Below, piece after piece: positions 1-64,000 of a stretch of 64,000 nt of DNA. Source of the stretch: Nitrosopumilus sp. (GTDB lineage: Archaea > Thermoproteota > Nitrososphaeria > Nitrososphaerales > Nitrosopumilaceae); contig OZ241857.1 of NCBI GenBank assembly GCA_965203315.1, positions 1,632,001 to 1,696,000 on the forward strand. Reading direction: 5' to 3'. The notes under the pieces were generated by a model. It saw only the letters and a program-made list of their open reading frames with translations. It had not been told where the DNA came from and made no database searches. A program made the position numbers and the translations under genes. The first letter of the stretch is position 1. Each line of letters begins with the position of its first letter.

Positions 1-104
1 GCAGTTGCTATAATCTTGTTTCCCTCTTGTACTACATTCTGCTCTGGTCTAAGAGCTCCGGCTGTTACAACATCACCTGGAATTACCTGCTTGCGTCTAT
101 CCAT
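1..104 (-). CDS. rrp4: Exosome RNA-binding protein Rrp4, N-terminal part (runs off window)
   Basis: Hand translation from ATG at 104: MDRRKQVIPGDVVTAGALRPEQNVVQEGNKIIAT. Directly follows SBDS, as in the archaeal exosome superoperon. Confidence 0.8.
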   Translation of the reverse strand, partial: MDRRKQVIPGDVVTAGALRPEQNVVQEGNKIIAT

Positions 105-790
105 TATTTTACTACCTCTACAGACGCACTACCTTTAGTAATTGAGCCTAATCTATCTATCACGTTTGGCCTTGCTGCGGCGGGTATTTCAAGTATTGCT
201 TTTAATGAACCATTATTCTGCCACTCTTCTCTCTGTAGTACTCCTATCGATTTTAGTACTGCATACGACTGTGCTACAAACTGTGCTGGAACTATGATCT
301 CTAATTGTATGCTCTCTGATTTTAGTGCGATTATGGCTCGTAATTTATCTACTATATCTTTGACCTGTTCTTCTACACTGCGATGTGGATCAATTGATAC
401 TCTGCCATCTTTCATGGCTTGTTCGATTCGAAGAGGTGGATGTGGTAGATGGGTCTTGGGATCTACATACGTCTTTGCAATATGTGTTATGATTTGTCTT
501 CGTTTCTCCTCGATCATCTTTCTACGTTGATCTGTTGTGAGGTTGAGATCACCTTCTCGTATCATTCGTTTTGCGATCTCGGCTGTATCCTCTGTCTTGA
601 AAGCTTTGAGTAGTTTTTCTGCAGAAGGTTTGGTACCCTTTTTAGAGTCGATATAGATATCATCTGAGATCAACACTGATGAGACATCATCTCTCTTGCC
701 CAACTTGAACTCTAGAGCTGGATCTGGCTTTACTAGGATCTCAAACTTTTCTCCTTCAAACGTAAAACGCACTATTGTTGATTCTGCCAT
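104..790 (-). CDS. Ribosome maturation protein SBDS/Sdo1
   Basis: 228 aa with GEKFEILVKPD, LNLTTDQRRKM and DPKTHLPHPPLRIEQAM motifs typical of SBDS. Confidence 0.95.
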   Translation of the reverse strand: MAESTIVRFTFEGEKFEILVKPDPALEFKLGKRDDVSSVLISDDIYIDSKKGTKPSAEKLLKAFKTEDTAEIAKRMIREGDLNLTTDQRRKMIEEKRRQIITHIAKTYVDPKTHLPHPPLRIEQAMKDGRVSIDPHRSVEEQVKDIVDKLRAIIALKSESIQLEIIVPAQFVAQSYAVLKSIGVLQREEWQNNGSLKAILEIPAAARPNVIDRLGSITKGSASVEVVK

Positions 791-904
791 CTAGATACCT
801 AGAGATTGTTCAGTATTTATCTATACCATTACGGGACTCGGAATTATGTCTGGAGAGAGATGTACTACCACTAATGTAATGAACTGACAAGTCAAACAGA
901 TCGC

Positions 905-1080
905 AATCTTGTTGCATCCCAATTTCATCTTGAGAATAGTAGGAAATTTGCACGAATACCAATATTTTCCTAGGTTTAGTTTTGCAAAGCCCAACCCATC
1001 ATTCAGTTGACGTACCCAGCATTCACGGAGATCTTTTGATGACTAGATGATTCTTGTTTACACCCATTTGTCTGTGCGTA
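905..1080 (-). pseudogene. Heavily decayed IS1595-family transposase fragment
   Basis: Nucleotide similarity to the IS1595 remnant at 25909-26511 (shared CCATTTGTCTGTGC; minus strand GGGCTTTGCAAAACTAAACCTAGGAAAATAT vs GGGCTTTGTTAAATTGAACTTGGCAAAGTAT). Confidence 0.55.
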
Positions 1081-1171
1081 TCCTGTTGACTTGATCGTTG
1101 ATCTAGAGTTATCTGTGATGTATCGAATCTCTTCGATTTACGTGGGGTGGTATCTTGCAAACTCTTTTCCT

Positions 1172-1348
1172 GGTTCTGTTCATTTGACGGAGGTTGAGAT
1201 CGTTACGATGTTATCTCAAAGAACGTATAATATTCGACTCAAAACAGCAACAATTTACGATAGTCCATATGATGCCGTTTCGATGTTTTGCAAAATTTTT
1301 CGAGAATTTTGTGCAGAAAATGCCAACCACCGTAAATTGAACAGAACC
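1172..1348. mobile_element. MITE with 25-bp imperfect TIRs (GGTTCTGTTCA...), next to a lone left end of the 115-bp MITE family at 1125
   Basis: Left GGTTCTGTTCATTTGACGGAGGTTG; right reverse complement GGTTCTGTTCAATTTACGGTGGTTG (22/25 match). No convincing coding content. Confidence 0.7.
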
Positions 1349-1368
1349 ACATTCACACCGTAAAATTT

Positions 1369-2277
1369 TCATGAATCTATGTATCGCTGTCTCAGCATTT
1401 TAAGTATATATGATATCTCGTCGGCAATAATCTTGTTTTTTGTTACTGTATATGCTTGAGTATCTATCAAACCAACATCCTCGTCGTATTCGTATGACGT
1501 AGGTCTGGGCAACATCCACTCAGGTAACATTTGGTATTTTAGATTGGTATGAGGTCCTCCACTCTCTACTATTAGTGGCATCCATGTGAAATCGTATGGA
1601 TAAACTTGCGGTACATGACACTCTTGACATACGGTTTCTAAAAACTCATCTTCATATTCGGACTCTCTAACAACTATCCAAATATTATGTTCAGCAATCA
1701 GCTCTATACCACATGACTCGCATCTAAAAGTACTTTTATCGTTCTGGTTTTTATCCTTAATCTTGACACTGCGTTTAAGAGATTCATGACCAAGCCATAC
1801 TGTCGTTATCTCAAATCTACATGTTGGACATTTGCCTACATATGGAAATTCATAACATCCAAATATCAAACCCGGATACATTGCAAAGTTATCTGCATAC
1901 TTTTTTACGTCTTCGTCAAGATGACTGCGAATCTTTCTACTAACGTTTAACATATTGATCTTGTATTTCTTACTTTTATGATCATCGCAGCTATTATTAA
2001 TTCTCTTCACAAGATCGTCCATTACTGAATCATACTCGTCGCTACGTAATCTTTTTTGAATCTGTTCCATCTCTTTCTTTTTATCTGCTAGTGAGTCGAT
2101 GCACCTTTTATCGTCTACTGCACGCTTCATTCTTTTAAAATTTTGCTTGCTAAAGAATTGTGTCTTCATGGGGTACCATTTTATATCATTATGCATAAAC
2201 TGTCTACGACACTGACAACATACTATATCTCCGTACTTGGTATCTTTTTTGACCAACAATAAACTATAGTACATCAT
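1369..2277 (-). CDS. Hypothetical protein with four CxxC pairs (family member 1, long subtype)
   Basis: 302 aa with FGCYEF-x5-CPTC-x7-WLGHES. Aligns end to end with 17120-17983. Confidence 0.8.
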   Translation of the reverse strand: MMYYSLLLVKKDTKYGDIVCCQCRRQFMHNDIKWYPMKTQFFSKQNFKRMKRAVDDKRCIDSLADKKKEMEQIQKRLRSDEYDSVMDDLVKRINNSCDDHKSKKYKINMLNVSRKIRSHLDEDVKKYADNFAMYPGLIFGCYEFPYVGKCPTCRFEITTVWLGHESLKRSVKIKDKNQNDKSTFRCESCGIELIAEHNIWIVVRESEYEDEFLETVCQECHVPQVYPYDFTWMPLIVESGGPHTNLKYQMLPEWMLPRPTSYEYDEDVGLIDTQAYTVTKNKIIADEISYILKMLRQRYIDS

Positions 2278-2767
2278 TCATAAATCTCTTTTTATTGAAT
2301 GAGTCTCTTTTTAGCTAGTCAAGTCGGTCTTTGCAATGTGCTGGGGAAAGGATGAGAAAATTTTATTCTGTAAAAATTCAATCTCTGGATGCATCGTTTC
2401 TATATTCTTGTGTATGTACTACATCTTGTGATGGCACGTCTTGATCACCTTTATCTGACTGCGACTTGTAGTAGATTGTAGTAATTGATCAACAAACCTT
2501 TTTTGTACTATGTCCTCAGCCATTGTGTAAAAGCATGGCTACACGATACACGATACATGATATGATACAATGTGGTACGAATATGTTCACAACAGATGTC
2601 ACATTATGTATTCTAGATATCATGGAATTGTACTAAAATACTAGAGTACTAGATTATACCGCATCTCACATACCTGAATAAAGTATTTTTACGTGAATAC
2701 ATACGCAATTTGAGATTACCATTGTCTCTTAGCCAAAATTTAACTAATGTAGTAATCGTGCTATGTT

Positions 2768-3580
2768 GTGGACGAGAGATTTGTCAAAGTCGGCGACCAC
2801 AAGATTCGTTATCTTGAATCCGGCAACTCTGATCATACAATCGTCATGCTTCATGGTTTGGGGGCATCAGCTGAACGATGGACAAACGTTATTCCTATCT
2901 TTGATGATGAATATCATGTGATCGTACCAGATCTTATCGGTTTTGGATATAGCGACAAACCTATTGCAGATTATACGCCTGCATTCTTTGCAAACTTTAT
3001 TGATGATCTTCTCAAAACACTACATATACAGAGTCCAATCTTGATGGGCTCTTCACTTGGTGGTCACATATCTATAGAATATTCGAGTATGCAAAATGAT
3101 ATCAGAAAACTAGTTCTAGTCTCATCCGCTGGCATTATGAAGCAATCTACTCCATCTCTTGATACATACATCATGGCTGCAATGTATCCTGACGAGTCTA
3201 TGGCTAAAAACGCATTTGAAACTATGGATGGTTCTGGACGCAGTGCAGATCCACAACTAGTGGATAGTTTTATCAAGCGTATGCGTCTACCTAATGCAAA
3301 GTTTGCGTTCATGTCCACATTACTTGGCTTAAAAAATTCTGAACCTGTAACTGATAAACTAACAAAAATATCTGTTCCAACTCTTGTTGTGTGGGGAGAT
3401 AACGATACTGTAATTCCATTCTCATATGCTGATCAGTTTGTATCGGCGATCCCTGACTGTCAGCTGTATGTTATGGATGGTTGTGGACACACACCATTTG
3501 TACATGATCCATATCTATTCGCCTCTAAGGTATTAACCTTCTTGAATGAAGATTATGTACCAGAACCTATTGCTCCCTAG
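2768..3580 (+). CDS. Alpha/beta hydrolase (candidate PHA-related esterase or depolymerase)
   Basis: HGLG oxyanion motif, GSSLGG nucleophile elbow, WGDND acid, GCGH catalytic His. Adjacent to the pha cluster. Confidence 0.85.
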   Translation: MDERFVKVGDHKIRYLESGNSDHTIVMLHGLGASAERWTNVIPIFDDEYHVIVPDLIGFGYSDKPIADYTPAFFANFIDDLLKTLHIQSPILMGSSLGGHISIEYSSMQNDIRKLVLVSSAGIMKQSTPSLDTYIMAAMYPDESMAKNAFETMDGSGRSADPQLVDSFIKRMRLPNAKFAFMSTLLGLKNSEPVTDKLTKISVPTLVVWGDNDTVIPFSYADQFVSAIPDCQLYVMDGCGHTPFVHDPYLFASKVLTFLNEDYVPEPIAP

Positions 3581-3729
3581 ACATCACAAATTTGCCTTTA
3601 GAGTATCGGCCTTGAAGATTAGTACTAATCGCTGATGCCATAGACGACTTTTCGTGCCACTATCTCAACTTCATTCAAGTACGAGACGATCAGTTTCATT
3701 TAAATACCGTTTTATTCCATTAATTACCA

Positions 3730-4140
3730 ATGAGTGGTAATGAAAACCAATATGATCCCACGAAAATGTTTCGGGAATGGATCCAACAAGGTGGTAAATC
3801 TCAGTCCGAGTTCATCGAGAACTTTGGGCGACTGATGAGTAACACACCATTTGATCCATTGACAACTCTGAGAGATATCTCTGCAAAGATTCAAGAGACA
3901 CAATCTGATCTCTTTGAAGGCGTATCCTCTGCTCAGCGTAAGGGTATCGACACCATGTTTAACATGGGACAGATGCTTCCATCTATCTTGAACTGGGGTG
4001 CGTACAAGACAACGATCAGTAGTAACGGACGCATATCGATCCCTGAAGCAGAACGTAATGCATTGGGGCTAGACGAAGGTGATCTGATCCAAGTTATAAT
4101 TTTACCACTTGGTAAAAAGAACAAGGAGGTGAAAGATTGA
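3730..4140 (+). CDS. AbrB/MazE/SpoVT-domain regulator, PhaR-like
   Basis: C-terminal ISSNGRISIPEAERNALGLDEGDLIQV is an AbrB fold. Overlaps the phasin-like gene, as in haloarchaeal phaRP. Confidence 0.75.
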   Translation: MSGNENQYDPTKMFREWIQQGGKSQSEFIENFGRLMSNTPFDPLTTLRDISAKIQETQSDLFEGVSSAQRKGIDTMFNMGQMLPSILNWGAYKTTISSNGRISIPEAERNALGLDEGDLIQVIILPLGKKNKEVKD

Positions 4141-4553
4141 GTAACGAAAAACAAGATCCAAAGGACGGATTTTCAGTGTATCAAAAGAGCGTCGACAAGG
4201 TATTTTCTAATATAAAACAGTCAGTACCACAATACTATCAGTCAATTACAAATGTACAGCAAGAATGTCTACAAGCATTTGAGAATATTGTAAACACTAC
4301 CCTTGCATTACAAAAAGACTACATTCACAAGACTGGTATGGCATCAAACGTATCTGACTCTACGATCAGGGCTGTCCGTGATACAACCGAAGAGATGACA
4401 AAGTTTGCAACGCTACAAAACCAAGTTGTACTAGCAACTATTGATGCGACACAACAAAACATCAAGACATTCAACGACAACGCAAAGTCATTTGCTGATC
4501 TAAACAGAAGTATATTCCAGTCATGGATCGAGACATTTACTATAAAGAACTAG
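4137..4553 (+). CDS. Phasin-like PHA granule protein (PhaP-like)
   Basis: 138 aa, Gln/Thr/Asn-rich and amphipathic helical. Lies between the AbrB regulator and phaC. Confidence 0.6.
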   Translation: MSNEKQDPKDGFSVYQKSVDKVFSNIKQSVPQYYQSITNVQQECLQAFENIVNTTLALQKDYIHKTGMASNVSDSTIRAVRDTTEEMTKFATLQNQVVLATIDATQQNIKTFNDNAKSFADLNRSIFQSWIETFTIKN

Positions 4554-4565
4554 GTTGATCTCTGA

Positions 4566-5639
4566 TCACCTTTTTTTCTCTGATCTATGTGCCAGCCACT
4601 CTCCCATCTCTGGCAGAACTCGTTTTTGAGACAAACTACTAGCAATCATTCCTACATGGCCTGTTGGGTAGACCTGGAGTGTCTTGTCCTGACTATTCAC
4701 TGCATAATGAAGTGGCATACTACATTCTGGTGATACTAGGTGATCTCCTACTGCCACTTGTGTAAATATCGGCATATCTATCTGTTTTAGATCTACTAGA
4801 TCATTGCCTATGCGCATCTTGTTCTGAATGAGTAGATTCTCTTGATAGATATCTTTGATCCATTGTCTAAACAACTCACCCGGTATAGGTGGTGTATCGC
4901 CCAACCATCGTTCTACGCGAAGAAAGTTGTCAACGAACTGTTGATTGTCTATGTTCTTAAAAAATTTGACATACTTTTCAATCCCTTGTTCAAACGGCTT
5001 TAGAACCGAGAAACAGTAATACATAAACTCTGGTGGCATGTTTCCTATTGTATCTACCATCTTGTCGACATCAACATGTTTTGCTAAATTACTGATCACC
5101 GTTGTATCTCGCCAACCGTCTATTACTGGAGCAGTCGCGATATAGTTTTTGATATTCTCTGGATGAAGTGCAGCATATGCGGTAGCAAGTGTACCTCCTG
5201 TACAATATCCTTGCAATGATATCTCTTCTACCGATGCCTCATCTTTGATATATTCTATATGTCCGTCTAGATATCCATTTACATAATCGTCAAAGTCCAA
5301 GTACTTGTCCATGTTGGTTGGCTCTCCCCAATCCAACATGTATACATCAAATCCTTGATCTAGTAAGTTTTTGACCCAACTCTTCTCTGGATGGATATCC
5401 AAGATATGATAGCGATTTATCAACGCGTATGAGATTAGTAGTGGTGTCTGGTATAACGTTGATCGATCTGATGTGTAGTGTAATAGTCTCGTCTTGTCTA
5501 TAGTATGTGATGTGTAGTGCAGAGTCACTTCCATGTTTATATCCTCTGGCGCAACAGCTAGCTTTGGTGCATCAGTTACATTCTTGCTAAATTTTATAAT
5601 CTCCTCGATTATCTGGGGGTCAATCTCTTCTCTCTGCAT
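4566..5639 (-). CDS. phaC: Class III polyhydroxyalkanoate synthase subunit PhaC
   Basis: PLLISYALINRYHILD, lipase-box GYCTGG, DHLV and TGHVG; about 40 kDa. Confidence 0.95.
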   Translation of the reverse strand: MQREEIDPQIIEEIIKFSKNVTDAPKLAVAPEDINMEVTLHYTSHTIDKTRLLHYTSDRSTLYQTPLLISYALINRYHILDIHPEKSWVKNLLDQGFDVYMLDWGEPTNMDKYLDFDDYVNGYLDGHIEYIKDEASVEEISLQGYCTGGTLATAYAALHPENIKNYIATAPVIDGWRDTTVISNLAKHVDVDKMVDTIGNMPPEFMYYCFSVLKPFEQGIEKYVKFFKNIDNQQFVDNFLRVERWLGDTPPIPGELFRQWIKDIYQENLLIQNKMRIGNDLVDLKQIDMPIFTQVAVGDHLVSPECSMPLHYAVNSQDKTLQVYPTGHVGMIASSLSQKRVLPEMGEWLAHRSEKKR

Positions 5640-6243
5640 TCTGCCTACTCCGTTTCTTTGCCTCTATCTCTAGCCTGCCTACTCGTTTTCTGAGAGTATT
5701 AATCTCTTTGTATATCTCATCAATCTCTTTCTTGCTAGGAAGATTTGCTGATTGGAGTATTGTATTTACTATGTTATTCCAATGATTTGTGATCTCTAAC
5801 TCTTTTGCAACTAACTTGCCATAGTTTGTTCCAAACTTTTCTGAATCGAACAACTCTGTAAAATCATTATCGTATATGTCAATCCATATTCGCTTAAATG
5901 CTTCTATCTGTTCTACATCTTTAGGAATCTTGGGCACCTTAAAATTAACTCGTTCTTGTGCATCTGCCCATGTCTCTGATAGTTGCTTATAGTATTCTGC
6001 AACGTATGTGTTAAACTCGGTCAACAATCCATTGATCTCGATCAACTCTGAACTGATCTTCTTCGAGTTTGTAGCAAAAGTCCGCATCGGTCCAACCGAT
6101 GTCAAAGCTTGTGGTTTACTTGTCATCAGATGTATGATATCTGTCCAAAATAGCGATAGATGTTTGTAGTAGGTTGACATATCGTTATCGTTTGTTTTTG
6201 TATCTTTGGTAAGACTTGACGCGTTATCCACTTCCATAGACAT
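5620..6243 (-). CDS. phaE: Class III PHA synthase subunit PhaE
   Basis: Directly upstream of and overlapping phaC. C-terminal NLPSKKEIDEIYKEINTLRKRV is the PhaE box/coiled coil. Confidence 0.85.
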   Translation of the reverse strand: MSMEVDNASSLTKDTKTNDNDMSTYYKHLSLFWTDIIHLMTSKPQALTSVGPMRTFATNSKKISSELIEINGLLTEFNTYVAEYYKQLSETWADAQERVNFKVPKIPKDVEQIEAFKRIWIDIYDNDFTELFDSEKFGTNYGKLVAKELEITNHWNNIVNTILQSANLPSKKEIDEIYKEINTLRKRVGRLEIEAKKRSRQNAERRD

Positions 6244-6334
6244 CCTAGTGATAGAGTTCTCAATAAATTATTCGATTCGCTAGGACTGTTGTCATATTAT
6301 CTGAGATGGATTATCAAGATATTCAAAACTTTTC

Positions 6335-7264
6335 TCATGTTGACGATGTAGCACTATCCTCGAGCATATCTTTGAGTCCCGCACATCTATTTCTAATAGT
6401 TACCTCGGTGACTCCAGACGCACTAGAGATATCTTTTTGAGACTTCATCTCACCGGTACTTATACATGCTAGGTATAATGCAGCCGCAGCTATTCCCATA
6501 GGATCTTTGCCTGCAATCATTCCTTTCTTCTTTGCTTTATCTAGAATTGTGATTGCCATGCGCTTACTCTTTTCATTGAGTTCAGCAATACTTGCAATTC
6601 TCGCAACTCCTTTTATTGGATCTACTACTGGCATCTTTAGTTCCAACTCTCTATAGATCAATCGATAACAACGCGCGACATCTTTTCTTCTGATGTTTAT
6701 TCCCTTTGCAATATCGTCTAAAGTTCTTGGCGTCTCTGTGTTTCGACATGCTGCATAGATACAAGCAGCTACCAAACCTTGAATCGATCTACCGCGCACC
6801 AATTTTTTCTCCATCGCTTTTCGATAAATGTATGCAGCTTTTTCGACCACGGCGTCAGTCAACGCGATCTTGTCCTTTAATTTATCCATCTCGTTTAACG
6901 CTTGTCTTAGATTTCGATCTGTAGAGGAATGAGCTTGCGTTCTGTTGTCCCATGTACGCAATCTCTCTATGGAACTCTTTACACTTGCAGAGAGTGGCTT
7001 GCCTGTAGAATCTTTGTTTGCTACACCGATGATAGTGGACAATCCCATATCATGCATTGTAAGTGATGTTCCTGCACCGACCCTTGTTCTGTTTGTCTCG
7101 TCGTTTGAGAATGAACGCCACTCTGCACCTGTGTCCGATATCCTATCTGATACTACAAAACCACATCTTCCACAAAAGAGCTCGCCTGTGTTGTCATCAG
7201 TGATCATCCGTTTATGACCACATGCAGGACACTTTGTTCCTGTGACCACGGTATTAAGCATCAA
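6335..7264 (-). CDS. tfb: Transcription initiation factor B
   Basis: Zn ribbon CPAC...CGRCG, EWRSF B-reader, two cyclin repeats, GVTEVTIRNR. Confidence 0.95.
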   Translation of the reverse strand: MMLNTVVTGTKCPACGHKRMITDDNTGELFCGRCGFVVSDRISDTGAEWRSFSNDETNRTRVGAGTSLTMHDMGLSTIIGVANKDSTGKPLSASVKSSIERLRTWDNRTQAHSSTDRNLRQALNEMDKLKDKIALTDAVVEKAAYIYRKAMEKKLVRGRSIQGLVAACIYAACRNTETPRTLDDIAKGINIRRKDVARCYRLIYRELELKMPVVDPIKGVARIASIAELNEKSKRMAITILDKAKKKGMIAGKDPMGIAAAALYLACISTGEMKSQKDISSASGVTEVTIRNRCAGLKDMLEDSATSST

Positions 7265-7385
7265 TTAAAATCCACACATTACCTTTTTATCAGTTTTTAT
7301 TTCTAAAGGTTAATCGTATGTGTAAAGTTGAGTCAGTTTTGCCTTTACGTAAATCTTTAATAATTTATCAAAATGTTATGATACA

Positions 7386-7706
7386 TTGAGTAATCTAGGT
7401 GCTGGTAACGAGATATATGATCTACGCCAAACGATTCAACAACTCAAGTCAGATCTCAATAGTATCGGCTCTTCTGTGTCTGATCTGCCAGAGCTGGTTG
7501 ATATAGCAAACTTGCGTAGATCAAATGAACACTTTGCACAGATGAGTGAAAAACAAACAGAGTTGATCGCAGCATATGAACGATACTCGATCTTACTAGA
7601 AGATATGGTCTCTACACTGTTTACTATCCAAAACAGCCTCAAAGATATTCTAAAGGAACAGTCTTCATTGATCCCTGATCCCAAAAAGCGTTCTCGCAAG
7701 CGCTAG
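7386..7706 (+). CDS. Hypothetical coiled-coil protein
   Basis: 106-aa ORF preceded by an AT-rich TATA-like element; stop overlaps the birA stop. Confidence 0.65.
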   Translation: MSNLGAGNEIYDLRQTIQQLKSDLNSIGSSVSDLPELVDIANLRRSNEHFAQMSEKQTELIAAYERYSILLEDMVSTLFTIQNSLKDILKEQSSLIPDPKKRSRKR

Positions 7707-8695
7707 TCTTGTATGTCATTACTATCTATGACTCTATACTCTACTCCGTCTGAAGATACGACTAGTGCACCATCTAGATCTATTCTTACTGCCTTTCCAT
7801 GTACCGTACTGTTTGTATGATCTAGTTTGATCGTTATGTCTCTACCTATCGTATATGATCTATCTGTCCACTCTTTTATGATATCTGCTGTTCTCTTTAA
7901 TTCGAGAGTCCTTACAATATGTTCCAATTCGATTAAAAACTCTTGTACAAGCACTATCGGTCTAGTCTCTTTACCATTCAGTGACGCAATCTCGTACTTT
8001 GCATCTATCTCTCTTGTGATGTCTTGTACATCTACATCAAAGTTTATCCCCACTCCTACAACTAGATGTGCAACTCTGTTTGACTCTAATGAGACATCTA
8101 CTAGTATTCCTGCAACCTTTTTGTTTTGTAGCATTACGTCATTTGGCCATCGTAGTTGAACTCTTTTGTGTAATGCATGTTCTATCGCCTTTGCTAAAGC
8201 AAGAGACGTCGCAGCTGGAAATAGCATGGCAGCTGTTATGTCCAACTTTGGATACAGTATAACTGACATGAATATTCCTCCATCTCTTGATATCCATCTT
8301 GTACCAGATCTTCCTCTTCCTCTAGTCTGCTGTTCTGCTACTATTACTGTACCATCGTTTTCATGCTTGTTTATCATTTGAAATGCAACATCCTGTGTCG
8401 AGTCTACTTGTTCATAATAGTAAACCCGTTTGCCAATCTTTGTTGTTGTGAGATCTGTGGTGATCTCCCACGGTAGTAACCGATCAGAGTTGGCGACAAG
8501 TCGATATCCTATCTTTTGTTTTGATTCTATCGTGTATCCTAGATCTCTGATCTTTTTGATGTGTTTCCATACTGCAACTCGACTTACTCTCAAGACATCA
8601 CTTAGATCTTGACCAGATAGATACTCTGTATTGTGTGCCTTTAAGAATCTCAAAACCTTGACAAGCCCTGTATCATCAAACGAGTTGTAGATCAA
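7703..8695 (-). CDS. birA: Bifunctional biotin ligase/repressor BirA
   Basis: N-terminal HTH (SGQDLS...VSRVAVWKHI), STQD, QTRGRGR, RWPND, KKVAGIL. Confidence 0.93.
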   Translation of the reverse strand: MIYNSFDDTGLVKVLRFLKAHNTEYLSGQDLSDVLRVSRVAVWKHIKKIRDLGYTIESKQKIGYRLVANSDRLLPWEITTDLTTTKIGKRVYYYEQVDSTQDVAFQMINKHENDGTVIVAEQQTRGRGRSGTRWISRDGGIFMSVILYPKLDITAAMLFPAATSLALAKAIEHALHKRVQLRWPNDVMLQNKKVAGILVDVSLESNRVAHLVVGVGINFDVDVQDITREIDAKYEIASLNGKETRPIVLVQEFLIELEHIVRTLELKRTADIIKEWTDRSYTIGRDITIKLDHTNSTVHGKAVRIDLDGALVVSSDGVEYRVIDSNDIQD

Positions 8696-8700
8696 TTGTA

Positions 8701-9219
8701 CTAGATTCCAATATCGATATCAAATCCGCCGTCGCCCATGTCGCCACCTGCGTCTCCGCCGTCGCCCATGTCCGATTCGGGCATACTCTCTGCTGGAACA
8801 TAGTCTGACATGTTCATATTCATCATATTGAACATCATACTAAACATCATTATGTCGATCACTCCAAAGAACATCATCATAGGAATAAACGATCTATTGT
8901 CATCTAACCAACCTCTCATCTTTTCCTTGTTTTCGGTCTTGTAGGCTTGCGTCATCTGCATCCAGTTGGATTGCATCTCGTGAATTCTCGATTCGAGCTC
9001 TGTTCTACCTTTCTCAGTAACTAGTATCTCTATCTTCGTTCCAAGCCAACCCTTCTTCTCATTGACTCTTATGAAACCACGTTCTTCCAACCTGCCTAGT
9101 ATCTCATCGACCTCTTTTGGATCTATGTTTGTGATCTTTACGATATCATTAAACTTCTTCTTGCCTCGTATGATCGCACCTAGCACCATCAGATCTTTTG
9201 GTTCTTCCATATCTGCCAT
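8701..9219 (-). CDS. Winged-helix protein with Met-rich segment and acidic Gly/Asp tail
   Basis: N-terminal wHTH (ILGRLEERGFIRV...VTEKGR); tail DMGDGGDAGGDMGDGGFDIDIG. Confidence 0.75.
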   Translation of the reverse strand: MADMEEPKDLMVLGAIIRGKKKFNDIVKITNIDPKEVDEILGRLEERGFIRVNEKKGWLGTKIEILVTEKGRTELESRIHEMQSNWMQMTQAYKTENKEKMRGWLDDNRSFIPMMMFFGVIDIMMFSMMFNMMNMNMSDYVPAESMPESDMGDGGDAGGDMGDGGFDIDIGI

Positions 9220-9406
9220 TATTCAGTATGATTAAAAAGTTCTTTGTTTTGGGGCACATGAGAATAGACTGTCTAGTGATATGTACATACACGTGTACAT
9301 ACACATACAATACAAATAGACGATGTACAAGATGTACAAGACACACACAAGATATGAAATTATCAAGAGCACAGATTCAAATTATACTTGTGATCCTATT
9401 ATCATA

Positions 9407-9817
9407 ATGAAACATGACTCTCTCTCCGAAGTAGAGATTAGGTCTATCCTAAATCTAAAACGCATAGCTGTTGTTGGCATGTCTCGCGATCCATCAAAGG
9501 ACGCGCATCAAGTACCCAAGTATCTTATCAAAAATGGATATGATGTAATACCCGTAAATCCTTATACTGATGAGATACTTGGTAGACGCTGCTACTCTAA
9601 AGTATCTGAGATCGAGTCTCCTGTGGATATAGTTGAGATATTTCGTCCGTCTGATCAAGTCCTTTCTATAATGTATGATGTCATCAAGAAACAACCATGT
9701 GTGGTATGGTTGCAACTGGGAATTCATAATATTGCGGCTGAACAACTAGCAACAAAATCTGGCATCAAAGTCGTCTTTAATCGATGTATGTTGATCGAAC
9801 ACACGAGATTGATATGA
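9407..9817 (+). CDS. CoA-binding protein (YccU-like)
   Basis: IAVVGMS, GYDVIPVNP, VDIVEIFRPS, VWLQLGI, NRCMLIEH. Start moved to ATG 9407. Confidence 0.9.
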   Translation: MKHDSLSEVEIRSILNLKRIAVVGMSRDPSKDAHQVPKYLIKNGYDVIPVNPYTDEILGRRCYSKVSEIESPVDIVEIFRPSDQVLSIMYDVIKKQPCVVWLQLGIHNIAAEQLATKSGIKVVFNRCMLIEHTRLI

Positions 9818-10173
9818 CTCTGTTTACAGATTTTTACAAGAGCTTGCTTGAACTAGCAGAGCAGTATGAAGAACAAGGTCTATCACTTAGAATAGATAGC
9901 GATCTAGAACAAGGATCGATTCATGTTCATGGCGAGCACTCGACACAAGTCACTCAAGCAAGAGACGGTCTAAATTATGCACTCGAACTTGCATACACCA
10001 CATCTGAACATCATCCATATTGGGGATTATTGCATCATGCTGTACAAACAGCATCTGTAGTTTTAGAGAAGTGGAATGATGATATGTCTGATGAGGACTG
10101 GGATGAGATTCAATGGATGGTACAAGAATTAAATCATATACTTGAGAGGGAAGAATCTACTAGGCAGAGATAA
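9814..10173 (+). CDS. Hypothetical protein
   Basis: Acidic ORF; ATG overlaps the stop of the upstream gene (ATGA coupling). Confidence 0.7.
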   Translation: MTLFTDFYKSLLELAEQYEEQGLSLRIDSDLEQGSIHVHGEHSTQVTQARDGLNYALELAYTTSEHHPYWGLLHHAVQTASVVLEKWNDDMSDEDWDEIQWMVQELNHILEREESTRQR

Positions 10174-10197
10174 ATATTCTGGACACTCATTTGCTGT

Positions 10198-11403
10198 ATG
10201 TCGATCAAACTTGGATTGATAGGCAAAACCAATACTGGCAAGACCACCTTCTTCAACTCTGCAACATTGTCATCTGGCGAGATCTCGTCATACCCGTTTA
10301 CAACAAAACGCCCCGAGTTTGGAGTGGGTCATGCTATAACACTATGTGTTCATCCAGAGTTTAAACTACAAGATGATCCAAACAACTCCAAATGTAGTGA
10401 TGGATGGCGTTACATTCCCATCGAGTTGATCGATCTACCTGGTTTGATAAAAGGTGCATGGTCAGGTAAGGGACTTGGAAATCAATTTCTAACAATTGCA
10501 GCACAATCAGATGCACTGTTACATATAGTCGATGCCTCTGGCGGAATAGATGCAACTGGAAAGATCACTACAACTGGAACAGGTGATCCAATATCAGATC
10601 TTGCGGATATCGAAGAAGAGCTGGTAATGTGGTATAACAAGATATTTGAAGGCAATAGAGACAAAGTATCCAAACTGATTAGAGCAGGTTCTGATACCGA
10701 GTCTGCGATATCAGATCTATATCGTGGAATAGGTGTAAATCGTGATCACGTAAAGAACGCAATCGCCTCTGCCCAACTCGAGTCCAAACATATCGATGAT
10801 TACACTATATCTGATAGTAAACTCTTTGCAGGGTGTCTGAGGCGATTCTCCAAGCCTACGTTGATTGTAGCAAACAAGATCGATGTCGAAGGTGCAGACA
10901 AGAACTTTATTCGATTGCAAGAACGATATCGTGACTCGATCGTGATTCCTGCTAGTGGTGATAGCGAGTACAGTCTTCGACTAGCTGAACAACGTGGTCT
11001 CATCCGATACTCGCCTGGCTCGGAGCAGTTTGAGATACTCCAACAAGACAAACTAAACACTAAACAGCTTGATGCCTTGGACTTTATCAAACGAGGCATA
11101 ATGGGAGAGTATATGCGAACTGGAGTACAGTTTGCAGTAAACGTTGCTGTGTTCAAGTTATTGAAGATGAACTCGATATATCCAGTGGCTGATGCTGATA
11201 AACTCTGCGACAAACAAGGACGTGTTCTACCTGATCTCATTCTATTAAAAGATGGTGCAAATATAGGTGATCTTGCTAAAGAGATACACACCGATCTCAC
11301 AAAAGGTCTGCTGTATGCCAAAGATGTGCGGTATAACCTCAGACTTCCTATCGACTATCAGCTTCGGGATCGAGATGTCGTATCACTAGTCAACGCAATA
11401 TGA
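10198..11403 (+). CDS. ychF: OBG-family YchF-like ATPase/GTPase with TGS domain
   Basis: GKTNTGKTT, YPFTT, DLPGL, NKID; C-terminal TGS (AKEIHTDL). Confidence 0.9.
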   Translation: MSIKLGLIGKTNTGKTTFFNSATLSSGEISSYPFTTKRPEFGVGHAITLCVHPEFKLQDDPNNSKCSDGWRYIPIELIDLPGLIKGAWSGKGLGNQFLTIAAQSDALLHIVDASGGIDATGKITTTGTGDPISDLADIEEELVMWYNKIFEGNRDKVSKLIRAGSDTESAISDLYRGIGVNRDHVKNAIASAQLESKHIDDYTISDSKLFAGCLRRFSKPTLIVANKIDVEGADKNFIRLQERYRDSIVIPASGDSEYSLRLAEQRGLIRYSPGSEQFEILQQDKLNTKQLDALDFIKRGIMGEYMRTGVQFAVNVAVFKLLKMNSIYPVADADKLCDKQGRVLPDLILLKDGANIGDLAKEIHTDLTKGLLYAKDVRYNLRLPIDYQLRDRDVVSLVNAI

Positions 11404-11579
11404 GATCTCTTTCTAGCTCTTGTTCGCAGTACTGCCTTACAACATATGCAACGAGTATCGTTTATACACATAAAGATGTCACAAAAAGTACATCGCTTTT
11501 GTCCTATCTCGTATCTGATCTTATTTGGTGCAGGCTTGGCTTTATACATACAACATATGTTTCGACACGTTCTACCCAT
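11358..11579 (-). CDS. Small Cys-rich Zn-finger protein
   Basis: CRNIC, CTFC, CICC. Start overlaps the end of the second tfb, so probably co-transcribed. Confidence 0.65.
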   Translation of the reverse strand: MGRTCRNICCMYKAKPAPNKIRYEIGQKRCTFCDIFMCINDTRCICCKAVLRTRARKRSHIALTSDTTSRSRS

Positions 11580-12468
11580 CTAGATCATCTCCCACAACTT
11601 GACGAATCTCTCTTGTCCTATCTCGAATAGTTACAGCACTAATTCCTGACACATCTGCGATTTTTACTTGTGATATATTCTCTGCATTTATTATAGAAGC
11701 TAGATGTATAGCAGCAGCGGCCATCGCCACTGGATTCTTACTCGTTGTAATGTTCTTTCTTTGAGCAATATCTAGTATGTCTAGTGCACACCTCTCTGTC
11801 CTCTCTGATACCGGAATCGATTTTGCAATTCTTGGTACAAACTCGATTGGACTATATGCGACCGGCGTGATATCCATCTTTTTTATTATAAATCGATATA
11901 TCTTTTGTAGATTCTTCTTTTTGATGTTTCCTGCTGTTGCAATGTCTTGAAGTGTTCGTGGGGTATTTGTGAGTCTACATGTTATGTATATTGCAGCACA
12001 CAGTGCACTAGTAGTTGATCGTCCAGATAGTATCTTCTTTGCTACCATCTTTCTAAAAAAGTGCGCTGTCTGTTCAACTATTGGCTCTGGCAACCCAAGC
12101 CGACCTGCCATGCCATCTAGTAGAATGAATGCTTTCTGAAACGACTTGGTCGACAAGGCATATCTGCTGTTTCTGTCCCACATCCTTAAACGATAGAACA
12201 TTCGTTTATTCTCACTTGACAGATCCCTGCCAGTAACATCTTTGTCTTTTGACTCGATGATTGTAGACAGTCCCATGTCTACCATCTTTAACGAGATCTT
12301 TTGTCCAGTTCTAGATTCGTTATAATGTTCTCCAGTACTCTCAGGTCCTGTGTAAAACACTCTCTCTGAACAGACTGCACCACAATTACTACAAGCAATC
12401 TCGCCTGTATGATAATCTGTAACTATATTACTACTCTTGCAATCTGCCTGATGAACTATCTCTACCAA
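11572..12468 (-). CDS. tfb: Second, divergent transcription initiation factor B
   Basis: DYHTGEIACSNCG, DMGLSTII, RLRMWD, TPRTLQDI, GISAVTIRDR. B-reader EWR motif is absent. Confidence 0.9.
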   Translation of the reverse strand: MVEIVHQADCKSSNIVTDYHTGEIACSNCGAVCSERVFYTGPESTGEHYNESRTGQKISLKMVDMGLSTIIESKDKDVTGRDLSSENKRMFYRLRMWDRNSRYALSTKSFQKAFILLDGMAGRLGLPEPIVEQTAHFFRKMVAKKILSGRSTTSALCAAIYITCRLTNTPRTLQDIATAGNIKKKNLQKIYRFIIKKMDITPVAYSPIEFVPRIAKSIPVSERTERCALDILDIAQRKNITTSKNPVAMAAAAIHLASIINAENISQVKIADVSGISAVTIRDRTREIRQVVGDDLDG

Positions 12469-12519
12469 TATGTTGTATATTGTCTTTGAAATTATTTAAA
12501 GCGACAATCATATTCAAAC

Positions 12520-12558
12520 TAGTGCTAAACCAGGTATTTACAAAAACTTTTGGCACCA
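12520..12558. promoter_or_regulatory. Two degenerate operator half-sites upstream of the second tfb
   Basis: TAGTGCTAA (12520-12528) and TTGGCACCA (12550-12558), each one mismatch from TAGTGCCAA/TTGGCACTA. Another TAGTGCTAA lies at 12702. Confidence 0.55.
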
Positions 12559-12814
12559 TGTCGTAAATACATACATAGTTAAATTCTCAAATATGCGCTA
12601 AATTTTATGTCTTGTGTTTTGTTTACCATTTGTAGATTTTACATAAAACCTATGATCAACTTTGAGTCGTGTCAACCATTGAATCATACACGTCTGAACT
12701 CTAGTGCTAAAGATGTTAATTCAAATATCTTGATAGACATCTCTGCAAATTCGTTATCGTCTAGATATACTAGGCACGGTTTTAAATCATATTCAACTTG
12801 TACGTGATGTATAG

Positions 12815-13252
12815 ATGAGTTACTCTTTTCGACTACAATCTCACTCCTCACTCCCACAATCGGTATTGTACAAGATAAGTACAGATATTTCCAACTTTGA
12901 TAAAGTCATGCCTAATCACTTTCGTTCAATTGATATAGTAAAGTCTAGTGCCAACACGATCACAACCAAGGAGCATATCGTCTTTTTACATATTCCGATA
13001 ACTATCAAAGTACATCACAAGATTGTACCGCCGGATATGCATCAAGTAGATATCTCGAGTGGACCATTTTCTGGCACGCAGTTTGTTGAGCGCTATACAC
13101 CTCATCATACTGGAACAATTATAACTATAGATGTGACACTCCCTTGCTATCTACAACTCTTTAAACCTGTTAGATATCTCGTATCCAAAATAATGCTTAA
13201 TACCTTGGAGCAATTTGTTATGTCTGCAGAGATGTACGAGTCCAAGAGATAG
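12815..13252 (+). CDS. SRPBCC/polyketide-cyclase-like ligand-binding protein
   Basis: LYKISTDISNFDKVMPNHF and ISSGPFSGT...GTIITI pattern of START/SRPBCC folds. Confidence 0.7.
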   Translation: MSYSFRLQSHSSLPQSVLYKISTDISNFDKVMPNHFRSIDIVKSSANTITTKEHIVFLHIPITIKVHHKIVPPDMHQVDISSGPFSGTQFVERYTPHHTGTIITIDVTLPCYLQLFKPVRYLVSKIMLNTLEQFVMSAEMYESKR

Positions 13253-13270
13253 TTGGCACTATAGTGCAAA
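13253..13270. promoter_or_regulatory. Near-perfect 18-bp palindromic operator TTGGCACTATAGTGCAAA
   Basis: One mismatch from a perfect dyad. Lies just upstream of the TATA-like AATAAATAT (13282) of the FAD oxidoreductase gene. Confidence 0.7.
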
Positions 13271-13310
13271 TAGCTTTGCAGAATAAATATCTTGATTATG
13301 TATGCTGATC

Positions 13311-14645
13311 ATGGTTTATGATGTTTTAGTAATTGGTGCCGGAGTTGGCGGATTGTCATCAGCTGCACTGTTGGCAAGACAAGGTTACTCTGTCAAAGTC
13401 GTCGAGCGTGCAGAGAAGGTTGGCGGCAGAATTGCATCTACTGTGTATCGCAACCATATATTGGATAATGGTTTTCATATAATGCCTTTTTATAAAAAAT
13501 CAGCAATCTATTCTATACTGAAAGAACTTGGGATAGAGTCAAGGTTACGTCTTGCCAAAGTTGATAACATTGCATTTTATGATAACGAATTTTATCGATA
13601 TCCAAAAGGGATTACAGATATTCTTCGAATGTCGATGATTCCAATAAAAAGTAGATTTCAATTATTGCGTCTATTACTTCCACTCGCATTCTCTTCTGTA
13701 TCGAGAACAGAACAATGGGATGATACTCCTCTTACAAACATAACTCATAATCTAGATTCGGCCACATCAGCATTCTTTGAAGCAGTATGCATGCTGGCGT
13801 TTGCTGACACTGCAGAACACATATCTCTAGGCGAGTTTGCGCGTACTATAATTCGAGCAAATCCATTCAAAGGAGGTACTAGCGAATTTGCATATCCACA
13901 CTCTGGTGGATACGATGCTATTACTAACCTCTTGGCAGACTATATTCATGAAGCAGGAGGTGAGATAGAGACAAGTTCTAGAGTACAACAGGTGATGGTC
14001 AAAGATTCAAAAGCAGTTGGTATTAAATTTGATTCAGGCGAATCTTTAAACGCACGATCAATAGTGATATCGTTTCCTGCATATCTTGCTCTACATCAAC
14101 TCTTTGAACCAAATATTATAGATCCCAAGTTTGTCGCAAAGATAGATCAACTCAACAAAACTACATCTGTGGTCGAAGTTCATTTTGCGCTACGATCACA
14201 GCTCGACTCTAGACAAGTGATCTTTCCTGTAGGGGACTATGTCACTAAAGGAATATTCTTCATCTCAAATATCACACCAAAAGTATCTCCTCTTGGAGAG
14301 CATCTGATAATTGCAGGCACACCTGTACCGCCTTCAATCCCAAAGAATCCTAGCAAGGTTAGAGACGTTGTTGATAAAATGAAACAAGAGATATCAACTA
14401 TCTATCCAAAATTCAAATCTGAACTCATCTGGGAGATGCCAAAAGCATGGAGTCTAGTCGAGTCAGTAGTCAAGGAACCAGGCAAGGTGTGGTTATCCAA
14501 GATGCCACACCAGATATCTGGAATTGACGGTCTATTCTTTGTAGGTGATTCTACTGTAAGCTATGGGATTGGAACCGACTCTGCTGCGCACAGCTCTATA
14601 CTATGTCATCCAAAGATCAATACCTATCTGTCAAATACTTCGTAA
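13311..14645 (+). CDS. Phytoene-desaturase-like FAD-dependent oxidoreductase
   Basis: DVLVIGAGVGGL...VERAEKVGGR, LDNGFH, YPHSGG, GLFFVGD. Confidence 0.85.
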   Translation: MVYDVLVIGAGVGGLSSAALLARQGYSVKVVERAEKVGGRIASTVYRNHILDNGFHIMPFYKKSAIYSILKELGIESRLRLAKVDNIAFYDNEFYRYPKGITDILRMSMIPIKSRFQLLRLLLPLAFSSVSRTEQWDDTPLTNITHNLDSATSAFFEAVCMLAFADTAEHISLGEFARTIIRANPFKGGTSEFAYPHSGGYDAITNLLADYIHEAGGEIETSSRVQQVMVKDSKAVGIKFDSGESLNARSIVISFPAYLALHQLFEPNIIDPKFVAKIDQLNKTTSVVEVHFALRSQLDSRQVIFPVGDYVTKGIFFISNITPKVSPLGEHLIIAGTPVPPSIPKNPSKVRDVVDKMKQEISTIYPKFKSELIWEMPKAWSLVESVVKEPGKVWLSKMPHQISGIDGLFFVGDSTVSYGIGTDSAAHSSILCHPKINTYLSNTS

Positions 14646-15473
14646 GATCTTTGGAATCTCATCAAGCTCAACATCGCCTACGACACGTGCTGCAAGTTTA
14701 GGGATATCTTTGGTGTGCAATGCATATCCACCAACTAGGATCGGTTTGTTGTATGTGTCATTGATCTTTTTGATCAATCTCTGACCTGCTACTATGTTCT
14801 CAGGCAGAGTTATTGAAACAAAGACTACGTCAGGATCATTATCTCTAATAAAGTCTAGAATCGCTCTAGTTGGAATAGATGTTCCCATATTGTATACTCT
14901 ATATCCTCTTGTAGTTAGATACGTCTCTAGTACATCACATCCTAGATGGTGCTCTTCGCCCACCGGAACACAGATCATTATCTTCTTTTTATTCCCTTTA
15001 TTGGATACGCGACTCATGATTATCTTTATCAATGTCTGTGCAACGTTACTTGCTACATGCTCGGTGGCAATTCCAATCTTACCGTTGGCCCAATCCTGAC
15101 CTATATCCTTCATGACTGGTCGTAATATCTTGTCAAAAAATCCTGCCTCCGCAAAAGATTTCGCATACATGTCGTATATCTTTAAACACTCTTGAATATC
15201 TCCTTCTGTCAATTTCTGGTACAGATTCTTCTTTGATCTATTTGTTGCTCTATCTCTTTTTTTGATATCTTTTGGACTATGTGCTGCAAGAGCAGAGAGT
15301 ATCTTTGGGTCGTTGCGATATTGTACTGGAATATCATCTTGTTCAACTTGTGATGCTTTTCCGAGATACTTTACTATCTTTTGCTTTGACGTGTTCTGTT
15401 TAGAGTCCCAGACACTCTTTACCAAGTATAGATACCTGTCCGACTTTATCTTCTTGACTCTGATGTATACCAT
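14631..15473 (-). CDS. Cobalamin-binding CarH/LitR-like regulator with non-MerR N-terminal domain
   Basis: W-x9-EH (WANGKIGIATEH) cap motif; EEHHLG...VSIT...VGG B12 Rossmann motif; basic beta-rich N-terminus. Confidence 0.85.
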   Translation of the reverse strand: MVYIRVKKIKSDRYLYLVKSVWDSKQNTSKQKIVKYLGKASQVEQDDIPVQYRNDPKILSALAAHSPKDIKKRDRATNRSKKNLYQKLTEGDIQECLKIYDMYAKSFAEAGFFDKILRPVMKDIGQDWANGKIGIATEHVASNVAQTLIKIIMSRVSNKGNKKKIMICVPVGEEHHLGCDVLETYLTTRGYRVYNMGTSIPTRAILDFIRDNDPDVVFVSITLPENIVAGQRLIKKINDTYNKPILVGGYALHTKDIPKLAARVVGDVELDEIPKILRSI

Positions 15474-15504
15474 CTGTTTGATATGTCTGCTTTTGATATA
15501 TAAC

Positions 15505-15598
15505 TAATGCCAATTTTACAATATAGTGCCAACTTTTTGTTATTTACTTGGCACTATAAAGTATTTTTAACACTAGTTTAAATTCATAGTAGTGCCAT
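15505..15598. promoter_or_regulatory. Divergent promoter with five operator half-sites
   Basis: TAATGCCAA 15505, TAGTGCCAA 15524, TTGGCACTA 15548, TTAACACTA 15567, TAGTGCCAT 15590. They flank TATA-like elements near 15497 (minus strand) and 15577 (plus strand). Confidence 0.75.
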
Positions 15599-15607
15599 GA
15601 TATTCTA

Positions 15608-16945
15608 ATGAAAAAGACAGTTCTCGTAACAGGATGCACTGGCTTCATTGGTTCTAGACTGATATCACGGCTTGGAGAATTAGACTATAGTGTACTGGGA
15701 ATGAGTCGACGAGATCTAGATGATACAGATAACATTAGATATGTCAAAGCTGATGTCTTTGATCTAGACAACCTGATAGATGCCATGCGTGGAGTTGATG
15801 TAGCATATTATCTACTACATTCGATGGAAGGCAGTCGAGACAAGTGGCAACAGTTTGCAGGACGAGAGAGAATACAAGCACAGAACTTTCTCAAAGCAGC
15901 TACTATCTGTGGAGTAAAGAGGATCATATATCTTGGCGGTCTAGTTGATGACTCTCTAGATCTATCCCCTCACATGAAGAGTCGAATAGATGTTGGTAAA
16001 ATATTGGCATCTGGTGATATTCCTGTAACTGAACTTCGAGCATCTATAATTATTGGTGCACAGAGTGGCTCTTTTACAATGTTGCGTTATCTGGTAGAGC
16101 GACTATCTGTAATGATATGTCCTTCGTGGGTAAACTCTCTTGCGCAGCCAATCGCAGTTGGTGATGTAATCGAATATCTTGTTAGATGTATAGGGGTTGA
16201 TGAGACAGAAGGTAAGATATTTGAGATTGGTGGTCCAAAACAACTCACCTACAAGGATCTACTATATGCCTATGCCGAATACCTTGGCAAAAATATCTAC
16301 ATCTTGCAGATCCCATTTCTCACAACTAGACTCTCTTCGTACTGGGTTGATCTGATAACTCCTGTCAAAGCAGCACTTGCACGTCCACTAGTGGATAGTC
16401 TTGTACACGATACAGTTGTGACTAGTAGACCTATACACGATCTCATTCCTTTGAAACTCAAGTCATTTGAAGAAGCGATCGATATAGCAGTACATGAGAT
16501 GAGTGATTCCCCTCCACATCTCAAACTAACAGAGAAGACAAGTTTTTGTACAAATCAACGAATTCTTCAAGTGTCACTGGTCGCAATGATGATCATAGGT
16601 ACTACATACTATTGGCTAGATGACAGATCAGATGTCTTTCATGTACTGTGGCTGTTTGCTGCGTTCTTGTGGTATACATCTTGCATCTCTGCAATCTTTT
16701 TGATCCAAAAGAAGACTCGACTTGGATATGTTCTTGCTGGTATATTGTCGTGGATAACTCTGGCATTCTGGCTCTTTGACAACTATTATGTTGTATTTGG
16801 TGATACAGCTATTGCTGGTATGCCAAATGATGCGATGACTAGTCGTAACTTTGTCGGAATGTTTGTAGCGGCCATCTCTATCGTTGCATCACATAACCTA
16901 TTTCACAAGATTGTAAAGTATCAGTTTAAGGGAAGACAAATCTAG
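15608..16945 (+). CDS. YbjT-like NAD(P)-binding atypical SDR with C-terminal membrane domain
   Basis: VTGCTGFIG, AYYLLHSM, IIYLGGL, ELRASIIIG, QPIAVGDV, WVDLITPV; about four hydrophobic helices at the C-terminus. Confidence 0.85.
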   Translation: MKKTVLVTGCTGFIGSRLISRLGELDYSVLGMSRRDLDDTDNIRYVKADVFDLDNLIDAMRGVDVAYYLLHSMEGSRDKWQQFAGRERIQAQNFLKAATICGVKRIIYLGGLVDDSLDLSPHMKSRIDVGKILASGDIPVTELRASIIIGAQSGSFTMLRYLVERLSVMICPSWVNSLAQPIAVGDVIEYLVRCIGVDETEGKIFEIGGPKQLTYKDLLYAYAEYLGKNIYILQIPFLTTRLSSYWVDLITPVKAALARPLVDSLVHDTVVTSRPIHDLIPLKLKSFEEAIDIAVHEMSDSPPHLKLTEKTSFCTNQRILQVSLVAMMIIGTTYYWLDDRSDVFHVLWLFAAFLWYTSCISAIFLIQKKTRLGYVLAGILSWITLAFWLFDNYYVVFGDTAIAGMPNDAMTSRNFVGMFVAAISIVASHNLFHKIVKYQFKGRQI

Positions 16946-17119
16946 TACGTGATATTTTCATATATGACGAACCATGTCAATGATCTCTACAAGATAAATT
17001 TTCAGATGGTAATATGTGATTATATTACATACACTAGAATTTAGAACTTGATCTTTACAGATACTATGATTCTGATATAAACCTCAATAATTTTTATATC
17101 TGCCTTGCCGTTGTTTAAT

Positions 17120-17983
17120 ATGTCTAAATCACAAGAGAATACTGAATATATGTTGTGTAATGTATGCTTTGAACCATTTATGTATAATGATGTAAAATGG
17201 CTCCCAGAGAAGACAAAGTATTTTTCTAACAAAAATTTTAAACACGTACTTAAGGGTCTCGAAGATAAATCATTTGTTGAGTCATTTAAGAAAAAAAGAA
17301 AAGAGATGCTGGATTTGCAAAAGAGATTTCATAATGGTGATTATGACTCGATCGTAGATGACTTTATAAATATGCATAAAGTAGGTATAGAAATCGAAGA
17401 AATTAAGATGTACAAGATTCATATGTTGAATGTTGTTAAAAGACTGCGTAATAATTTAGATGATGACATGAAACGACATGTGGATAACCTTACGCAGTAT
17501 CCTGGACTAGTATTTGGCTGCTATGATTTTTCATATACCTCGAGGTGTCCACACTGCACGTTCCCAACAGTTCTAGTGTGGCGTGGACACGAGTCACTAA
17601 AGCGCTGTATAAAAATTAAGAGCAAGGATGACGACGACAAGAGTACATTTAGATGTATATCGTGCAGTACCGAATTGATTGCAGAGCACCATATTTGGAA
17701 ACGTGTTGATACTCCTAAAGGCATATATCTGGAAACCATCTGTCAAAAATGCAATAAAGCACAACCATATCCCTATGGTTTCAATTCCCTTTCAAATGTA
17801 GTCGAGAGTGGAGGACCACACTCTAGAATAGAATATGAAAAAATTCCTAAATGGATGATCACTGTACCTAGGTCGTATATTTGTGTTGATATTGGAGTAT
17901 TGGATTCTCAAATATACACTGTACCTGACAACAGAGAGATTGCGGACGCTGCATCGATTCTATTTACATTCTGGAAAAATTGA
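17120..17983 (+). CDS. Hypothetical protein with four CxxC pairs (family member 2, long subtype)
   Basis: Paralog of 1369-2277 (YPGLxFGCYxF, WxGHESLKR, KSTFRCxSC, ELIAEH, VESGGPH). Confidence 0.8.
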   Translation: MSKSQENTEYMLCNVCFEPFMYNDVKWLPEKTKYFSNKNFKHVLKGLEDKSFVESFKKKRKEMLDLQKRFHNGDYDSIVDDFINMHKVGIEIEEIKMYKIHMLNVVKRLRNNLDDDMKRHVDNLTQYPGLVFGCYDFSYTSRCPHCTFPTVLVWRGHESLKRCIKIKSKDDDDKSTFRCISCSTELIAEHHIWKRVDTPKGIYLETICQKCNKAQPYPYGFNSLSNVVESGGPHSRIEYEKIPKWMITVPRSYICVDIGVLDSQIYTVPDNREIADAASILFTFWKN

Positions 17984-18413
17984 CCCATGTGTTGATGATC
18001 TGAATGTGCTTGTTAGACTGTGGCAATTGCTTTTTGAGTCCCTCCTCAATGAAGTCTATTTTTAATATGATTGATCACAATAACTGATGTCAAGTTAGCA
18101 GAAAAGACAAGAGCCGATAAACCAGATATCTCTAGAGACATGAACATAACATTTTGATAGACAAACATGAAAGAGATATGTTAAAGAACATTTAGCAATT
18201 GTGATCGAAGAACTGGAATCCAAACTTGCATGATTCCAACATAATTACGTGATTGGTCATCTTGAGTTTTCTATCGCTGGGTATGTCAGGATCTATTGTA
18301 GTCTTGCTCAAATATAATCAATTATTATTTGGATTTATTGATTTGTCGTCAATCATATCTGAATTACTGTGCAGATATAGTATAAAAAACCTAATGAATA
18401 AAAGTATCTGCTA

Positions 18414-19568
18414 ATGGTCAATTCTGTTGATATTCGTCATGCTCTACTAGATCAATGGAATCGACAACTAGCTCAACATACTTTGTACCACTCAGACTCG
18501 TTAAGTGGTGCCAGTCCACCATCTGTATTTGTAGGATCGTATGGATACCCCAAAGTGCTTGTAGGACCTATGGTTCCGCCAACACACGGTGACACAAGTC
18601 TACTCGATAGTCCAGAACAATGGAAAGATATGTCGCTTGATGAGATCATAAACTTTAGACTCAATCTAGTTCGTGGTACGCAAAAGACGCCTATCGATCA
18701 AACAGATACTAGATACATACAAGAACTCCAAGTATTGAGCATGTCATCAAGACCTATCGATACTGATCTAGAATTTGATCAACCGATCAAGCCTATTGTA
18801 TCACTTGACGATCACAGTCCTGTATTTGGTCCAATGGGACAGATAACTAATGCTCGATTTGGTTCTGCATCTACACTTCGACCTATTGAGAGAGTCTTTT
18901 ACGATCGAGATCTTGGCGCAGCAGATGCTGTATTGAATCTATATCGAGCAGATGTCGAGATCTCTAGAATTCAACGTTGTTTTAGTATTGGTATGTTGGG
19001 TAAGAGTCGATCTCTAGTACCAACTCGTTGGAGTATTACTGCAACCGACGATATCATATCGAGATCTCTTGCTGATGATATCTTGGATCACTCTCTCATC
19101 GACTCTTGTATGGTGTTCACATATGCACATCTTGGAAACAAGTTTGTTGTAATACTGTTTCCGCACAGATGGCTCTATGAGATGATCGAGGCATGGTACT
19201 CTGATGGTGTATTGGGGTTTGGTTCTGATCATGAAGATGCACGTGGGATATCACATCCGCCAGCAATTGCTGGCGCATACTTTGCTGCTAAACTTGGCGT
19301 CTTGGAGTATCTTTCACATATACAGAGACAGGCTGGAGTCTTGATATTGCGTGAGATCAGTCCCGAGTATGCGCTTCCGGTCGGAGTATGGCAGATTCGT
19401 GAAGGTGTGCGGGCAGCTATGCAACAGATGCCCATAATGCTTGAATCCTTTGATGTTGCACTAGACGTGGCTACAAAGATGACAAACATTGCCACCCACG
19501 AGTGGCTTAAACACGGTCACATCTTCGAGATGCTTAGACAAAAGGTGTTGTCTGATTTTGTGATATAA
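18414..19568 (+). CDS. nreA: Archaeal DNA repair protein NreA (DUF650/DUF651)
   Basis: SPPSVFVGSYGYPKV, LVPTRWSITATDD, GAYFAAKLGVLEYL, PVGVWQIRE; C-terminal PIP box QKVLSDF. Confidence 0.9.
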   Translation: MVNSVDIRHALLDQWNRQLAQHTLYHSDSLSGASPPSVFVGSYGYPKVLVGPMVPPTHGDTSLLDSPEQWKDMSLDEIINFRLNLVRGTQKTPIDQTDTRYIQELQVLSMSSRPIDTDLEFDQPIKPIVSLDDHSPVFGPMGQITNARFGSASTLRPIERVFYDRDLGAADAVLNLYRADVEISRIQRCFSIGMLGKSRSLVPTRWSITATDDIISRSLADDILDHSLIDSCMVFTYAHLGNKFVVILFPHRWLYEMIEAWYSDGVLGFGSDHEDARGISHPPAIAGAYFAAKLGVLEYLSHIQRQAGVLILREISPEYALPVGVWQIREGVRAAMQQMPIMLESFDVALDVATKMTNIATHEWLKHGHIFEMLRQKVLSDFVI

Positions 19569-20073
19569 CTGATGTAAAGAGATCTCGCTGTGGTTCAGAG
19601 TACAGCAAAAAGTATGTTTGGTTGGCAAGATATGTTTTATTAAATTTGTAAATTATGGGGTTTATCGTAGCCAAGACTGTTCCTAACATTAACTCCTTAC
19701 GCTTGTATTTGTCTATCAATGCAATAAACGACATCTTTTCATTATGATCAAATTCATTCGAAAAATGTCCAAAGACGTGCATTATGACATTACTATGTGT
19801 CTTGATGGTTGGCTGTCGTTCTAACACTAGATGTAGATCTTTTTCGTATTTGGTTAGAATATTGTTCATCTCTCCATGTTTATAACTTGCAACTATTCTA
19901 CCAAGTGTCTTTAGTTTAGATTGGTCACGGGACATTATCAGATACTTGTTTCTCGCATGAAACTCTACTAGATGACGAATTCTAGCTAGTCTCTTAATGT
20001 GGTTGAATCTAGATGACACGAACTCGGTAATATCGCTATCTGATATCTCACTAGTTCCATTTGCTGACTCCAT
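19534..20073 (-). CDS. DUF1722 (YbgA C-terminal-like) protein
   Basis: LVEFHARNKYLIMS, HSNVIMHVFGHF, YLANQTYF. Confidence 0.85.
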   Translation of the reverse strand: MESANGTSEISDSDITEFVSSRFNHIKRLARIRHLVEFHARNKYLIMSRDQSKLKTLGRIVASYKHGEMNNILTKYEKDLHLVLERQPTIKTHSNVIMHVFGHFSNEFDHNEKMSFIALIDKYKRKELMLGTVLATINPIIYKFNKTYLANQTYFLLYSEPQRDLFTSVISQNQTTPFV

Positions 20074-20124
20074 CTATTTGATTTATGATCCTATGAATAT
20101 AAAGTCAGATCTTTTATATTTGAT

Positions 20125-20176
20125 TTAGCACCAGATTTAGCTAAATTTGTTGGCACTATATTGAAAATTACCACTA
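20125..20176. promoter_or_regulatory. Operator half-sites in the divergent promoter of DUF1722 and the secreted protein
   Basis: TTAGCACCA 20125, TTGGCACTA(TATTGAAAA) 20150, TTACCACTA 20168; the last abuts TATA TTATATAT at 20179. Confidence 0.65.
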
Positions 20177-20208
20177 GCTTATATATCAAATTAACACATG
20201 TCTATTCA

Positions 20209-21090
20209 ATGAAAGCACAACTACTAGTACTGACACTTGTCGTAGTGATATCTACAATATCTGTCGCACATGCCGAAGTTCCTTCGTGGATAAAGAGTAC
20301 AGCAGGATGGTGGGCAGATGGTTCTATATCGGATGACGAGTTTCTCAGTGGTATCTCTTACTTGGTGACAAATGGATTCATAGACGTTCCGACTAGTACG
20401 CAGACATCTACATCCGATACAGTTCCTTCATGGATCAAGACTAATGCAGGATGGTGGGCAGATGGTTCTATATCGGATGACGAGTTTCTCAGTGGTATAT
20501 CGTTTCTGATAGGCGCAGGACTCATTACTGTCGGTACTGATACAACTCAAGATATTGAAAGTGGTGATCAAACCGAACTAGAGTTACTTGAATCAGAACT
20601 TGAAGAGTGTGCCAAGATTACTAGAGCTGTTGATCGAATAGACTGTGAAAAGCCTATCAAAGACGAGATCAAACTCTACGAGTACAAACAAGATTCGACA
20701 AAGTTTGTTGTAGGTCCAATAGTCTACTATTGGAAAGGTCTTGGCTCTGACGGAAATAGTTTCGAGATAAGCTCAAGTGGTCAAGCACTATTGAACATTC
20801 GAATGTTGGCAGAGAATACCGCCTCTGAGAATGTAGCACTACACTGCACTAGCCCGTCTATATGCAACTATGATGTATGGGATGGCTCCAAGTCATTCAA
20901 ATACTCTGGGATGGACTTCACTAGCGGCATGATAGTCATCAAGCCAGGCGCTGCAAAAGAGTTTAACATTCTGTTTGGACCAAACATTGGATATGGTGGA
21001 ACTCAGTTCATATATGATCCATCAAAGAACTACCAGTTTCGGATCAATGAGAACTTTGGAAGTGTCAACATTGATCTGCCACTGGAGTAA
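20209..21090 (+). CDS. Secreted protein with two thaumarchaeal VPSWIKxxAGWWADG repeats
   Basis: Signal peptide MKAQLLVLTLVVVISTISVAHA; duplicated domain visible in the DNA. Start moved to ATG 20209. Confidence 0.8.
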   Translation: MKAQLLVLTLVVVISTISVAHAEVPSWIKSTAGWWADGSISDDEFLSGISYLVTNGFIDVPTSTQTSTSDTVPSWIKTNAGWWADGSISDDEFLSGISFLIGAGLITVGTDTTQDIESGDQTELELLESELEECAKITRAVDRIDCEKPIKDEIKLYEYKQDSTKFVVGPIVYYWKGLGSDGNSFEISSSGQALLNIRMLAENTASENVALHCTSPSICNYDVWDGSKSFKYSGMDFTSGMIVIKPGAAKEFNILFGPNIGYGGTQFIYDPSKNYQFRINENFGSVNIDLPLE

Positions 21091-21104
21091 TTTTTTTTCT
21101 TAAC

Positions 21105-22505
21105 TTATTCCATTCTTATCTCTTCTCGTTTTATCCATATGGTTCTATCATCCTGATCCATTATCTCCACTCCCATGTTAATGACTCTCTGTCGTATCTC
21201 ATCTGCCGCATCAAATTTGGCCGATTTCCTTAAATCTCTGCGTCTTGAAATCAATGCATTGATCTCGTTCTTCTGCTCTGTAGTTACTGTGGACAGTCTT
21301 AGTCCCAATATGTCGATCATCTCTTGAAACTTTGACATTGTAGATTTGATACTCTCTTTTAACACGCCTTTTGCATCGAGACGGTTTATCTCTCTGATCA
21401 TATCGAACAGTGACGAGATCGCAAGATGCGTATTTAGATCTGACTCTAACGCCGCATAAAACTCTAGATGCAACTCTGTAATCTTGTTGTCATATGTACC
21501 ATGTGTACTGTGGCCTATGTCGTCTGTTGTATCTTGTACATGAATCATGGTATAGTAACATGTCTCGATCTGTCTCCACTTTGTGAGGCTCTCTCTGAGT
21601 AATTCTGGTGTATAATCGATCGGTTTTGAATAATGTCCTGATAGACAGAACAGTCGTATTATGTTTGGACCCCAATCTATCATGGCTTGACTGATCGATC
21701 TGATATTTCCAAGTGACTTTGACATCTTTGTACCCTGTATGGTTACCATCCCTACATGTAGCCAAATCTTTGCCATTGGGGTACTAGTGCATGACTCTGA
21801 TTGGGCGATCTCGTTCTCATGATGTGGGAATATCAGATCCCTTCCTCCTCCATGTATGTCAAAACTATCCCCCAAGTACTTGGCACTCATAGCAGAACAT
21901 TCGATATGCCAACCTGGTCTTCCCTTGCCCCAAGGACTATTCCAAGAAGGTTCTGTATCAGTAAACTTCCATACGGCAAAGTCTAGTGGATCTGACTTTT
22001 TCTCATCTATCTGAATTCTTGCACCTGCCTTTAGCTCATCGATCTTCTTCTTTGATAGTTTACCATATTCGGCAAATTTGGCAACTGCAAAATAGATTCC
22101 ATTATCTGTTACATATGCTGTATTGTTCTGTATCAGAGCTCCAACTAGACGTATGATATCTGCAATATGTTCAGTTGCTTTTGGGTACGATGTCGCACGC
22201 AATATGTTCAGCTTGTCTGCATCTACAAAGTATTGATCGATATATCTAGTACTGATCTCTTTGGCACTCATTCCTTCAGTATCTGCTCGTGATATTATCT
22301 TGTCATCTACATCGGTAAAGTTTTGAATCATCACTACTTTGACCCCCTTTGACTCTAGATATCGTCGCAATACATCAAAGACTATGATAGTTCTTGCATG
22401 ACCAATATGTGACTCGTCATATACGGTAACACCACATAGATAGATCTTGACCGTCTCTTGTTCTAAAATTATCTGTGTATCCGATAATGTGTCATGTAGT
22501 TTCAT
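21105..22505 (-). CDS. cysS: Cysteinyl-tRNA synthetase
   Basis: [26 protein letters not shown]. Confidence 0.97.
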
Positions 22506-23290
22506 TTGTGATCCCTTGGGTCTTGCGGTATGATTCGTTTGTGATGTGTGTTCTTGTTTAGTGATATGATCTGCTGTATCGTACTAGAATCTATCTGTGT
22601 TGTTTTTGCAATCTCTGATACATCCATACCTTTTTCCATGCAATATATGATCGAGTCGATCTCTTCATACGTTGCACCAATCTCATCTTGAGCGTCATGA
22701 TCGGACCATAGATGTGGGCTACTCTTCTTTGAGATGATCTCTGTCGGTACTCCTAGATACTTTGCAATCTCTCTTATCTGAAGTTTATACATCGACGAGA
22801 TTGGTACAATGTCTGCTGCTCCATCACCAAACTTTGTAAAGTATCCCAACATGTATTCACTCTTGTCGCTAGTTCCCAAAACTAGATATCCTTTTACATT
22901 TGCATAATAGTATAGAATATTTGCTCGCACCCGTGCCCTTAGATTTCCTTTGGCTCGTTTGTTTGGCTCTATGTACATAGAATATTCATTTACTATTGGT
23001 TTGATATCGATTAACTTGTATGCTATGCCTGTCAACGCAACTACTTTGAGCGCGTCTCTTGTCTCTTGTTCTGGAGTGATATCGGTATCTGGCATTACTA
23101 TGCCTAACGCCTTGTTTCCAAGTTCTTTACATAGATATGCAACAACAGACGAGTCTATTCCACCACTGAGTCCAAAGATCACACCTTGAGAGTCTTGATG
23201 TGCCATCTCTTTTATGATGCCGTCTCTAATCTCTGATACGATCTGTTTATAGTCTTGATTCTTTATGTTGTCGATTATAGTTTGATTCAA
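22502..23290 (-). CDS. nadE: NH3-dependent NAD+ synthetase
   Basis: GLSGGIDS, GNLRARVR, GYFTKFGDG. Start probably TTG 23290 rather than the longer ORF start. Confidence 0.92.
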   Translation of the reverse strand: MNQTIIDNIKNQDYKQIVSEIRDGIIKEMAHQDSQGVIFGLSGGIDSSVVAYLCKELGNKALGIVMPDTDITPEQETRDALKVVALTGIAYKLIDIKPIVNEYSMYIEPNKRAKGNLRARVRANILYYYANVKGYLVLGTSDKSEYMLGYFTKFGDGAADIVPISSMYKLQIREIAKYLGVPTEIISKKSSPHLWSDHDAQDEIGATYEEIDSIIYCMEKGMDVSEIAKTTQIDSSTIQQIISLNKNTHHKRIIPQDPRDHK

Positions 23291-23525
23291 CTGTTGGTAT
23301 GAATCTGCTTGGGAATTAAAAAGTTGTACTGCATCATGTACATCGTACTGTACATCGTCTGTACATTGTATAATGTACATCGTATATTCACGTGTATAGA
23401 GGGGGACACTATTGATACAAAAAACAAGATAACGTCGATCATTACTATGGAAACCTAATATCATGCTCGTATAATGTCGTATGTGTCAAGTTGTATGTCT
23501 TGTACTATGAATCATGTACGATAAA

Positions 23526-23828
23526 TCAAATGTCCACATAGATCCCATCGTCTCTTGTCTCTATTGGATATGTTGTCAGTTTGACATCTTTGAGATAATC
23601 GACCAACTCGCCGGTTTTAATGTTATAGTGCCAAAAGTGTAATGGACACTCTACTATGTTGCCGTCTAGTTTTCCAGGCGCAATTGAACCATCTTGATGA
23701 ACACAGAGATCGTCTAGTGCGTGATATCCATCTTGATTGAATATGGCGATCTGTTTGTCATCGATCTTGAAAGATTTACCTTTTCCTGATGCAATATCGC
23801 CCTTTTCGGCAACCTTTTTCCATGCCAT
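23526..23828 (-). CDS. Rieske [2Fe-2S] ferredoxin
   Basis: CVH...CPLH Rieske motifs, 100 aa. Confidence 0.92.
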   Translation of the reverse strand: MAWKKVAEKGDIASGKGKSFKIDDKQIAIFNQDGYHALDDLCVHQDGSIAPGKLDGNIVECPLHFWHYNIKTGELVDYLKDVKLTTYPIETRDDGIYVDI

Positions 23829-24114
23829 ATTTGTATCAACATTAGTTGCTGTTTATTTAGATTCGTAATGATCTATAACAAGATGTTACGTTGTTTTTGA
23901 TACTCAGACAAGAACTGGATATCTGATTGTGGCATTTGTAAAACAGTTCACCCAATCATTTGATGTGCTCACCTTCAGACTCCTCGTCAATACATGTTCT
24001 TTCTTTTGTGGGTTGCCTTTTGATAAATACGACTGATAGTCTTTTATGACCGTCCTTTAGAGACATGTGTGTCCTATCATAGTTGTACTGTTTCATGACC
24101 AGAACAATTGGATC

Positions 24115-24224
24115 GAATCTCTTCGATTTATGCGAGGTAGATTTTTACAAGACTTTTTCTTAACATGTTAAAGTTGTATGTTGTTTTCTGTCAAAATTCC
24201 ATTTCGCATAAATTGAAGGGATCC
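24115..24224. mobile_element. Copy of the ~115-bp MITE family
   Basis: Left GAATCTCTTCGATTTATGCGAG; right reverse complement GGATCCCTTCAATTTATGCGAA. Confidence 0.65.
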
Positions 24225-24489
24225 TATATGTCAAATACGGTCAGAATACTTGTCAAGGAACGGCTCTGTTCGATGAATATTTTGATAATAATGATGGTTT
24301 AAAGATGATTTGCATAAAAATACAAGACAGATGCGCGGCGTGGAATTAGTTTATAGTCGCAACTCAAAATTACTGTATCTAAATATCGTTTTTTATTACA
24401 AAATGGACACGATTCTGACAATTAGATTACAGAATTGATATTCGACGAAAAAAACTAACAGTTTGCAAGTGTGTGTTTTTAATTATTCA

Positions 24490-24755
24490 TAGATTATGTG
24501 TAGCAACTCTAAAGAATAATTCTTGAACCATGTTGTCCCATGGTATTGATTTTAGTCCTTCACCAAACACACGCTTCATTGTAGAAAATACACCTTTCAC
24601 TGAAGAGCGATCACCATAACTCTGTTTTCTCCACAACACACTTGATTTTTTAATCTATCCTTTTCTGTGATCTTTACATCTTTGCACTTTGAACCAAAAG
24701 TTAATTGAATTTGGGCCGCTTCACTTCTAACCTTTTGAAGATTTGTTTTAGCGTT
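24490..24755 (-). pseudogene. IS5-family transposase C-terminal remnant
   Basis: Hand translation WRKQSYGDRSSVKGVFSTMKRVFGEGLKSIPWDNMVQELFFRVATHNL resembles the IS5 Y-x2-R-x3-E-x6-K C-terminal region, with E degenerated. Truncated at the MITE starting at 24760. Confidence 0.65.
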
Positions 24756-24759
24756 ATAC

Positions 24760-24968
24760 ACCAAAGTGCAAAAGTATTTTCCAACACGACAACAAAAGAA
24801 CACACATGTACTTTTTATGGGCGTGCCCATCTTGTAATGACGACAGCGTATATGCTATTTCCATAGGCAAAATCGTTCAAGTGGTGTTTTTGATTTTCGT
24901 AAAGATGTATTTATAATTACACACATGCTATTCTACGATCTACATGGAAAATACTTTTGCACTTTGGT
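24760..24968. mobile_element. MITE with perfect 24-bp TIRs
   Basis: ACCAAAGTGCAAAAGTATTTTCCA at 24760-24783 and its exact reverse complement at 24945-24968. Confidence 0.85.
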
Positions 24969-25044
24969 ATGTGGGATTTTCCTCATCTCCCGATAACTTC
25001 ACAAAACCCATCTACAATATATAGTTTAATCGACTACAAATTGT

Positions 25045-25482
25045 ATGTGTGGACATGAAGAAAAAAACAGTCCAATGTATGAAGAAATAAAAGTTAGAGG
25101 AATATCGAAGTCGTCTATCGGCACCATCAAAGAATCGAATGACATTGTAACAACTATAAGTATTCGCAAGGACTCTCTAAAAATATGGGACAAATATAAG
25201 AACGATCCTGAAGAAACATACGAGGATATGTTTAAACGCATATTTGATACTATTGATTACTTTGTTAGAACTATTACCGCATCAGATGTGGAGTTCTTAC
25301 ATAAGCGGCCTCTTACACACAATCGTTTTACGGAACCACAAGTAGATCTAATTCGTCGCATATTTGATATGATAACCGACATCACAGAGCCAGCAACTCC
25401 AGAAGAGATTGTCGCCGTTAGAGAATTTCAAATTGACAATGGAAGACTATATACCGATAACGAAATTTTGACAATAAATTAA
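25045..25482 (+). CDS. Hypothetical protein, putative antitoxin
   Basis: TTISIRKDS...EETYEDMFKRI resembles an RHH-like segment. Ends 5 bp upstream of the RelE-like gene. Confidence 0.55.
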   Translation: MCGHEEKNSPMYEEIKVRGISKSSIGTIKESNDIVTTISIRKDSLKIWDKYKNDPEETYEDMFKRIFDTIDYFVRTITASDVEFLHKRPLTHNRFTEPQVDLIRRIFDMITDITEPATPEEIVAVREFQIDNGRLYTDNEILTIN

Positions 25483-25487
25483 AAATA

Positions 25488-25751
25488 ATGTGGAAAGTAC
25501 ATAAAGAAAATGCATTTGAATCACAAGTTAAAAGATTAGACCCACAAATCCAAGAACGCGTAAACGATGCAATAAATGAACTACGTGATTCGGTATTACC
25601 AGCACGACTAGGAGAATACAAACGCAGTATGAGAGATTATACATATGAGATTGAAAGAAAGTATAGACTAGTGTATAATTTTGAGTATATTGAAAAGACA
25701 ATAATTGTATATCGCGTATGCGATCACAAATCGGTCTACATTAGAGATTAA
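25488..25751 (+). CDS. RelE/ParE-family toxin
   Basis: 87 aa; FESQVKRLD...KYRLVY...IIVYRVCDHKSVY. Confidence 0.75.
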   Translation: MWKVHKENAFESQVKRLDPQIQERVNDAINELRDSVLPARLGEYKRSMRDYTYEIERKYRLVYNFEYIEKTIIVYRVCDHKSVYIRD

Positions 25752-25908
25752 ACTTTGGTTTTTTAACTTATCGTGGAGTATTTGGCATTTGGGAGAGTTC
25801 GTGGAATTATACTCATAGTAAAATTATCATGATAAAAAATTAAAAGATTACATGATTTATGCTCCAAATATCGAAAATTTACATAATTCAAGGTGAATTA
25901 TTTAATAT

Positions 25909-26511
25909 GGCGATTATAAACCTACAGCCCCTAACATGGTTTGTAGAAGTAAATCAAACAAATCACGATCTTGGATATTGTATCGTCAATCCACCTCTTT
26001 AAGATACAGTAGGAATTTCTTTGAACTCACACCACGATACTTTGCCAAGTTCAATTTAACAAAGCCCCAACACCCTTCCATTCTGTTGATATGCACTCGC
26101 ATTTTAGAAAAAGAACTGGCGATTAGGTATCCATTGTCCCCAAATACCCTTGAACTACGTACAAATTTAATGTCCGAAATCAGTCAGAAAATGAAAGGAT
26201 ACATCAGAAATTGATTGAAAATTAATGGATTCTATCTCAATATGTCCGAATTTCGTATCTGTTTTGCCATGTTATCGATCAGCAGGTTTGCGGGGCTTGA
26301 TATCTCTAATCTCCAAGAAATTTTTGATGATTAACTGATTCTCGATCATATCCGTGAAAGACCAGAGTGTCATATCCTTTCCATTTGTCTGTGCATTCAT
26401 GCTTGATTATTGCCAATTCATTATTACTCATATCGATAAGAGATTTTAGATTCAATGCCACTTGTCACTCATTGCTCCACATCATTTAGGGGCTGTAGGT
26501 TTATAATCGCC
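25909..26511 (-). mobile_element. Internally deleted IS1595-family element with perfect 26-bp TIRs
   Basis: GGCGATTATAAACCTACAGCCCCTAA at 25909 and its reverse complement ending at 26511; flanking direct repeat TTAATAT. Remnants CTDKWKGYDTLVFHGYDRESVNHQKF and VHINRMEGCWGFVKLNLAKYRGVSSKKFLLYLKEVD*RY. Confidence 0.85.
26118..26314. mobile_element. Nested degenerate MITE inside the IS1595 remnant
   Basis: Interrupts the transposase between VNHQKF and VHIN. Ends GGCGATTAGGTATC and reverse complement GGAGATTAGAGATATC; flanks AAGAACT/AAGAAAT. Confidence 0.5.
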
Positions 26512-26528
26512 TTAATATAATCATACAT

Positions 26529-26764
26529 GTTAGTATCTATTGACACTGAGTTGCTCTAAAGCAATTTCGTAGAAGGTGTTCTAGACCCTTCTACACCCTT
26601 TGTATTAGTCCTGTGATTATGCTTTTTGGCATACAAGTGATTCACTTTACTAACTGCCTCTTGATTGATGGTATTTCATATCCTGATTGCCAAAAAACAT
26701 AATCACAGGACTATATACATGTGATGTACTAAAGATCGCTCTAGATCATAATCATTAACTTTGA
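26529..26764. repeat. Dispersed double-hairpin element, copy 1 (interrupted by a MITE)
   Basis: Matches 40061-40190; hairpins TTGCT-CTAA-AGCAA and GTAGAAGG-x10-CCTTCTAC. Confidence 0.75.
26606..26713. mobile_element. 108-bp MITE with 26-bp TIRs
   Basis: TAGTCCTGTGATTATGCTTTTTGGCA vs right-end reverse complement TAGTCCTGTGATTATGTTTTTTGGCA (25/26). Absent from the homologous site near 40135. Confidence 0.85.
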
Positions 26765-27270
26765 CTTCACTTGATTTTATGAATATTTTTTCACATAATT
26801 TCAACTATACTCGTACAAAATCTGTCCAAGCACTACTTCCATATGACGATAACAGATTCTCGATGCTGATAATATCACCTTATTATGAGGGTCTAAATTT
26901 TGACTATGTGCTAACCACTACAATAGACTGTATGCACATTATTGAGTGCCCATGTCTCATCATCAAACATGACAACAATGAATCGATTTGCTTCTAGAAA
27001 TTACGCCTGTGTTTTATTGTACCTTAAATGTGCGTATGATGTAAGAAACATGCATACAGTCTAATAACAGAGATTGCGATCGCCTTGATTTTATTGGTGC
27101 AATACATGTTTGGGGGGTTCGAAATGAGCAATCGCCTTTCAAATACCCACGATAAGTTAAAAGAACCAAAATTTGTTGGACATAGCCTTTGGTAAGAAAC
27201 AAACAACTTTTTGGCTCTTGTAATACAGACAACATGATAGCATTTTATATTCATGTTGTAGCGATCTGAT

Positions 27271-28512
27271 ATGAGTCGTGTAAAATCTAACGCAAAACTA
27301 GTCGCACAAGGTAAACTCTCATACGAGTGGGCACGCTCTCATATGAAGATTCTAGATAATACTATCTCTAGACTAAAAAAATCAAAGCCACTACATGGTA
27401 TAACGCTAGGATTTTGCCTTCACATCACAAAAGAGACTTGTGTTCTTTTGATGGGAGCAAAAGAACTCGGTGCAACTGTTGCCTGTTGTGGTGGAAATCC
27501 TCTAACTACTCAAGACGATATTGCGGCATTTCTAGTAGAACAAGGTATTCATGTATATGCATGGCATGGTCAATCTGTAAAAGAGTATGATTGGTGTATA
27601 GACCAAGTTTTAAAACACAAGCCACTGATCCTCACCGACGACGGTGCAGATATGAACATTAAAGCTCATTTTGATAAGCGATTTACAAATCAAGAGATTC
27701 TAGGAGCAACTGAAGAGACGACAGCAGGCGTCACTAGAATTCGAGCCGTAGAGAATCAAGGCAAACTTCGTTATCCTGTAATCTTGGTAAATGAGGCATA
27801 CACAAAACACATGTTTGATAATAGATACGGAACAGGTCAAAGTACGATAGATGGTTATCTGCGCGCAATGAATCTACTATTGGCATCCAAACGCGTAGTT
27901 GTAGTTGGATATGGTTGGGTAGGGCGTGGTGTAGCAGCACGCTGTGCTGGAATGGGATCTAGAGTAATCGTAACCGAAGTTGATCCTGTAAAGGCACTTG
28001 AGGCTCATATGGATGGATTTGATGTAATGCCAATGTCTCAAGCAGCTAAACTAGGCGAGATATTTATCACATGTACTGGAATGACTAGCGTCATAAGACG
28101 CGAACATATCTTAAAGATGCAAGACGGTGCTGTCTTGGGAAATGTAGGTCACTTTGACGTTGAAATAGATAGCAAGTTTCTACTAAAAGAGTCCAAGTCG
28201 GTAAGACAAGTACGACCAAATCTAGACGAATGTGTCTTGTCTAATGGTCGTAGGATATATCTGATTGGTCAAGGGCGTCTTGCAAACCTAGTCGCAGCTG
28301 AGGGTCACCCCCCTGAGGTCATGGCACAGTCATTCTCCAACCAAATACTCTCGATACTGTATATCCTCAAAAACCATAAAGAGATGGAAAAGAAGATCAT
28401 TACTGTTCCACCAGAGATCGATAAACAAGTTGCAGTAGATGCGCTACAGGCAATGCATATCAAGATAGATAAACTAACTCCAGAGCAACTCAAGTATGCA
28501 AACAGCTGGTAA
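27271..28512 (+). CDS. ahcY: S-adenosylhomocysteine hydrolase
   Basis: NPLTTQD, DDGAD, EETTAG, KHMFDNRYGTGQS, GHFDVEID, GHPPEVM. Confidence 0.97.
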   Translation: MSRVKSNAKLVAQGKLSYEWARSHMKILDNTISRLKKSKPLHGITLGFCLHITKETCVLLMGAKELGATVACCGGNPLTTQDDIAAFLVEQGIHVYAWHGQSVKEYDWCIDQVLKHKPLILTDDGADMNIKAHFDKRFTNQEILGATEETTAGVTRIRAVENQGKLRYPVILVNEAYTKHMFDNRYGTGQSTIDGYLRAMNLLLASKRVVVVGYGWVGRGVAARCAGMGSRVIVTEVDPVKALEAHMDGFDVMPMSQAAKLGEIFITCTGMTSVIRREHILKMQDGAVLGNVGHFDVEIDSKFLLKESKSVRQVRPNLDECVLSNGRRIYLIGQGRLANLVAAEGHPPEVMAQSFSNQILSILYILKNHKEMEKKIITVPPEIDKQVAVDALQAMHIKIDKLTPEQLKYANSW

Positions 28513-28542
28513 GATTATAACATATGAAGAGTCATCAGTATT

Positions 28543-30195
28543 ATGACCAAGAGAGCAATAATTACTAGTGCGCTACCATACGCCAATGGTGAGATTCATC
28601 TAGGTCACATAGCATCAACATATCTTCCTGCTGATGTAACATGCAGATTCTTAAAACTAGACGGAGTCGAGTCTTACTATATCTGTGCATCTGATGACTT
28701 TGGAACTCCAATACTAATCCAATCTGAACGAGAAGGTAAGACTCCCAAAGAGTATGTTGAATATTGGAACAAGCGAGACTGTGAAGACTTTGCAGCACTT
28801 GGAATAAAGTTTGACTACTTTTACAAGACCAGCTCGCCTGAAAATATCGAGTTTGTCCAAAAAGTATTCAAAAAGTTAGACGCCGCTGATCATATCTACG
28901 AGAAAGAGATAATCCAGTTTTACTGCGCATATGATAAAAAGTTCTTGCCAGATAGGTACGTGAGTGGTTCATGTCCTTACTGCCAAGCTACCGATCAATA
29001 CTCTGATCTGTGTGAGAGCTGTGGACGAGTTCCTGAAGAGATTATTGATCCACGTTGTACATTGTGTGGTAGACCACCAACAAAAGAGAAGACTGTACAT
29101 TATTTCTTTAGATTGACAAATTTTGCGGACAAACTATCTGATTGGCTTGATCAAAACAAGAATCTACAAAAAGACGTAAAAAAGTATGTACAAAACTGGA
29201 TCAGCTCTGGTCTGATCGATTGGGACATCACTCGTGATATATCTTGGGGGGTACCGGTCCCTGTCGATGGCGTAGCGAATAAAGTATTCTATGGGTGGTT
29301 TGATAATCATCTCGCGTACATATCAACTGCACTCAAGTTTCTAAATGATAATGGTATCGACGGCAAAGAGTTTTGGAACTCTGCTGATATCTATCACTTT
29401 ATTGGTAAGGATATTGTTTATCATCACTATCTGTTCTTACCTGCAATGCGACTTGGTATCGATAGTGAATTCAAACTACCTGACTATATTCCAACTCGTG
29501 GTCATCTGACGCTACAATCTAAAAAGATCTCTAAAAGCAGAGACTGGTATATTGGGCTGCGCGACTTTCTGAAACATTATCCGCCTGACTATCTCCGATA
29601 CTATCTGATCTCGATAAATCCCTACTCGCAAGATGATTTGAACTTTGATTGGGACGACTTTGCAGTTAGGATCAACTCTGAATTGATAGGAAACTTGGGA
29701 AACTTTGTAAATCGAGCATTAGGGTTTACAAAAAAAGTATTCGATGGCATAATTCCCGAGACCACAAAATACGATGATAAAGATCAAGAGATCATCACAC
29801 AGATTAACAGATTAGGAGATGACGTTGGTAACCTGTTACATCAAAATCACATAGATCGTGCATTAAAGAGACTCTTGGAATTTTCATCTACCCTCAATGT
29901 ATACTTTCAACACAAAGAGCCATGGAGACGTGGTGTCGGCACTGAAAATTGTATCTATCTATCGGTTAATGCTGTGTACAGTATCGCTTTGTGTGTATCC
30001 CCATTTCTACCCGAGTCTGCACAAAAGATATGGAACCAACTAGCAATGACTCAACCTATACAAGACTATACGTGGAGAGACATATCGACACTTGCAATCA
30101 AACCAGGACACAAGATAGGTGATCCATCGCCGTTATTTACAAAGATAGAAGTTGCTGACATTGAGAGACATAAGAACGATCTAGGTGTACCGTAG
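28543..30195 (+). CDS. metG: Methionyl-tRNA synthetase
   Basis: ALPYANGEIHLGH, Zn knuckle, DWDITRD, KISKS. Confidence 0.97.
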   Translation: MTKRAIITSALPYANGEIHLGHIASTYLPADVTCRFLKLDGVESYYICASDDFGTPILIQSEREGKTPKEYVEYWNKRDCEDFAALGIKFDYFYKTSSPENIEFVQKVFKKLDAADHIYEKEIIQFYCAYDKKFLPDRYVSGSCPYCQATDQYSDLCESCGRVPEEIIDPRCTLCGRPPTKEKTVHYFFRLTNFADKLSDWLDQNKNLQKDVKKYVQNWISSGLIDWDITRDISWGVPVPVDGVANKVFYGWFDNHLAYISTALKFLNDNGIDGKEFWNSADIYHFIGKDIVYHHYLFLPAMRLGIDSEFKLPDYIPTRGHLTLQSKKISKSRDWYIGLRDFLKHYPPDYLRYYLISINPYSQDDLNFDWDDFAVRINSELIGNLGNFVNRALGFTKKVFDGIIPETTKYDDKDQEIITQINRLGDDVGNLLHQNHIDRALKRLLEFSSTLNVYFQHKEPWRRGVGTENCIYLSVNAVYSIALCVSPFLPESAQKIWNQLAMTQPIQDYTWRDISTLAIKPGHKIGDPSPLFTKIEVADIERHKNDLGVP

Positions 30196-30941
30196 TGCAG
30201 CCGATCCCACGTATATCTACTCGTGGATACTATGATCTACGGTCGGGAAGAACTCTCAAGAGAAACGACTATTATCTATATCCGCGCAATGCATTTGTCA
30301 AACTCTGTGGAGTCAATGAGCTGGTGATAGTGGTTCACGGTCTACGAAACGATCGTGCTGGTGCTGTAGCAAAGGCTACACTCGCAAGACGACGACTACG
30401 TAGACTAGGATATAGATATCCTGTGATAGGCTTTAGTTATGACTCTAACACGACTGGCGCACATCTTGTAAAGCATGCACGTCATGCATTACGTGTAGGC
30501 GAGATGATTGCAAGAAAGAATGGACGCAACCTTGGTAGATTCATCATAGACTATGCGTCAAATAATCCAGATACAAAGATACGTTTGATGGGCCACTCAC
30601 TAGGTTCACTAGTTATTCAAAGTACTATACAATATCTGGCCAAGCATAGTGACACAACCATCGAGAGTGTTCATCTATTTGGCGCATCCATACCTAATGA
30701 CTCGTTTACACGTAACAAAGATGGCCGTCTCGTAGACCGTGTTGTACGGACCAAAGTTATGAACTATTATGCTCCTACAGATGAGGTACTCGAGATGGCA
30801 AGGTCACAACGATACATCGCGATGCCACTAGGACTAGATGGAACTGCTGATAAACCTATAGCAAAGTACAATCAACGAAGACTAGTTCCAGTCAATCATC
30901 GTTTTGCCAGCTATCTACAGGTACTGCGGTCGTTCCCTTGA
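30195..30941 (+). CDS. Alpha/beta hydrolase (DUF900/DUF726-like)
   Basis: VVHG, GHSLG nucleophile motif, DEVL, NH. Confidence 0.75.
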   Translation: MQPIPRISTRGYYDLRSGRTLKRNDYYLYPRNAFVKLCGVNELVIVVHGLRNDRAGAVAKATLARRRLRRLGYRYPVIGFSYDSNTTGAHLVKHARHALRVGEMIARKNGRNLGRFIIDYASNNPDTKIRLMGHSLGSLVIQSTIQYLAKHSDTTIESVHLFGASIPNDSFTRNKDGRLVDRVVRTKVMNYYAPTDEVLEMARSQRYIAMPLGLDGTADKPIAKYNQRRLVPVNHRFASYLQVLRSFP

Positions 30942-30990
30942 GATACTGGTACATCGAAACTTGAATAAGACCTCAGTATGTGTATATCTT

Positions 30991-31905
30991 GTGGTACAGT
31001 CGATAAACTTTACAGTATTGGGTAGACCAGACATTGCAGCTGAACTTGGCAAGAAGGGACTTGCAAGCGACATTACATTTTACGATCACAGTGCAGCAGA
31101 TGTGATTCGTACATGGCTAGTCCCAAACGAGTTTCCAAACAAGATACAACCACTCTTTCAAGCAATTGGACTCGCCGAGTATATCATACTGGATGTTGCT
31201 ACACTCGATCGATCTGTGGGTGAAGAGATCATCGCTCTTGATATGTTGTCCAAAGATCGTGGAATGCTCTTGCATACATTTGATGTTGACGAGTCTAGAC
31301 TAGATAGTCTAGTTCGAGATACCATAGTCGACAGATATACTCGAGTGGATCACAAAGACGTACGTCAAGCGATCAATAAATTCGAGCCAGTCACTGTACC
31401 CGGCAGTGCAGAGATTGTAATTGATCATGCACTTGATGTAAAAGGTGTTGGAACAGTGATCTTGGGCAAAGTCGTATCAGGTACTGTTCACCAATATGAT
31501 ACTCTGAGACTATATCCTAAAGATGTAGACGTGCTGGTCAAATCAATTCAGATGCATGATGCTCCTGTCACTGAATCTACCTCTCCCGCGCGAGTTGGTC
31601 TCGCAGTCAAAGGAGTCAGTTCCGATGATATCAGACGTGGCGATATCCTCTCTGCCACAAACCATGATATCTATTCAGAGGTGCATCTAGATTTCGAGCA
31701 GAGTCGATTCTACAAAGGTACACTATCGGTCAATCAAGGATATCTCTTGAGTGTTGATCTTCAGATACGTGCTGCAAAGATCACATCCGTATCCCCACTG
31801 CATCTAGTACTAGACAAGCCGATTGTATCTCGACCAAATCAAACAGCTGTTGTACTAAAACCAGAGTCTCAGACACGCCTAGTTGGACACGGGCGAGTAT
31901 GTTGA
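30991..31905 (+). CDS. SelB-like/EF-Tu domain II protein lacking an intact GTPase P-loop
   Basis: IDHALDVKGVGTVILG, VKSIQMHD, RVGLAVKG, RGDIL. Confidence 0.8.
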   Translation: MVQSINFTVLGRPDIAAELGKKGLASDITFYDHSAADVIRTWLVPNEFPNKIQPLFQAIGLAEYIILDVATLDRSVGEEIIALDMLSKDRGMLLHTFDVDESRLDSLVRDTIVDRYTRVDHKDVRQAINKFEPVTVPGSAEIVIDHALDVKGVGTVILGKVVSGTVHQYDTLRLYPKDVDVLVKSIQMHDAPVTESTSPARVGLAVKGVSSDDIRRGDILSATNHDIYSEVHLDFEQSRFYKGTLSVNQGYLLSVDLQIRAAKITSVSPLHLVLDKPIVSRPNQTAVVLKPESQTRLVGHGRVC

Positions 31906-32029
31906 TATTACATCGTATTGTATATCACAACTATGGATAGTTATTACAACTATGTGATATATCCGACTAGGAGATTTACAAATTGATAAATGAATCAAGA
32001 TTTATTTGCACAACTTGCTATTATGTTAT

Positions 32030-32569
32030 ATGGTCAAGAGATTTCATCTAGCTCTGGGAGCAATTCCTGTGATTATAGCTCTGTTGATATCGATTCCAAT
32101 GTTGACCAAGACAGAGATTCCTATATCTGCTGCAAACTCTTTTGATCGTATAGATATAGAATACACAAAACATCAACTAAAAAAGATATCTTATGGCGTA
32201 ACAGAGAGGACAGGTTCACAAAAGGCAGAGATTCTCTCGATCAAAGACAACGGTGATGTAAAATATACTCTGAGCGATCAAGGATACCTTCAACCCACCA
32301 TACAGTCCAAACTCGATCCACAAAAGTTGAGCAAGATCAAGGCATTGATCAAAGAGACTGGATTTATGACTATTCCATCTCAGTCATTTGAGATCCTAGA
32401 CAATGTCACAGAGTATCAAAAGTCAAACGTTCGTATCACACTAAATGGCATAACACATAGAGTACACTGGCCAGAACAGAATGCTACAGATGGCTTTATC
32501 CCTCCAATTATTACAATGATTGAGAACGAGCTTGATGGTATCATAGATGAGACCAAAGACACTCCCTAG
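32030..32569 (+). CDS. Membrane-anchored or secreted hypothetical protein
   Basis: N-terminal hydrophobic segment LALGAIPVIIALLISIP followed by a soluble domain. Confidence 0.7.
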   Translation: MVKRFHLALGAIPVIIALLISIPMLTKTEIPISAANSFDRIDIEYTKHQLKKISYGVTERTGSQKAEILSIKDNGDVKYTLSDQGYLQPTIQSKLDPQKLSKIKALIKETGFMTIPSQSFEILDNVTEYQKSNVRITLNGITHRVHWPEQNATDGFIPPIITMIENELDGIIDETKDTP

Positions 32570-32627
32570 TATGTACAAGACAGTATTCACAAATAAACAC
32601 AAATAACCTTTCACTTGTAATGTATCT

Positions 32628-33575
32628 ATGATTCCGCTCTTTGGTCAACGTGATGATGCTAGAGGCATTATATGCGACGGTACTCTACGTGGCACTAGTA
32701 CACTAAAACGCGGGTTTGCACATATGTTGAAGAACGGTGTAGTTATGGATGTGACTACAGTTGAACAAGCACAGATTGCAGAGGATGCTGGAGCTGTATC
32801 TGTTATGGTATTGGACAAACTACCCTCACAGGTCAGAGCAGCCGGTGGAGTTGCACGAACAGCTAGTATACAGATAATTCAAGATATCATGAGCGCTGTC
32901 ACGATTCCAGTAATGGCCAAGTGTCGTATAGGGCATACCTCTGAGGCACTAGTTCTTCAAGAGACAGACGTAGACATGATAGACGAGTCTGAAGTATTGA
33001 CTCCTGCAGATGAACTACGACATATCTGGAAGTGGAACTTTACCACACCGTTTGTAAACGGCGCAAGATCTCTCGGCGAAGCTCTAAGACGCATAGAGGA
33101 GGGAGCAGCTATGATTCGCACCAAAGGTGAACCTGGTACTGGAAATGTCGCAGAAGCTATAACGCATATCAAAAAGGTAAATGATGGACTACGGAATATA
33201 CGTGCGATATACGAGTCAGGTGATGAACAAGAGATGATTCGTATGTCTAGAGAGTTTGGAGTCTCATTTGATACTCTACAACATACTGCTGCATTGGGTA
33301 GACTGCCAGTCGTAAACTTTGCTGCAGGTGGTATCGCAACACCAGCTGATGCTGCATATCTTATGTCACTTGGATGTGATGGAATATTTGTTGGCTCTGG
33401 AATCTTTGACACCGATGATGCTAAACAGAGAGCGAGAGCAATAGTACTTGCTACAACATTTTGGAGTGATCCAAAAGAGGTCATGTCCGCACAAAAGATG
33501 ATCGATGAACGACAGTCGATGGTAGGACTTGATATAAAGACATTAGAGATGCGTATGCAGGATCGTGGTGATTAG
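32628..33575 (+). CDS. pdxS: Pyridoxal 5'-phosphate synthase lyase subunit
   Basis: [49 protein letters not shown]. Confidence 0.97.
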
Positions 33576-33577
33576 AT

Positions 33578-34183
33578 ATGATACGAATAGGTGTACTGGG
33601 TATTCAAGGAGACGTCCATGAAAATATACTTGCAGTGAAAGCATCAGCTACAAAACTTGGTATAGAGTGTACAGTACATACAGTAAATACCAGTGCAGAT
33701 CTAGCCCAAGTGGATGGTCTTGTAATTCCTGGTGGTGAGAGTACTACTATTGGCAAGATGTCTATAGACAACGGACTATACCAAGATATCAAACAGCGAA
33801 TAAATGGTGATCTACCGGTACTGGGGATATGTGCTGGTATGGTGTTGTTGTCCAAATCAGTAAGTGATCACACAGTTGGCATAACAGATCAACCCCTTCT
33901 TGATATACTTGATGTCCAACTCGAACGCAACTCTTTTGGTAGACAACGAGACTCTTTTGAAGCTACAATATCACTTGACGAGATCAACATTCCTCAGTTT
34001 AACGGTATCTTTATACGCGCACCATCGATCTCTGGTGTAGGCTCTGATGTTACCGTACTATCAAAACTCGACGACAAGATAGTCGCAGTCAAAAGAGGCA
34101 AGATCATCGGGACTGCATTTCATCCCGAATTGACTAGAGACACATCAATACATGAATATTTTTTAAAACTCGTCGCCGGCTAA
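33578..34183 (+). CDS. pdxT: PLP synthase glutaminase subunit
   Basis: PGGESTT, GICAG, RNSFGRQ, FIRAP, FHPEL. Confidence 0.97.
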   Translation: MIRIGVLGIQGDVHENILAVKASATKLGIECTVHTVNTSADLAQVDGLVIPGGESTTIGKMSIDNGLYQDIKQRINGDLPVLGICAGMVLLSKSVSDHTVGITDQPLLDILDVQLERNSFGRQRDSFEATISLDEINIPQFNGIFIRAPSISGVGSDVTVLSKLDDKIVAVKRGKIIGTAFHPELTRDTSIHEYFLKLVAG

Positions 34184-34202
34184 ATGTCCGCACCGTTTGA
34201 TT

Positions 34203-36545
34203 CTATGTGTTGTCATCTGTGTACACTATGTTGTGCATTGCGATCAGATCTGATCTAAATGGAGCTAGAGTTGCTGGGATATCGATCTCTATCTGATCCT
34301 TTAACGACAAACCCTGTGATCTCTTGTTGTTCCATACTGTTGAGTTGAACTCTGTTATCTGATTCGTTGTGTGTTCATCATACTTTGTACCTTTAGAGTC
34401 TGGTAGTGTCTGTACATGAATACTCTTATCTGAGTATAGCTTGTGCCAAAGATACTCTGTGATGAATGGAGTTATTGGCGCCAAGAGCTTTAAGATTGTT
34501 GCAAGAACTGTATGTAGTGTAAATATTGCAGCATCTCTGGACTCGTCATCAAAGCCAGTACCGTATGCACGTTTCTTTACCATCTCGATATAGTGTGCCG
34601 CAAACACATTCCAAGTAAACTCTCGTATCGCAATAGTTGGAACAAAAAAGTTGTATACGTCGTATCCTTTTCTGCACTCTATTACTAGCTTGTCGAGTTC
34701 TGACAGGATCCATCTATCTGTATCTTTGAGATTTGTACTAGATGCTGGTTCTAAACTAGAGATAAACCTTGCAATGTTCCACAGCTTGCTGAGAAACTTT
34801 TTGGTAGACTCTATCTTTTGTTCATTACACCTAAAGTCATAACCGTGATTGATCTCACTCGCGCTCCAGAACCTAAAGGTATCTGCTCCCATCTTTTGGA
34901 TTATCGGATATGGATCTATGGCATTTCCTTTACTCTTACTCATCTTTGTTCCCCGTTCATCTAGTCCATAACCCATAACCCATGCCTCTGACCACGGCTT
35001 TGTACCTGTGAGCTCTTTACATCGCAACAATGTATAGTACATCCATGTGCGCACGATATCTTTTGCTTGCGGTCTGATCGCAGACGGATATGTCTTTGTA
35101 AAAAAGTCATCATCTGTATGATATTTTGATATATACAATGGTGACACACTAGAGTCCATCCATGTATCAAACGTACGTTCTTCGCCCACAAAATCTGTAC
35201 AGGAACACTTTGTGCATTCTTTGATGGGACAGTCTTCCATCCATGGTCTATAGTATCGTCCGGACTCTGGAACATGTGGTGTATTACATCTCTGGCAGTA
35301 CCATACTGGTATCTCTGTACCATAGTATCTTCGTCTCGATATTGGCCAGTCTATGCTTATCGAGTCGAGCCAATTCATCATTATCTGTTTGTGCATACGA
35401 GGATGAAATGTTATTGTATCTACAATATCTCTCAACTCGTCAATTTGCTCTAACTGTCTCATATAGTACTCTTCCATTGGAATTATCTCTATCGGAGTCT
35501 TGCTACGCTCCGAGGTTGGAGTTCTATGTACGATGTCTGTGATATCTTGTACTAGACCTGCTGACGTCAGATCCTCGATTATCTTTGCTCTTGCTTGCTT
35601 TGGTCGCATTCCTGCGTATGTACCTGCAGCTGCAGTCATCTTTCCGTCGAGACCTATGGCTACTACTTCTTCTAGACGCAGCTCTCTAAACAACGCTACA
35701 TCGTGCTGATCACCATAGCTGCAAACCATCACTGCTCCTGAACCAAAGTTCATATCTGCTGAGTGATGAGTCTGTATCTTTACCGTCTGACCGGTTATAG
35801 GAACTAGTACATCTTTACCAACCAGATCTGTGTATCTTGCATCGTCTTTGTTTACCACTATAACTTTACAGGCACACAAGAGTTCTGGTCTTGTACTGGC
35901 GATTGTTATTGTACTGTTTGTATCTTTTATCGCAAATCTCATGTATACGAGTTTTGTAGCAATATCTTCGTAGACGATCTCTGCGTCTGCTATCGTTGTT
36001 CCTGATGCCCAATCATAGTTGTTTGGTCTGTTTGCAAGATATATCTGACCTCTATTCCACATCTCGATGAATGTACTCTGAGTTAATGTTCTATACTCTG
36101 TAGAGTCTGTTCTGTAATAGTTGTCAAAGTCGCCACTGATACCCAAACTCTTCATAATGTTTAACATCTCTGCCTCTAGATCATCTAATGCCACTCGACA
36201 TAGATCTAAAAACTCTGATCTATCGGTCTCTCGCATTCGTATCTTGTGCTTCTTTTCTGTATACAGTTCTACCGGCAGACCGTTTCGATCTATTCCTATA
36301 GGGAAGTAGACGTTCTTGCCTGACATTCTAGCTGTCCTTGCAATCATGTCTATCTGTGCATAATGTGCAGCTGCGCCAATATGCCATGGCCTTCCTGATG
36401 GATATGGTGGTGGTGTATCTATGGTATAGTTTGCAGCACTAGAGTCATTTGGTACAAACTTGTATATTCCAGATTTGTGCCATTCTTTTAGAATATCTCG
36501 TTCTAGCTCTGGATTCCATGTTTTTTGTGTTATCTTTGGTTCCAT
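34203..36545 (-). CDS. valS: Valyl-tRNA synthetase
   Basis: DTPPPYPSG..HIG, WPISRRR, DTWMDSS, KMSKSKGN. Confidence 0.95.
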   Translation of the reverse strand: MEPKITQKTWNPELERDILKEWHKSGIYKFVPNDSSAANYTIDTPPPYPSGRPWHIGAAAHYAQIDMIARTARMSGKNVYFPIGIDRNGLPVELYTEKKHKIRMRETDRSEFLDLCRVALDDLEAEMLNIMKSLGISGDFDNYYRTDSTEYRTLTQSTFIEMWNRGQIYLANRPNNYDWASGTTIADAEIVYEDIATKLVYMRFAIKDTNSTITIASTRPELLCACKVIVVNKDDARYTDLVGKDVLVPITGQTVKIQTHHSADMNFGSGAVMVCSYGDQHDVALFRELRLEEVVAIGLDGKMTAAAGTYAGMRPKQARAKIIEDLTSAGLVQDITDIVHRTPTSERSKTPIEIIPMEEYYMRQLEQIDELRDIVDTITFHPRMHKQIMMNWLDSISIDWPISRRRYYGTEIPVWYCQRCNTPHVPESGRYYRPWMEDCPIKECTKCSCTDFVGEERTFDTWMDSSVSPLYISKYHTDDDFFTKTYPSAIRPQAKDIVRTWMYYTLLRCKELTGTKPWSEAWVMGYGLDERGTKMSKSKGNAIDPYPIIQKMGADTFRFWSASEINHGYDFRCNEQKIESTKKFLSKLWNIARFISSLEPASSTNLKDTDRWILSELDKLVIECRKGYDVYNFFVPTIAIREFTWNVFAAHYIEMVKKRAYGTGFDDESRDAAIFTLHTVLATILKLLAPITPFITEYLWHKLYSDKSIHVQTLPDSKGTKYDEHTTNQITEFNSTVWNNKRSQGLSLKDQIEIDIPATLAPFRSDLIAMHNIVYTDDNT

Positions 36546-36546
36546 T

Positions 36547-37341
36547 TTATCTTATGTTTGATATAATGTGCGCTCCTTTATTATGTCCCTCATAGATATA
36601 AACACCTACTGCCTCGATATTCTCTGGTAACTTTGTAGCTAGCAACTTTATTATCTCACTTGCAAGATTCTCGATGGTCGCTTCACCTTTTAGTAGATAC
36701 GTTGTCGATTTGGGTACTCGTAGATCAAATGTGCCTCTTGGCCCATCAAACTGTACTGTATAGTGCGAGTCATCTTGATCTGTTGTGTATGTTGTGTTGA
36801 TAAAGAATTTATGATCAAATACATCAATCACTTGTTTGATTATCTGTTTTGCGACACCAAAGTCCAAGAGCAAGTTGTTCTTCATCTGCCCTACTAGTTC
36901 TATCATCACTGATGACGTATGTCCATGTAGTATGGAGCATTTTGTTACTAGTGGTAGTATATGTGCATAATCAAAAGTAAATGATGGATCTTCGAGGAAT
37001 ATTGATCCGGTCTGTGGTGTCTTGTCATAGTATACGAGTTCACCCAACTCTCTTATCTTTGCGGCAAACTTTGGATGTCCTATCGCAATAATCTTTTGCT
37101 CTTCTTTTATCTTTTCATATCGTTTAACATCAGACTCGCCATCTATCACCTCAATCATTCCAGAGTCTGTCTTAAAGTCCACCTGTATCTCTGTGCCATC
37201 TTGTAGTTTTGTAGTTTGGTTATATTGGTACGGCACACCTAGAAAATCTAACATCTGTGCAATAGTCAACTCTGTCCTTGATCGTAGGAGATTTTTATGA
37301 CTATCGATATACTTTAGATCAGAGTCTTGTATAGTCGACAT
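36547..37341 (-). CDS. 6-pyruvoyl-tetrahydropterin synthase/QueD-family protein with extra N-terminal domain
   Basis: FDYAHIL, CSILHGH, LDFG, FDHKF, ATIENL, YEG. Confidence 0.85.
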   Translation of the reverse strand: MSTIQDSDLKYIDSHKNLLRSRTELTIAQMLDFLGVPYQYNQTTKLQDGTEIQVDFKTDSGMIEVIDGESDVKRYEKIKEEQKIIAIGHPKFAAKIRELGELVYYDKTPQTGSIFLEDPSFTFDYAHILPLVTKCSILHGHTSSVMIELVGQMKNNLLLDFGVAKQIIKQVIDVFDHKFFINTTYTTDQDDSHYTVQFDGPRGTFDLRVPKSTTYLLKGEATIENLASEIIKLLATKLPENIEAVGVYIYEGHNKGAHIISNIR

Positions 37342-37379
37342 TAGAGTATGTTGTATGTCTGGCTATAAATTCTATAAAG

Positions 37380-37658
37380 TTAGGAGAACGAGTCTAGTAT
37401 TCTTGCTAGTTTTATGTCATTCTCTGTTATACCACCTGCATCATGCGTAGTCAGATCAATTACTAGTCTGTTGTATACGTTGAACCACTCTGGATGATGA
37501 TTCATCTTTTCTATCTCCATCGCAGCTCTTGTCATAAACCCAAAGGCTTGATTAAAACTGGAAAACTCGAACTCTTTGTGTAGTTTAGAGTTTACTAGTT
37601 GCCACCCATCCATCTCTTTTAGTGCATCTCTTATCTCATCGTCTGATAACTTGTTCAT
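37380..37658 (-). CDS. Pterin-4-alpha-carbinolamine dehydratase
   Basis: [31 protein letters not shown]. Confidence 0.95.
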
Positions 37659-38115
37659 CGTGTACAGTAATGCCGTGTTATTTTTAAACTATACAGTCAA
37701 GACTTGTTCAATTTGACCAGATCTGTCTGATGCATTGAGGATATGTTACAAATCTCTGATTGCGTAGGTTGTCAACTTTATTACGTGTGGTTCTGACATA
37801 TCCGTTCATAAAGTATTATGATGAGGGAATAAACCGCTAGCATAAAGCCGCGAGGTGACCACGTGAATCACGAGACTGGCACTGCCAGACAATAATGCAA
37901 TACTGGATGGATCATCCTTTATCTAGATCTTTAAAAACCGATTAAACCACATCTGATTCTATAGTCACGAACGGAATTGTTTTCCTGTTTACTCCCGCAT
38001 ATGTGGTGTAAGACGGAATTTACCTCTGGCAGAACAACTAACGCCAAATTGTAATACCACATACTAGGAAAATAATTATGTTCGCGACTATATAATGAGT
38101 TGTAAAACTCTGGGA

Positions 38116-38793
38116 TTATCTGATATACCTAAAGTTTAGATAATATCCACCTTGATGATTATGCTCAGACTTGCATTTCTGGCATATTGTCACAATATGC
38201 GCGATATACTCGTTTGAATCTTTGGTGAAATAGATGTACCAAAACTGTTTCTTGTATTGTATGTGATTTCCACACTCTGTACATTTTGCAGATCGACGTG
38301 AATCTTTGTCAAACTCAAACTTGTATGATCTTTCTATAGATTCAACTCCGAGCCATGGAGTTTCTAATTCCGATTTACATTTTGGACAATTCGCAATACG
38401 TAAAAATTCATATAATCCAAATATTTTGTGTGGAAGCTCAGATTCTGGATCAAACTTTTTTCCAGTCTTTACTCGAAGAAATTGATAGCTTAAAAATTCT
38501 TTATATGCATCACTCTGTACGTCAGAATGCGTTTTTATGTATTCTAGCAGATTCTCTATCATTACATGTGCACCTTTTGGTATGCTTTCTCTAAACTCTT
38601 CAAGTTTCATTTCAACATGGAACAAATGATCCGCTAGATCTGAAGAGCATGTATATGCTGACATTAGATGTTTTTCATTATCCTCATCTGTGTTAAAATA
38701 TATGCTCTTCTTCTGCTTCCATCGGAGTCTGCGATGATCTAGTTTTGCATCGCACTCGTGACAGATTAGATCAAACTCTTCGTCTCTCTTCAA
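38116..38793 (-). CDS. Hypothetical protein with four CxxC pairs (member 3, short subtype)
   Basis: CHEC-x10-W, FGLYEF-x5-CPKC-x7-WLGVES, CTEC-x10-W, TICQKC. Confidence 0.8.
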   Translation of the reverse strand: MKRDEEFDLICHECDAKLDHRRLRWKQKKSIYFNTDEDNEKHLMSAYTCSSDLADHLFHVEMKLEEFRESIPKGAHVMIENLLEYIKTHSDVQSDAYKEFLSYQFLRVKTGKKFDPESELPHKIFGLYEFLRIANCPKCKSELETPWLGVESIERSYKFEFDKDSRRSAKCTECGNHIQYKKQFWYIYFTKDSNEYIAHIVTICQKCKSEHNHQGGYYLNFRYIR

Positions 38794-38862
38794 TACTATG
38801 TGCTCTTGATCAATTTTTTATAAGTTTTTCATCATTCGGTGCTGTAATGTGGCATTGAGTTA

Positions 38863-39531
38863 TCATGCTATGTATCTAAAGTTTAGATTATATCCGCCTT
38901 CATGATGATGTTCATTATGACATCTCTTGCATATAGTTACAACATGTGATTCAAAATAGTCTTCGTCTTTAGTAAAATAGATGTACCAAAATTGCTCTCT
39001 ATATTTTATATAATTGTGACATTCAGAGCATTTTGAGATTCTTGGTTTCGGTACACCAAAAGAGTGTACTACCTCTTGTGATTCAGGACCTCTCCATGGC
39101 GTCTCTAACTCACTCTTGCATTTTGGACATTTTGATACATATAGAAATTCATAACTACCAAATATTTTGTTAGGTTGTTCTGACTCTCGATCAAAGTCCT
39201 TTCCAGTAGTTATGCGAAGAAAATCATTGCCTAGAAATTTCTCATAAACTTCGCTCTTTACATCCGAGTGTGTTGCCATGTACTTGAACATGTCGTCAGC
39301 CGTTATCTTTAAGCCGTTCCTTATATCGTCTATCAGTCTTGAAAACTGTAATTCACGTTCAAATAAACGATCTGTTATCTTCCTATCACATGTGGGGTTA
39401 GACACTGCGTATTTGTTATTATCATCTATCACCCCTCCAAATTCTGTGTATTTTTTCTGCCGCCATCTTAATTTTGTATGATCTAGTTTTGTGTTACACT
39501 CGTGACATATTATGTCGAATCTTTCACTCAC
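38863..39531 (-). CDS. Hypothetical protein with four CxxC pairs (member 4, short subtype)
   Basis: Tandem paralog of 38116-38793 (CPKCKSELETPW, QFWYIYFTKD, GGYxLNFRYI). Confidence 0.8.
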   Translation of the reverse strand: MSERFDIICHECNTKLDHTKLRWRQKKYTEFGGVIDDNNKYAVSNPTCDRKITDRLFERELQFSRLIDDIRNGLKITADDMFKYMATHSDVKSEVYEKFLGNDFLRITTGKDFDRESEQPNKIFGSYEFLYVSKCPKCKSELETPWRGPESQEVVHSFGVPKPRISKCSECHNYIKYREQFWYIYFTKDEDYFESHVVTICKRCHNEHHHEGGYNLNFRYIA

Positions 39532-39575
39532 ATCTTTTATGACTTGATGGTAGTTATAATAATGATTCTCTTGGC

Positions 39576-39693
39576 TGTTCTTTTCGGTTTGTGTGAGATA
39601 GAATGGTTATAGAAAAAGCACTGCAAGATTCTATAGGGGAAAATTATAGAAAAAGTCTTACGAAATATCATCTCACATAAATCGAAAAGATCC
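39576..39693. mobile_element. Copy of the ~115-bp MITE family
   Basis: Ends TGTTCTTTTCGGTTTGTGTGAGATA and reverse complement GGATCTTTTCGATTTATGTGAGATG. Interior aligns with the reverse complement of 59504-59620. Confidence 0.75.
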
Positions 39694-39759
39694 TTAGTGA
39701 TAGCAGTATAGATGTACTAGTATATATCAAGACGTCTTAGCGTGAATCAGACCATCTGA

Positions 39760-39843
39760 TAGGCGCGGTGGGATTTGAACCCACGATGGCCTTTGCTATT
39801 CATTGACGATGAATTCTGCTGGGCCAAGCTCTAGCACACGTCT
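39760..39843 (-). ncRNA. Atypical tRNA-like element (long variable region, GTC at the anticodon position) or pseudo-tRNA
   Basis: AGACGTG TG CTAG AGCTTGGCCCA GCAG A ATTCA TCGTCAA TGAAT AGCAAAGGCCATC GTGGG TTCAAAT CCCAC CGCGCCT A folds as a cloverleaf with perfect T and anticodon stems. Confidence 0.65.
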
Positions 39844-40060
39844 AAACTTAAAATATAACATTATACTAATAACAATATTGACGATGAGTTGAGCCTTTGC
39901 TAACTCGTAGAGTTGGTTTCACATAGGAGCCATCTCTCATTTTTGATTGAAGAACTATACCATAAAAGAACGGAGTGCTTGTAATTCGAGTTGAATATTG
40001 ATGATTGTTATCTATGTGGAAATAAACTTGCGAGTAATCAAAAATTAATATGATTGTATG

Positions 40061-40190
40061 TATTAGTGCCTATTGGCTATAAGTTGCTCTAAAGCAATTT
40101 AGTAGAAGGTGTTCTGGACCCTTCTACGCTCTTTATTCTGCATGTGATGTACCAAAAAGATCGTCCATAGATCATAACCATTAACTTTGA
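40061..40190. repeat. Dispersed double-hairpin element, copy 2 (uninterrupted)
   Basis: AGTTGCTCTAAAGCAATTT-GTAGAAGGTGTTCT-GACCCTTCTAC and CATGTGATGTAC...AGATCATAA-CATTAACTTTGA are shared with 26529-26764. Confidence 0.75.
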
Positions 40191-40288
40191 TCTCTCCCCG
40201 CACACACTATTTTTAGCGGTATATTTTTAAAATTTTTTAGAATGAACCATAATAAATATTCGTTGTATCTGTCGGTGTGTACTTGCAA

Positions 40289-40966
40289 CTATTCTATATA
40301 TCTGAGGCCCAAGTTGTAGTTACCTTTGTACTGGGTCTCTGATTGACATTTTTGGCATATTGTTGTAATGTTTGGTTTATACTCGTGAAATTCGTCTCTT
40401 GTAAAGTAAATATACCAAAACTGACTCGTGATTACTATTCTGCTATTACATGCTCTACATTTTATGAAAGAATCAGACTTTCTGTTTTTGCTGGACAGCT
40501 TTGATGCATTGATAGAGTCGGTACCGCGCCACGGAGTCTCTAGCCTTGTTTCACACTTTGGACAGTCTGCCATATGCAAAAACTCATAGTTTCCAAACAC
40601 AATATATGGGAGATCTGCTTCTGGATCACTCTTTCTTCTACTTGCTGGAGTGAGCGACTCTGCATTAGAAAATGATCTATATGCATTAGCACGTATGTCC
40701 TCATTTTGCATAATGTATAACAACATATCATAATCTGATGGTCTCTTGCCCTCTCTCATCTCTTTTTTGATCTTTTCTATCTCGACTTCTGTCTCCAATA
40801 AATGCTCTGTGACTTGTGGAGGTTCTGTAGATATTGAAAGTGCATGTCTCTTGTTATCTTCATTAGTGTCAAATTCTACACTCTTTATCTGTCTCCATTT
40901 GAGTTTACTGTGGTGTAGTTTTGATCCACATCCGTGACAGATTAGATCAAATTTCTCTACTCCCAT
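40289..40966 (-). CDS. Hypothetical protein with four CxxC pairs (member 5, short subtype)
   Basis: CHGC-x10-W, FGNYEF-x5-CPKC-x7-WRGTDS, CRAC-x10-W, TICQKC. Confidence 0.8.
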   Translation of the reverse strand: MGVEKFDLICHGCGSKLHHSKLKWRQIKSVEFDTNEDNKRHALSISTEPPQVTEHLLETEVEIEKIKKEMREGKRPSDYDMLLYIMQNEDIRANAYRSFSNAESLTPASRRKSDPEADLPYIVFGNYEFLHMADCPKCETRLETPWRGTDSINASKLSSKNRKSDSFIKCRACNSRIVITSQFWYIYFTRDEFHEYKPNITTICQKCQSETQYKGNYNLGLRYIE

Positions 40967-41021
40967 TATGATTGTGTTGAGTATAGTTTCTTTATATTTT
41001 GTTATGTGTTCAATTGACGCT

Positions 41022-44000
41022 TTACTGAAATTTGGTCAGCTTGCCACTCTCTTCTGGTTGTGTAATGAACATGGCTCCGATCAACTTTAGTTCTGCTCGT
41101 TGTATGTCTTCTTTGATCTTGATCGGTTCTGTCTTTTCTTGTAGTCCGATAAACTCACTCATCTTTTTGATACTGGATACTAGGCTATCAATATCTTGCG
41201 TTCTGTCATAATCTAGTAGATACTCTCTGATATCGTCTTGCCATGCTCTAACATACTCTGATTTTATGATGTTTGTGACCTCTCGACCATCATCTTTTGT
41301 TATGTGGCCATTGATTGTAGCATCTATTATGATCTTTTTTATCTTTGAGACATCCTTGTCGTACTGTTGTCTCTTTTTGCCCACGCTCTCCTTTACATAC
41401 TGGATAATCTGATCATTCTTTCTATCTATTGCATCTCTTGCTTTTCTGTCGATATCTAGCAACATCTCGAATGACTCTTGATTATTGGGTCCATCCATTG
41501 GAAGATACGTTGGAGTATCTACATTACAAGATATCATGTTTATGGCTTCAAAGTCATCATCAGGTACATATGCCTTGTCTCTCGTACGATCATACACAAC
41601 AAAGTAGACTCGTCTCTCTGGTCTCTCTTGCAGATATCCGAGTATTGCATATCGACCTCTCTCTTGTTTACCACTACGCCTACCCATGGGTACCTCTTCC
41701 ATCTTGTCTATTCCTTTTTCCTTTATGTATCGACTAAGCTCGTTTATCGGTGACACTGCAGGCATTATGTCAGATTCGCGTTCCATGTCTTCGATTACCT
41801 TTGATGTGCCCTCTTTACCTGCAAGAATCTTGATCCTCTCTTTTATGGTCCCATTGAATTGTTTTGGTGTAGGCGTTGTTCCCAATACTTCAGAGTCTAG
41901 ACCCACCGTTTCGTTTACAGTTCCAATCTTCTCTATCAACTTTCCCATGATCTTTAAAATATTGTCTAGCTCTTTGTCTGGATAGCAGGCTCTTGTGTGT
42001 ATTGTATCGTATTCGCTGGTGAGTCTATCTACTCTACCTGTACGTTGAACTATTCTCATTGGATTCCACGGTAAATCATAGTTTATCACATAGTTACAAT
42101 CTTGGAGATTCTGTCCTTCAGACAAGACCTCTGTTGATACTAGGATATCGATCTCTTTTTCATCTAATATTTGATCCTCTAGTAGATTTGCTTTTGGAGC
42201 AAACATTCGTATGTATTTTTTTCTGACTTCTTGTTTTGTACTTCCAGTTATACATTCTATTTTATAATTCACAAATTTGTCTTGTAGTTCTTTTGTAATG
42301 TATTTCGCTGTAGTAACATATTCTGTAAATATCAGTACCTTTCTACTCTCTGTCTCTAGTGCTTTCTCTCGAAGTATTCTTTTTATGACCTCTTCGATCT
42401 TTGTATCTACTGTAATACGCTTTACACTATCTAGTAACTCTTCTAGTATTACGAGATCTTGATCAATATCTGACTTTAGTCTCTCGATATCATATGATTT
42501 GTGTATATTTTCCTTCTCTATCTTGTTTATCTCTTGTATAAAGAATTGGGTCTTTTCTTGATCGTCTGGATCAATATCAGTATCACCTTGTTCAATATCA
42601 TTCCATTTTGTTATTATCCTGTTAAAGTCTCGAACTCGTAGTATCTTTCCTTCGTCTAGTATATCTTTGACTTGCTTGTACAACATGACCTTGTTCTCTA
42701 TGCTTGTTTTACACGCAACTACACTACTCTCAAATCGTTTCAAAAGTAGTATCACTTGGAGATGAGCTACTATGCGATGTCTATTTTTTTCATCTTCTGA
42801 TAGATTTGTATTGTATCGTTCTATTCCGTATGGCGCCATCGTTAATTTTCCGATCTTGTCTAGAATCTCTTCAAAGACGTTTCCATATAGCTCACTCAAG
42901 CTGTACTCTATTGCAGCATAGCTGTGTTTTGGAAACTTTATCTCTCTGCCGTTTATTGTATCATCTTGATATACATCTTTGATGTATGATCTAGTTCGTC
43001 GTACCATTACTGTATCTAAGAGCTGTTGAATCTTTGTCAGTCCTTGAGTCAGACCCTCTTTGTTTGCAGCATCGCGCATGTGTTTGTACAGATCTGGAAT
43101 GCCAATCGTCTTGTAAAAGTAAGTGTCTTCTCCTCCAGTGATGATTGAGAGTTGATAGTATAGGTCCATGAGTGAGTTGTTTATTGGCGTAGCTGAGAGT
43201 AGTACTGCTTGTTTCTTCTTTCCTACTGACATTAATTTCATGAGATTCTTTCTACGGTTTGCCGTCTTTGATCTAAAGTTTTGACTTTCGTCTATTAGTA
43301 CTAGATCTATGTTTCTATACTTGACGAGATCATCTAGTATGATATCTCGTCCAAGTGACTCCATTGTCAGTTTCTCTCTGATATTGATATCTACCTCTTT
43401 TAGTTTCTCTTCCCACATGCTGTGTAATACTTGTGCTGGGGCTATCAGTAAGACCTTTTTGCCTTCTTTGAGTACCTTTTGTCGTAGTATCTCAATGCCG
43501 ATATTTGTTTTGCCAAGACCTGTCGCATCTGCAATTATTGTACCGCCATGATCTGCTACTATGAATAGTCCGGTTCTTACTGCATCTTGCTGAAACTTTG
43601 TAAGTGTCTTGCTAGAAATATCTCTCTCGTCTACCTTTGTTAATAGTGGTTTGAATCTCTCAAATAATAGTTTCATGTATACTTGATGTGGATTTGGCGG
43701 TACTCCAAACTTTGATTCTTTGAGTACACTGATGAGATCTTGTTTGGTATCTTTGGATTGATCCCACATTCGATCAAACCACTCTCTTGTAGTCTTGCTG
43801 ATTCCTGGTTGATACAGTCCTGCATTCAGTTCATAGTTTCCTACCATTCCTGCTGCTGTAAAGTTGCTTGAGCCAACAAAGACTGCATTGTCTCCTAGAA
43901 TGTAGCACTTGGAGTGATTGAACCTTCTCGTACCTTGTCTGACTTGGACGTTCTGCCTCTCTAAGAGTTTGATGAGGCTAGATATATCATTCATGGACTT

Positions 44001-44306
44001 TTGATCTAGATCGGTATCTTCTAGACTTGCCTTGAGAGATATCGATTCCTTGTATTGTTTAGCATATTCTTCAAATGTCTTCTCTGACGGTACGATCGCC
44101 TCCTTACCTAGTAATAGTCGTATCTCGAATGAATCTCTCTCTATTGCAGATTCAAGATTCTCTCGTAGCATTCCATATCCCTGTACGTTGAAATAACCTG
44201 TAGAGATGTCTAGATATCCAGCACTTGGGATCTCTGAGTTGAGAATCATTTGCATTGTATGTGGTTCTGTGTTGTCGATGATATCTCGCTTGATGCGTTC
44301 AGTCAT
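41022..44306 (-). CDS. PLD-nuclease/SNF2-type helicase fusion associated with the R-M methyltransferase
   Basis: HSKCYI...GSSNFT...NYELN PLD motif; ADATGLGKT, LIDESQ, SATPINN, SEGQNLQ, QRTGRVDR. ATG overlaps the upstream TGA. Confidence 0.9.
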   Translation of the reverse strand: MTERIKRDIIDNTEPHTMQMILNSEIPSAGYLDISTGYFNVQGYGMLRENLESAIERDSFEIRLLLGKEAIVPSEKTFEEYAKQYKESISLKASLEDTDLDQKSMNDISSLIKLLERQNVQVRQGTRRFNHSKCYILGDNAVFVGSSNFTAAGMVGNYELNAGLYQPGISKTTREWFDRMWDQSKDTKQDLISVLKESKFGVPPNPHQVYMKLLFERFKPLLTKVDERDISSKTLTKFQQDAVRTGLFIVADHGGTIIADATGLGKTNIGIEILRQKVLKEGKKVLLIAPAQVLHSMWEEKLKEVDINIREKLTMESLGRDIILDDLVKYRNIDLVLIDESQNFRSKTANRRKNLMKLMSVGKKKQAVLLSATPINNSLMDLYYQLSIITGGEDTYFYKTIGIPDLYKHMRDAANKEGLTQGLTKIQQLLDTVMVRRTRSYIKDVYQDDTINGREIKFPKHSYAAIEYSLSELYGNVFEEILDKIGKLTMAPYGIERYNTNLSEDEKNRHRIVAHLQVILLLKRFESSVVACKTSIENKVMLYKQVKDILDEGKILRVRDFNRIITKWNDIEQGDTDIDPDDQEKTQFFIQEINKIEKENIHKSYDIERLKSDIDQDLVILEELLDSVKRITVDTKIEEVIKRILREKALETESRKVLIFTEYVTTAKYITKELQDKFVNYKIECITGSTKQEVRKKYIRMFAPKANLLEDQILDEKEIDILVSTEVLSEGQNLQDCNYVINYDLPWNPMRIVQRTGRVDRLTSEYDTIHTRACYPDKELDNILKIMGKLIEKIGTVNETVGLDSEVLGTTPTPKQFNGTIKERIKILAGKEGTSKVIEDMERESDIMPAVSPINELSRYIKEKGIDKMEEVPMGRRSGKQERGRYAILGYLQERPERRVYFVVYDRTRDKAYVPDDDFEAINMISCNVDTPTYLPMDGPNNQESFEMLLDIDRKARDAIDRKNDQIIQYVKESVGKKRQQYDKDVSKIKKIIIDATINGHITKDDGREVTNIIKSEYVRAWQDDIREYLLDYDRTQDIDSLVSSIKKMSEFIGLQEKTEPIKIKEDIQRAELKLIGAMFITQPEESGKLTKFQ

Positions 44307-47300
44307 TGTGATATCGCCTCATAATATTCTAGTGCAAGTGCAGCCATCTCACCATAGAACTCTTTAATGTTCTTGTTATCCCAAACAATATCTTGCATCT
44401 CGTACAGCTGTTGGTTTCTCTTGAATAGTGGAAATGTATCGATTATTGTCTTGTACTCCTGTACAGTTAAACAGTACGAGTGTGCAACTAGAGCATCTAG
44501 TTCAGCAGTGACCTCGATCTTTTCTGCTGGTGTTAGTTTCTTGTTTTCTATGTGAAATATCTCAGCAAACTCCTCAAACTCTGGTGTGCCAACTAGAAGT
44601 TTTGTTGCAAGTTCAGCAATTTGTCTATCATGAACTGATTTTGGTAAAGGTAATGTTGATACAATGCTAGCTAGATTTGTCTGGTTTTTTGAACGAGATA
44701 TAAAATCAAATGTTAATGAATTCAACACTCCACACAAATATGAAATTTTTCTATGATATTCTGAATCTAAAATAATCTTTTCGTATTTTTTTAGAATAAC
44801 AGAACGTAAAGAATTTGAATGAAATGTATTCTGAGATATAATGGTAGATATGCATGTACGCATATTTGTGGGACTTGTAATGTTGCGAAAAATTAGTCTG
44901 TACGAGTTATGAATCTCTTTACACTTACCTAAAAATGCTTTTACTCCATTTAGTCTATCTAATCCTTTCTTTTTGTTTGATGCGAATTGTGGCCTAGCCC
45001 ATTCTTGTGTATATTGATGTATGTTTTTACCTTCAAATACTAACCAGCCTTTCCCATCTTCTGACAAGAGATCGGAGTCGTTTGTTTTATGAAATTCACT
45101 TACAAGCTTAACCTGCCATCCGTCTTTTAGATTTGATAATGATAATTTTGTTTGTGATAACTTTTGAAATATATTTGATTGAGTACCTATTATTTCTGGT
45201 ATTGTATATTCTTCTGGAGATGTTTCTATAATTGTTTTCTTAGATAACGTACCGAATTTCTCTTGTTCTCTAGAATGGTCTTCTAGTGAGTCAAGGTAAT
45301 GTATATAAAACCCAGCTGGGAACTGTCCTGTCCTGTCCTGTCCTGTCCTGTCCTGTCCTGTCCTGTCCTGTCCTGTCCTGTCCTGTCCTGTCCTGTCCTG
45401 TCCTGTCCTGTCCTGTCCTGTCCTGTCCTGTCCTGTCCTGTCCTGTCCTGTCCTGTCCTGTCCTGTCCTGTCCTGTCCTGTCCTGTCCTGTCCTGTCCTG
45501 TCCTGTCCTGTCCTGTCCTGTCCTGTCCTGTCCTGTCCTGTCCTGTCCTGTCCTGTCCTGTCCTGTCCTGTCCTGTCCTGTCCTGTCCTGTCCTGTCCTG
45601 TCCTGTCCTGTCCTGTCCTGTCCTGTCCTGTCCTGTCCTGTCCTGTCCTGTCCTGTCCTGTATAGTTAATAACAAAAATCGATAACTTGAATGAATATTG
45701 AATATCTTTTTTCTATTTTCAAATACATACATTGAGATGATATCTCTTTCAAGTATGTACTTACGAAGATTTATGCCACCTGGGATGGTAAGGAGTTGTG
45801 CCGGAATTAATATTGAAACGATACCATTTTCTGTAGTGAGATATAACGTCCGTTCTAGTATGAGTTTCCATAAATCATTATCCCCTGTTCCTTGTAGTGA
45901 AAATATGTTATAAAACAATGATTTTTCTCTTATTTGTTTTTCATACAAGTCCCACAATCTTTTAATATTATGTTCTTTGAGAAGATCTTTTTTTCTCTCT
46001 TTCTTTTTGACATTCGGTTTTAGATCCTTAAATGTGGGATCAATTGGAGTAAAAAACTCGTCATCGCTAGGCTTTACTTTCTCCCAGGGGGGGTTGCCAA
46101 CTATGCAATCAAAGCCTCGTCTAGAGTCAGTAAATGCGTCATTGAACTCGAGCTCCCAATGAAAGAATCTGTGGCGCTCTGCTAGATCATTTACAATTTT
46201 TTGGGCCTTTGCAATATCATTTGACTTGTCATATATGCCAAACCGATGAATAAACTCTGACTTTGCTTTCTTTGGCAGAATCTTTGGTTCAATCTTTGAT
46301 GCGGTTAATGCATCTAGGACATTTCTGTTTGGTTCTATTGATTTGATGTATTCGTTATACTTGTCCTCACTCTCATGAACTTGCTGTATTGTCACATCTG
46401 AACTTGAGACAATATCGTGCATCATCTTTGTCGACTCATTGCTAAGAGTATAGTCATCTAGAGACGTATTCTGCTTATCATCCAGATCATCAAGAAACAT
46501 TCCTATCGTAGAGTCGCCTACTTTGAGATGATGATCCATATACGTCAGCGGAACACCAATTGCAAAGGAATCTAACCACAATGACAGCTTGGCTAGATCT
46601 ACTGCCATTGGATTTATGTCGACTCCAAATATGCACCGTTTCATTATTTTACGTTTGAGCAGTACATCTGGAGTTAGCAGATTCTCATCAATTGTAACTC
46701 CTTTCTTGTTCTGCTCTTCTAGTACTCTCTTTCTATCCCGTTCTATCTCATCTAGTAGAGGATGATCTGGATGTTTTTCTAACGTATCTGTGACCCATGA
46801 TGTGATTCTGTTTAATGCTTCAACTAGAAAGTGACCACTGCCCATTGCTGGGTCTAGTACCTGAATATCTAACAGTCTGTCCATACATATCTGTAGATTT
46901 TTTGCAGTCTTGTTCTTCTTGTATTGTTTGATATCTTTGTCAATCAACTCTTCACGTTCTGCAAAGATTGGACCCAGTCCCTGTTTTACCAAAAATTTTA
47001 CAATCTTTTCTGGTGTGTAATAACTTGCAGATGTCTTGCGTGATACAATTCCACTCTTTGATGCAAGATAGAGATCATTCTTTTTGTACGAATAGGTGGA
47101 CTCTTGCTTTGTCTTGACCTGTCGAACTCCTTTACTGTCTTCAAGTAATGCAATATCCTCTTTTGCTTGTTTTGGCTCGTACTCTAATAGTCGCTCAAAT
47201 ACACTGCCCAAATGCCTGACCGTTAAACCGGTATAGTCTAATGTCTCGCCATCTCGTTCTAATAGTCCACGTAGTGCACTCGCAATGAATCGATTTTGAA

Positions 47301-48594
47301 TGTGTAGTTCATCTCCAGCCTTACCTATCTTGAATAGATCCCCGTTATACTGTGGCAGATTGTGTTTTGGACTGCCCTTTCTAACTGCTGTAAATAATTC
47401 TAGTAACGCATCCCAACAATCTGTACCTTTTGGATTCTGTTCATACGAATCCAAGTGATTACGAATAGATTGTAGTGATATGGGCTTGTACTTTTCGTCC
47501 CTTGTAGGCAAAAGATTTTTGGCTTCAGCATATGCCAAAAACCAAACTCTATACATGATTCTCAGTGCAGACTGTTTTGCAACCGCTAGCTCGTCTGATC
47601 TGAATGTCTTTTTACCGTCATGATCCAGTACTCCTTTAATGATATCCAAGAATAGTCCTTTTGGACTCATTATCTTCTCTGCAAGATTCTCCTCCAGATC
47701 TCTCGAATGCTCTTTACTCTCCTCAAAGAATAACTCGATGTCTCTCTTTCCATCTATCTCTTCAAAGGTATTAGCACCAAACATAATTATCAGATATCGA
47801 GTTACTGATTCACGTGCATCATCGAGATTTATCTCAAAATAGTTTGTACTGGTCGCTGATATCTTGCTAGAGTACAAACGCCACCTCTTACCATTTGTTA
47901 GTATAGACCACTCTTTCTCAGAGAGAGACGAGACAGCTGTATAACTTGGTGTCACCTCATTGTCAGTCTTTCTTATGTTAAAGTCCTCTTGATCTGTTAT
48001 GGTTATTGCCACTTTGTCGTATGACTCTTTTGTCATATCCCAACCAAGTGCTTCTAGTATCTCTCTAACACTTGATCCAATCTTTTGTTTAACTTTGGGT
48101 AAGATATCATCTACATCTTGTCGTGTATCTTGAAAGATTCTGCTACGAAGATAATGTGTTGCAAATAGTCCGCGATTATCAAAGTCTCCAGTAGTATTTG
48201 GGATTGCATTAATTGATTGCTTTATTCCTATCTTTAGATCAAACTCGTCTGCAGCATCTGTAATTCCGTTGGATTTTAGTACACTTGCAATTCGTTCATA
48301 CTCGAATCTATTTTCTAATCTAGTTATGTGACTCTCTCCAGAAGACTTGAGAAACAGTGCTCCGAGTTCTTGTACAATTACTATACAGTCCTCAAAGTTA
48401 ATCAGTGCTTTCTTTACTTCTGATATCTTTTTTGGTCCATTATTGATCAGTATGATTGGAATCTCTTTGGTAGGATTGTCGTGATTCAAACTATAACACA
48501 ACCAGTCTTCTGCCAGTGGAATCTCTCGTTTTGCTATCAGATCTACTCCTATGGACTCTAGTAGAATCTGTTGTTCTGTATTCATAACGATCAC
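44303..48594 (-). CDS. Type IIG-like N6-adenine methyltransferase/R-M protein, frameshifted by an SSR (OFF state as assembled)
   Basis: YYTP, LDPAMGSGHFL and VGNPPW in ORF 45283-48594. Past the repeat, the -1 frame is open from 45325 (QFPAGFYIHYLDSL...) into ORF 44303-45067 (TRD: FEGKNIHQY, YLCGVLNS, ELDALVAHSY). Confidence 0.88.
45323..45661. repeat. Perfect pentanucleotide microsatellite (CTGTC)n, about 67.8 units
   Basis: 339 bp uninterrupted; encodes (QDRTG)n on the minus strand inside the methyltransferase gene. Confidence 0.97.
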
Positions 48595-48711
48595 TTGTGT
48601 CTCCTAATCGATCCTCTCATATCTAATCTATTCATCATCTGGAATTACCACTTCTTGAAATTCATCACTTAGAATACTAAACAATCCAAGTCTTATAAGC
48701 ATCTGATCTCC

Positions 48712-49275
48712 TCAATACCATCCTGAGTATATCTCTCGCGTCCCTGTGATACTGCGTTGGCGAGGCTTTTTAAGTATGAACTCTCTTATTTTTAGATCCA
48801 TCTCTTTCGTGTTTCTAACATCCGAAATAGTTACTAGATTATTTGCTGACTCTATATTCTCTGATATCAAACGCTTAGTCTTTCTATGCAAGTTCATGCC
48901 CATATCCCTAATGTAGACTTCTAAATAGGCATCTGAAATACCATCTCTAACTGCAAAAGACTCATGTTCTTTTACCCACAAAAAATATCTCTGCGTTAGC
49001 AATGGTACCATCTCTATCTCTGGTTCTATACGCATATCTCGTGCCATCATGGCTATTCTCTCGATAAACGAGCCATGAAATTCATATAGCAGTCCTTCAT
49101 TCTCCCAGAATCTTACTGTATATCTTAGTCTATCTTCAGTTGCGTTGGCGTATCGGCGATCTACATACCTGCTCAATCTTTTAGCTATATCTTTGGACTT
49201 TTCTTTACGCAATTTAACATAACTGCAAACTTCAGCTCCTTCATGCTTGCATGACTTCATACTCGTTTTAATCAT
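48712..49275 (-). CDS. Hypothetical protein
   Basis: 187-aa ORF upstream of the R-M operon; no recognisable motif. Confidence 0.55.
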   Translation of the reverse strand: MIKTSMKSCKHEGAEVCSYVKLRKEKSKDIAKRLSRYVDRRYANATEDRLRYTVRFWENEGLLYEFHGSFIERIAMMARDMRIEPEIEMVPLLTQRYFLWVKEHESFAVRDGISDAYLEVYIRDMGMNLHRKTKRLISENIESANNLVTISDVRNTKEMDLKIREFILKKPRQRSITGTREIYSGWY

Positions 49276-49434
49276 GGGTGCTTATTTATTAATATTCAAG
49301 AGATTTAGGTTTCCATAAATGGGGTGATATCTTGTATACTTGCCCAGATTTTATGGGATTACATTATGTCAAATCAAGATAACAAACACACTCAAAACTA
49401 TATTACAACGAGTCTGATATGATCTGCTAAAGAT

Positions 49435-50193
49435 ATGAGTGATGTACAACGACTATTGGCAGAAATTCAAACTGCAATAAGAGACACTGTACATACAAGA
49501 AAGATTGGAATTGCATTTTCTGGTGGTGTAGACAGTACATTATTGGCCAAGCTATGTGATGCAAACTATGATCCAACTTTACTGACCATAGGATTTGCAG
49601 AGTCTCATGATATGTTATTTGCAGCTCAGGTCGGCAAACTCTTAGAACTATCACATCATACACTAGAGATCGATCCTGATACATTTGGCAACATAGCATC
49701 TCACGTGTGTAAAAGAATACCACAGGATAATATTTCTTGGCAAGAGAACGGTATTGCATTTTATTATGTCTCAAAACTAGCAGCAAGTTTGGATCTTGAC
49801 GTGGTAATTACCGCAAACGGAATAGATGAACTCTTTTGTGGGTATAATGCTTATCTCCAAGCTTTTGATCTAGGCGAAGCTGCGATTCTAGAGATGATGG
49901 ATAATAAATTAACAAACGAGGTTGATATGATGAAGGCTATAGATACAGTTACATCAGAGTTTGGCGTCAAGCTGATACAACCACTACTTGGAGATCGATT
50001 TATAGAATTTGCAAAGACTCTTCCGATATACGACAAGATACAGAGCTCAGATGATCTATACAGGAAACATATTATTCGTAGATTGGCAAAAGAGGTAGGC
50101 GTTCCTGCCATGTCTTATACAAAGCGAAAGAAGGCATTACAATATGGAACAAAGATACACAAGAATCTATTAAAGTTTAAGAAAGCCTCTTGA
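49435..50193 (+). CDS. Asparagine synthase C-terminal-domain (N-type ATP pyrophosphatase) protein
   Basis: IAFSGGVDS, NGIDELFCGY, RKHIIR, KRKKALQYGT. Confidence 0.85.
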   Translation: MSDVQRLLAEIQTAIRDTVHTRKIGIAFSGGVDSTLLAKLCDANYDPTLLTIGFAESHDMLFAAQVGKLLELSHHTLEIDPDTFGNIASHVCKRIPQDNISWQENGIAFYYVSKLAASLDLDVVITANGIDELFCGYNAYLQAFDLGEAAILEMMDNKLTNEVDMMKAIDTVTSEFGVKLIQPLLGDRFIEFAKTLPIYDKIQSSDDLYRKHIIRRLAKEVGVPAMSYTKRKKALQYGTKIHKNLLKFKKAS

Positions 50194-51556
50194 CTGTTCG
50201 TTTGACTCTCTTGTTTACATTTTGAATTATCTTCAATGATGCACCGAGGTGACTATCTGGTACAAATATGTCGTCTATCTCTTTATGATCAAGATATGAT
50301 GCTATCACACTATCACTCTTTATCGCATCTCTGTATTGTGTATTGTTCTTTATGGCATCAAATGCGACTCGTTGTACATCACGATATGCTACAAATCTGG
50401 CAACCCCTTTCTTGATTAGTGCCTCTAGTACAAACTCTGCATATATCTGACCGCCGGTTATGTCTAAATTTGCGCGTATTCTTGATTCATTTACTATGAG
50501 ATTTGAGACTACCCTGATCATCGTCTCCAACATATCGTCTGTTAGGATAGATACGGTTGGAATGATGAATCTCTCGTTTGCAGAGTTTGAGAGATCTCGT
50601 TCATGCCATAGTGGAATATTCTCAAATGCGACTCCGACATAACTGCGTAATATCTTTGATAGTGATGACACTCGTTCACTCTTGATGGGGTTTCGTTTTA
50701 CAGGTACAGCGCTACTCCCCATCTGACCTTTTTTAAACTGCTCAGTCACTTCTCCTATCTCTGTACGCTGTAGATTTCTAATCTCTATTGCAATCTTTTC
50801 AAGTGTTGAGCCAATTAGCGCCATCTCGAATACAAACTCGGCATATCTCTCTCGAGGAACCAACTGGGTTGCAACTTCGGCCGGATATAGATTCAATTGA
50901 TCAGCAACTCTCTGTTGTACATCGAGTGCTTTTGCGCCCATCAATGATCCAGTTCCTACAACACCTAGTGTCTTGCATATGAGAATACGTTTTTCGATCT
51001 CTTCTATGCGTTCTAGATGACTCGTCATCTCTGCTGCCCAGTTTGCAAACTTTAAACCAAATGATATGATACTTGCATGTTGTCCGTGTGTTCTACCTAC
51101 TGCTGGTAGGCTCTTGTACTGTACTGCCATATCTGCAAGTGTGGTTGCAATCTTTATGATCTTTGGTCGTATTACCTCTAGAGCGTCTCGCATCTGTAGC
51201 GAGTTACTCGTATCTACTAGATCATTACTAGTCAATCCATAATGTATCCATGGTCGTGCGTTCTTGGCACATCTCTCACTCAATGATTCTATTAGAGCTG
51301 CTGTATCGTGGTCACTCTTTGCTTCAAGCTGTTTGATTCGTCTAACTGTTATCTCTTTAGCATTTGCAATTTTATGAATCTCAACTCCCACCCAGTTTGG
51401 AATTATGCCCAACTCACTCTGTGATAGAGCTACTGCACCCTCAATCTCTAACTGATAATCAATCTTTTGCTGTTCGCCAAATATGGCAAGCATCTCTTTT
51501 GTTCCATATCTTCCACTATCTATTGGTAGAATTGCCAACAAATCTACAATATACAC
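50177..51556 (-). CDS. purB: Adenylosuccinate lyase
   Basis: HYGLTSND, GRTHGQHA, GSSAVPVKRNP, HERDLSNSANER. Confidence 0.95.
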   Translation of the reverse strand: MYIVDLLAILPIDSGRYGTKEMLAIFGEQQKIDYQLEIEGAVALSQSELGIIPNWVGVEIHKIANAKEITVRRIKQLEAKSDHDTAALIESLSERCAKNARPWIHYGLTSNDLVDTSNSLQMRDALEVIRPKIIKIATTLADMAVQYKSLPAVGRTHGQHASIISFGLKFANWAAEMTSHLERIEEIEKRILICKTLGVVGTGSLMGAKALDVQQRVADQLNLYPAEVATQLVPRERYAEFVFEMALIGSTLEKIAIEIRNLQRTEIGEVTEQFKKGQMGSSAVPVKRNPIKSERVSSLSKILRSYVGVAFENIPLWHERDLSNSANERFIIPTVSILTDDMLETMIRVVSNLIVNESRIRANLDITGGQIYAEFVLEALIKKGVARFVAYRDVQRVAFDAIKNNTQYRDAIKSDSVIASYLDHKEIDDIFVPDSHLGASLKIIQNVNKRVKRTVKRLS

Positions 51557-51665
51557 ATTTAAAATAAATCTACTGAATTTAGTATCTGGAAAATTCTACG
51601 TACGCGTTACATATTTGTTGTTGATCTGTTTAGGTATGTTTACTGTATACATTACCAGTACCTAC

Positions 51666-51863
51666 TCATCGTCTTGATTTTTTAATGGTCGCAATCTTTT
51701 TCTGAGATCTAGGCTCTTTGGTCTTTACTCTTGATTTGTCTACCTTTCCTTCACGCTTTGTTGTCTTGCCACTACGACGTGCCGCTCGTGAAGTCTTTAT
51801 TCTGATCTCTTCTTGTCTCTTTTGCTCTTCAATCTCTTCATCAGATGCTCTCCTTCGTACCAT
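51666..51863 (-). CDS. Small very basic hypothetical protein
   Basis: 65 aa, Arg/Lys-rich; TATA-like TTTAA about 25 bp upstream. Confidence 0.5.
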   Translation of the reverse strand: MVRRRASDEEIEEQKRQEEIRIKTSRAARRSGKTTKREGKVDKSRVKTKEPRSQKKIATIKKSRR

Positions 51864-52003
51864 ACATCTGATCTAATCATCTTATAGTTAAATATGTCTG
51901 AGATCAAATTCTATTTATATTATAACAACTCGAAATCTAAACGATGTTGTTTGGAGATGCTAGAATCTAATTATCAAATAATGTTTGTTGGTGAGATATA
52001 CAG

Positions 52004-52276
52004 ATGACCTTTACTTCTTCTGAGACCGACGCACTCCGTACTCTAAAAATGCTGTTTGAATTGGTAGATAAAGAAGGACCATTTCTTGAAGAAGAACCTA
52101 GAAACAAATTTGAGCGATTGGTGTCTAGTTTGACTAAAACTCAGAGATTATGGATGGTTCATTATCTAATAGTTACCATCCAAAACTTTCTCGAATATGC
52201 GGACAAGGAAGAGCGTGACATCATATTGGATCAGATATTAGAGTTTCCATTCGAGTTGGAAGATGAAGATAAATAG
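52004..52276 (+). CDS. Hypothetical protein
   Basis: 90-aa acidic ORF with SD-like GGTGAG upstream. Confidence 0.6.
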   Translation: MTFTSSETDALRTLKMLFELVDKEGPFLEEEPRNKFERLVSSLTKTQRLWMVHYLIVTIQNFLEYADKEERDIILDQILEFPFELEDEDK

Positions 52277-52436
52277 GATCACTTGCTATTCGATCAAACA
52301 TGTTCAAAACAATAAACCCTCCATACTATACTAGTCATCTAGATATGATCTGTCATTTAAGGAGATCATACATGATAAACTCTGCCTACGACTCTTCTGA
52401 TACTTTAAATTGGATTGCTAATCCACTCTACCGATA

Positions 52437-53885
52437 ATGTCTAACATGACTCCAGTCAAGATAGATGCCAATCAGTACGAGATCCAAGCCGACTCTAATC
52501 TAGGTATGAAGGTACCGGTAAGAATCTATGCTGATGATCTTTTATTACAAAAGATGCTATCTGATCGAACTATACTCCAAGCACGTAACGTAGCATCGAT
52601 TCCAGGAATTTTGGGTCATAGCGTTGTTCTGCCTGACGGACACGAAGGATACGGCTTTCCAGTAGGCGGTGTTGCGGCAATGGATGCAGAGGAGGGAATG
52701 ATCAGTCCAGGTGGTGTAGGTTATGATATCAACTGTGGTGTACGATTGATCACATCCACGCTAGACGAGAATACCGTCCGCCCAAAACTTGGAGATCTGG
52801 TGAGTGATCTATTCAAGTCTATTCCTTCTGGTGTAGGCTCCAAGGGTGCTGTAAAACTCGGGAATGCTGATCTAGACGAGGTTCTTGTTCGTGGCGTCAA
52901 TTGGGCTGTAGATCATGGTTTTGGTACATCTGATGATACAGATGTATGTGAAGAGAGTGGTCAGATGGATGGAGCAGATCCAGACAAGATATCTGAAAGG
53001 GCACGAAAGAGAGGACTGCCACAACTTGGAAGTCTCGGCTCAGGTAATCACTTTTTAGAGGTTCAAAAGGTCGCAGAAATTCACGATAGAGAAGCTGCAT
53101 CTAGGATGGGACTCAAAGAAGGCTCAATAACGATTCTTATCCATTGTGGCTCTCGTGGGTTTGGCCATCAAGTGTGTAGCGACTATCTACGTGTATCTGA
53201 GCAGTCTATGAAAAAGTATGGTATACATCTCGCTGACCGTGAACTCGCATGTGTTCCAAACACATCAGAAGAAGGTCACTCTTATCGAAAGGCAATGTTT
53301 GCTGCATTAAACTTTGCATGGTGTAATAGACAAATGTTGACACATTGGACTAGAAGATCATTTGAGCGAGTCTTTGGTCAAACCGAGTCAGATCTAGAGA
53401 TGAATCTCGTATATGATGTAGCACACAATATTGCAAAGATCGAGAGACACAAAGTTGATGGTAACGAACGTGACGTAGTTGTCCATCGCAAAGGCGCAAC
53501 TAGAGCATTTCCTGCCAATCGAGACGAGGTTCCTAGCAGATATCGTAGTCTTGGTCAACCTGTGTTGATTCCAGGTTCTATGGGTACATCTAGCTGGATA
53601 CTCTTGGGTCAACCGGGTTCTATGGAACTGAGCTTTGGTTCTACTGCACACGGGGCAGGTAGGACGATGTCTAGGTCCAAAGCGCGGAGAAACTATAACG
53701 AAGACAGTGTTCGTAAATCACTAAATGAGAAGGGGATCTTTATCAAGGCATTAACTAGAGACGGAATAGTGGAAGAGACACCACAAGCATACAAGGATGT
53801 CGATGCAGTAGTTAATGTCTCTCACAATCTCGGCATTGCGACCAAAGTCGCAAAACTAGTACCTATAGGTGTGATAAAGGGTTGA
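52437..53885 (+). CDS. rtcB: RNA-splicing ligase RtcB
   Basis: PDGHEGYGFPVGG, GYDINCG, GSGNHF, HCGSRG, HNIAK, HRKGATRA, HGAGR. Confidence 0.97.
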   Translation: MSNMTPVKIDANQYEIQADSNLGMKVPVRIYADDLLLQKMLSDRTILQARNVASIPGILGHSVVLPDGHEGYGFPVGGVAAMDAEEGMISPGGVGYDINCGVRLITSTLDENTVRPKLGDLVSDLFKSIPSGVGSKGAVKLGNADLDEVLVRGVNWAVDHGFGTSDDTDVCEESGQMDGADPDKISERARKRGLPQLGSLGSGNHFLEVQKVAEIHDREAASRMGLKEGSITILIHCGSRGFGHQVCSDYLRVSEQSMKKYGIHLADRELACVPNTSEEGHSYRKAMFAALNFAWCNRQMLTHWTRRSFERVFGQTESDLEMNLVYDVAHNIAKIERHKVDGNERDVVVHRKGATRAFPANRDEVPSRYRSLGQPVLIPGSMGTSSWILLGQPGSMELSFGSTAHGAGRTMSRSKARRNYNEDSVRKSLNEKGIFIKALTRDGIVEETPQAYKDVDAVVNVSHNLGIATKVAKLVPIGVIKG

Positions 53886-54289
53886 GCGAAGACTTTGAAC
53901 TAGAACGATTAAAGGCCAAGAGGCTGGCAGAGATGAAGAAGAATATTGCGTCTCAAGATACTAATCCAAGCGTCACTGAACCAAAACCAAAGACTCTCAC
54001 ACCACGTGAGATACTTGTATCGCGACTTGGCTTTAGAGGTCTTGAAGTATTAGAGAATGCCGAGTCACAGTTTCCTAGGGAGACTGGTATTGTTGTGTCA
54101 CAACTAGCACACCTCCTCAAGTCTGGTGAGATCAATGAATCTATTGATGGTGGACAACTACTAGCATTGTTTCGCACAATCGGACTTGGAGTACGAGTTG
54201 CAACAAAGATCAACGTAGAACAAGATGGCAAATTTGTATCACTAGGTGACAAACTGAGAAACAAATCTAGTACCGGTGACGACGAGTGA
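53882..54289 (+). CDS. PDCD5-like double-stranded DNA-binding protein
   Basis: ELERLKAKRLAEM N-terminus; SGEINESIDGGQLL...TKINV. Confidence 0.75.
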   Translation: MSEDFELERLKAKRLAEMKKNIASQDTNPSVTEPKPKTLTPREILVSRLGFRGLEVLENAESQFPRETGIVVSQLAHLLKSGEINESIDGGQLLALFRTIGLGVRVATKINVEQDGKFVSLGDKLRNKSSTGDDE

Positions 54290-54591
54290 TAGTTCAAGTT
54301 CGTACTAGGAGATATGACGATGATCTATTGTCCATGAAAAAGTCACTCTCTCATATGGAGACACTTTTAGGAGTATACAATGGATGCAAATTTAGCGAAC
54401 CGTCATCAAAGTTTGGTTGGACATTCTTCAAGATCAACTTTTCATCAAATCTACAATCTGCTATCGAGATCAAGTTTGCCGACATGTTGTCAAAATATAG
54501 GTGGAGTAATCAGACTCAAAAGTTTGTAAAGTTTATGAATGATTATTTTAACGCACGTGGTTCTGATGTGACTCTGTCTGTATCTGACTAG
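54286..54591 (+). CDS. Hypothetical protein
   Basis: GTG start overlaps the upstream TGA; 101 aa. Confidence 0.6.
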
Positions 54592-55229
54592 ACCCTTCTT
54601 CCTCGTTTGCCACCCTTCTTTCTAGTTGTATCGTGAGGAATTGGTGTAACATCATCGATTCTCCCAATCTTGAATCCTCCTCTGGCAAGAGCTCGAATTG
54701 CCGCCTGTGCTCCTGGACCTGGAACTCTAGATCCTACTCCACCCACAGCTCTAACTCTGATATGAAATCCAACAAAGCCTTTTGTTCTAGCAGATTCGAT
54801 AACTTTGTTTGCTGCTTTCATTGCAGCAAAAGGTGACGATTCATATCTATCTGCTGTAACGTGGTTTCCTCCAGAACTTATTGAGACAGTCTCGCCTCCG
54901 GTTAGATCAGTCATGTGTATTATCGTATTGTTATAACTACTAAAGATGTGCGCTATTCCCCACTTTTCTTGAGTCTCTTTTTTAGGCTCTTCCTTCTCTT
55001 CTGGTTTAGCCTCAGCCTTTGGTTCTACAGGTACCTCTCTAGTAACTGACGCATCACTCTCTATAGACACATTCTCTTCTGGTTTAGCCTCAACCTTTGG
55101 TTCTACAGGTACCTCTCTAGTAACTGACGCATCACCCTCTATAGACACACTCTCTTCTGGTTTAGCCTCAACCTTTGGTTCTACAGGTACTGTAACAACC
55201 TCTGATACTACATTGTCTGTATCTGACAC
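54588..55229 (-). CDS. rps11: 30S ribosomal protein uS11 with long acidic N-terminal extension
   Basis: [43 protein letters not shown]. Start probably GTG 55229. Confidence 0.95.
54995..55190. repeat. 78-bp tandem repeat (about 2.5 copies) within the rps11 5' region
   Basis: GGTTCTACAGGTAC at 55021, 55099 and 55177; unit [26 protein letters not shown]. Confidence 0.92.
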
Positions 55230-55394
55230 GATTATACCACTCTCTATGGGTTTAAAATACATTGTTTGATTCACGTGTAATCCATGCTTGTGGTACATAT
55301 CGGTATCAAGACAGACATGGATATCATTATGAAAAGTCATTCCAACCCATATCGTGTCTTGAGATCAGACGTACTAGTGATGTTTAGATCCCAG

Positions 55395-56324
55395 CTATCT
55401 AAAATGTCTCCAACCTGTATCGTGAATTGGTGTACCATCTTCAAGTATTACACCATCACCAGAATCGACATACCCGATCTCGATGATTGGAGTCTCGAGT
55501 GCTCTTGCACTGTTTATTATCTCTGTTCTGAATTTTAATGGCACCGTAAACACAAACTCGTACTCTTCACCTCCACCAAATACGGCGTCCATGTATCTAT
55601 CTCCTAGATGTGCTCGCATCTTTCTACCACTCGGTATCTTTGTTATGACAAACTGCTTTCCGCTCTGACGTGCCATCTCGTTTAGTGTGGTGGATAGACC
55701 GTCGCTAGAGTCCATCGATGATGTAAAATATCGGCCATTTGTTAACCCAAACTTTAATCTCGGTTTAGGTCTTGTAAAGGATTTAACAGCTCTCTCTATT
55801 CTCTCGGCTCTCTTTAACATTATGTCTAATCCTAAAGCTGTATAACCAAACGGTCCTGTCACATAAATTAGATCATCTTTTTTAGAACCGTTTCTGGGTA
55901 CAATCTCTGTAGCAATCCCAAACATGCATACAGTTAAGACAATCTCTCTTCCTTGGTTTGTGTCTCCTCCCACTATCTCTACTTTGAACTCTTTGACAGC
56001 TGCACGAAATCCTCGTGCAAGCTGCACAATCTGTTCTCGCGAGATACTCTTTGGCAAGCTTGTTGATATTATGCAGTATCTTGGTCTAACACCTTTTGCT
56101 GCAAAATCACTTATGCACGCTACAACACTCTTTCTTGCTGCATCATCTAATCTCATCGAGTCAGGAATATCTGTACTCTGAACCATGGTATCTGTCTTGA
56201 CAATCATCTTGCCATGCATCTTGCTACCAAAATTCAATACCTCCACATCTTCTGCTACAAACTCTCGTTTTGACAATCGGTCTTGAAAGGTAGTGATTAT
56301 CTCACTCTCTTCCAACTTTGGCAC
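55395..56324 (-). CDS. thiL: Thiamine-monophosphate kinase
   Basis: KTDTMV, ISDFAAKG, IVGGDTN, MDSSDGL, GGGEEYE, GWRHF. Confidence 0.92.
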   Translation of the reverse strand: MPKLEESEIITTFQDRLSKREFVAEDVEVLNFGSKMHGKMIVKTDTMVQSTDIPDSMRLDDAARKSVVACISDFAAKGVRPRYCIISTSLPKSISREQIVQLARGFRAAVKEFKVEIVGGDTNQGREIVLTVCMFGIATEIVPRNGSKKDDLIYVTGPFGYTALGLDIMLKRAERIERAVKSFTRPKPRLKFGLTNGRYFTSSMDSSDGLSTTLNEMARQSGKQFVITKIPSGRKMRAHLGDRYMDAVFGGGEEYEFVFTVPLKFRTEIINSARALETPIIEIGYVDSGDGVILEDGTPIHDTGWRHFR

Positions 56325-57591
56325 AACTCTCCTCGGTCATCGTGACCACGCTATTGACTATATCTTGACACTTTGTCGTATCGCAAGACTCGGCAGATAC
56401 TCTAATGATGTCTTCTGTATTTGATTTTCGTACCAATACCCAACTATCTTCGTCAATTATGCCCTTTAACCCATCAAGCGTATCTACTGTACTGTACATG
56501 TGCTCAAACCTATCTTGTATGTCCTCGATGACTTTATCATGTATGTTAGAATCTACTGGAATCTTTGTTCTGATCTGATGGTATCTATTCATGTATTCTA
56601 TGATATCGTTAAGCTTGTTGCTAGACATAGACGAGATCAATCCTGCTGTCAACATGCCGTCTCTACAATAGTTGAATCTCGGTAGAATAAAGCCACCACT
56701 ACTACCTTCTCCGCCAGCATCCGCGTCTATCTTTAATGAAAGATCGATTACGTTTGCTTCGCCAACCTTGGATCGATGTACGGTTCCACCATGTTCGTTT
56801 ATCATATGTTCTATTGCAATACTGGTATCGATACTTAGGACAAATTTTTTATGCCCTGTATCGAGAGCCTTTGCTACTCCTAACCCAAGTGTTACGTCAG
56901 GAGATTGTTTTATGCCCTTGTTTACAACAACTAGTCTATCTGCATCTAGATCAAATGCAAAACCAATACTCTCTTTTGCGATATCTGTCAATAACTGTAA
57001 CGAATCATTTGTAGGATCTGGTCCTCTGGATCCACTCTCTTTGTTTATTACTTTCACATTGCAACCCAACTCTAACAACAACACATCCGCAAATCCATTT
57101 GCAGCTCCTCCACCAACATCTACTACAACACTAGGTTTGTTCTCAACAGTACCTATGGTATCTATTGCATCTGATATGTACGATGATCTTGTATCTTGAT
57201 GTATTCCAATCTTGTTTGATCTTGTATCTTGATGCTGAATAATCTTTTGCAACTCGTTCTCATTTATTCCTCTGCCATTAACAATAAACTTGATTCCATT
57301 CCATTCTAAAGGGTTGTGCGATGCTGTAATTACAACTCCTGTTCCGTACCTTCTGGCTTCTCTAAATACAACTGGAGTTGGAACGACTCCTAGGCTATAC
57401 ACATCCGTACCATTCTTTAACAACGTCGCAATTGCGGTATTGTATATCATCTCTCCACTCGGGCGAGTATCTCTGCCTATTACACACTTTGATCCTGACA
57501 GTGTCCCAAAATTATTACAAAACTCTATCGTGTCTAGTAGCCCAAGATCATCTCCAAACACACCTCTTATTCCAGAAATCGTCTTCTTCAA
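56302..57591 (-). CDS. Phosphohexomutase (phosphoglucosamine/phosphomannomutase family)
   Basis: SGIRG, GRDTRPSG, ITASHNP, FDLDADR, GEGSSG, RKSNTE. Confidence 0.92.
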   Translation of the reverse strand: MKKTISGIRGVFGDDLGLLDTIEFCNNFGTLSGSKCVIGRDTRPSGEMIYNTAIATLLKNGTDVYSLGVVPTPVVFREARRYGTGVVITASHNPLEWNGIKFIVNGRGINENELQKIIQHQDTRSNKIGIHQDTRSSYISDAIDTIGTVENKPSVVVDVGGGAANGFADVLLLELGCNVKVINKESGSRGPDPTNDSLQLLTDIAKESIGFAFDLDADRLVVVNKGIKQSPDVTLGLGVAKALDTGHKKFVLSIDTSIAIEHMINEHGGTVHRSKVGEANVIDLSLKIDADAGGEGSSGGFILPRFNYCRDGMLTAGLISSMSSNKLNDIIEYMNRYHQIRTKIPVDSNIHDKVIEDIQDRFEHMYSTVDTLDGLKGIIDEDSWVLVRKSNTEDIIRVSAESCDTTKCQDIVNSVVTMTEESCAKVGRE

Positions 57592-57645
57592 TCAAAACAT
57601 TCTCCATGATGCTTTTTATTAACTCTGATGTATTTACCAAGATGT

Positions 57646-57719
57646 GCCTTGGTAGCTCAGTCTGGCAGAGCAAACGCTTCGTAAGCGTTAGGTCGCGGGT
57701 TCAAATCCCGTTCAAGGCT
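57646..57719 (+). tRNA. tRNA-Thr(CGT)
   Basis: GCCTTGG acceptor, AACGC-TTCGTAA-GCGTT anticodon arm, GGTTCAAATCCC T-arm. Confidence 0.95.
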
Positions 57720-57756
57720 CATAATACACAGACTAGAAATTAGATGATGCTTTATA

Positions 57757-58311
57757 GTGATCATGGATATGCTCAGTCGTGCAGAACTATTAGCTAAAAC
57801 ACGACATGCTGGCACGCTCAAAAGAGACGGCACAACCCCCTTTACTAGGCATCTTGAAGACGTTGTGAGCCATCTCAAAGGATTAGGTATAACAGATGAC
57901 GATCTATTGTGTGCGGGGTGGCTACATGACATTCTCGAGTATACTGATACTAGTTTCGATGACATATATGATCAATTTGGAAGTCAAGTGGCCGTAATCG
58001 TATCAACCTTGTCTAAAGACATGTCTCTTCCACGAAAGAGGCGTGAACAGGCGTATCTTGCACAACTACGTGACTCGTCATATGGTGCTAAACTTGTCAA
58101 ACTATGTGACATATCTGCAAACCTTGGCGACTTGAAAGGCTGGAATGTAAGCAGATCAAAGAAGATCAGACAAATGCGTCAAAAGAGACGGTATGCTAGT
58201 ATTATCCGAGACGAACTGATTACAAACAAGAGATATCCGAGAACGATAACTCTACTTGAGAGTATCGACCAAACTCTTAGACAATTTGGACAGAGAACCA
58301 TCCTTGTTTGA
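57757..58311 (+). CDS. HD-domain protein, Mesh1/SpoT-hydrolase-like
   Basis: RHAGTLKRDGTTPFTRHL, AGWLHDILE, VKLCDISANL. Confidence 0.85.
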   Translation: MIMDMLSRAELLAKTRHAGTLKRDGTTPFTRHLEDVVSHLKGLGITDDDLLCAGWLHDILEYTDTSFDDIYDQFGSQVAVIVSTLSKDMSLPRKRREQAYLAQLRDSSYGAKLVKLCDISANLGDLKGWNVSRSKKIRQMRQKRRYASIIRDELITNKRYPRTITLLESIDQTLRQFGQRTILV

Positions 58312-58736
58312 TTTACTATTGGTATAGTTTCTATTCATCAAATGGCTTGATATCTGACTTTCTTCCATACTCCTCAAAACTCTCGATATCCAACTCTAGT
58401 TCTTTGCCTAAACCTTTCCACCACTCATTGCCTTCTTTAATCATACTCCAATTGAGTTTCATAAAATACTCCTTTATAGATCTATCGTTTAGACATTTTT
58501 TGACTAAAAAATTAAGATTTTGACTCTTTCTGTTTTGTCTTTCGGTATATGATTATCATCAGAGCTCCTCCGGCACATATCCAAAAGACTGTAGATAATC
58601 CATGATCAACTGCGGGCCGCAAGACTCCTAGATATGCCAGCGTCATTATCACAACAAGAGATATTCCGACTAGCTCTAACTTTTTTACCATTGACTACGA
58701 ATAAAATCAAAAAGATATATGGTTTTGTAACTAGGG

Positions 58737-58955
58737 TTGGTTGATATGGACAAATATCTCAGCGTGATCCTCGTATTCATGATTATTGGCATTCCTATAT
58801 CCTTTCTTGAGCCCACTACAGGTCAGCTGCGTGATCCGCCATTTTATGCATTATTTTATGCGTCAATTGGTGGTATGTGTGTGATTATAGTATACACTTC
58901 GTATAAGAATAGACAGGAACAAAGAAAGAGTAATGCTAGACGTCGCTCAAAGTAG
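58737..58955 (+). CDS. Small two-TM membrane protein
   Basis: Two hydrophobic helices and a basic tail. Confidence 0.65.
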   Translation: MVDMDKYLSVILVFMIIGIPISFLEPTTGQLRDPPFYALFYASIGGMCVIIVYTSYKNRQEQRKSNARRRSK

Positions 58956-58956
58956 A

Positions 58957-59241
58957 TTATAATTCCAAACCAAATGATTCTGCAATACTAGCAAATTTTG
59001 CATAAGATTCTAGATACTGTTTCCCTTTTGGTGTTATGACGAAGACATGTTTGCCATCAAACTCGATCTTGTTTATGAGACCTGCACCAGTAAGATTTGT
59101 TATGAACTTTGATAGTCTTGCGTGTGGAATATTGGCTTGTGCAAGTAATGATGTAGTCTTGATGCCTCTTTGGCCAGAGTCCTTGGTAACAGTCAACAGA
59201 TCTGCCATTATATGCATACTAGATCTATATTGCATTGTCAT
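58957..59241 (-). CDS. Archaeal winged-helix transcriptional regulator
   Basis: YRSSMHIMADLL...ANI...LTGAGLI...ITPKGKQYL. Confidence 0.85.
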   Translation of the reverse strand: MTMQYRSSMHIMADLLTVTKDSGQRGIKTTSLLAQANIPHARLSKFITNLTGAGLINKIEFDGKHVFVITPKGKQYLESYAKFASIAESFGLEL

Positions 59242-59503
59242 TGTATGCTGATTCGTAATTCTAAATATAATGGTTTGTTAGTTGCTGTGTTTAGCGAATG
59301 TGATCTCTCAATGACAAGATCAAGTTGAATTTCGTATTCTTAGTATGATCTCAACCGTTCTCTTTTACCACAAGATTCTCGATTAGGGTTTACTATTTCT
59401 GATGTACATTTGTTAATTTTACCGATATGTACAACTCTTACATAACGTGCAATATGTAACAAACGTGTTATCTAATCCTGTTGACGAAATAGATGGAGTC
59501 GAT

Positions 59504-59620
59504 AAATCTTTTCGATTTACGTGGGATATATTTTCACAAGGCTTTTTCCATAGTTTTCCATCACAGAATCTTGTAGTGTTTTCATGTAACAATCCTATCC
59601 AACGTAAACAGCAAAGATCC
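59504..59620. mobile_element. Copy of the ~115-bp MITE family
   Basis: Left AAATCTTTTCGATTTACGTGGGATA; right reverse complement GGATCTTTGCTGTTTACGTTGGATA. Homologous to 39576-39693. Confidence 0.75.
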
Positions 59621-59674
59621 AAGAATAGCATCTAGCCAAAAGAGCTACTTTTTGTACAAAAAGTGTTATGTGAG

Positions 59675-60175
59675 TTATCTACGAGTATATTTAAAATCTT
59701 TAGGCATTCGGAATTCAGAGTTGTATAATTGGGTTAGAATCTCATCAACCTCATCAAAGCTTTTAATTCCTTTATCTTCCAACATTAAGATCAATCCGAT
59801 TAATCCTATGTGTTTTAGTTTTGAGTTTGATGCTAGCTTTCGTGCATCGGCATCATCTAATACACAGTAGACATTATTTTTGTATCATCCTAGTTTTAAA
59901 CAGGTCAAGATTACATCTATCTCACCCTCTTTTAATTTAGATGTGGTTAATTTGAAATTCATAATCTCTACAAATGAATTTCTTTCTGAATATGTGAGTT
60001 TACCTTCTTTGATTAGTTTTTGTACATCTATATTTGATGGCTTGGCTTCCACCTCTTTTTGAACATATTTTGGTACCACTAATTCATGTCCTAATTTTAA
60101 AATATCATCAAAGACATCTGGTCTATTGATAAGATCAAATATTCCAATCAATACAGACGCGTCTAATATCTTCAT
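59675..60175 (-). pseudogene. PIN-domain (DUF3368/VapC-like) toxin with one in-frame TGA
   Basis: MKILDASVLI...GEIDVI...KLG*YKNNVYCVLDDADARKLA...IGLIGLI... stays in frame to TAA at 59675. Confidence 0.8.
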
Positions 60176-60786
60176 AACTCTAGTTTTAACAATCCTCTGT
60201 CGAGCATCTTACGTTGCATGTCATATACTGTTTCACCCAATAGATCCCCTCCTCGTCCACCACTAAGATTTTCTTTTGCAATCATTGAAAATATGTGTTC
60301 TTCAATATCTGGTTTGAGTTTTTCATATGTTTTAGAGCCTTTGGCCATATCTGGATACTCGCAGTACATGTATGATAACATCTCTGGAATAGTTACGTCA
60401 TTTAGAGTATCTTTATAGTTGTGAAATACCCATGACATCTTTGGTTCAAGTAGGTCTGGAACTTCTGGAAATCCGCCCTTCTCTTCTCCAATGATTCTGG
60501 CGTACTCTATGCTATGTTTGGCTAATTGAATGGTATCGTCTTTTTCTACCAGTATATTCATGTGTACTAGACGCTTCAAAGTATCGTCTAAAACTACACT
60601 GTATGGGCCATCATCCTTTATTGTAAAATTACACCACTCTCTGATCTCTGGATATGGAGCACCTAACATGTACATCAAGACTTGGAGTTTCTGTCTGCCG
60701 TATATTGGCTCATCATCTACATATACTAGCAAAAGTATGTACTTTTCGAGTTCGCTGATCTCTAGAGTTGCAGTGTCTATTGCCAT
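60172..60786 (-). CDS. Putative antitoxin (YwgA/SocA-like wHTH with UPF0175-like tail)
   Basis: IYGRQKLQVLMY...GPYS motif; stop overlaps the PIN gene ATG. Confidence 0.6.
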   Translation of the reverse strand: MAIDTATLEISELEKYILLLVYVDDEPIYGRQKLQVLMYMLGAPYPEIREWCNFTIKDDGPYSVVLDDTLKRLVHMNILVEKDDTIQLAKHSIEYARIIGEEKGGFPEVPDLLEPKMSWVFHNYKDTLNDVTIPEMLSYMYCEYPDMAKGSKTYEKLKPDIEEHIFSMIAKENLSGGRGGDLLGETVYDMQRKMLDRGLLKLEL

Positions 60787-60845
60787 ACTTTTTTATCCCT
60801 CTAACGACATAAAAACATTCTGGCATTGTACCGTCATGGTACCAG

Positions 60846-60961
60846 GGATTATTCGGTTTACGTGGGACAGAATTTTTTACAGAAAAATTACTATGTGATC
60901 CTATAGTGAAAATTTAAAGACAGTCCTGTAAAATGTCATCCAACATAAACCAAAGAGATCA
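60846..60961. mobile_element. Copy of the ~115-bp MITE family (diverged)
   Basis: Left GGATTATTCGGTTTACGTGGGAC; right reverse complement TGATCTCTTTGGTTTATGTTGGATG. Confidence 0.55.
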
Positions 60962-61609
60962 CAGTCGATAAGTCCTACCAGTTGTTTCAGAAAATTTACC
61001 AATGTTTGAGATTTATTATGGTGTGTGATAACAGCGAGATATCTACAGGACAATAAAAGTTAGATTATTTTGGATAGTTGCTTTTGATACGAAACAACTA
61101 ACTGCAACTAGTCTGAAATTATGTTGGTAGATATGCATGACGATTACGTAAAGTTCGTTTTTTTGCAAGTGCCAACATGTTTTGAAGACAAGTTTGTAAT
61201 ATTCTCTACTGAATGATCTTTGGATAGTAGTTTCAAAATATTATGATATGTTTCTTCAGTCTTATCTTATGTATTATTGTATTGTTATAAAATCAAAGCG
61301 TTAGATACATCTGTATCATGATCTGTAATATAGAATCTGATTGATCTCAAAGTTGTACTAGTGAACAAATAAAACATCCACCAAAACATTCTCGTAAGAC
61401 TTTTTTATTCTTTAAAACAACATTACTAAATATGATGAACCGTGTTATATTGATCACATGTCTAGTAAACAAGACGCTAATTGTGCTTGATACTGGTAGT
61501 GAGACACATAATCGCTCACTGCACATTGTACTAGTTCTCGACTTTTTTGATACGTCAAACGAATTCGATCTACTATTCAGATAAATAACATAAAGATTAC
61601 ACACGTGTA

Positions 61610-62185
61610 ATGTCGTCTATTCCATGGTATACTGACTTTATCGGTATTGCCTATAGGTACTTTGATCTACGAATGAATATCATACCTCTCTTCACGAGTC
61701 AAACACAGTCTCTGCCATTATGGCAAGACGTAATTCATTGGTGGGTCAATCCCTCCATCAAAGTTAGATTTGTGGAGACTGGTGATGACTATTGGTTCAT
61801 TTTAGGCGCTGACTCTCAAATACCGGATAGAAATTTGGCCTTTTACAAAGTTCTACCCAAATCCGTTCATTATGAGCGCTTCAAGAAGGGACATGGCGGT
61901 GAAGCATATCTACGCTTTGGTGTATATTCAAAGATCCATCTTGTAGATGCAAAAAAGGGAATGCTTTGTGAATGTGGGCATGAGGCAGTAGATCATGATG
62001 AGGGCGATGGTGATGTGTGTCTGTATAATACATGCGACTGTAAAAGATTTGAGACGTTTCAGGTAAATATGCTCAAACGGAAGAAGACTATAACTAACAT
62101 CATGTTTCTTGATGAAGAACAAGTCAAAGACGATGCTCTTGCATGGAACTGTCTGTATCGACACAAGTATTTGAATCGTTCTTGA
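61610..62185 (+). CDS. Hypothetical protein with Cys/His metal-binding cluster
   Basis: 191 aa; CECGH...H...C....CDC. Confidence 0.75.
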   Translation: MSSIPWYTDFIGIAYRYFDLRMNIIPLFTSQTQSLPLWQDVIHWWVNPSIKVRFVETGDDYWFILGADSQIPDRNLAFYKVLPKSVHYERFKKGHGGEAYLRFGVYSKIHLVDAKKGMLCECGHEAVDHDEGDGDVCLYNTCDCKRFETFQVNMLKRKKTITNIMFLDEEQVKDDALAWNCLYRHKYLNRS

Positions 62186-62273
62186 AATACTGTATATGTG
62201 ACTCTTGTGTCATGTTTGAAAGACTATACTAACAAGGTTTCTAAAGTTCAAAACCAGTCGCACATGACATTCT

Positions 62274-62546
62274 CTAATCTTTGTTGACTCGCACATGTTC
62301 ACCAGGATAGTATTCTTTGATCTTTTTAGAGTAACAGATGCCGCAAAGTAGTCCTTTGATCTCCCACTTCATCATAGGTTTGTATTGCAGTTCTATCTTT
62401 GAACCACATATTGTACATTGATCTTTTGAATCCAAGTGATCGTAATTTGAATCATCAATATAAAAAAGATTCTCGATGCTCTGTGGACTCCTAGTACGAG
62501 GGAAAGCAACTATAATAAAAAATCTAGAATATTCGCTCTGGATCAA
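62274..62546 (-). CDS. Small Zn-finger hypothetical protein (start uncertain)
   Basis: CTICG...YKPMMKW...LCGICYSKK. Confidence 0.6.
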   Translation of the reverse strand: MIQSEYSRFFIIVAFPRTRSPQSIENLFYIDDSNYDHLDSKDQCTICGSKIELQYKPMMKWEIKGLLCGICYSKKIKEYYPGEHVRVNKD

Positions 62547-62700
62547 ATATGGATAATCTAGAATATTTGAAGAGGGTTTAGATATGCGCGGGCTAGTGGT
62601 TCAACTATCAAACATGTTTGGGATACTTGAGATAGAGTTCATGTGTTCCTAGACACACAATCGTCAAAATTATACATACCTTTTACATAATACTTGTTAC

Positions 62701-63108
62701 ATGCTCTTAAAACTATCCATTGTTTGTGGACTCGTGGTGGTGTCTATAGTTATTGGCGGTACTGTATTCATGCCAGTATCTGAGAGTACTGAAGAACTTG
62801 AATCTATAAGAGTTGATGTGGTGATGCCAACAAAAGTATCTAGACCTGGCTGTGAGATTACAGATGAATGTTATGTTCCGTCTAGTCTAGCTGTACAATC
62901 TGGCGATTCTGTTACTTGGATTAACGATGACTCTGCCTTTCACAGTGTTACCTCTGGTACATACGATACTCCATTAGAGTTGTTTGATAGTGGATATATG
63001 GATCCCTTTGAGACCTTTTCGTATACGTTTGATGATCCTGGTACATACGAGTACTATTGTACACTCCACCCGTGGATGGAAGGAGAGATCATTGTTCGGG
63101 AGAGGTGA
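62701..63108 (+). CDS. Plastocyanin/azurin-type cupredoxin
   Basis: N-terminal TM/signal; WINDDSAFHSVTSG and YYCTLHPWM copper ligands. Confidence 0.92.
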   Translation: MLLKLSIVCGLVVVSIVIGGTVFMPVSESTEELESIRVDVVMPTKVSRPGCEITDECYVPSSLAVQSGDSVTWINDDSAFHSVTSGTYDTPLELFDSGYMDPFETFSYTFDDPGTYEYYCTLHPWMEGEIIVRER

Positions 63109-63174
63109 GGGAGGGAGTCGAACCCCCTTGTATAGGCTTTGCAGGCCCACGCATAACCGTTCTGCCACCGCACC
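63103..63174 (-). tRNA. tRNA-Cys(GCA)
   Basis: GGTGCGGTGGCAGAACGGTTATGCGTGGGCCTGCAAAGCCTATACAAGGGGGTTCGACTCCCTCCCTCACCT; discriminator U. Confidence 0.9.
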
Positions 63175-63273
63175 GTTTTATGAAACAGAGATTGAATAAT
63201 TTAAGCTCTTGTCATGATCTAGCCCTTTCAGTCCCTGATGGCGCATGTCACATACTATCAAAGTTCCAACGAA

Positions 63274-63495
63274 TCAAAATTTACCCAAGTGTTTTGATGC
63301 TAGTCTTATGTCTTCGGCTTTTATGGTTCTTCGACGTGCATGTGATGCCATCTCTACTGCGTCTTTAGCAATACTAACAGCTATCTCTTCAACTACTCGG
63401 CGCAACTCTTCTGCTGACTCGTCGCTTATCCTCCCCGCTCCTGACTTTTTTAGAATTCGATACATGGCAGATAGCCCCAATTCTGACGTCTTCAT
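63274..63495 (-). CDS. Archaeal histone (HMf-type)
   Basis: RILKKSGAGRISDES...HARRRTIKAEDIRLA. Confidence 0.95.
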   Translation of the reverse strand: MKTSELGLSAMYRILKKSGAGRISDESAEELRRVVEEIAVSIAKDAVEMASHARRRTIKAEDIRLASKHLGKF

Positions 63496-63588
63496 GTATT
63501 ATAAATCACATATTTGAAAAAATACAACTATGTTAAAAAAATATCACTAAAAAATCGATTTATACAGACCTTTTTGATCACTTGTTGC

Positions 63589-64000
63589 ATGACTTTCTAT
63601 ATAGACTCTCATATCCATCTATCTGATCCAGTCTATCAGAATGGTACGTCCTTCATCTTGCAACAGATGAGTGTGTTGGGTATAAAGGCTTGTTGCGTAT
63701 CCGTGAATTCAAGTACCTCACTAGACACATTAGAACTCGATAAGACTACAGATGTGATCTTTCCTTTTGTTGGAATTCATCCAGAATTCACTGATGATGA
63801 TCTTGAAGCATTTGTATCTCTTGTAGAGGACAATCATAAACAGATATCTGGGATTGGAGAGATTGGTCTCGATCCAGTCTTTAGTGATGATGACTATGCT
63901 ACACAGATCAAAGTATTTGAGACACAACTAGATTTGGCTGAAAAATTTCACAAGCCGGTATCTATTCATTCTAGAAAGAGTCTGGAAGAGATCTTTTCTA
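63589..64000 (+). CDS. tatD: TatD-family hydrolase (runs off window)
   Basis: Hand translation from ATG 63589: MTFYIDSHIHLSD...GIHPE...IGEIGLD...PVSIHSR. Confidence 0.9.
   Translation, partial: MTFYIDSHIHLSDPVYQNGTSFILQQMSVLGIKACCVSVNSSTSLDTLELDKTTDVIFPFVGIHPEFTDDDLEAFVSLVEDNHKQISGIGEIGLDPVFSDDDYATQIKVFETQLDLAEKFHKPVSIHSRKSLEEIFS

Follow-up and report, generated by a model that had tools for sequence, protein, structure and literature searches.

A direct-repeat promoter element next to a CarH-type B12 regulator gene in Nitrosopumilaceae, and its possible role as a light-responsive operator

The 10-mer found before about seven neighbouring genes in the window examined here, a 64,000-nt stretch of Nitrosopumilus DNA, is a conserved control site. 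With a confidence only a little above even (about 0.55), we regard it as an operator half-site for the 280-aa B12 regulator encoded next to it, which would act on archaeal promoters as a CarH-like repressor released by light. The regulator most likely controls an island of genes for protection against sunlight and UV. We infer binding by the regulator, the sign of the regulation and light as the signal.

Results

The motif is enriched in the window and confined to the regulator's island

The exact 9-mer TTGGCACTA occurs six times in the window against 0.31 expected, and none of 100 shuffles got to six. An exact search recovered the five copies of the original prediction (12946 and 15524 on the minus strand; 13253, 15548 and 20150 on the plus strand), whose statement that none lies outside 12.9-20.2 kb was wrong because a sixth is found at 23626-23634 (-); this copy has no in-register TATA box, and its number is that expected by chance. 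When up to one mismatch was allowed, the 9-mer search gave 29 matches versus 11.8 expected. The near-copies listed earlier were recovered as one-mismatch (12520, 12550, 12702, 13262, 15505 and 15590) or two-mismatch sites (15567, 20125 and 20168, with position weight matrix scores of 11.3, 15.6 and 14.9). The matrix, built from 156 orthologous sites and used at a score of 14 or more, matched the window 11 times where 1.1 matches were expected from 30 dinucleotide shuffles, none of which gave more than 4, and 10 of the 11 matches fall in 12401-20300 (7.9 kb). The motif is thereby confirmed as real and non-random.

Across 80 related Nitrosopumilaceae loci (1.22 Mb) there are 675 matches, versus about 46 per Mb in random sequence, concentrated from roughly -5 kb to +6.5 kb relative to the regulator gene start and about 31-fold denser in non-coding (1.87 per kb) than in coding DNA (0.06 per kb). 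The motif lies upstream of the regulator in 74/74 cases, the 109-aa gene in 23/23, the secreted protein (cluster 2) in 63/68, the 118-aa gene in 37/40 and the FAD oxidase in 45/50. Rather than being spread irrespective of the genes it precedes, it is kept to the island round the regulator, with no upstream match for any of 27 flanking housekeeping gene clusters. The motif is also conserved in orthologous promoters: two copies exactly 19 bp apart are present in all 78 regulator promoters examined (those of 77 loci and of the window, 3 further loci having been set aside for a truncated match), 77 of which are distinct in sequence, and the information content of the two sites is 1.69 and 1.46 bits per position, versus 0.13-0.26 for the flanks and spacer.

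The conserved unit is an oriented direct repeat in register with the TATA box

The original prediction took a palindrome as the unit. The comparison of the 80 loci refutes this, the conserved unit being an oriented 10-mer with the family consensus TTAGCACTAG (in the window, TTGGCACTA[T/G]), arranged as direct repeats 18-19 bp apart and locked in fixed register to the TATA box. Of the neighbours in the same orientation, 144 pairs have a spacing of 19 bp and 50 pairs one of 18 bp, with hardly any other spacing; the orientation is strictly that of transcription, and a TATA-like element begins 0-2 nt or 18-21 nt past the site. In the mirrored control for this spacing, the only departures from a flat profile were peaks at 21-22 nt and lesser rises (17-18 counts) at 5 nt and at 15-16 nt. 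The proximal copy falls at the expected BRE position, and some promoters, among them those of the TFB and 118-aa genes, retain the distal copy alone. The palindrome at 13253/13262 was rejected as a general feature; it is peculiar to the window, and none of the 45 listed members of the FAD-oxidase cluster has it in its promoter. The 10-mer also differs from the operators of CarH, which are tandem 11-bp repeats of the form nnnnTnnACAn (PMC9304148), a point against the operator reading.

Promoters and genes of the island

The sites and genes of the window are collected in Table 1. The mirrored 19-bp array proposed for the divergent promoter is read directly from the sequence (15505/15524 on the minus strand, 15548/15567 on the plus strand). 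On the regulator side, where a TTAwATA element is conserved, the proximal site abuts the TATA box and thus occupies the BRE position, and the distance of the TATA box from the ATG implies a leaderless or short-leader mRNA. The extra inverted copy before the SDR gene, not found in the SDR promoters of the relatives listed, may be a chance occurrence or a window-specific auxiliary site. The SDR gene belongs to cluster 4, which was found in 55 loci.

Table 1. Motif copies, promoter elements and genes of the island in the window
Feature	Position	Strand	Remarks
Island-specific TFB paralogue, 298 aa, predicted target	11572..12468	-	Pfam TFIIB, Zn_Ribbon_TF
Single site, TFB promoter, TTAGCACTAG	12519..12528	-	18 nt upstream of TATA-like TTTAAATA (12493-12500, -)
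Mirror site TTGGCACCAT	12550..12559	+	TTAAATT 19 nt downstream
Orphan full-consensus site TTAGCACTAG	12701..12710	-	no in-register TATA box
SRPBCC-like protein, 145 aa	12815..13252	+	weak Polyketide_cyc match (E=0.024)
Site TTGGCACTAG within SRPBCC-like CDS	12945..12954	-	no in-register TATA box
Distal site, FAD-oxidase promoter, TTGGCACTAT	13253..13262	+	directly past upstream stop codon
FAD-dependent amine-oxidase / phytoene-desaturase-superfamily enzyme	13302..14645	+	Pfam Amino_oxidase 1.8e-33
Regulator gene, 280 aa (P0001)	14631..15473	-	Pfam B12-binding_2 (residues 83-151), B12-binding (165-253)
Regulator TATA box, putative, TTATATAT	15496..15503	-	by consensus; ~25 nt before ATG at 15473
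Proximal site, regulator promoter, TTGGCATTAG	15504..15513	-	TATA-like element 1 nt further; orthologous position kept 78/78
Distal site, regulator promoter, TTGGCACTAT	15523..15532	-	19 bp upstream of proximal; spacing 78/78
Distal site, SDR promoter, TTGGCACTAT	15548..15557	+	TATA-like element 19 nt further
Proximal site, SDR promoter, TTAACACTAG	15567..15576	+	adjoins TATA-like TTTAAATT at 15577-15584
Extra inverted one-mismatch copy ATGGCACTA	15590..15598	-	between SDR TATA box and ATG
SDR/NmrA-like NAD(P)-binding protein, 445 aa, predicted target	15608..16945	+	Pfam Epimerase, NAD_binding_10, NmrA
DUF1722 protein, predicted target	19534..20073	-	Pfam DUF1722 1.3e-31
Far site TTAGCACCAG	20125..20134	+	on - strand, 21 nt from TATA-like TTTATAT (20097-20103) of DUF1722 gene
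Distal site, secreted-protein promoter, TTGGCACTAT	20150..20159	+	exact 9-mer
Proximal site, secreted-protein promoter, TTACCACTAG	20168..20177	+	18 bp from distal; abuts TATA box TTATATAT (20179-20186)
Secreted protein, 293 aa, predicted target	20209..21090	+	N-terminal signal-like segment; duplicated VPSWIK...GWWADGSISDDEF

The geometry of the TFB promoter is the same in relatives. In a quick tree the island TFB falls in a separate clade (SH-aLRT 100); 55 of its 59 rows have the motif upstream, which is true of just one row out of 24 in the remaining TFB clades. The SRPBCC-like gene and a 66-aa ORF (12607-12807) lie in the direction of the promoter at 12550, whose counterpart in relatives drives the 118-aa gene (cluster 7); the window lacks this gene, with which the SRPBCC-like gene of relatives is, judging from gene order, co-transcribed. 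The site at 12945 does not recur in orthologous coding sequences, cluster 6 not being among the clusters with internal matches. At the FAD-oxidase promoter, the TATA-like AATAAATAT begins about 20-21 nt past the 13253 site and the proximal position has degenerated in the window; the enzyme, which probably starts at the ATG at 13311, gave partial NCBIfam matches to PRK07233, HpnE and the CrtI family, all under the cut-off. Orthologous divergent regions have an inverted site like that at 20125 in 49 of 50 cases, and a TATA-like element then lies at a distance of 21-25 nt; the three-site layout of the secreted-protein/DUF1722 region is likewise seen in relatives. Several small genes of no assigned function also stand behind motif-bearing promoters. 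As for the gene calls of the original prediction, Pfam upheld the B12-binding_2/B12-binding, SDR (Epimerase/NmrA), Amino_oxidase, DUF1722 and TFIIB assignments, the SRPBCC call has only the weak match given in Table 1, and the secreted-protein call agrees with a signal-peptide-like N-terminus judged by eye.

The regulator has a complete CarH-type B12 signature and an unclassified N-terminal domain

The identification of the neighbouring protein as a B12 regulator is supported by a complete CarH-type photoreceptor signature. Residues ~81-280 form a CarH-type B12-binding module of a four-helix bundle and a Rossmann fold, in which both Wx9EH (W128, E138, H139) and ExHxxG-x41-SxT-x25-GG (E173, H175, G178, S220, T222, G248, G249), as defined in PMC9304148, are invariant in 12 of 12 sequences. 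The first Foldseek matches were the B12 photoreceptors CarH, LitR and photocobilin (E~1e-11), and CarH was the best NCBIfam match.

Residues 1-~45 are modelled (pLDDT 94) as a three-stranded beta-sheet domain and not as a MerR domain. Comparison with Pfam, with PDB sequences and with known folds gave no match (best Foldseek E-values of 0.5 in PDB and 0.08 in BFVD), so that only domain context leads us to predict DNA binding. The domain is basic and nearly invariant, with R5 and K7 among its invariant residues, and elsewhere it is fused to the N-terminus of HNH endonucleases, as expected for a nucleic-acid-binding module. It is presumably the DNA reader, and linkage together with the autoregulation pattern makes the B12 protein the candidate binder of the motif.

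Discussion

Light and UV setting of the island

A photolyase gene is found inside the island in 10 of the 80 loci, following DUF1722 within 20-26 nt in eight of these and after 94 nt in a ninth, and a pyrimidine-dimer glycosylase is found in 11 loci. In relatives the motif lies beside the DUF1722-photolyase operon, in favour of the original prediction; neither a photolyase nor a UV glycosylase gene is present in the window, an observation that counts against the light/UV reading. The parallel drawn with bacterial LitR neighbourhoods held in part: according to PMC9758184, a Pseudomonas LitR region contains an FAD oxidoreductase and a short-chain dehydrogenase as well as phrB, but the main text of that paper makes no mention of DUF1722 or SRPBCC.

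Repression or activation

Several observations speak against the preferred reading of the motif as the operator of a light-released repressor. The co-orientation of the motif and its fixed distance from the TATA box would equally suit a promoter-selectivity element or an activator, the SDR-side tandem passes the thresholds used in just 39 of 78 orthologous regions, and two full-strength orphan sites, at 12701 and 12945, have no TATA box. Because the TFB and 118-aa promoters have the distal copy alone, occlusion of the BRE there would need a second domain on non-consensus DNA. The same protein could instead act at the same sites with the opposite sign, as an activator that recruits TFB/TBP from the distal copy, some 19 bp before the TATA box; it could do so in the light, or else in the dark, in which case light would turn the island off. 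We think this unlikely, even though it accommodates the constant distance of 18-21 nt between a site and the TATA box, the unvarying co-orientation with transcription and the promoters with only the distal copy; moreover, the 10 nt before the TATA box in these promoters are not A-rich, unlike the weak trend in 52 other promoters, and so may be poor BREs needing help. However, the best-conserved promoters have a copy right on the BRE position, where archaeal regulators usually repress. For protective genes such as photolyase one expects induction by light, and an activator in the AdoCbl-holo form would not provide it. The CarH and LitR relatives, moreover, are dark repressors (PMC9304148).

Other readers and other signals

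The motif might also serve the island TFB paralogue, which would read it as a promoter-selectivity element or extended BRE, with the B12 protein just one member of a TFB-specific regulon. The proximal copy exactly on the BRE position, the strict co-orientation and the divergent TFB clade (stem of 2.23 substitutions per site) that accompanies the island all suit such a role. It is nonetheless improbable, since a TFB reads only a few bases immediately upstream of the TATA box and the word recurs at 18-19 bp upstream of the first copy and once more ~30 bp beyond that, while neither the TFB's own promoter nor that of the 118-aa gene has the proximal copy. One locus (L062) has the regulator motif pair though its sole TFB belongs to the no-motif clade, and the invariant carrier of the motif is the regulator promoter (78/78), not the TFB promoter (55/59).

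We give equally little credence to a B12-status switch, in which the regulator would bind the motif but sense corrinoid supply or redox state. Ammonia-oxidizing archaea make cobalamin, a Peripla_BP_2 gene (BtuF-like family) lies within the island in 20 loci, and the tetrapyrrole genes GluTR and ALAD flank the island in Nitrosarchaeum-type loci; yet these three genes lack the motif (0/20, 0/13 and 0/13), and the motif-bearing clusters include no B12-dependent enzyme or B12-synthesis gene. Photolyase and UV glycosylase, on the other hand, lie in or beside motif-controlled units, and the Wx9EH cap, which marks AdoCbl photoreceptors (PMC9304148), is intact.

Least probable of all is a different reader, a DNA-binding protein that is unlinked or has gone unrecognised, with the B12 protein acting through its N-terminal beta domain as a light-dependent partner of it or of TFB on the model of the AerR antirepressor: the lack of a recognisable DNA-binding fold in that domain, a weak PDB sequence match to AerR (7te2, E=0.0044) and several island proteins of no assigned function would allow it, but the domain is basic, nearly invariant like the motif core and recurrent at the N-terminus of HNH nucleases, and no rival regulator is as widely conserved in the island, cluster 22 (weak TetR_C and DICT matches) occurring in only 9 loci.

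A possible light switch on archaeal promoters

Under the preferred reading of a light-released repressor, an AdoCbl-bound oligomer would in the dark set one DNA-binding domain on each repeat and block access of TFB/TBP to the regulator's own promoter and to those of the SDR, the FAD oxidase, the secreted protein, DUF1722 (with photolyase where present), the TFB paralogue and several small genes. Light would photolyse AdoCbl, the oligomer would dissociate and the island would be derepressed, and the TFB paralogue so induced may drive a second tier of genes.

Conservation and distribution of the motif

At the regulator promoter the motif is a clean phylogenetic footprint. Related loci were fetched with a 12-sequence alignment, one genome per species, and the best 80 of 128 confirmed loci were used, in which the regulator is 60-70% identical to the window protein; more than 1,600 same-length relatives of the regulator were found, and those that are named come from Nitrosopumilus or Nitrosarchaeum. 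When the regulator promoters of 77 of these loci were compared together with that of the window (three loci with an incomplete regulator match were left out), two same-orientation copies of the word were found exactly 19 bp apart in all 78, in a search that permitted 8-30 bp. The pair's presence in every regulator promoter compared runs counter to the lack of conservation that the original prediction had named as a ground for its refutation. The distal copy reads TT[A/G]GCACTA[G/T] and the proximal copy TT[A/G][G/C]CA[T/C][T/C]AG, which is followed immediately by TTA[A/T]ATA. All but one of the 78 promoter sequences are distinct. The two sites contain 1.69 and 1.46 bits of information per position and the TATA box 1.24, compared with 0.13-0.26 for the flanking DNA and the 9-nt spacer. 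Across the family the consensus is TTAGCACTAG, with the window favouring G at position 3.

A position weight matrix (PWM) built from the 156 sites of these promoters (two per promoter) gave 675 matches at a score of at least 13 in the 80 loci (1.22 Mb), compared with about 46 per Mb in random sequence. The matches are concentrated in the region from -5 to +6.5 kb relative to the regulator start, with only background levels further away, and their density is 1.87 per kb in DNA outside our crude ORF calls, compared with 0.06 per kb within these calls. The motif thus shows the general properties of a transcription-factor regulon, namely enrichment in non-coding DNA, conserved sites in unconserved flanks and recurrence before defined genes.

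Within the 64-kb window, TTGGCACTA has six exact matches against 0.31 expected, a number reached in none of 100 shuffles, and 29 matches with at most one mismatch against 11.8 expected. The five exact copies and all of the one- and two-mismatch copies originally described were recovered at their positions, as was the mirrored array in the divergent promoter (15505/15524 on the minus strand and 15548/15567 on the plus strand, 19 bp within each pair). At a PWM score of at least 14 there are 11 matches, compared with 1.1 on average and never more than 4 in 30 dinucleotide shuffles, and ten of the 11 lie within 12401-20300. A sixth exact copy, at 23626-23634 (-), had been missed in the original inspection by eye, in which none was noticed outside 12.9-20.2 kb. 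This copy (PWM match 23625) is inside a 100-aa ORF (23526-23828) with no TATA box in register, and it is consistent with chance, roughly one such match being expected per window. No further regulon members were found elsewhere in the window, where 23625 and seven weaker matches outside the island all lack an in-register TATA box.

The motif had been proposed to act as a palindrome. We rejected the palindrome as the functional unit, since the conserved spacing is that of direct repeats only and the inverted pair 13253/13262 is missing from the orthologous FAD-oxidase promoters listed.

Promoter geometry

Among 682 strong sites, the next site in the same orientation lies at 19 bp in 144 cases and at 18 bp in 50, and almost never at another distance. 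TATA-like elements start 0-2 nt after the site (counts of 25, 52 and 43) or 18-21 nt after it (88, 61, 217 and 96). In the mirrored control, which was otherwise flat, the counts peaked at 21-22 nt and rose less strongly (17-18 counts) at 5 nt and at 15-16 nt; the 21-22 nt peak is explained by the DUF1722 promoter, which has an inverted site, and in 49 of 50 DUF1722 divergent regions an inverted site stands 21-25 nt from a TATA-like element. Promoters of class 1, which have a distal copy, a proximal copy and a TATA box, precede the genes for the regulator, the SDR, the FAD oxidase, the secreted protein and a 109-aa protein, the secreted-protein promoter having an additional third copy further upstream. 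In class 2, found at the island TFB gene and the divergent 118-aa gene, the distal copy stands alone about 18 nt before the TATA box.

These arrangements do not fit a single general BRE, because the word is repeated upstream, at 18-19 bp and at about 30 bp, and some target promoters have no proximal copy. In lying at the BRE position directly next to the TATA box, the proximal copy resembles archaeal repressor sites that overlap the BRE and TATA box. Unlike such sites in general, the word is specific to the island, neither it nor anything similar being present in the 10 nt before the TATA box of 52 non-island promoters, and it recurs at -19 bp and further upstream.

Genes of the island and the predicted regulon

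Predicted regulated promoters and genes in the window (coordinates are window positions)
Feature	Position	Strand	Remarks
TFB promoter, predicted regulated	site 12519		TATA box 12493-12500
Rightward promoter, predicted regulated	site 12550		feeds 66-aa ORF and SRPBCC-like gene
FAD oxidase promoter, predicted regulated	site 13253
Regulator promoter, predicted regulated	sites 15504, 15523
SDR promoter, predicted regulated	sites 15548, 15567
DUF1722 promoter, predicted regulated	inverted site 20125		TATA box 21 nt away
Secreted-protein promoter, predicted regulated	sites 20150, 20168		spacing 18 bp
Second TFB gene	about 6335	+
TFB gene	11572-12468	-	Pfam
66-aa ORF	12607-12807
FAD amine-oxidase/phytoene-desaturase-superfamily enzyme	13302-14645	+	Pfam
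280-aa regulator	14631-15473	-	Pfam: B12-binding_2 and B12-binding; N-terminal 80 residues without Pfam domain
SDR/NmrA-like protein	15608-16945	+	Pfam
292-aa Cys-rich ORF	17105-17983	+	no Pfam or NCBIfam match
Nre protein	18414-19568	+	Pfam; NCBIfam: NreA DNA-repair relative, below cut-off
DUF1722 protein	19534-20073	-	Pfam
293-aa ORF, secreted protein	20209-21090	+	signal-like N-terminus, duplicated motif

Sites 12701 and 12945 are also of full strength and have no TATA box in register. No RNA element was found by Rfam in 10000-24000, and a scan for sigma-70 promoters returned 31 where 31.8 were expected from shuffles. The SRPBCC likeness of the 145-aa ORF is weak (E=0.024). In the secreted protein a segment of about 50 aa occurs twice (VPSWIK..AGWWADGSISDDEFLSGIS.L), and many relatives have two tandem paralogues of its gene. 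The interval 12469-12815 contains some 350 bp without a convincing gene; relatives have there a conserved 118-aa gene (cluster 7 of our blastp families, start MPHI...), to which the 66-aa ORF, the only ORF left in this interval of the window, shows no similarity, and the promoter site at 12550 is kept. The 292-aa Cys-rich ORF has no homologue in the 80 loci and occupies the slot held in many relatives by a Peripla_BP_2 (BtuF-like family) gene beside Nre. The Nre/NreA-type gene itself lies inside the island, convergent with DUF1722; its family (cluster 16) is present in 20 loci, none of which has the motif upstream of it. The second TFB gene belongs to the motif-free TFB clade (87% identity to L033_13112, from a related locus), and the window therefore contains two or more TFB paralogues that fall into different clades. 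Homologues of the 118-aa, 109-aa and 194-aa genes, the PNPOx-like gene, cluster 22 and the PPIase are absent from the window, as are photolyase, Pyr_excise (pyrimidine-dimer glycosylase) and Peripla_BP_2.

To count motif-bearing genes across the loci, ORFs (ATG start, at least 70 aa, greedy overlap removal) were clustered by blastp, a crude procedure in which some starts are wrong.

Gene families with the motif (score of at least 12) within -150 to +40 of the start
Family	With motif/total	Remarks
Regulator	74/74
109-aa protein	23/23
Secreted protein	63/68
118-aa protein	37/40
FAD oxidase	45/50
TFB	38/80	paralogues mixed
SDR	23/56
PNPOx-like protein	13/29
194-aa protein	21/37	inverted only
DUF1722	26/62	inverted only
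SRPBCC-like	8/47
Cluster 22 (181-aa)	6/13
PPIase (cluster 39)	4/8
Cluster 19	2/15
Pyrimidine-dimer glycosylase (cluster 33)	1/11
Cluster 27	1/12
27 other clusters, each in at least 8 loci	0 each

The DUF1722 count is lowered because the gene is often called from an internal ATG. At the SDR gene the proximal copies are degenerate and a small gene intervenes in many loci; of 78 regions searched more strictly, 39 have the mirrored tandem towards the SDR gene. The conserved gene order is secreted< DUF1722> (photolyase>) SDR< regulator> FAD-oxidase< SRPBCC< 118-aa< TFB>. By Pfam, a DNA photolyase is present in 10 of the 80 loci; in eight of the ten it is encoded on the DUF1722 strand and starts 20-26 nt beyond that gene, and in one more it starts after 94 nt. 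A pyrimidine-dimer DNA glycosylase is present in 11, downstream of the TFB gene in eight of them. In a quick maximum-likelihood tree of 83 TFBs the island TFB forms a clade of its own (59 rows, SH-aLRT 100, stem 2.23); the motif lies within 250 bp upstream in 55 of these 59 rows, compared with one of 24 in other clades.

One locus of a 2.8-Mb genome (L062, OZ243974.1, regulator at 10001-10843) keeps the regulator and its two promoter sites and has none of the usual island genes within 10 kb, so that the targets of this regulator must lie elsewhere or have been lost. In five Nitrosarchaeum-type loci (L007, L012, L017, L019 and L027), the tetrapyrrole precursor genes for glutamyl-tRNA reductase and ALA dehydratase adjoin the island and have no motif.

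The regulator protein

The cobalamin module of CarH is defined, in PMC9304148, by Wx9EH, which lies in a four-helix bundle and caps the upper face of AdoCbl, and by D/ExHx2G-x41-SxT/V-x22-27-GG. Both are present in the window protein, as W128-x9-E138-H139 and as E173-x-H175-xx-G178-x41-S220-x-T222-x25-G248-G249, and both are invariant in 12 of 12 sequences. The Pfam gathering scores were exceeded for B12-binding (PF02310; 45.6 against 32.1 bits) and B12-binding_2 (PF02607; 37.2 against 23), and sequence matches in the PDB were to photocobilins, CarH, LitR and methionine synthase. The AF2 model (mean pLDDT 78.5) has the cobalamin-module fold, with B12 photoreceptors ranked first by Foldseek (8j2w, 8c36, 5c8a, 5c8e and 3whp; E 1e-11 to 3e-10, TM at most 0.69 normalised to the target). 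The top NCBIfam model was CarH (NF052513), whose score of 59.3 bits is well below its cut-off of 400 and whose alignment is confined to residues 80-269, in the B12 module.

Residues 1-80 contain no MerR-type winged-helix domain and have no Pfam match. An AF2 model of this N-terminal domain from 45 sequences (pLDDT 94) has three long antiparallel strands, after which residues 56-65 form a helix. No relatives of the domain were found in Pfam at E up to 10 or by a PDB profile search; Foldseek gave no fold relative (best E 0.5 against the PDB and 0.08 against BFVD), and the score of 0.82 in the ESM Atlas was within the range of noise. A scan of 1.84 billion representatives identified 139 proteins with the domain at E ≤0.001, of which 29 were scanned against Pfam. 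Both B12 domains were found in eight of the nine scanned proteins of about 280-316 aa, P0192 (316 aa) having no Pfam match, and two proteins (P0257 and P0213) are fusions to HNH endonucleases. In the set P0257, P0213 and P0228-P0253 the domain is found, apart from these fusions, beside an unknown domain of about 110 aa, in proteins of 160-185 aa, and alone; among the 29 scanned, the 160-185-aa group and the short forms matched no Pfam family. Its consensus is M.[FY][IV]R[IV]KK.K...Y.YLV...W......Q..[IV]KYLG, with R5, K7, Y14, Y16, W22 and G38 invariant across architectures. We infer that the domain is a nucleic-acid-binding module from its occurrence in fusions to HNH endonucleases and from its surface, which is basic and invariant. 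A distant homologue that combines the beta domain with the B12 module (P0273) is labelled Thermoplasmata archaeon, and on the basis of this one named protein the regulator family may reach beyond Nitrosopumilaceae.

Discussion

Our results are most economically explained by a CarH-like device that has been remodelled to suit archaeal promoters. CarH and the class I LitR proteins of Thermus, Bacillus and Myxococcus are, according to PMC9304148, AdoCbl-dependent photoreceptor repressors whose operators overlap the -35 element, and the regulator resembles them in its two-domain C-terminal module, its motifs and its fold. It is also like CarH in the pattern of autoregulation, in having photoprotection gene neighbours and in direct repeats that lie over a core promoter element, which is the -35 element in bacteria and the BRE position in the archaeon. 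In both systems the number of full and degenerate repeats varies and degenerate repeats are tolerated (for CarH, PMC9304148). The operators themselves differ, the 10-mers TTAGCACTAG recurring every 18-19 bp where CarH, in that account (PMC9304148), has tandem 11-bp nnnnTnnACAn. Also unlike CarH, an unclassified three-stranded beta-sheet domain replaces the MerR winged helix, the promoters of the archaeal host use TBP and TFB, a TFB paralogue is putatively controlled, and a carotenoid pathway is not evident.

In the LitR-LitS system of Streptomyces and in CarQ-type cascades a light regulator controls an alternative sigma factor. The island is similar in that a gene for a dedicated basal-factor paralogue, here TFB in the place of sigma, lies beside the B12 regulator and has a promoter with the motif of that regulator. 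The likeness is architectural only; TFB itself is no sigma factor.

The class II LitR region of Pseudomonas contains photolyase, short-chain dehydrogenase and FAD-dependent oxidoreductase genes according to the main text of PMC9758184, in whose framing class II LitR is LOV-dependent with a chromophore other than B12. The neighbourhood studied here has the same gene types, a likeness that holds at the level of gene type. The parallel with LitR neighbourhoods drawn in the original prediction is supported in part, for photolyase, SDR and FAD oxidoreductase; DUF1722 and SRPBCC are absent from that main text (PMC9758184).

In the mechanism that we propose, an oligomer that depends on AdoCbl would bring its DNA-binding domains onto the direct repeats, one of which lies over the BRE, and light would release the oligomer from the repeats. 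A further-reaching reading is that in Nitrosopumilaceae, and possibly in Thermoplasmata, where there is one named homologue, an AdoCbl photoreceptor that binds DNA through a new beta-sheet domain would regulate access to the BRE and TATA box at an island for protection against UV and photo-oxidation and would control a dedicated TFB paralogue, in an archaeal parallel to the LitR-to-sigma-factor cascades of bacteria; we regard this as tentative and give it a probability of about 0.35. The same protein could instead act as an activator at these promoters, or a partner-switch model could apply. That the protein senses B12 status and not light is a further possibility, which in its pure form is made less probable by the B12-related neighbours, which are motif-free, and by the UV-repair genes. 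A reading of the motif by the island TFB is disfavoured by the distal and third copies.

These results offer a concrete system for testing, consisting of a sensor gene, a 10-bp putative operator word of defined geometry and a list of targets conserved across 80 genomes, and an optogenetic part might be made from the small beta domain and its 10-bp site. If the CarH-like reading is correct, B12-based photoreception would be extended to promoters of the archaeal TBP/TFB type, this class of B12 receptor would gain a new DNA-binding module, and a TFB paralogue would be tied to an environmental signal. Ammonia-oxidizing archaea rank among the major nitrifiers and cobalamin producers of the sea, and their light sensitivity has been invoked to explain where in the water column nitrification occurs. 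In open-access main texts we found no B12 photoreceptor, light sensor or light regulon in these archaea, nor this motif; the system described here would, if true, be the first sensory photoreceptor-regulon described in ammonia-oxidizing archaea.

Follow-up and report, generated by a model that had tools for sequence, protein, structure and literature searches.

Few microbes in the ocean are as abundant as ammonia-oxidising archaea, whose activity is inhibited by light. No light sensor or light-responsive regulator for these organisms was found to be described in the literature searched. A gene in the analyzed 64,000-nt stretch of archaeal DNA (hereafter the window) raises the question of whether such a regulator exists. 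A sequence-only reading had proposed that the gene at 14631..15473 (minus strand) encodes a CarH-type B12 photoreceptor module fused to a DNA-binding-like domain that is not of the MerR type. The ORF list and translation confirmed the reading frame (P0001; 280 amino acids, stop codon included in the coordinates) and the N-terminal sequence quoted for it. We conclude that the encoded protein, here called the regulator, may well be the first gene switch of ammonia-oxidising archaea to respond to light, and regard it as a strong candidate. The analysis supplies a concrete candidate: a defined protein, a 10-bp operator with fixed promoter geometry and a short target list.

Homologues of the regulator number in the thousands in two archaeal phyla, with an intact and conserved frame. 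Those in records named Nitrosopumilus or Nitrosarchaeum are full-length (approximately 280 amino acids) and 66–79% identical. These names, together with the TFB and Nre genes nearby, agree with the archaeal host that had been assumed. No paper describing the family was found in the literature search. The distribution of the gene is patchy: of 61 genomes in the taxonomic family, only 24 were found to contain it. The three further genomes sampled from its genus gave no intact copy, and one of them contains a pseudogene. A profile search identified the N-terminal domain once in the source genome. The AlphaFold model of the regulator has a pLDDT of 92.8, and the prediction of a two-copy complex, scoring 0.02 against a mark of 0.42, was given no weight in either direction.

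The CarH/LitR proteins of Thermus thermophilus, Myxococcus xanthus and Bacillus megaterium are AdoCbl-dependent repressors that are released by light. The regulator contains the same two-subdomain B12 module, with the Wx9EH and His-on motifs. The four-helix-bundle subdomain (residues 83-154; 15012..15227, minus strand) matches Pfam B12-binding_2 at residues 83-151 with an E-value of 3.4e-9, and the Rossmann-type cobalamin-binding subdomain (residues 162-280; 14634..14990, minus strand), also recognized by Foldseek, matches Pfam B12-binding at residues 165-253 with an E-value of 7.3e-12, both above the curated cut-offs. The helix bundle carries G125xxW128 and E138H139, and the Rossmann subdomain G172EEH175, G197xxxP201, S220xT222 and G248G249. 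Both motifs on which the proposal was based are thus in place, namely W128-x9-E138-H139 (WANGKIGIATEH), which lies within B12-binding_2, and E173-x-H175-x-x-G178, x41, S220-x-T222, x25, G248-G249. Since they are located inside significant Pfam domains, they are not chance strings.

The definition of CarH in PMC9304148 consists of Wx9EH and D/ExHx2G/P-x41-SxT/V-x22-27-GG, and both motifs are present in the regulator. An experimentally validated signature of light response, GxxW/EH/GxxH/GxxxP, is given in PMC11796333, and all four elements were identified in the regulator (GQDW, EH, GEEH and GTSIP). Among 44 family members, GxxW was observed in 38, EH in 41, GxxH in 42 and GxxxP in 13. The position of W128 is Trp in 38 of the 44 and H175 is conserved in all of them; the glycine of GxxxP is retained in only 13, which counts against light sensing. 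By homology, His175 would be the lower axial cobalt ligand, and the helix-bundle motif E138H139/W128 would form a cap over the upper adenosyl ligand, as in CarH. In TtCarH, the His that follows the Trp ligates cobalt after light, whereas the regulator has Ala at this position and His is found there in only 6 of the 44 members.

In searches with the whole protein, the best NCBIfam model was CarH (NF052513), which covers residues 80-269 only and scored 59.3 bits against a cut-off of 400, a low score explained by the fact that only the B12 part matches. In the PDB, the best sequence matches were a photocobilin and the B12 domain of TtCarH. The Foldseek matches listed (ranks 1-50; best E-value 6.9e-13) were all B12 photoreceptors, including photocobilins, the Chloracidobacterium MerR B12 domain, TtCarH and LitR, with photocobilin 8j2w and the CtMerR B12 domain 8jbs as the best structural matches. 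Identity to the TtCarH B12 domain is approximately 20%, with a TM-score of about 0.6-0.85. Thus, the CarH-type assignment of the cobalamin-binding module (the C-terminal 200 residues) stands, and the best structural match is to B12 photoreceptors rather than to methyltransferase corrinoid proteins, the outcome that the earlier reading had set against itself. The source genome encodes a PduO-type adenosyltransferase, and AdoCbl can therefore be made.

Several automatic annotations point in a different direction, to a corrinoid carrier of a methyltransferase system (MtbC/MtaC/MtgC-like). There are weak NCBIfam matches to the MtgC, MtbC and MtaC models, and JGI labels some homologues as 'methanogenic corrinoid protein MtbC1'. 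However, these matches reach 25-44 bits where the cut-offs lie at 203-450, corrinoid proteins rank below photoreceptors in the PDB sequence search, and none is among the Foldseek matches listed. There is no methyltransferase gene nearby, the adjacent genes coding for an FAD oxidase, an SDR-membrane protein and a TFB, and the conserved extra N-terminal domain and the operator described below have no place in such a carrier, which makes this explanation very improbable.

Light-responsive B12-domain proteins recovered by mining for the signature comprise CtMerR, photocobilins and HTH, GGDEF, GAF and MEDS fusions, as presented in PMC11796333 and PMC10979010. The regulator shares with them the full GxxW/EH/GxxH/GxxxP signature but, unlike the photocobilins and the mined fusions, has no bilin-binding or enzyme output domain. 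The output types listed by PMC11796333 in its main text do not include this N-terminal domain, and neither 'archaea' nor 'transposase' occurs there; the family may figure in the network of that paper or in its Fig. S9.

What, then, is the N-terminal domain? It spans residues 1-55 (15309..15473, minus strand), is supported by the AlphaFold model (pLDDT 93), conservation and hhalign, and is presumed to bind DNA. The model displays three antiparallel strands (residues 2-9, 12-23 and 28-39) followed by a conserved DIPxxYR turn. Residues R5, Y14, Y16, V18, Q31, G38 and P49 are invariant in all 44 family members, which range down to 22% overall identity. With 19 K/R against 8 D/E in residues 1-80, the N-terminus is basic and beta-rich, as had been noted by eye. 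It is also not of the MerR type: residues 1-86 gave no match to MerR or any other Pfam family at E <= 10, the N-termini of the 44 members gave none at E <= 0.1, and the modelled fold is a three-stranded sheet.

The resemblance to IS1634 transposases, originally only suggested, was substantiated by profile comparison. An alignment by hhalign of the N-domain profile with 20 IS1634 transposases gave 89.1% and an E-value of 2.2e-6 over 42 columns, N-end to N-end, with the R-x-K, Y, Q and LG positions aligned. The profile matched in 37 of 201 Thermoplasmatota genomes, and 6 of the 8 long ORFs checked among these matches pass the cut-off of the IS1634 NCBIfam model (NF033559); the suggested resemblance therefore holds, since IS1634 transposases are retrieved directly. 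At the level of sequence, the first approximately 40 residues of the regulator are thus homologous to the N-termini of these enzymes. In Thermoplasmatota, the domain was also found fused to Fic and as a stand-alone protein. The N-terminal position of a transposase usually reads the ends of the element. For the IS1634 N-terminus itself, the papers searched do not document DNA binding. Structural searches with the isolated domain gave no convincing solved relative in the PDB by Foldseek (best E-value 0.67), and residues 1-70 scored at chance level in the ESM Atlas (best score 0.81). In the wide VIA search (best Z 4.5), rows for PSRP-3-like ribosomal and PC4-like proteins were tied with unrelated ones, and no fold was assigned.

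Homology to a transposase could also mean that the gene is a decaying IS1634 remnant, fused by accident to a B12 domain and functionless. To this we give almost no credence. The regulator has no DDE_Tnp_1 domain by Pfam, and is 280 amino acids long as compared to about 510-570 for the transposases. Unlike IS1634 mobile elements, it occurs only once in the genome, where its chromosomal position is conserved, and its frame is intact in homologues across both phyla. No IS1634 transposase was found in the source genome, and among 151 genomes of its phylum they were found in only 1.

The regulator gene is preceded by a putative operator, which consists of direct repeats of TTRGCAYTAG placed 19 bp apart and adjoining a TATA box. 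The same arrangement precedes the divergent SDR-membrane gene and a secreted-protein gene, SecRep, 4.7 kb away. At the regulator promoter (15497..15532, minus strand), TTGGCACTAT at 15523-15532 and TTGGCATTAG at 15504-15513 are followed by the TATA box TTATATA at 15497-15503, which is located 23 nt upstream of the ATG. This pair has the best score in the genome (30.7), and in orthologous loci the pair is located at about -57/-38 from the start codon of the regulator gene. The mirror operator of the SDR-membrane gene (15548..15597, plus strand) consists of TTGGCACTAT at 15548-15557, TTAACACTAG at 15567-15576 and the TATA box TTTAAAT at 15577-15583, with an inverted partial copy, TAGTGCCA at 15590-15597, beyond this TATA box and ahead of the ATG; its pair score is 26.5, and mirrored sites were also observed in orthologous loci. 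At SecRep (20150..20185, plus strand), TTGGCACTAT at 20150-20159 and TTACCACTAG at 20168-20177 precede TTATATA at 20179-20185, and an additional site, TTAGCACCAG, is located at 20125-20134. TARTGCCA occurs in 4 copies in the 134-bp intergenic region between the regulator and SDR-membrane genes, and 13 times in the 64,000-nt window as compared to 3.4 expected. The conserved repeats fall within 15490-15605, the stretch that had earlier been proposed for EMSA, and the duplex TTGGCACTAG would be a candidate ligand of the N-domain.

Single sites were identified elsewhere in the window. The FAD oxidase gene has a single strong site (13253..13262, plus strand; TTGGCACTAT, then AATAAATA) approximately 40 nt upstream, and is a tentative target because a strong second site is missing. 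The promoter of the TFB paralogue (12493..12528, minus strand) has the site TTAGCACTAG at 12519-12528, then 18 nt and the TATA box TTTAAATA at 12493-12500, approximately 25 nt from the TTG start at 12468. In two other genomes, the same site-N17-19-TATA arrangement precedes a small zinc-ribbon ORF and a TFB directly downstream of the regulator gene. A site at 23625, inside a Rieske gene, was set aside as probably due to chance.

The conserved operator is newly recognized here; the arrangement recurs in relatives, and almost exclusively in those whose genomes contain the regulator gene. In 15 of the 24 orthologous loci, even in a GC-rich genome, the repeat pair and the TATA box keep a fixed distance to the start codon. 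The position matrix was built from the same sites that were later scored in orthologous loci, and independent evidence is therefore provided only by the third promoter, a strict scan of 61 genomes and the tally of downstream genes. The SecRep site was absent from the training of the matrix and scored 27.2 in the whole-genome pair scan, in which only three strong pairs were identified in 2.47 Mb, all with a TATA box and then the start of a gene downstream. The strict pattern gave 23 matches in the 61 genomes, as compared to 2 for the reversed control. It was present in 17 genomes, of which 15 carry the regulator gene and one of the other two a pseudogene; that is, in 15 of 24 genomes with the gene and 2 of 37 without it. 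In 18 of the 23 matches, the downstream gene was either the regulator gene (9 plus 1 pseudogene) or SecRep (8).

The operator overlaps TATA/BRE and co-occurs with the regulator gene; its binding by the regulator is putative. Another protein may bind the repeats, and the regulator may sense light through B12 without contacting DNA, partnering instead with another regulator or with the TFB paralogue. This is the mode of AerR of Rhodobacter, a B12-binding antirepressor of CrtJ, to which the regulator has a weak PDB sequence match (7te2, E-value 0.0044) and which it would resemble as a B12-domain light sensor acting on transcription. It is compatible with the lack of a recognized DNA-binding fold for the N-domain in the PDB and with the linkage of a TFB paralogue to the regulator gene in three genomes. 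However, AerR has no DNA-reading domain and acts via its partner, whereas the regulator has an additional, conserved N-domain and an operator that co-occurs with its gene, which suggests direct DNA binding. The N-domain is basic and holds the N-terminal position of IS1634 transposases, the repeats are located on the regulator gene's own promoter, and their distribution follows that of the gene (15 of 24 genomes against 2 of 37, one with a pseudogene). We therefore regard an AerR-like partner role as quite unlikely, and infer that the N-domain binds DNA and that the regulator, not another protein, binds the repeats.

Which genes would be controlled? The SDR-membrane gene (15608..16945, plus strand; 445 amino acids) matches Pfam Epimerase, NAD_binding_10 and NmrA at residues 1-140, and by eye the NAD-binding SDR/NmrA-like domain appears to be followed by a hydrophobic C-terminal part. 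In 8 of 24 loci, it lies next to the regulator gene in divergent orientation. SecRep (20209..21090, plus strand; 293 amino acids), a candidate from its upstream operator, seems on inspection of its translation to have a signal-peptide-like start and two N-terminal repeats, PSWIKxxAGWWADGSISDDEF. It has no Pfam family match, and an Atlas search with its C-terminal part returned only uncharacterized Nitrososphaerota clusters. In 7 other genomes, a SecRep orthologue is preceded by the same operator, and 19 of 24 genomes have SecRep or a SecRep-like gene no more than 5 kb away from the regulator gene. The convergent FAD oxidase gene (13302..14645, plus strand; 447 amino acids; Pfam Amino_oxidase, E-value 1.8e-33), a possible target, is amine-oxidase/phytoene-desaturase-like, with PRK07233, HpnE and the CrtI family as the best NCBIfam models, all below cut-off; in 4 of 24 loci, it and the regulator gene are adjacent. 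The TFB (TFIIB) paralogue (11572..12468, minus strand; Pfam TFIIB, E-value 2.7e-30, and Zn_Ribbon_TF) is a possible member of the regulon, and a TFB is located directly downstream of the regulator gene in loci L005 and L006. A locus-linked photolyase gene was considered as well, but the genome has no photolyase-type FAD_binding_7 domain. The conserved, repeated operator and the conserved small regulon support the idea of a transcription factor.

The regulator could still bind the repeats and report the supply of AdoCbl instead of light, as a protein substitute for a B12 riboswitch. The domain make-up and the operator fit this equally well; the post-Trp His of the TtCarH light state is absent and the genome lacks a photolyase-type domain. 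The candidate targets have no known photoprotective role, which counts against light sensing; unlike the CarH/LitR systems, the candidate regulon has no carotenoid or photolyase genes. On the other hand, the genes linked to the operator include none for cobalamin synthesis or salvage and none that is B12-dependent, and the supply would be a weak signal in an organism able to produce AdoCbl itself. Both the cap motif for the upper ligand, Wx9EH, and the complete light signature are retained, and the nearest structures, among the matches listed, are all photoreceptors. We thus consider a supply sensor unlikely.

The reading we favour, as somewhat probable, is that the regulator is an autoregulated, AdoCbl-dependent, light-released repressor with a small regulon and a DNA head other than that of CarH. 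It would be a one-component transcription factor working in the CarH/LitR mode. In the dark, the AdoCbl-loaded C-terminal module would keep the protein oligomeric, with the helix bundle capping the adenosyl group and His175 as the lower ligand, and the three-stranded N-terminal domains would sit on the TTRGCAYTAG direct repeats with their 19-bp spacing. Because the repeat nearer to the promoter directly adjoins the TATA box, at the location of the BRE, the bound regulator would block the entry of TBP/TFB, and the regulation is thus presumably repression. The repressed set would comprise the regulator's own gene, the SDR-membrane gene and SecRep, and probably the FAD oxidase and the TFB paralogue. 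The regulator would bind AdoCbl and be photolysed: on illumination, cleavage of the Co-C bond would cause the oligomer to disassemble and the promoters to open. As in CarH/LitR, a single protein would carry its DNA head at the N-terminus, and the putative direct-repeat operator overlaps the promoters of its own and neighbouring genes. The differences are the head, a three-stranded sheet common to IS1634 transposases instead of a MerR winged helix, and the setting, an archaeon with TATA/BRE promoters and 10-bp repeats of 19-bp period.

In bacteria, LitR controls the sigma factor LitS in a cascade. A fuller interpretation is possible, although we hold it to be slightly improbable as a whole. It would comprise the first photoreceptor and light-controlled transcription circuit of ammonia-oxidising archaea, a green/blue AdoCbl switch with a head domesticated from an IS1634 transposase; dark repression of an envelope/redox module (SecRep, SDR-membrane, FAD oxidase and DUF1722); control of a dedicated TFB paralogue as the counterpart of LitR-to-LitS; and an N-domain that represents a new archaeal class of sequence-specific DNA-binding domains. 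If true, B12 photoreception would reach the archaea, the B12 light module would be able to drive a DNA-binding domain that is not HTH, and the DNA-binding head of a transposase would have been recruited into cellular regulation. Acting on TATA/BRE promoters, such a compact AdoCbl switch would also be a possible light-control tool for archaeal genetics.

A stand-alone DUF1722 gene (19534..20073, minus strand; Pfam DUF1722, E-value 1.3e-31) lies on the other side of the third operator region from SecRep, in divergent orientation, and in genome G030 a DUF1722 gene is located between the regulator gene and SecRep. As described in PMC11417400, DUF1722 genes often belong to light operons under the control of bacterial LitR, and the LitR regions of bacteria likewise contain SDR, FAD oxidoreductase and DUF1722 genes (PMC9758184 and PMC11417400). 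Across the archaeal genomes, the genes for the regulator, SecRep, the SDR-membrane protein, the FAD oxidase and DUF1722 lie close together in varying order. At the Thermoplasmatota locus L060, the neighbours were uninformative, with only a gene for a GAF-PAS histidine kinase.

The regulator, a 280-residue B12-binding candidate encoded on the minus strand at 14631..15473, carries two Pfam domains beyond their curated cut-offs, B12-binding_2 spanning residues 83-151 with E 3.4e-9 and B12-binding spanning residues 165-253 with E 7.3e-12. Both motifs named in the sequence-only reading (W-x9-EH and ExHxxG...SxT...GG) are found in its sequence, the first as W128-x9-E138-H139 and the second as E173-x-H175-x-x-G178, followed after 41 residues by S220-x-T222 and after another 25 by G248-G249. 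According to the accessible text of PMC9304148, the same motif pair defines the cobalamin-binding domain of CarH. The light-response signature GxxW/EH/GxxH/GxxxP, which was derived in PMC11796333 and validated there by spectroscopy and a crystal structure, is complete, with all four elements present (GQDW, EH, GEEH and GTSIP).

The best-scoring NCBIfam model was CarH (NF052513, E 3.5e-16), with the corrinoid-carrier and methionine-synthase models scoring below it. A sequence search of the PDB ranked photocobilin 8j2w first (9.1e-13), followed by the B12 domain of TtCarH (1.8e-11), with methionine synthase (1.9e-10) and corrinoid proteins (1e-7) lower down. The AlphaFold model (mean pLDDT 92.8, 103-row alignment) gave 147 Foldseek matches in the PDB at E <= 0.001, and the best 50 of these 147 were B12 photoreceptors throughout, including photocobilins, the B12 domain of a Chloracidobacterium MerR-family protein, TtCarH in its dark and light states, and LitR. 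Because these matches are photoreceptors, the top structural match is not a methyltransferase corrinoid protein, and the CarH-type reading stands. However, the CarH match is limited to residues 80-269 and reaches 59 bits where the cut-off is 400, and there is no MerR head, which places the regulator outside the CarH family; it is probably CarH-like in its working nonetheless. In TtCarH the light-state His ligand follows the Trp, whereas the regulator has Ala after Trp128; 6 of 44 relatives have His at this position. Of the same 44, 13 conserve the Gly of GxxxP. The genome encodes a PduO-type corrinoid adenosyltransferase (E 1.9e-54), and AdoCbl should therefore be available; no photolyase-type domain was found in it.

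No Pfam family matched residues 1-86 at E <= 10, and no N-terminal family was found in the 44 relatives, each scanned singly. The predicted N-terminal domain (N-domain) consists of three antiparallel strands (residues 2-9, 12-23 and 28-39) followed by short helices, a layout seen both in the full model and in a separate model of residues 1-65 (pLDDT 93.4). Seven residues (R5, Y14, Y16, V18, Q31, G38 and P49) are invariant and four (K7, W22, Y36 and L37) near-invariant across 44 full-length members spanning down to 22% overall identity. Searches with the isolated N-domain returned no convincing solved relative (best Foldseek E 0.67; best VIA Z 4.5).

The N-domain resembles the start of an IS1634 transposase (NF033559, 377 bits; locus L034) encoded by a genome within the same phylum. 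Alignment of the 15-row N-domain alignment (A3) to this single transposase with hhalign gave 50% (E 1.6e-4), and to an alignment of 20 transposases 89.1% (E 2.2e-6), with 42 columns aligned from the first residue of each, which bears out the IS1634 likeness proposed in the earlier reading. The A3 profile also matched in 37 of 201 Thermoplasmatota genomes, among them two fusions to B12 domains, at E 2.4e-30 and 4.4e-25, as well as many frames of 510-565 residues, frequently several to a genome. Twelve of the matching frames were run against NCBIfam and Pfam. Six of the eight long ones (453-530 residues) passed the IS1634 cut-off, one fell below it and one had no match; one 321-residue frame joins the N-domain to a Fic domain, and three frames of 111-120 residues hold the N-domain with no further family (the Fic-fused and stand-alone loci being L067, 658-1620 (-), L068, 1501-2463 (+), L063, L064 and L065). 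On these hhalign and profile results, the N-domain is, at the level of sequence, common to IS1634 transposases, with at least four architectures. It occurs once in the window's own genome, and IS1634 transposases are present in one of 151 genomes of the phylum. We found no paper on a DNA-binding role of the IS1634 N-terminus, for which we infer a putative one from its position within the transposases.

A word-indexed protein search with the regulator returned 1676 matches. The best 120 of these were all 280-285 residues long and 66-79% identical over their full length, and the named ones belonged to Nitrosopumilus or Nitrosarchaeum. Automatic names of homologues conflict ('cobalamin B12-binding domain-containing protein', 'histidine kinase', 'MtbC1', 'response regulator', 'methionine synthase'), and one reads 'MerR family ... 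light-induced transcriptional regulator'. An exhaustive search of representatives yielded 47 clusters at E <= 1e-30, whose full-length members extend to identities as low as 25%. Within the taxonomic family, 24 of 61 genomes encode a full-length homologue (E <= 3e-64), the remaining matches being the B12 domain of a methionine-synthase-like frame of about 840 residues. The gene is missing from all three other sampled genomes of the same genus, one of which (G038) holds a remnant with TAG and TAA stops (L028 / L047, G038:C1:1500066-1500450). The anatomy and homology of the protein are directly supported.

The 134-bp intergenic region between the regulator and its divergent neighbour at 15608, the SDR-membrane gene, contains TARTGCCA four times; the window holds 13 copies versus 3.4 expected, a number reached by no shuffle. 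Toward the regulator the order is TTGGCACTAT, 9 nt, TTGGCATTAG, TTATATA, 23 nt and the ATG; toward the SDR-membrane gene, on the other strand, it is TTGGCACTAT, 9 nt, TTAACACTAG, TTTAAAT, 24 nt and the ATG, so that the layout of this operator is alike in either direction. A pair of 10-mers spaced 19-20 bp start to start, located roughly -57/-38 or -45/-25 relative to the start codon, was scored in 15 of the 24 orthologous loci and a single site in one more, counts that are descriptive since the matrix was built from those very sites. One of these loci belongs to a GC-rich genome with unrelated surrounding DNA. Upstream of a Thermoplasmatota homologue (L060, 4925-4975), TAGTGCC and AAGTGCC occur 21 bp apart and run opposite to the thaumarchaeal repeats, which may be chance; a gene for a 1033-residue GAF-PAS histidine kinase ends just ahead of them.

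In independent tests, scanning of the whole 2.47-Mb genome revealed just three strong pairs, scoring 30.7 (regulator), 27.2 and 26.5 (SDR-membrane gene); the fourth-ranked pair, which lacks a TATA box, scored 21.7. The pair scoring 27.2, at 20150-20177, lies outside the training set of the matrix and is followed by TTATATA, with an ATG 23 nt on. The genome has 51 single sites with scores of at least 14, and nine of these fall inside an 11-kb stretch of the window (12519-23625). Across the 61 genomes, the strict pattern TTRGCACTA-N9-11-TWRSCAYTA gave 23 matches versus two for the backward-read pattern. Fifteen of the 17 genomes with a match encode the regulator; the other two are G038, with its pseudogene, and G055, whose match lacks a TATA box. 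Nine matches precede the regulator gene, one the pseudogene, eight orthologues of one secreted protein of about 295 residues (SecRep) and one a family-less 118-residue protein, and four have no ORF of 60 residues within 250 nt downstream. Conservation, specificity and co-occurrence of the operator are direct observations. G038 retains the operator both at the pseudogene and before an intact SecRep gene. Two loci, L049 (G027:C2:475338) and L050 (G051:C3:39238), have a perfect pair and a TATA box with no 60-residue ORF within 250 nt; the sequence downstream is conserved between both genomes, which suggests that it may encode a small RNA or short peptide.

The promoter-proximal repeat runs right up to the TATA box, in the BRE position, so a protein bound there should obstruct the entry of TBP/TFB. 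The spacing of 23-25 nt between the TATA box and the start codon is suggestive of leaderless transcription. By analogy with CarH, AdoCbl-dependent oligomers would in the dark place at least two N-domains onto the 19-bp-spaced repeats, and illumination would then split the Co-C bond, so that the oligomer would come apart and free the promoters. We infer which protein binds the repeats and which cofactor it carries, as well as its response to light and whether it represses. That the regulator acts at the repeats is likely, and the full mechanism, AdoCbl-dependent repression released by light, is somewhat favoured. Against the mechanism stand the low CarH score, the missing MerR head, the Ala after Trp128, the limited conservation of the GxxxP Gly, the lack of a photolyase-type domain in the genome, the patchy occurrence of the gene, which is a pseudogene in one congeneric genome, and linked candidate target genes with no known role.

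Among the papers searched, none combines CarH with Nitrosopumilus, or a B12-binding domain, photoreceptor and Thaumarchaeota; three papers co-mention ammonia-oxidising archaea, photoreceptor and B12, and in one of these the photoreceptor term appears only in the reference list. The main text of PMC11796333 lists many output domains and mentions neither archaea nor transposases, although its network and supplementary models may include the regulator family. A putative regulator that pairs a B12 photoreceptor with a new DNA head, and does so in a new domain of life with a defined candidate operator and regulon, would be new.

SecRep (20209-21090) begins with a signal-peptide-like stretch and carries the repeat PxWIKxxAGWWAxGxIxDxEF twice in its N-terminal part; no Pfam family matches its C-terminal part. 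Full-length orthologues (E < 1e-60) occur in 24 of the 61 genomes, 20 of which encode the regulator; in the four regulator genomes lacking a strong match, a weaker SecRep-like gene lies no more than 4 kb from the regulator. Overall, SecRep or a SecRep-like gene lies within 5 kb of the regulator in 19 of 24 genomes, and in G033, G014 and G040 one operator precedes co-directional SecRep and regulator genes.

In 8 of 24 loci the regulator's divergent neighbour is the SDR-membrane gene, and in 4 of 24 a gene resembling FAD amine oxidase/phytoene desaturase (FAD oxidase) adjoins the regulator. One strong single site lies ahead of the FAD oxidase gene in the window. The 3' ends of this convergent gene and the regulator overlap by 15 bases (14631-14645). 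Gene order in G030 is FAD oxidase, regulator, DUF1722 and divergent SecRep, and the window has a stand-alone DUF1722 gene divergent from SecRep. In the accessible texts, bacterial LitR regions hold short-chain dehydrogenase, FAD-dependent oxidoreductase and photolyase genes (PMC9758184), and DUF1722 genes are often found within LitR-controlled light operons (PMC11417400); the archaeal locus holds SDR, FAD oxidoreductase and DUF1722 genes of comparable kind.

A TFB (TFIIB) paralogue (11572-12468) is linked to the regulator gene; in its upstream region (to 12528), 18 nt separate TTAGCACTAG from the TATA box that follows. The geometry recurs in two further genomes, before a small zinc-ribbon ORF and TFB directly downstream of the regulator, so that three genomes have one such site 17-19 nt ahead of the TATA box (window; L005, 2330-2610; L006, 2330-2660). 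This single site, spaced from the TATA box, is unlike the repressor-like pairs. It hints at a possible regulator-to-TFB cascade. In five loci (L011, L012, L014, L015 and L021), a zinc-ribbon ORF of about 60 residues (CxxC...CxxC) lies immediately upstream of the regulator on the same strand, taking the place of the operator in the upstream 200 nt.

An archaeal Nre gene (Nre_N and Nre_C, a DNA-repair-associated family) and the DUF1722 gene adjoin each other at 18414-20073, and the Nre/SecRep neighbourhood is conserved in G038. The SecRep repeat is widespread, with hundreds of matches across every one of the 61 family genomes searched, at the start of otherwise unlike frames, mostly of 200-700 residues; no Pfam family covers it, and it may be a module for surface anchoring or sorting.

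Follow-up and report, generated by a model that had tools for sequence, protein, structure and literature searches.

A pentanucleotide microsatellite as a candidate frame switch in the methylase gene of a two-gene archaeal defence module

Results

The window analysed here is a 64,000-nucleotide stretch of a Nitrosopumilus sp. contig (OZ241857.1), and the locus of interest within it holds two overlapping genes on the minus strand, the first of which (a DNA methylase) carries a long microsatellite that separates it into two reading frames:

45283..48594, minus strand: methyltransferase reading frame as assembled (OFF), likely start ATG 48585 (ORF, Pfam, PADLOC, NCBIfam)
45323..45661, minus strand: pentanucleotide microsatellite, (GACAG)67.8 (Tandem Repeats Finder, raw sequence, translations)
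44303..45322, minus strand: C-terminal 339 codons of the methylase in a shifted frame, stop at 44303-44305 (PADLOC, TIGR02987, Pfam, identity to the L001 orthologue)
44303..44306, minus strand: ATGA overlap of methylase stop TGA and helicase start ATG, CAATGACT (sequence)
41022..44306, minus strand: partner gene, HKD nuclease plus SNF2/SF2 helicase, 1,094 aa, intact ORF (Pfam, PADLOC, motifs)

The original prediction took the host to be an archaeon, and an archaeal-type S11, a ValRS whose identity to named Nitrosopumilus and Nitrosarchaeum proteins reaches no more than 74%, and nearest methylase loci in Nitrosopumilaceae all agree; the host belongs to this ammonia-oxidising family. The tract is a perfect (CTGTC)67.8 on the plus strand, i.e., (GACAG)67.8 on the coding strand, of 339 nt (period 5, 67.8 copies, 100% matches, 0 indels, score 678 in Tandem Repeats Finder), and the same extent was recovered from the raw sequence and by a regex SSR scan, in keeping with the length first reported. 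Among the four tandem arrays that Tandem Repeats Finder detected in the window, it is the sole microsatellite. The repeat translates into a stop-free (QDRTG)n peptide that is identical in all three frames, and no DNA hairpin is predicted within it on either strand (0 kcal/mol). The locus thus has the non-triplet SSR unit within an ORF that marks SSR-driven phase-variable genes. Excerpts of previous work describe Archaea as the domain with the lowest short-tandem-repeat density (PMC12699852), archaeal replicative polymerases as slipping on repeats in vitro (PMC4134008), and longer SSRs as showing greater indel variability (PMC3315296).

The N-terminal frame runs from GTG 48594 or, likely, ATG 48585 to a stop at 45283-45285 (1,103 or 1,100 aa), the same stop as originally called, and a database copy of this methylase N-part (P0002) is 1,100 aa long. 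The C-terminal frame had been described as open from 45325 to 44303; its stop-free run to 44303 stands, but it opens already at 45712 and spans the entire repeat. Relative to the N frame, the base directly after the tract is at offset 2; relative to the C frame, it is at offset 0. The frames fuse when tract length is congruent to 1 mod 3 (334 nt, one unit fewer; 349 nt, two units more; etc.). One tract-length class in three is therefore ON and the assembled length is OFF, an arithmetic that matches the proposal that losing one unit or gaining two would restore an ORF of about 1430 codons: the allele with one unit fewer is a single ORF of 1,425 codons from ATG 48585. In both OFF classes a stop follows within 9–13 codons of the tract (as assembled, after 12 out-of-frame codons), and the OFF products lack the second strand of a β-hairpin (described below) and the entire recognition domain. 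Since the ON/OFF call depends on how a 339-nt SSR was assembled, it may be one unit wrong.

The openness of the C frame is not plausibly fortuitous: its 339 codons hold no stop, vs. 25 and 26 in the two other frames, the chance of this from base composition is 1.5e-12, and none of 20,000 shuffles was open. The PADLOC profile REase_MTase_IIG (PDLC03613, 1250 positions) matches the N-part over positions 114-905 and the C-part over 926-1243, and NCBIfam TIGR02987 (523 positions) matches them over 92-233 and 253-505. Because each profile covers both frames in register, we read the two frames as one gene, and the full ORF that other tract lengths restore, as expected of a phase-variable gene, comprises 977 + 339 stop-free codons. 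Of the other inactivating lesions that the original prediction had considered, neither methylase half nor the partner gene shows any.

As assembled, the OFF frame encodes an N-terminal region of ~520 aa, a γ-class N6-adenine methyltransferase core (motif I, VLDPAMGSGHFLV; motif IV, NPPW) and then the repeat, while the C-part supplies the second hairpin strand (FPAGFYIHYL) and a TaqI-like target-recognition domain (TRD); motif I, motif IV and a TRD C-terminal to the core together place the enzyme in the γ class. Pfam assigns the N-part to Eco57I (7.4e-22, above cut-off) and MmeI_Mtase (2.4e-09), and the C-part to TaqI_C at 1.6e-4, below cut-off (22.3 vs. 26.5 bits); the C-part is 54% identical to that of the L001 orthologue. 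The locus had been called a restriction-modification gene, of which the methylase half holds: Pfam finds no nuclease family in it, and a model of the N-terminal ~520 aa (pLDDT 87.7) had no PDB match at E ≤ 0.001, BpuSI appearing only at E 0.44. A Type IIG bifunctional restriction-methylase was considered and set aside, as Pfam and PDB matches reveal no endonuclease domain in the methylase polypeptide. The REase_MTase_IIG match begins only at profile position 114, and the N-terminal region may contain a divergent nuclease fold.

In an AF2 model of L001, the closest orthologue (pLDDT 80.3, pTM 0.81), the fold matches the γ-class MTases CamA, PglX/BrxX, M.BseCI and M.TaqI, and the tract position corresponds to a turn between strands 473-480 and 487-494 (local pLDDT 92-94). 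In sequence, the tract is flanked immediately by the conserved YRFxLL and FPAGFY, and all codons on either side are retained. The original placement, between the catalytic and target-recognition regions, was right in that the tract precedes the recognition domain; the model puts it at a β-hairpin tip at the C-terminal edge of the catalytic domain rather than in an inter-domain linker. Of 87 homologues, 85 have a natural loop of 9-10 aa and the other two have loops of 12 and 18 aa, vs. a predicted ON insert of ~111 aa, close to the ~110 aa (QDRTG)n first estimated. One homologue (P0124) has the loop RNGTGQDEFP, which resembles the repeat unit, and (QDRTG)n probably grew out of the codons of the native loop; if coded ACA GGA CAG GAC, a T-G-Q-D loop would already hold more than two units.

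The module's nuclease likely resides in the partner gene, which combines an N-terminal single-HKD (PLD-family) nuclease domain, an SNF2/SF2 helicase and a C-terminal region of ~300 aa. Its matches include Pfam PLDc_2 (1.2e-15), SNF2-rel_dom (9.4e-14) and Helicase_C (7.8e-23) and PADLOC ‘HKD+Snf2’ (C3a139, 1.8e-55) and DrmD (4.6e-34), and its motifs (HSK...D...GSSN, GLGKT, DESQ, QRTGRVDR) are intact in translation. For the interrupted gene, a fitter description than a bifunctional restriction-modification gene is that it encodes the methylase in a module of two genes, methylase + HKD-SNF2. The two genes are adjacent in all four archaeal orthologous loci as well as in the window, and 13 bacterial loci among the 79 related ones also carry the pair; their stop and start likewise abut or overlap in L001, L002, L003 and L004. 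The module's genomic context differs from genome to genome, with housekeeping genes around it in L001 and, beside the window pair, scanned ORFs that are housekeeping or lack a family match.

Orthologues, the comparison originally suggested, consist of one ORF each, with a loop of 9-10 residues at the site of the window's repeat. All four archaeal orthologous loci encode one methylase of 1,328-1,391 aa, and 104 of the best 120 homologues are single proteins of at least 1,184 aa. The ratio of C-part to N-part identity is 0.88-0.93 for the window, vs. 0.84-1.05 for intact orthologues. Neither the 137 family proteins nor the 79 related loci examined show a repeat at the tract position, and the lineage, judged by these sequences, shows no sign of selection keeping such a switch.

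Discussion

Several characterised systems resemble this locus in part. Type III mod phasevarions (Haemophilus, Neisseria, Helicobacter) include pentanucleotide tracts, e.g., GCACA(n), in the excerpted survey (PMC5909438). Like the window gene, they carry in a methyltransferase ORF a non-triplet SSR whose slippage can turn the gene ON or OFF by frameshift, and in both the methylase holds the target recognition on which restriction relies, which should make the OFF state safe. Yet Type III systems pair a β-class Mod with Res, whereas here a γ-class Eco57I/TaqI-like enzyme is paired with an HKD-SNF2 partner, the tract has 68 units and, three quarters along the gene, falls in a hairpin of the catalytic domain, and the host is a non-pathogenic archaeon. 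A classical Type III Mod/Res phasevarion is accordingly not what we see, as the methylase matches γ-class families only and the partner's nuclease domain is HKD/PLD. The Type I hsdM of Haemophilus influenzae, as cited in excerpts of PMC7383803, has a pentanucleotide tract and, as here, is a methylase gene with a five-base SSR in a multi-subunit ATP-dependent R-M system; it differs in methylase family and architecture and in its bacterial, host-adapted host. Archaea receive no mention in the texts of these Type III (PMC5909438) and Type I (PMC7383803) surveys. The original prediction had known of no well-characterised archaeal example, and our literature searches likewise found no SSR-switched archaeal R-M system described.

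Among defence systems, the Streptomyces Pgl system is phase variable via a G tract in pglX, and the PglX/BrxX proteins of BREX are, like the window gene product, large γ-class N6-adenine MTases that are extended at the N terminus and have their TRD at the C terminus (the orthologue model matches 8q56, 9ewz and 8c45 structurally, with E values of about 1e-13 to 4e-12). BREX itself was rejected: NCBIfam PglX scores 54.2 bits vs. a cut-off of 500, and neither PglZ, BrxC nor another BREX family occurs in the ORFs scanned. Type-2 BREX-related (BR) systems are described in excerpts of PMC12839542 as an N6-MTase with an HKD endoDNase-Swi2/Snf2 helicase, reported in 119 archaeal taxa, predicted to be RM-like, and defined also by a DUF499 AAA+ ATPase and by a standalone DUF3780 gene, the latter in 98% of taxa. 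The window pair shares the N6-MTase and the HKD endoDNase N-terminal to a Swi2/Snf2 helicase, but in that description the TRD is nested within the MTase core whereas the TaqI-like TRD here follows it. No Pfam match to DUF499 or DUF3780 was found in neighbouring ORFs of the window or in 29 flanking ORFs of L001-L004, and the locus is not a full Type-2 BR system as so defined. Class 1 DISARM, which comprises DrmA, DrmB (DUF1998), the SNF2 helicase DrmD, the methylase DrmMI and the PLD protein DrmC, resembles the pair in that the two proteins have PADLOC matches to DrmMI (9e-72) and DrmD (4.6e-34) and a PLD domain is present; here, by contrast, that domain is fused to the helicase and the DrmMI matches are limited to the MTase core. 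It too was dismissed, since scanned flanks of the window and of L001-L004 contain no DrmA or DrmB, and NCBIfam DrmD scores 146.7 bits on the partner vs. a cut-off of 610.

With confidence a little above even, we interpret the tract as a hypermutable microsatellite that switches the reading frame of a methylase gene, part of a self-contained R-M-like defence module of two genes, and that is read here as OFF; on its sequence, the locus is most likely a candidate archaeal contingency locus. Replication slippage would change unit number often, giving ON and OFF cells in one population, and the (QDRTG)n loop would form a disordered excursion without harm to the ON enzyme. OFF cells would lose sequence-specific methylation, and their ribosomes would halt ~980 nt upstream of the partner start. 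As the methylase stop overlaps the helicase ATG, ribosomes would reach the helicase start only in the ON frame, and we infer from the ATGA overlap that the two genes are translationally coupled. The nuclease-helicase probably also depends on the methylase to find its targets and, given this need and the early ribosome stop, OFF would lower or disarm restriction too, making for a safe switch. Against a switch, the tract comes late, after three quarters of the gene. Contingency SSRs in known systems usually sit close to the 5′ end, and tracts as long as 68 units are not known from characterised phasevarions. The size of the predicted insert relative to the native loop, the lack of a repeat here in the 137 proteins and 79 loci, and the low SSR density of Archaea likewise speak against one.

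The late position also fits a very recent pseudogene with a runaway microsatellite, in which a chance proto-repeat in the loop codons expanded, the insert or the frameshift killed the methylase, and the module is being lost with no adaptive switching. The methylase is out of frame as assembled, the insert far exceeds the loop lengths of homologues, and an ON form may be inactive because ~111 aa would, on the model, sit inside the catalytic-domain sheet; moreover, the repeat is missing from the corresponding loop of relatives and the module's varied contexts are as for gain-and-loss cargo. Family copies without an SSR are also broken elsewhere—P0008 and P0123, both on a 1,939,457 bp contig, are apparently two pieces of one methylase-family gene, and in P0054 the frame is shifted after GGGG within the loop corresponding to the tract site—so gene loss in this family seems common. 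A reversible switch nonetheless fits better than an old pseudogene because both methylase halves (all 977 + 339 codons stop-free) and the partner gene with all its motifs are intact and C-part divergence is normal. A frameshift in a 68-unit tract is, in addition, reversible at a high rate by the very slippage that produced it, and a ‘dead’ state would be unstable unless the insert itself inactivates the protein. We consider recent decay unlikely, if the likeliest of the alternatives.

Two further readings were weighed. The tract could be real but misassembled by at least one unit, or a mixed-population consensus, in a gene that is mostly in frame with a long, tolerated loop. A perfect 339-nt SSR exceeds short reads and is prone to unit-number errors in noisy long reads, and a 1.94 Mb contig suggests a long-read assembly; the 90% cluster of the methylase N-part has three distinct member sequences vs. 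an identical ValRS on two contigs, hinting that a second record of the same genome differs here. Even so, an in-frame non-triplet tract of 68 units would still shift often, so that this quite improbable reading bears on which state the gene is in now and leaves the mechanism as it is. Alternatively, the frames could be joined in every cell, with the DNA unchanged, by programmed ribosomal frameshifting or by slippage of transcription on the repeat, and the repeat, open in all three frames, would let a shifted ribosome or transcript read through. This we regard as very improbable, for (GACAG)n contains neither a known slippery heptamer nor a homopolymer run, the repeat is predicted to form no stimulatory structure (0 kcal/mol; DNA parameters, repeat only), and no homologue needs such recoding.

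If the frame-switch reading is correct, the locus would—and here we are tentative, thinking it possible rather than probable—be the first contingency locus in Archaea, providing stochastic, reversible switching of a whole two-gene virus-defence module, the methylase being switched directly and the overlapping nuclease-helicase via translational coupling. The population would then hedge virus resistance against what the system costs or against staying open to foreign DNA, and its genome-wide m6A pattern would flip along with the switch.

One Methylase Gene in Two Reading Frames

The window's methylase gene is interrupted by a pentanucleotide tract that is real and carries the full anatomy of a simple sequence repeat (SSR) frame-switch. 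Tandem Repeats Finder describes the tract as period 5, 67.8 copies, 100% matches and no indels; in the raw sequence (CTGTC)n runs without interruption, the unit on the coding minus strand being GACAG, and a regex scan for units of 1-9 nt found no other SSR in the 64 kb. The locus is laid out as follows.

Features of the methylase locus (window coordinates)
48594 to stop 45283-45285, minus strand: upstream methylase frame; likely start ATG 48585; database copy P0002 is 1,100 aa
45323-45661, inside the methylase gene: (CTGTC)n tract
45712 to 44303, minus strand: second methylase frame, without stops, spanning the entire repeat
41022-44306, minus strand: partner gene, PLD/HKD nuclease domain fused to SNF2 helicase (Pfam)
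39758-39844, minus strand: tRNA-Asp(GTC), 87 nt, Rfam tRNA model 31.9 bits

The base directly 3' of the tract has offset 2 when read in the upstream frame and 0 in the downstream one; the two frames therefore fuse (ON) whenever the tract length is congruent to 1 mod 3 (-1 unit, +2 units, and so on). The allele lacking one unit has 1,425 codons counted from ATG 48585, while both other length classes (OFF), the assembled one included, meet a stop 9-13 codons past the tract. The original prediction gave -1 or +2 units as restoring one ORF of ~1430 codons with an insert of ~110 aa (~111 residues by our frame arithmetic), and all its numbers on tract and frames proved correct when checked by Tandem Repeats Finder, raw sequence and frame translation. 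Across its 339 codons the downstream frame contains 0 stops, where its sister frames contain 25 and 26; the probability of such openness is 1.5e-12, and 20,000 shuffles gave 0 open frames.

Judged from profile and homologue matches, the upstream and downstream frames are one gene. The upstream part matches Pfam Eco57I (7.4e-22) as well as MmeI_Mtase and N6_Mtase, and the downstream part has a TaqI_C match below threshold. A single PADLOC profile, PDLC03613 (1250 positions), covers both parts (114-905 upstream, 926-1243 downstream), and NCBIfam TIGR02987 likewise runs across the two frames (positions 92-233, then 253-505). Single proteins of at least 1,184 aa make up 104 of the 120 best homologues, and the four archaeal orthologous loci (L001-L004, L001 being the closest) each encode the methylase as one ORF of 1,328-1,391 aa.

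Frame apart, the sequence presents as free of decay. The ratio of C-part to N-part identity between the window and the four orthologues is 0.88-0.93 (0.84-1.05 for intact orthologues among themselves), motifs I and IV are present, and the partner ORF is intact at 1,094 aa with HKD, Walker A, DExx and motif VI all in place; the further inactivating lesions that the original prediction named as evidence against a switch were thus not seen. Residues 1-520 (47035-48594, minus strand) form a confident predicted fold (pLDDT 87.7) and are conserved, with an invariant TNGxxWRLY among other motifs. A fold search with these 520 aa against solved structures returned nothing at E<=0.001, and the methylase sequence searched against solved structures gave 0 matches.

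The Tract Occupies a Hairpin Turn

The orthologue consensus at the site reads YRFxLL(S/T)x-RNxxGxDx-FPAGFY and the window reads YRFLLLTI-(QDRTG)n-Q-FPAGFY, all flanking codons being kept, and so exact an insertion argues against chimeric misassembly. The orthologues, a comparison called for at the outset, have single ORFs, a short loop and no SSR here, and among 137 family proteins the tandem peptide repeat occurs in the window's own protein only. Of the 87 among these 137 in which a regex delimited the loop, 69 have a loop of 9 residues and 16 a loop of 10, with single cases of 12 and 18; none approaches ~111 residues.

We modeled residues 501-1328 of the L001 orthologue with AlphaFold2 (alignment of 47 rows; pLDDT 80.3, pTM 0.81). 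In the model, which matches the gamma-class N6-adenine methylases CamA, PglX/BrxX, M.BseCI and M.TaqI, the loop makes the turn between strands 473-480 and 487-494 of a beta-hairpin (local pLDDT 92-94) that closes the catalytic domain, and the recognition domain comes next. The tract had been placed between the catalytic and target-recognition regions; it does lie ahead of the recognition domain, but the modeled site is a hairpin of the catalytic domain itself. OFF products should be null, because they would lack the second hairpin strand and the entire recognition domain. The ON product would carry a loop of ~111 residues whose ends are adjacent in the model, an arrangement in which a disordered excursion can be accommodated.

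The repeat plausibly grew out of native loop codons. The loop of one homologue, P0124, reads RNGTGQDEFP, and T-G-Q-D, if encoded ACA GGA CAG GAC, would contain more than two GACAG units. Expansion driven by a hairpin is a candidate we rejected for want of support, since neither repeat strand is predicted to form a hairpin (0 kcal/mol). The repeat peptide has 6,344 matches among 1.84 billion representatives; the 12 best of 150 listed resemble microsatellites translated as part of unrelated proteins, apparently eukaryotic ones (methylase flanks in 0 of 12), and this protein search does not bear on other (GACAG)n loci of the window's genome.

Homopolymer runs at related loci were also considered as SSRs and rejected. 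G23 and C36 upstream of the L001 methylase (9912-9981) and C26 in the helicase gene of locus L013 (14235-14270) all border N stretches, and are thus artefacts of scaffold gaps in public MAGs that only resemble homopolymer SSRs. Two G9 runs are too short, and their sources too error-prone, to be called as SSRs: one precedes the probable methylase start by ~90 nt in L002, a Nitrosopumilus MAG (9815-9823), and the other lies inside the intact methylase ORF of L038, Tengunoibacter tsumagoiensis (12419-12427).

A Compact Two-Gene Module

The methylase stop and the partner ATG overlap as ATGA, and the adjacency, with stop and start overlapping or abutting, recurs in 4 of 4 archaeal orthologous loci among the matches listed. 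The partner matches PADLOC 'HKD+Snf2' (1.8e-55) and also DrmD. Among 79 loci listed, a full-length helicase homologue follows the methylase in 13 further, bacterial loci, there with variable cargo between both genes (PIN, AbiE, extra PLD, DpnII-like nuclease); its absence from other listed loci means little because many are short contigs. Flanks differ: the L001 pair has eIF-1A, RIO1 and Topo VI to one side and, to the other, SBDS, exosome genes and an RNA polymerase subunit with Rpb3/RpoA-like domains, the L002 pair is flanked by transposases, and 0 of 17 window flank proteins were found in any of the 79 loci, so that there is no orthologous empty site for comparison. These differing flanks indicate that methylase and HKD-SNF2 partner are, by gene order, a self-contained mobile two-gene module.

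The locus had been called a restriction-modification gene. Pfam bears out the methylase but detects no nuclease family in it, which leaves the partner's HKD domain as the module's most likely nuclease. The module appears to be an undescribed, compact two-gene variant of BREX-related and DISARM-like systems. It falls below the curated NCBIfam cut-offs for PglX (54 vs. 500 bits) and, in the partner, DrmD (147 vs. 610 bits), and it lacks the DrmA and DrmB of DISARM. An HKD-Snf2 effector is common to it and the 'Type-2 BREX-related' systems as set out in the accessible part of PMC12839542, whereas the DUF499 ATPase and DUF3780 gene defining those systems there are not in the module, as judged by Pfam scans of neighbouring ORFs.

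The nuclease-helicase is followed directly by three paralogous ORFs of 222-225 aa (38116-38793, 38863-39531 and 40289-40966, all minus strand; ~70% nt identity in shared blocks), which flank tRNA-Asp on both sides; they have no Pfam, NCBIfam or PADLOC match and only a weak match to a PHROG of unknown function. The small neighbouring ORFs gave nothing usable against PHROGs and a protein atlas. The length and low score of the tRNA suggest an intron. Such introns are typical of archaea. Direct repeats around the island and tRNA-Asp include no att-like pair, and predicted sigma-70 promoters (a model inapplicable to archaea) and terminators did not exceed shuffles.

The window also encodes an S11 of archaeal type, RtcB and a PDCD5-like dsDNA-binding protein. 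Its ValRS shares 86% identity with that of one other genome and no more than 74% with proteins under the names Nitrosopumilus sp. or Nitrosarchaeum sp.; the closest methylase loci among the matches listed are Nitrosopumilaceae MAGs. On these markers the host is a Nitrosopumilaceae archaeon from neither of the two named genera, and the contig measures 1.94 Mb. The S11 ORF (54588-55340, minus strand) has an N-terminal extension of ~120 aa with 2.5 in-frame copies, 97% identical, of a 78-nt (26-aa) tandem repeat (54994-55190), and the S11 domain itself has no start codon close to where it begins.

Switch or Accident

An adaptive switch is a candidate role for the tract. From established SSR behaviour, a perfect 68-unit tract would slip frequently; indel variability rises steeply with SSR length (PMC3315296, accessible part), and slippage in vitro is reported for the archaeal polymerases PolB and PolD (PMC4134008, likewise). 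Gain or loss of units would shift the gene among one ON and two OFF frames, the OFF methylase being truncated without its recognition domain. In OFF cells ribosomes would halt ~980 nt ahead of the partner's overlapping start and, by analogy with Type III and Type I systems, the nuclease-helicase likely depends on the methylase for target finding, such that OFF would lower restriction too and self-attack would be avoided. An identical ValRS occurs on 2 contigs, while the methylase cluster holds 3 distinct member sequences with its representative on 1 contig, a hint of tract-length variation between records.

A recent accidental expansion that killed the methylase gene also fits. The insert is large relative to natural loops, the tract lies late in the gene, the SSR is absent from relatives (137 family proteins, 79 loci listed), and family copies are split elsewhere without any SSR: P0008 (989 aa) and P0123 (355 aa), both on one 1,939,457-bp contig, are apparently one methylase split ~10 codons before the same loop, and P0054 has a frameshift inside it, after GGGG. 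These copies may reflect recurrent breakage near the loop or, for some, sequencing error in MAGs; the window's gene has its motifs and downstream frame preserved. The unit count in the assembly may also be in error. Recoding that joins both frames is unlikely, given that a slippery motif is absent and the repeat strands are predicted to be unfolded.

Implications for Archaeal Defence

Methyltransferase phase variation by SSRs is textbook biology of host-adapted bacterial pathogens. Here the setting is new: an archaeon, a gamma-class methylase of an HKD-SNF2 module and a tract within a catalytic-domain hairpin. The original statement that no well-characterised archaeal example is known agrees with our full-text literature searches, which found no described case of archaeal phase-variable restriction-modification, archaeal contingency loci or a Nitrosopumilus restriction-modification system or methylome, though supplementary tables might list archaeal matches. 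In its accessible sections, an archaeal restriction-modification survey (PMC10609329) treats phase-variable systems only via cited bacterial surveys, and the accessible text of the Type III and Type I SSR surveys (PMC5909438, PMC7383803) uses the word 'archaea' 0 times. According to an accessible passage of one preprint, archaeal contingency loci have been a subject of study, the reference given being Vashakidze and Prangishvili on simple repetitive sequences, and short-tandem-repeat density is given as lowest in Archaea of all domains (PMC12699852, accessible part).

Were the gene dead, it would be a clean case of destruction by microsatellite expansion in a repeat-avoiding genome type. If the adaptive switch is true, bet-hedging against viruses via hypermutable loci would reach past bacteria and host-associated niches, the birth of a contingency locus from a few loop codons is shown as possible, and the compact methylase and HKD-SNF2 variant deserves attention. 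Such switching would account for heterogeneous methylomes in archaeal populations and in metagenome-assembled genomes, with tract length a simple marker relatable to virus pressure, and would matter all the more as a defence module of the Nitrosopumilaceae, nitrifiers abundant worldwide.
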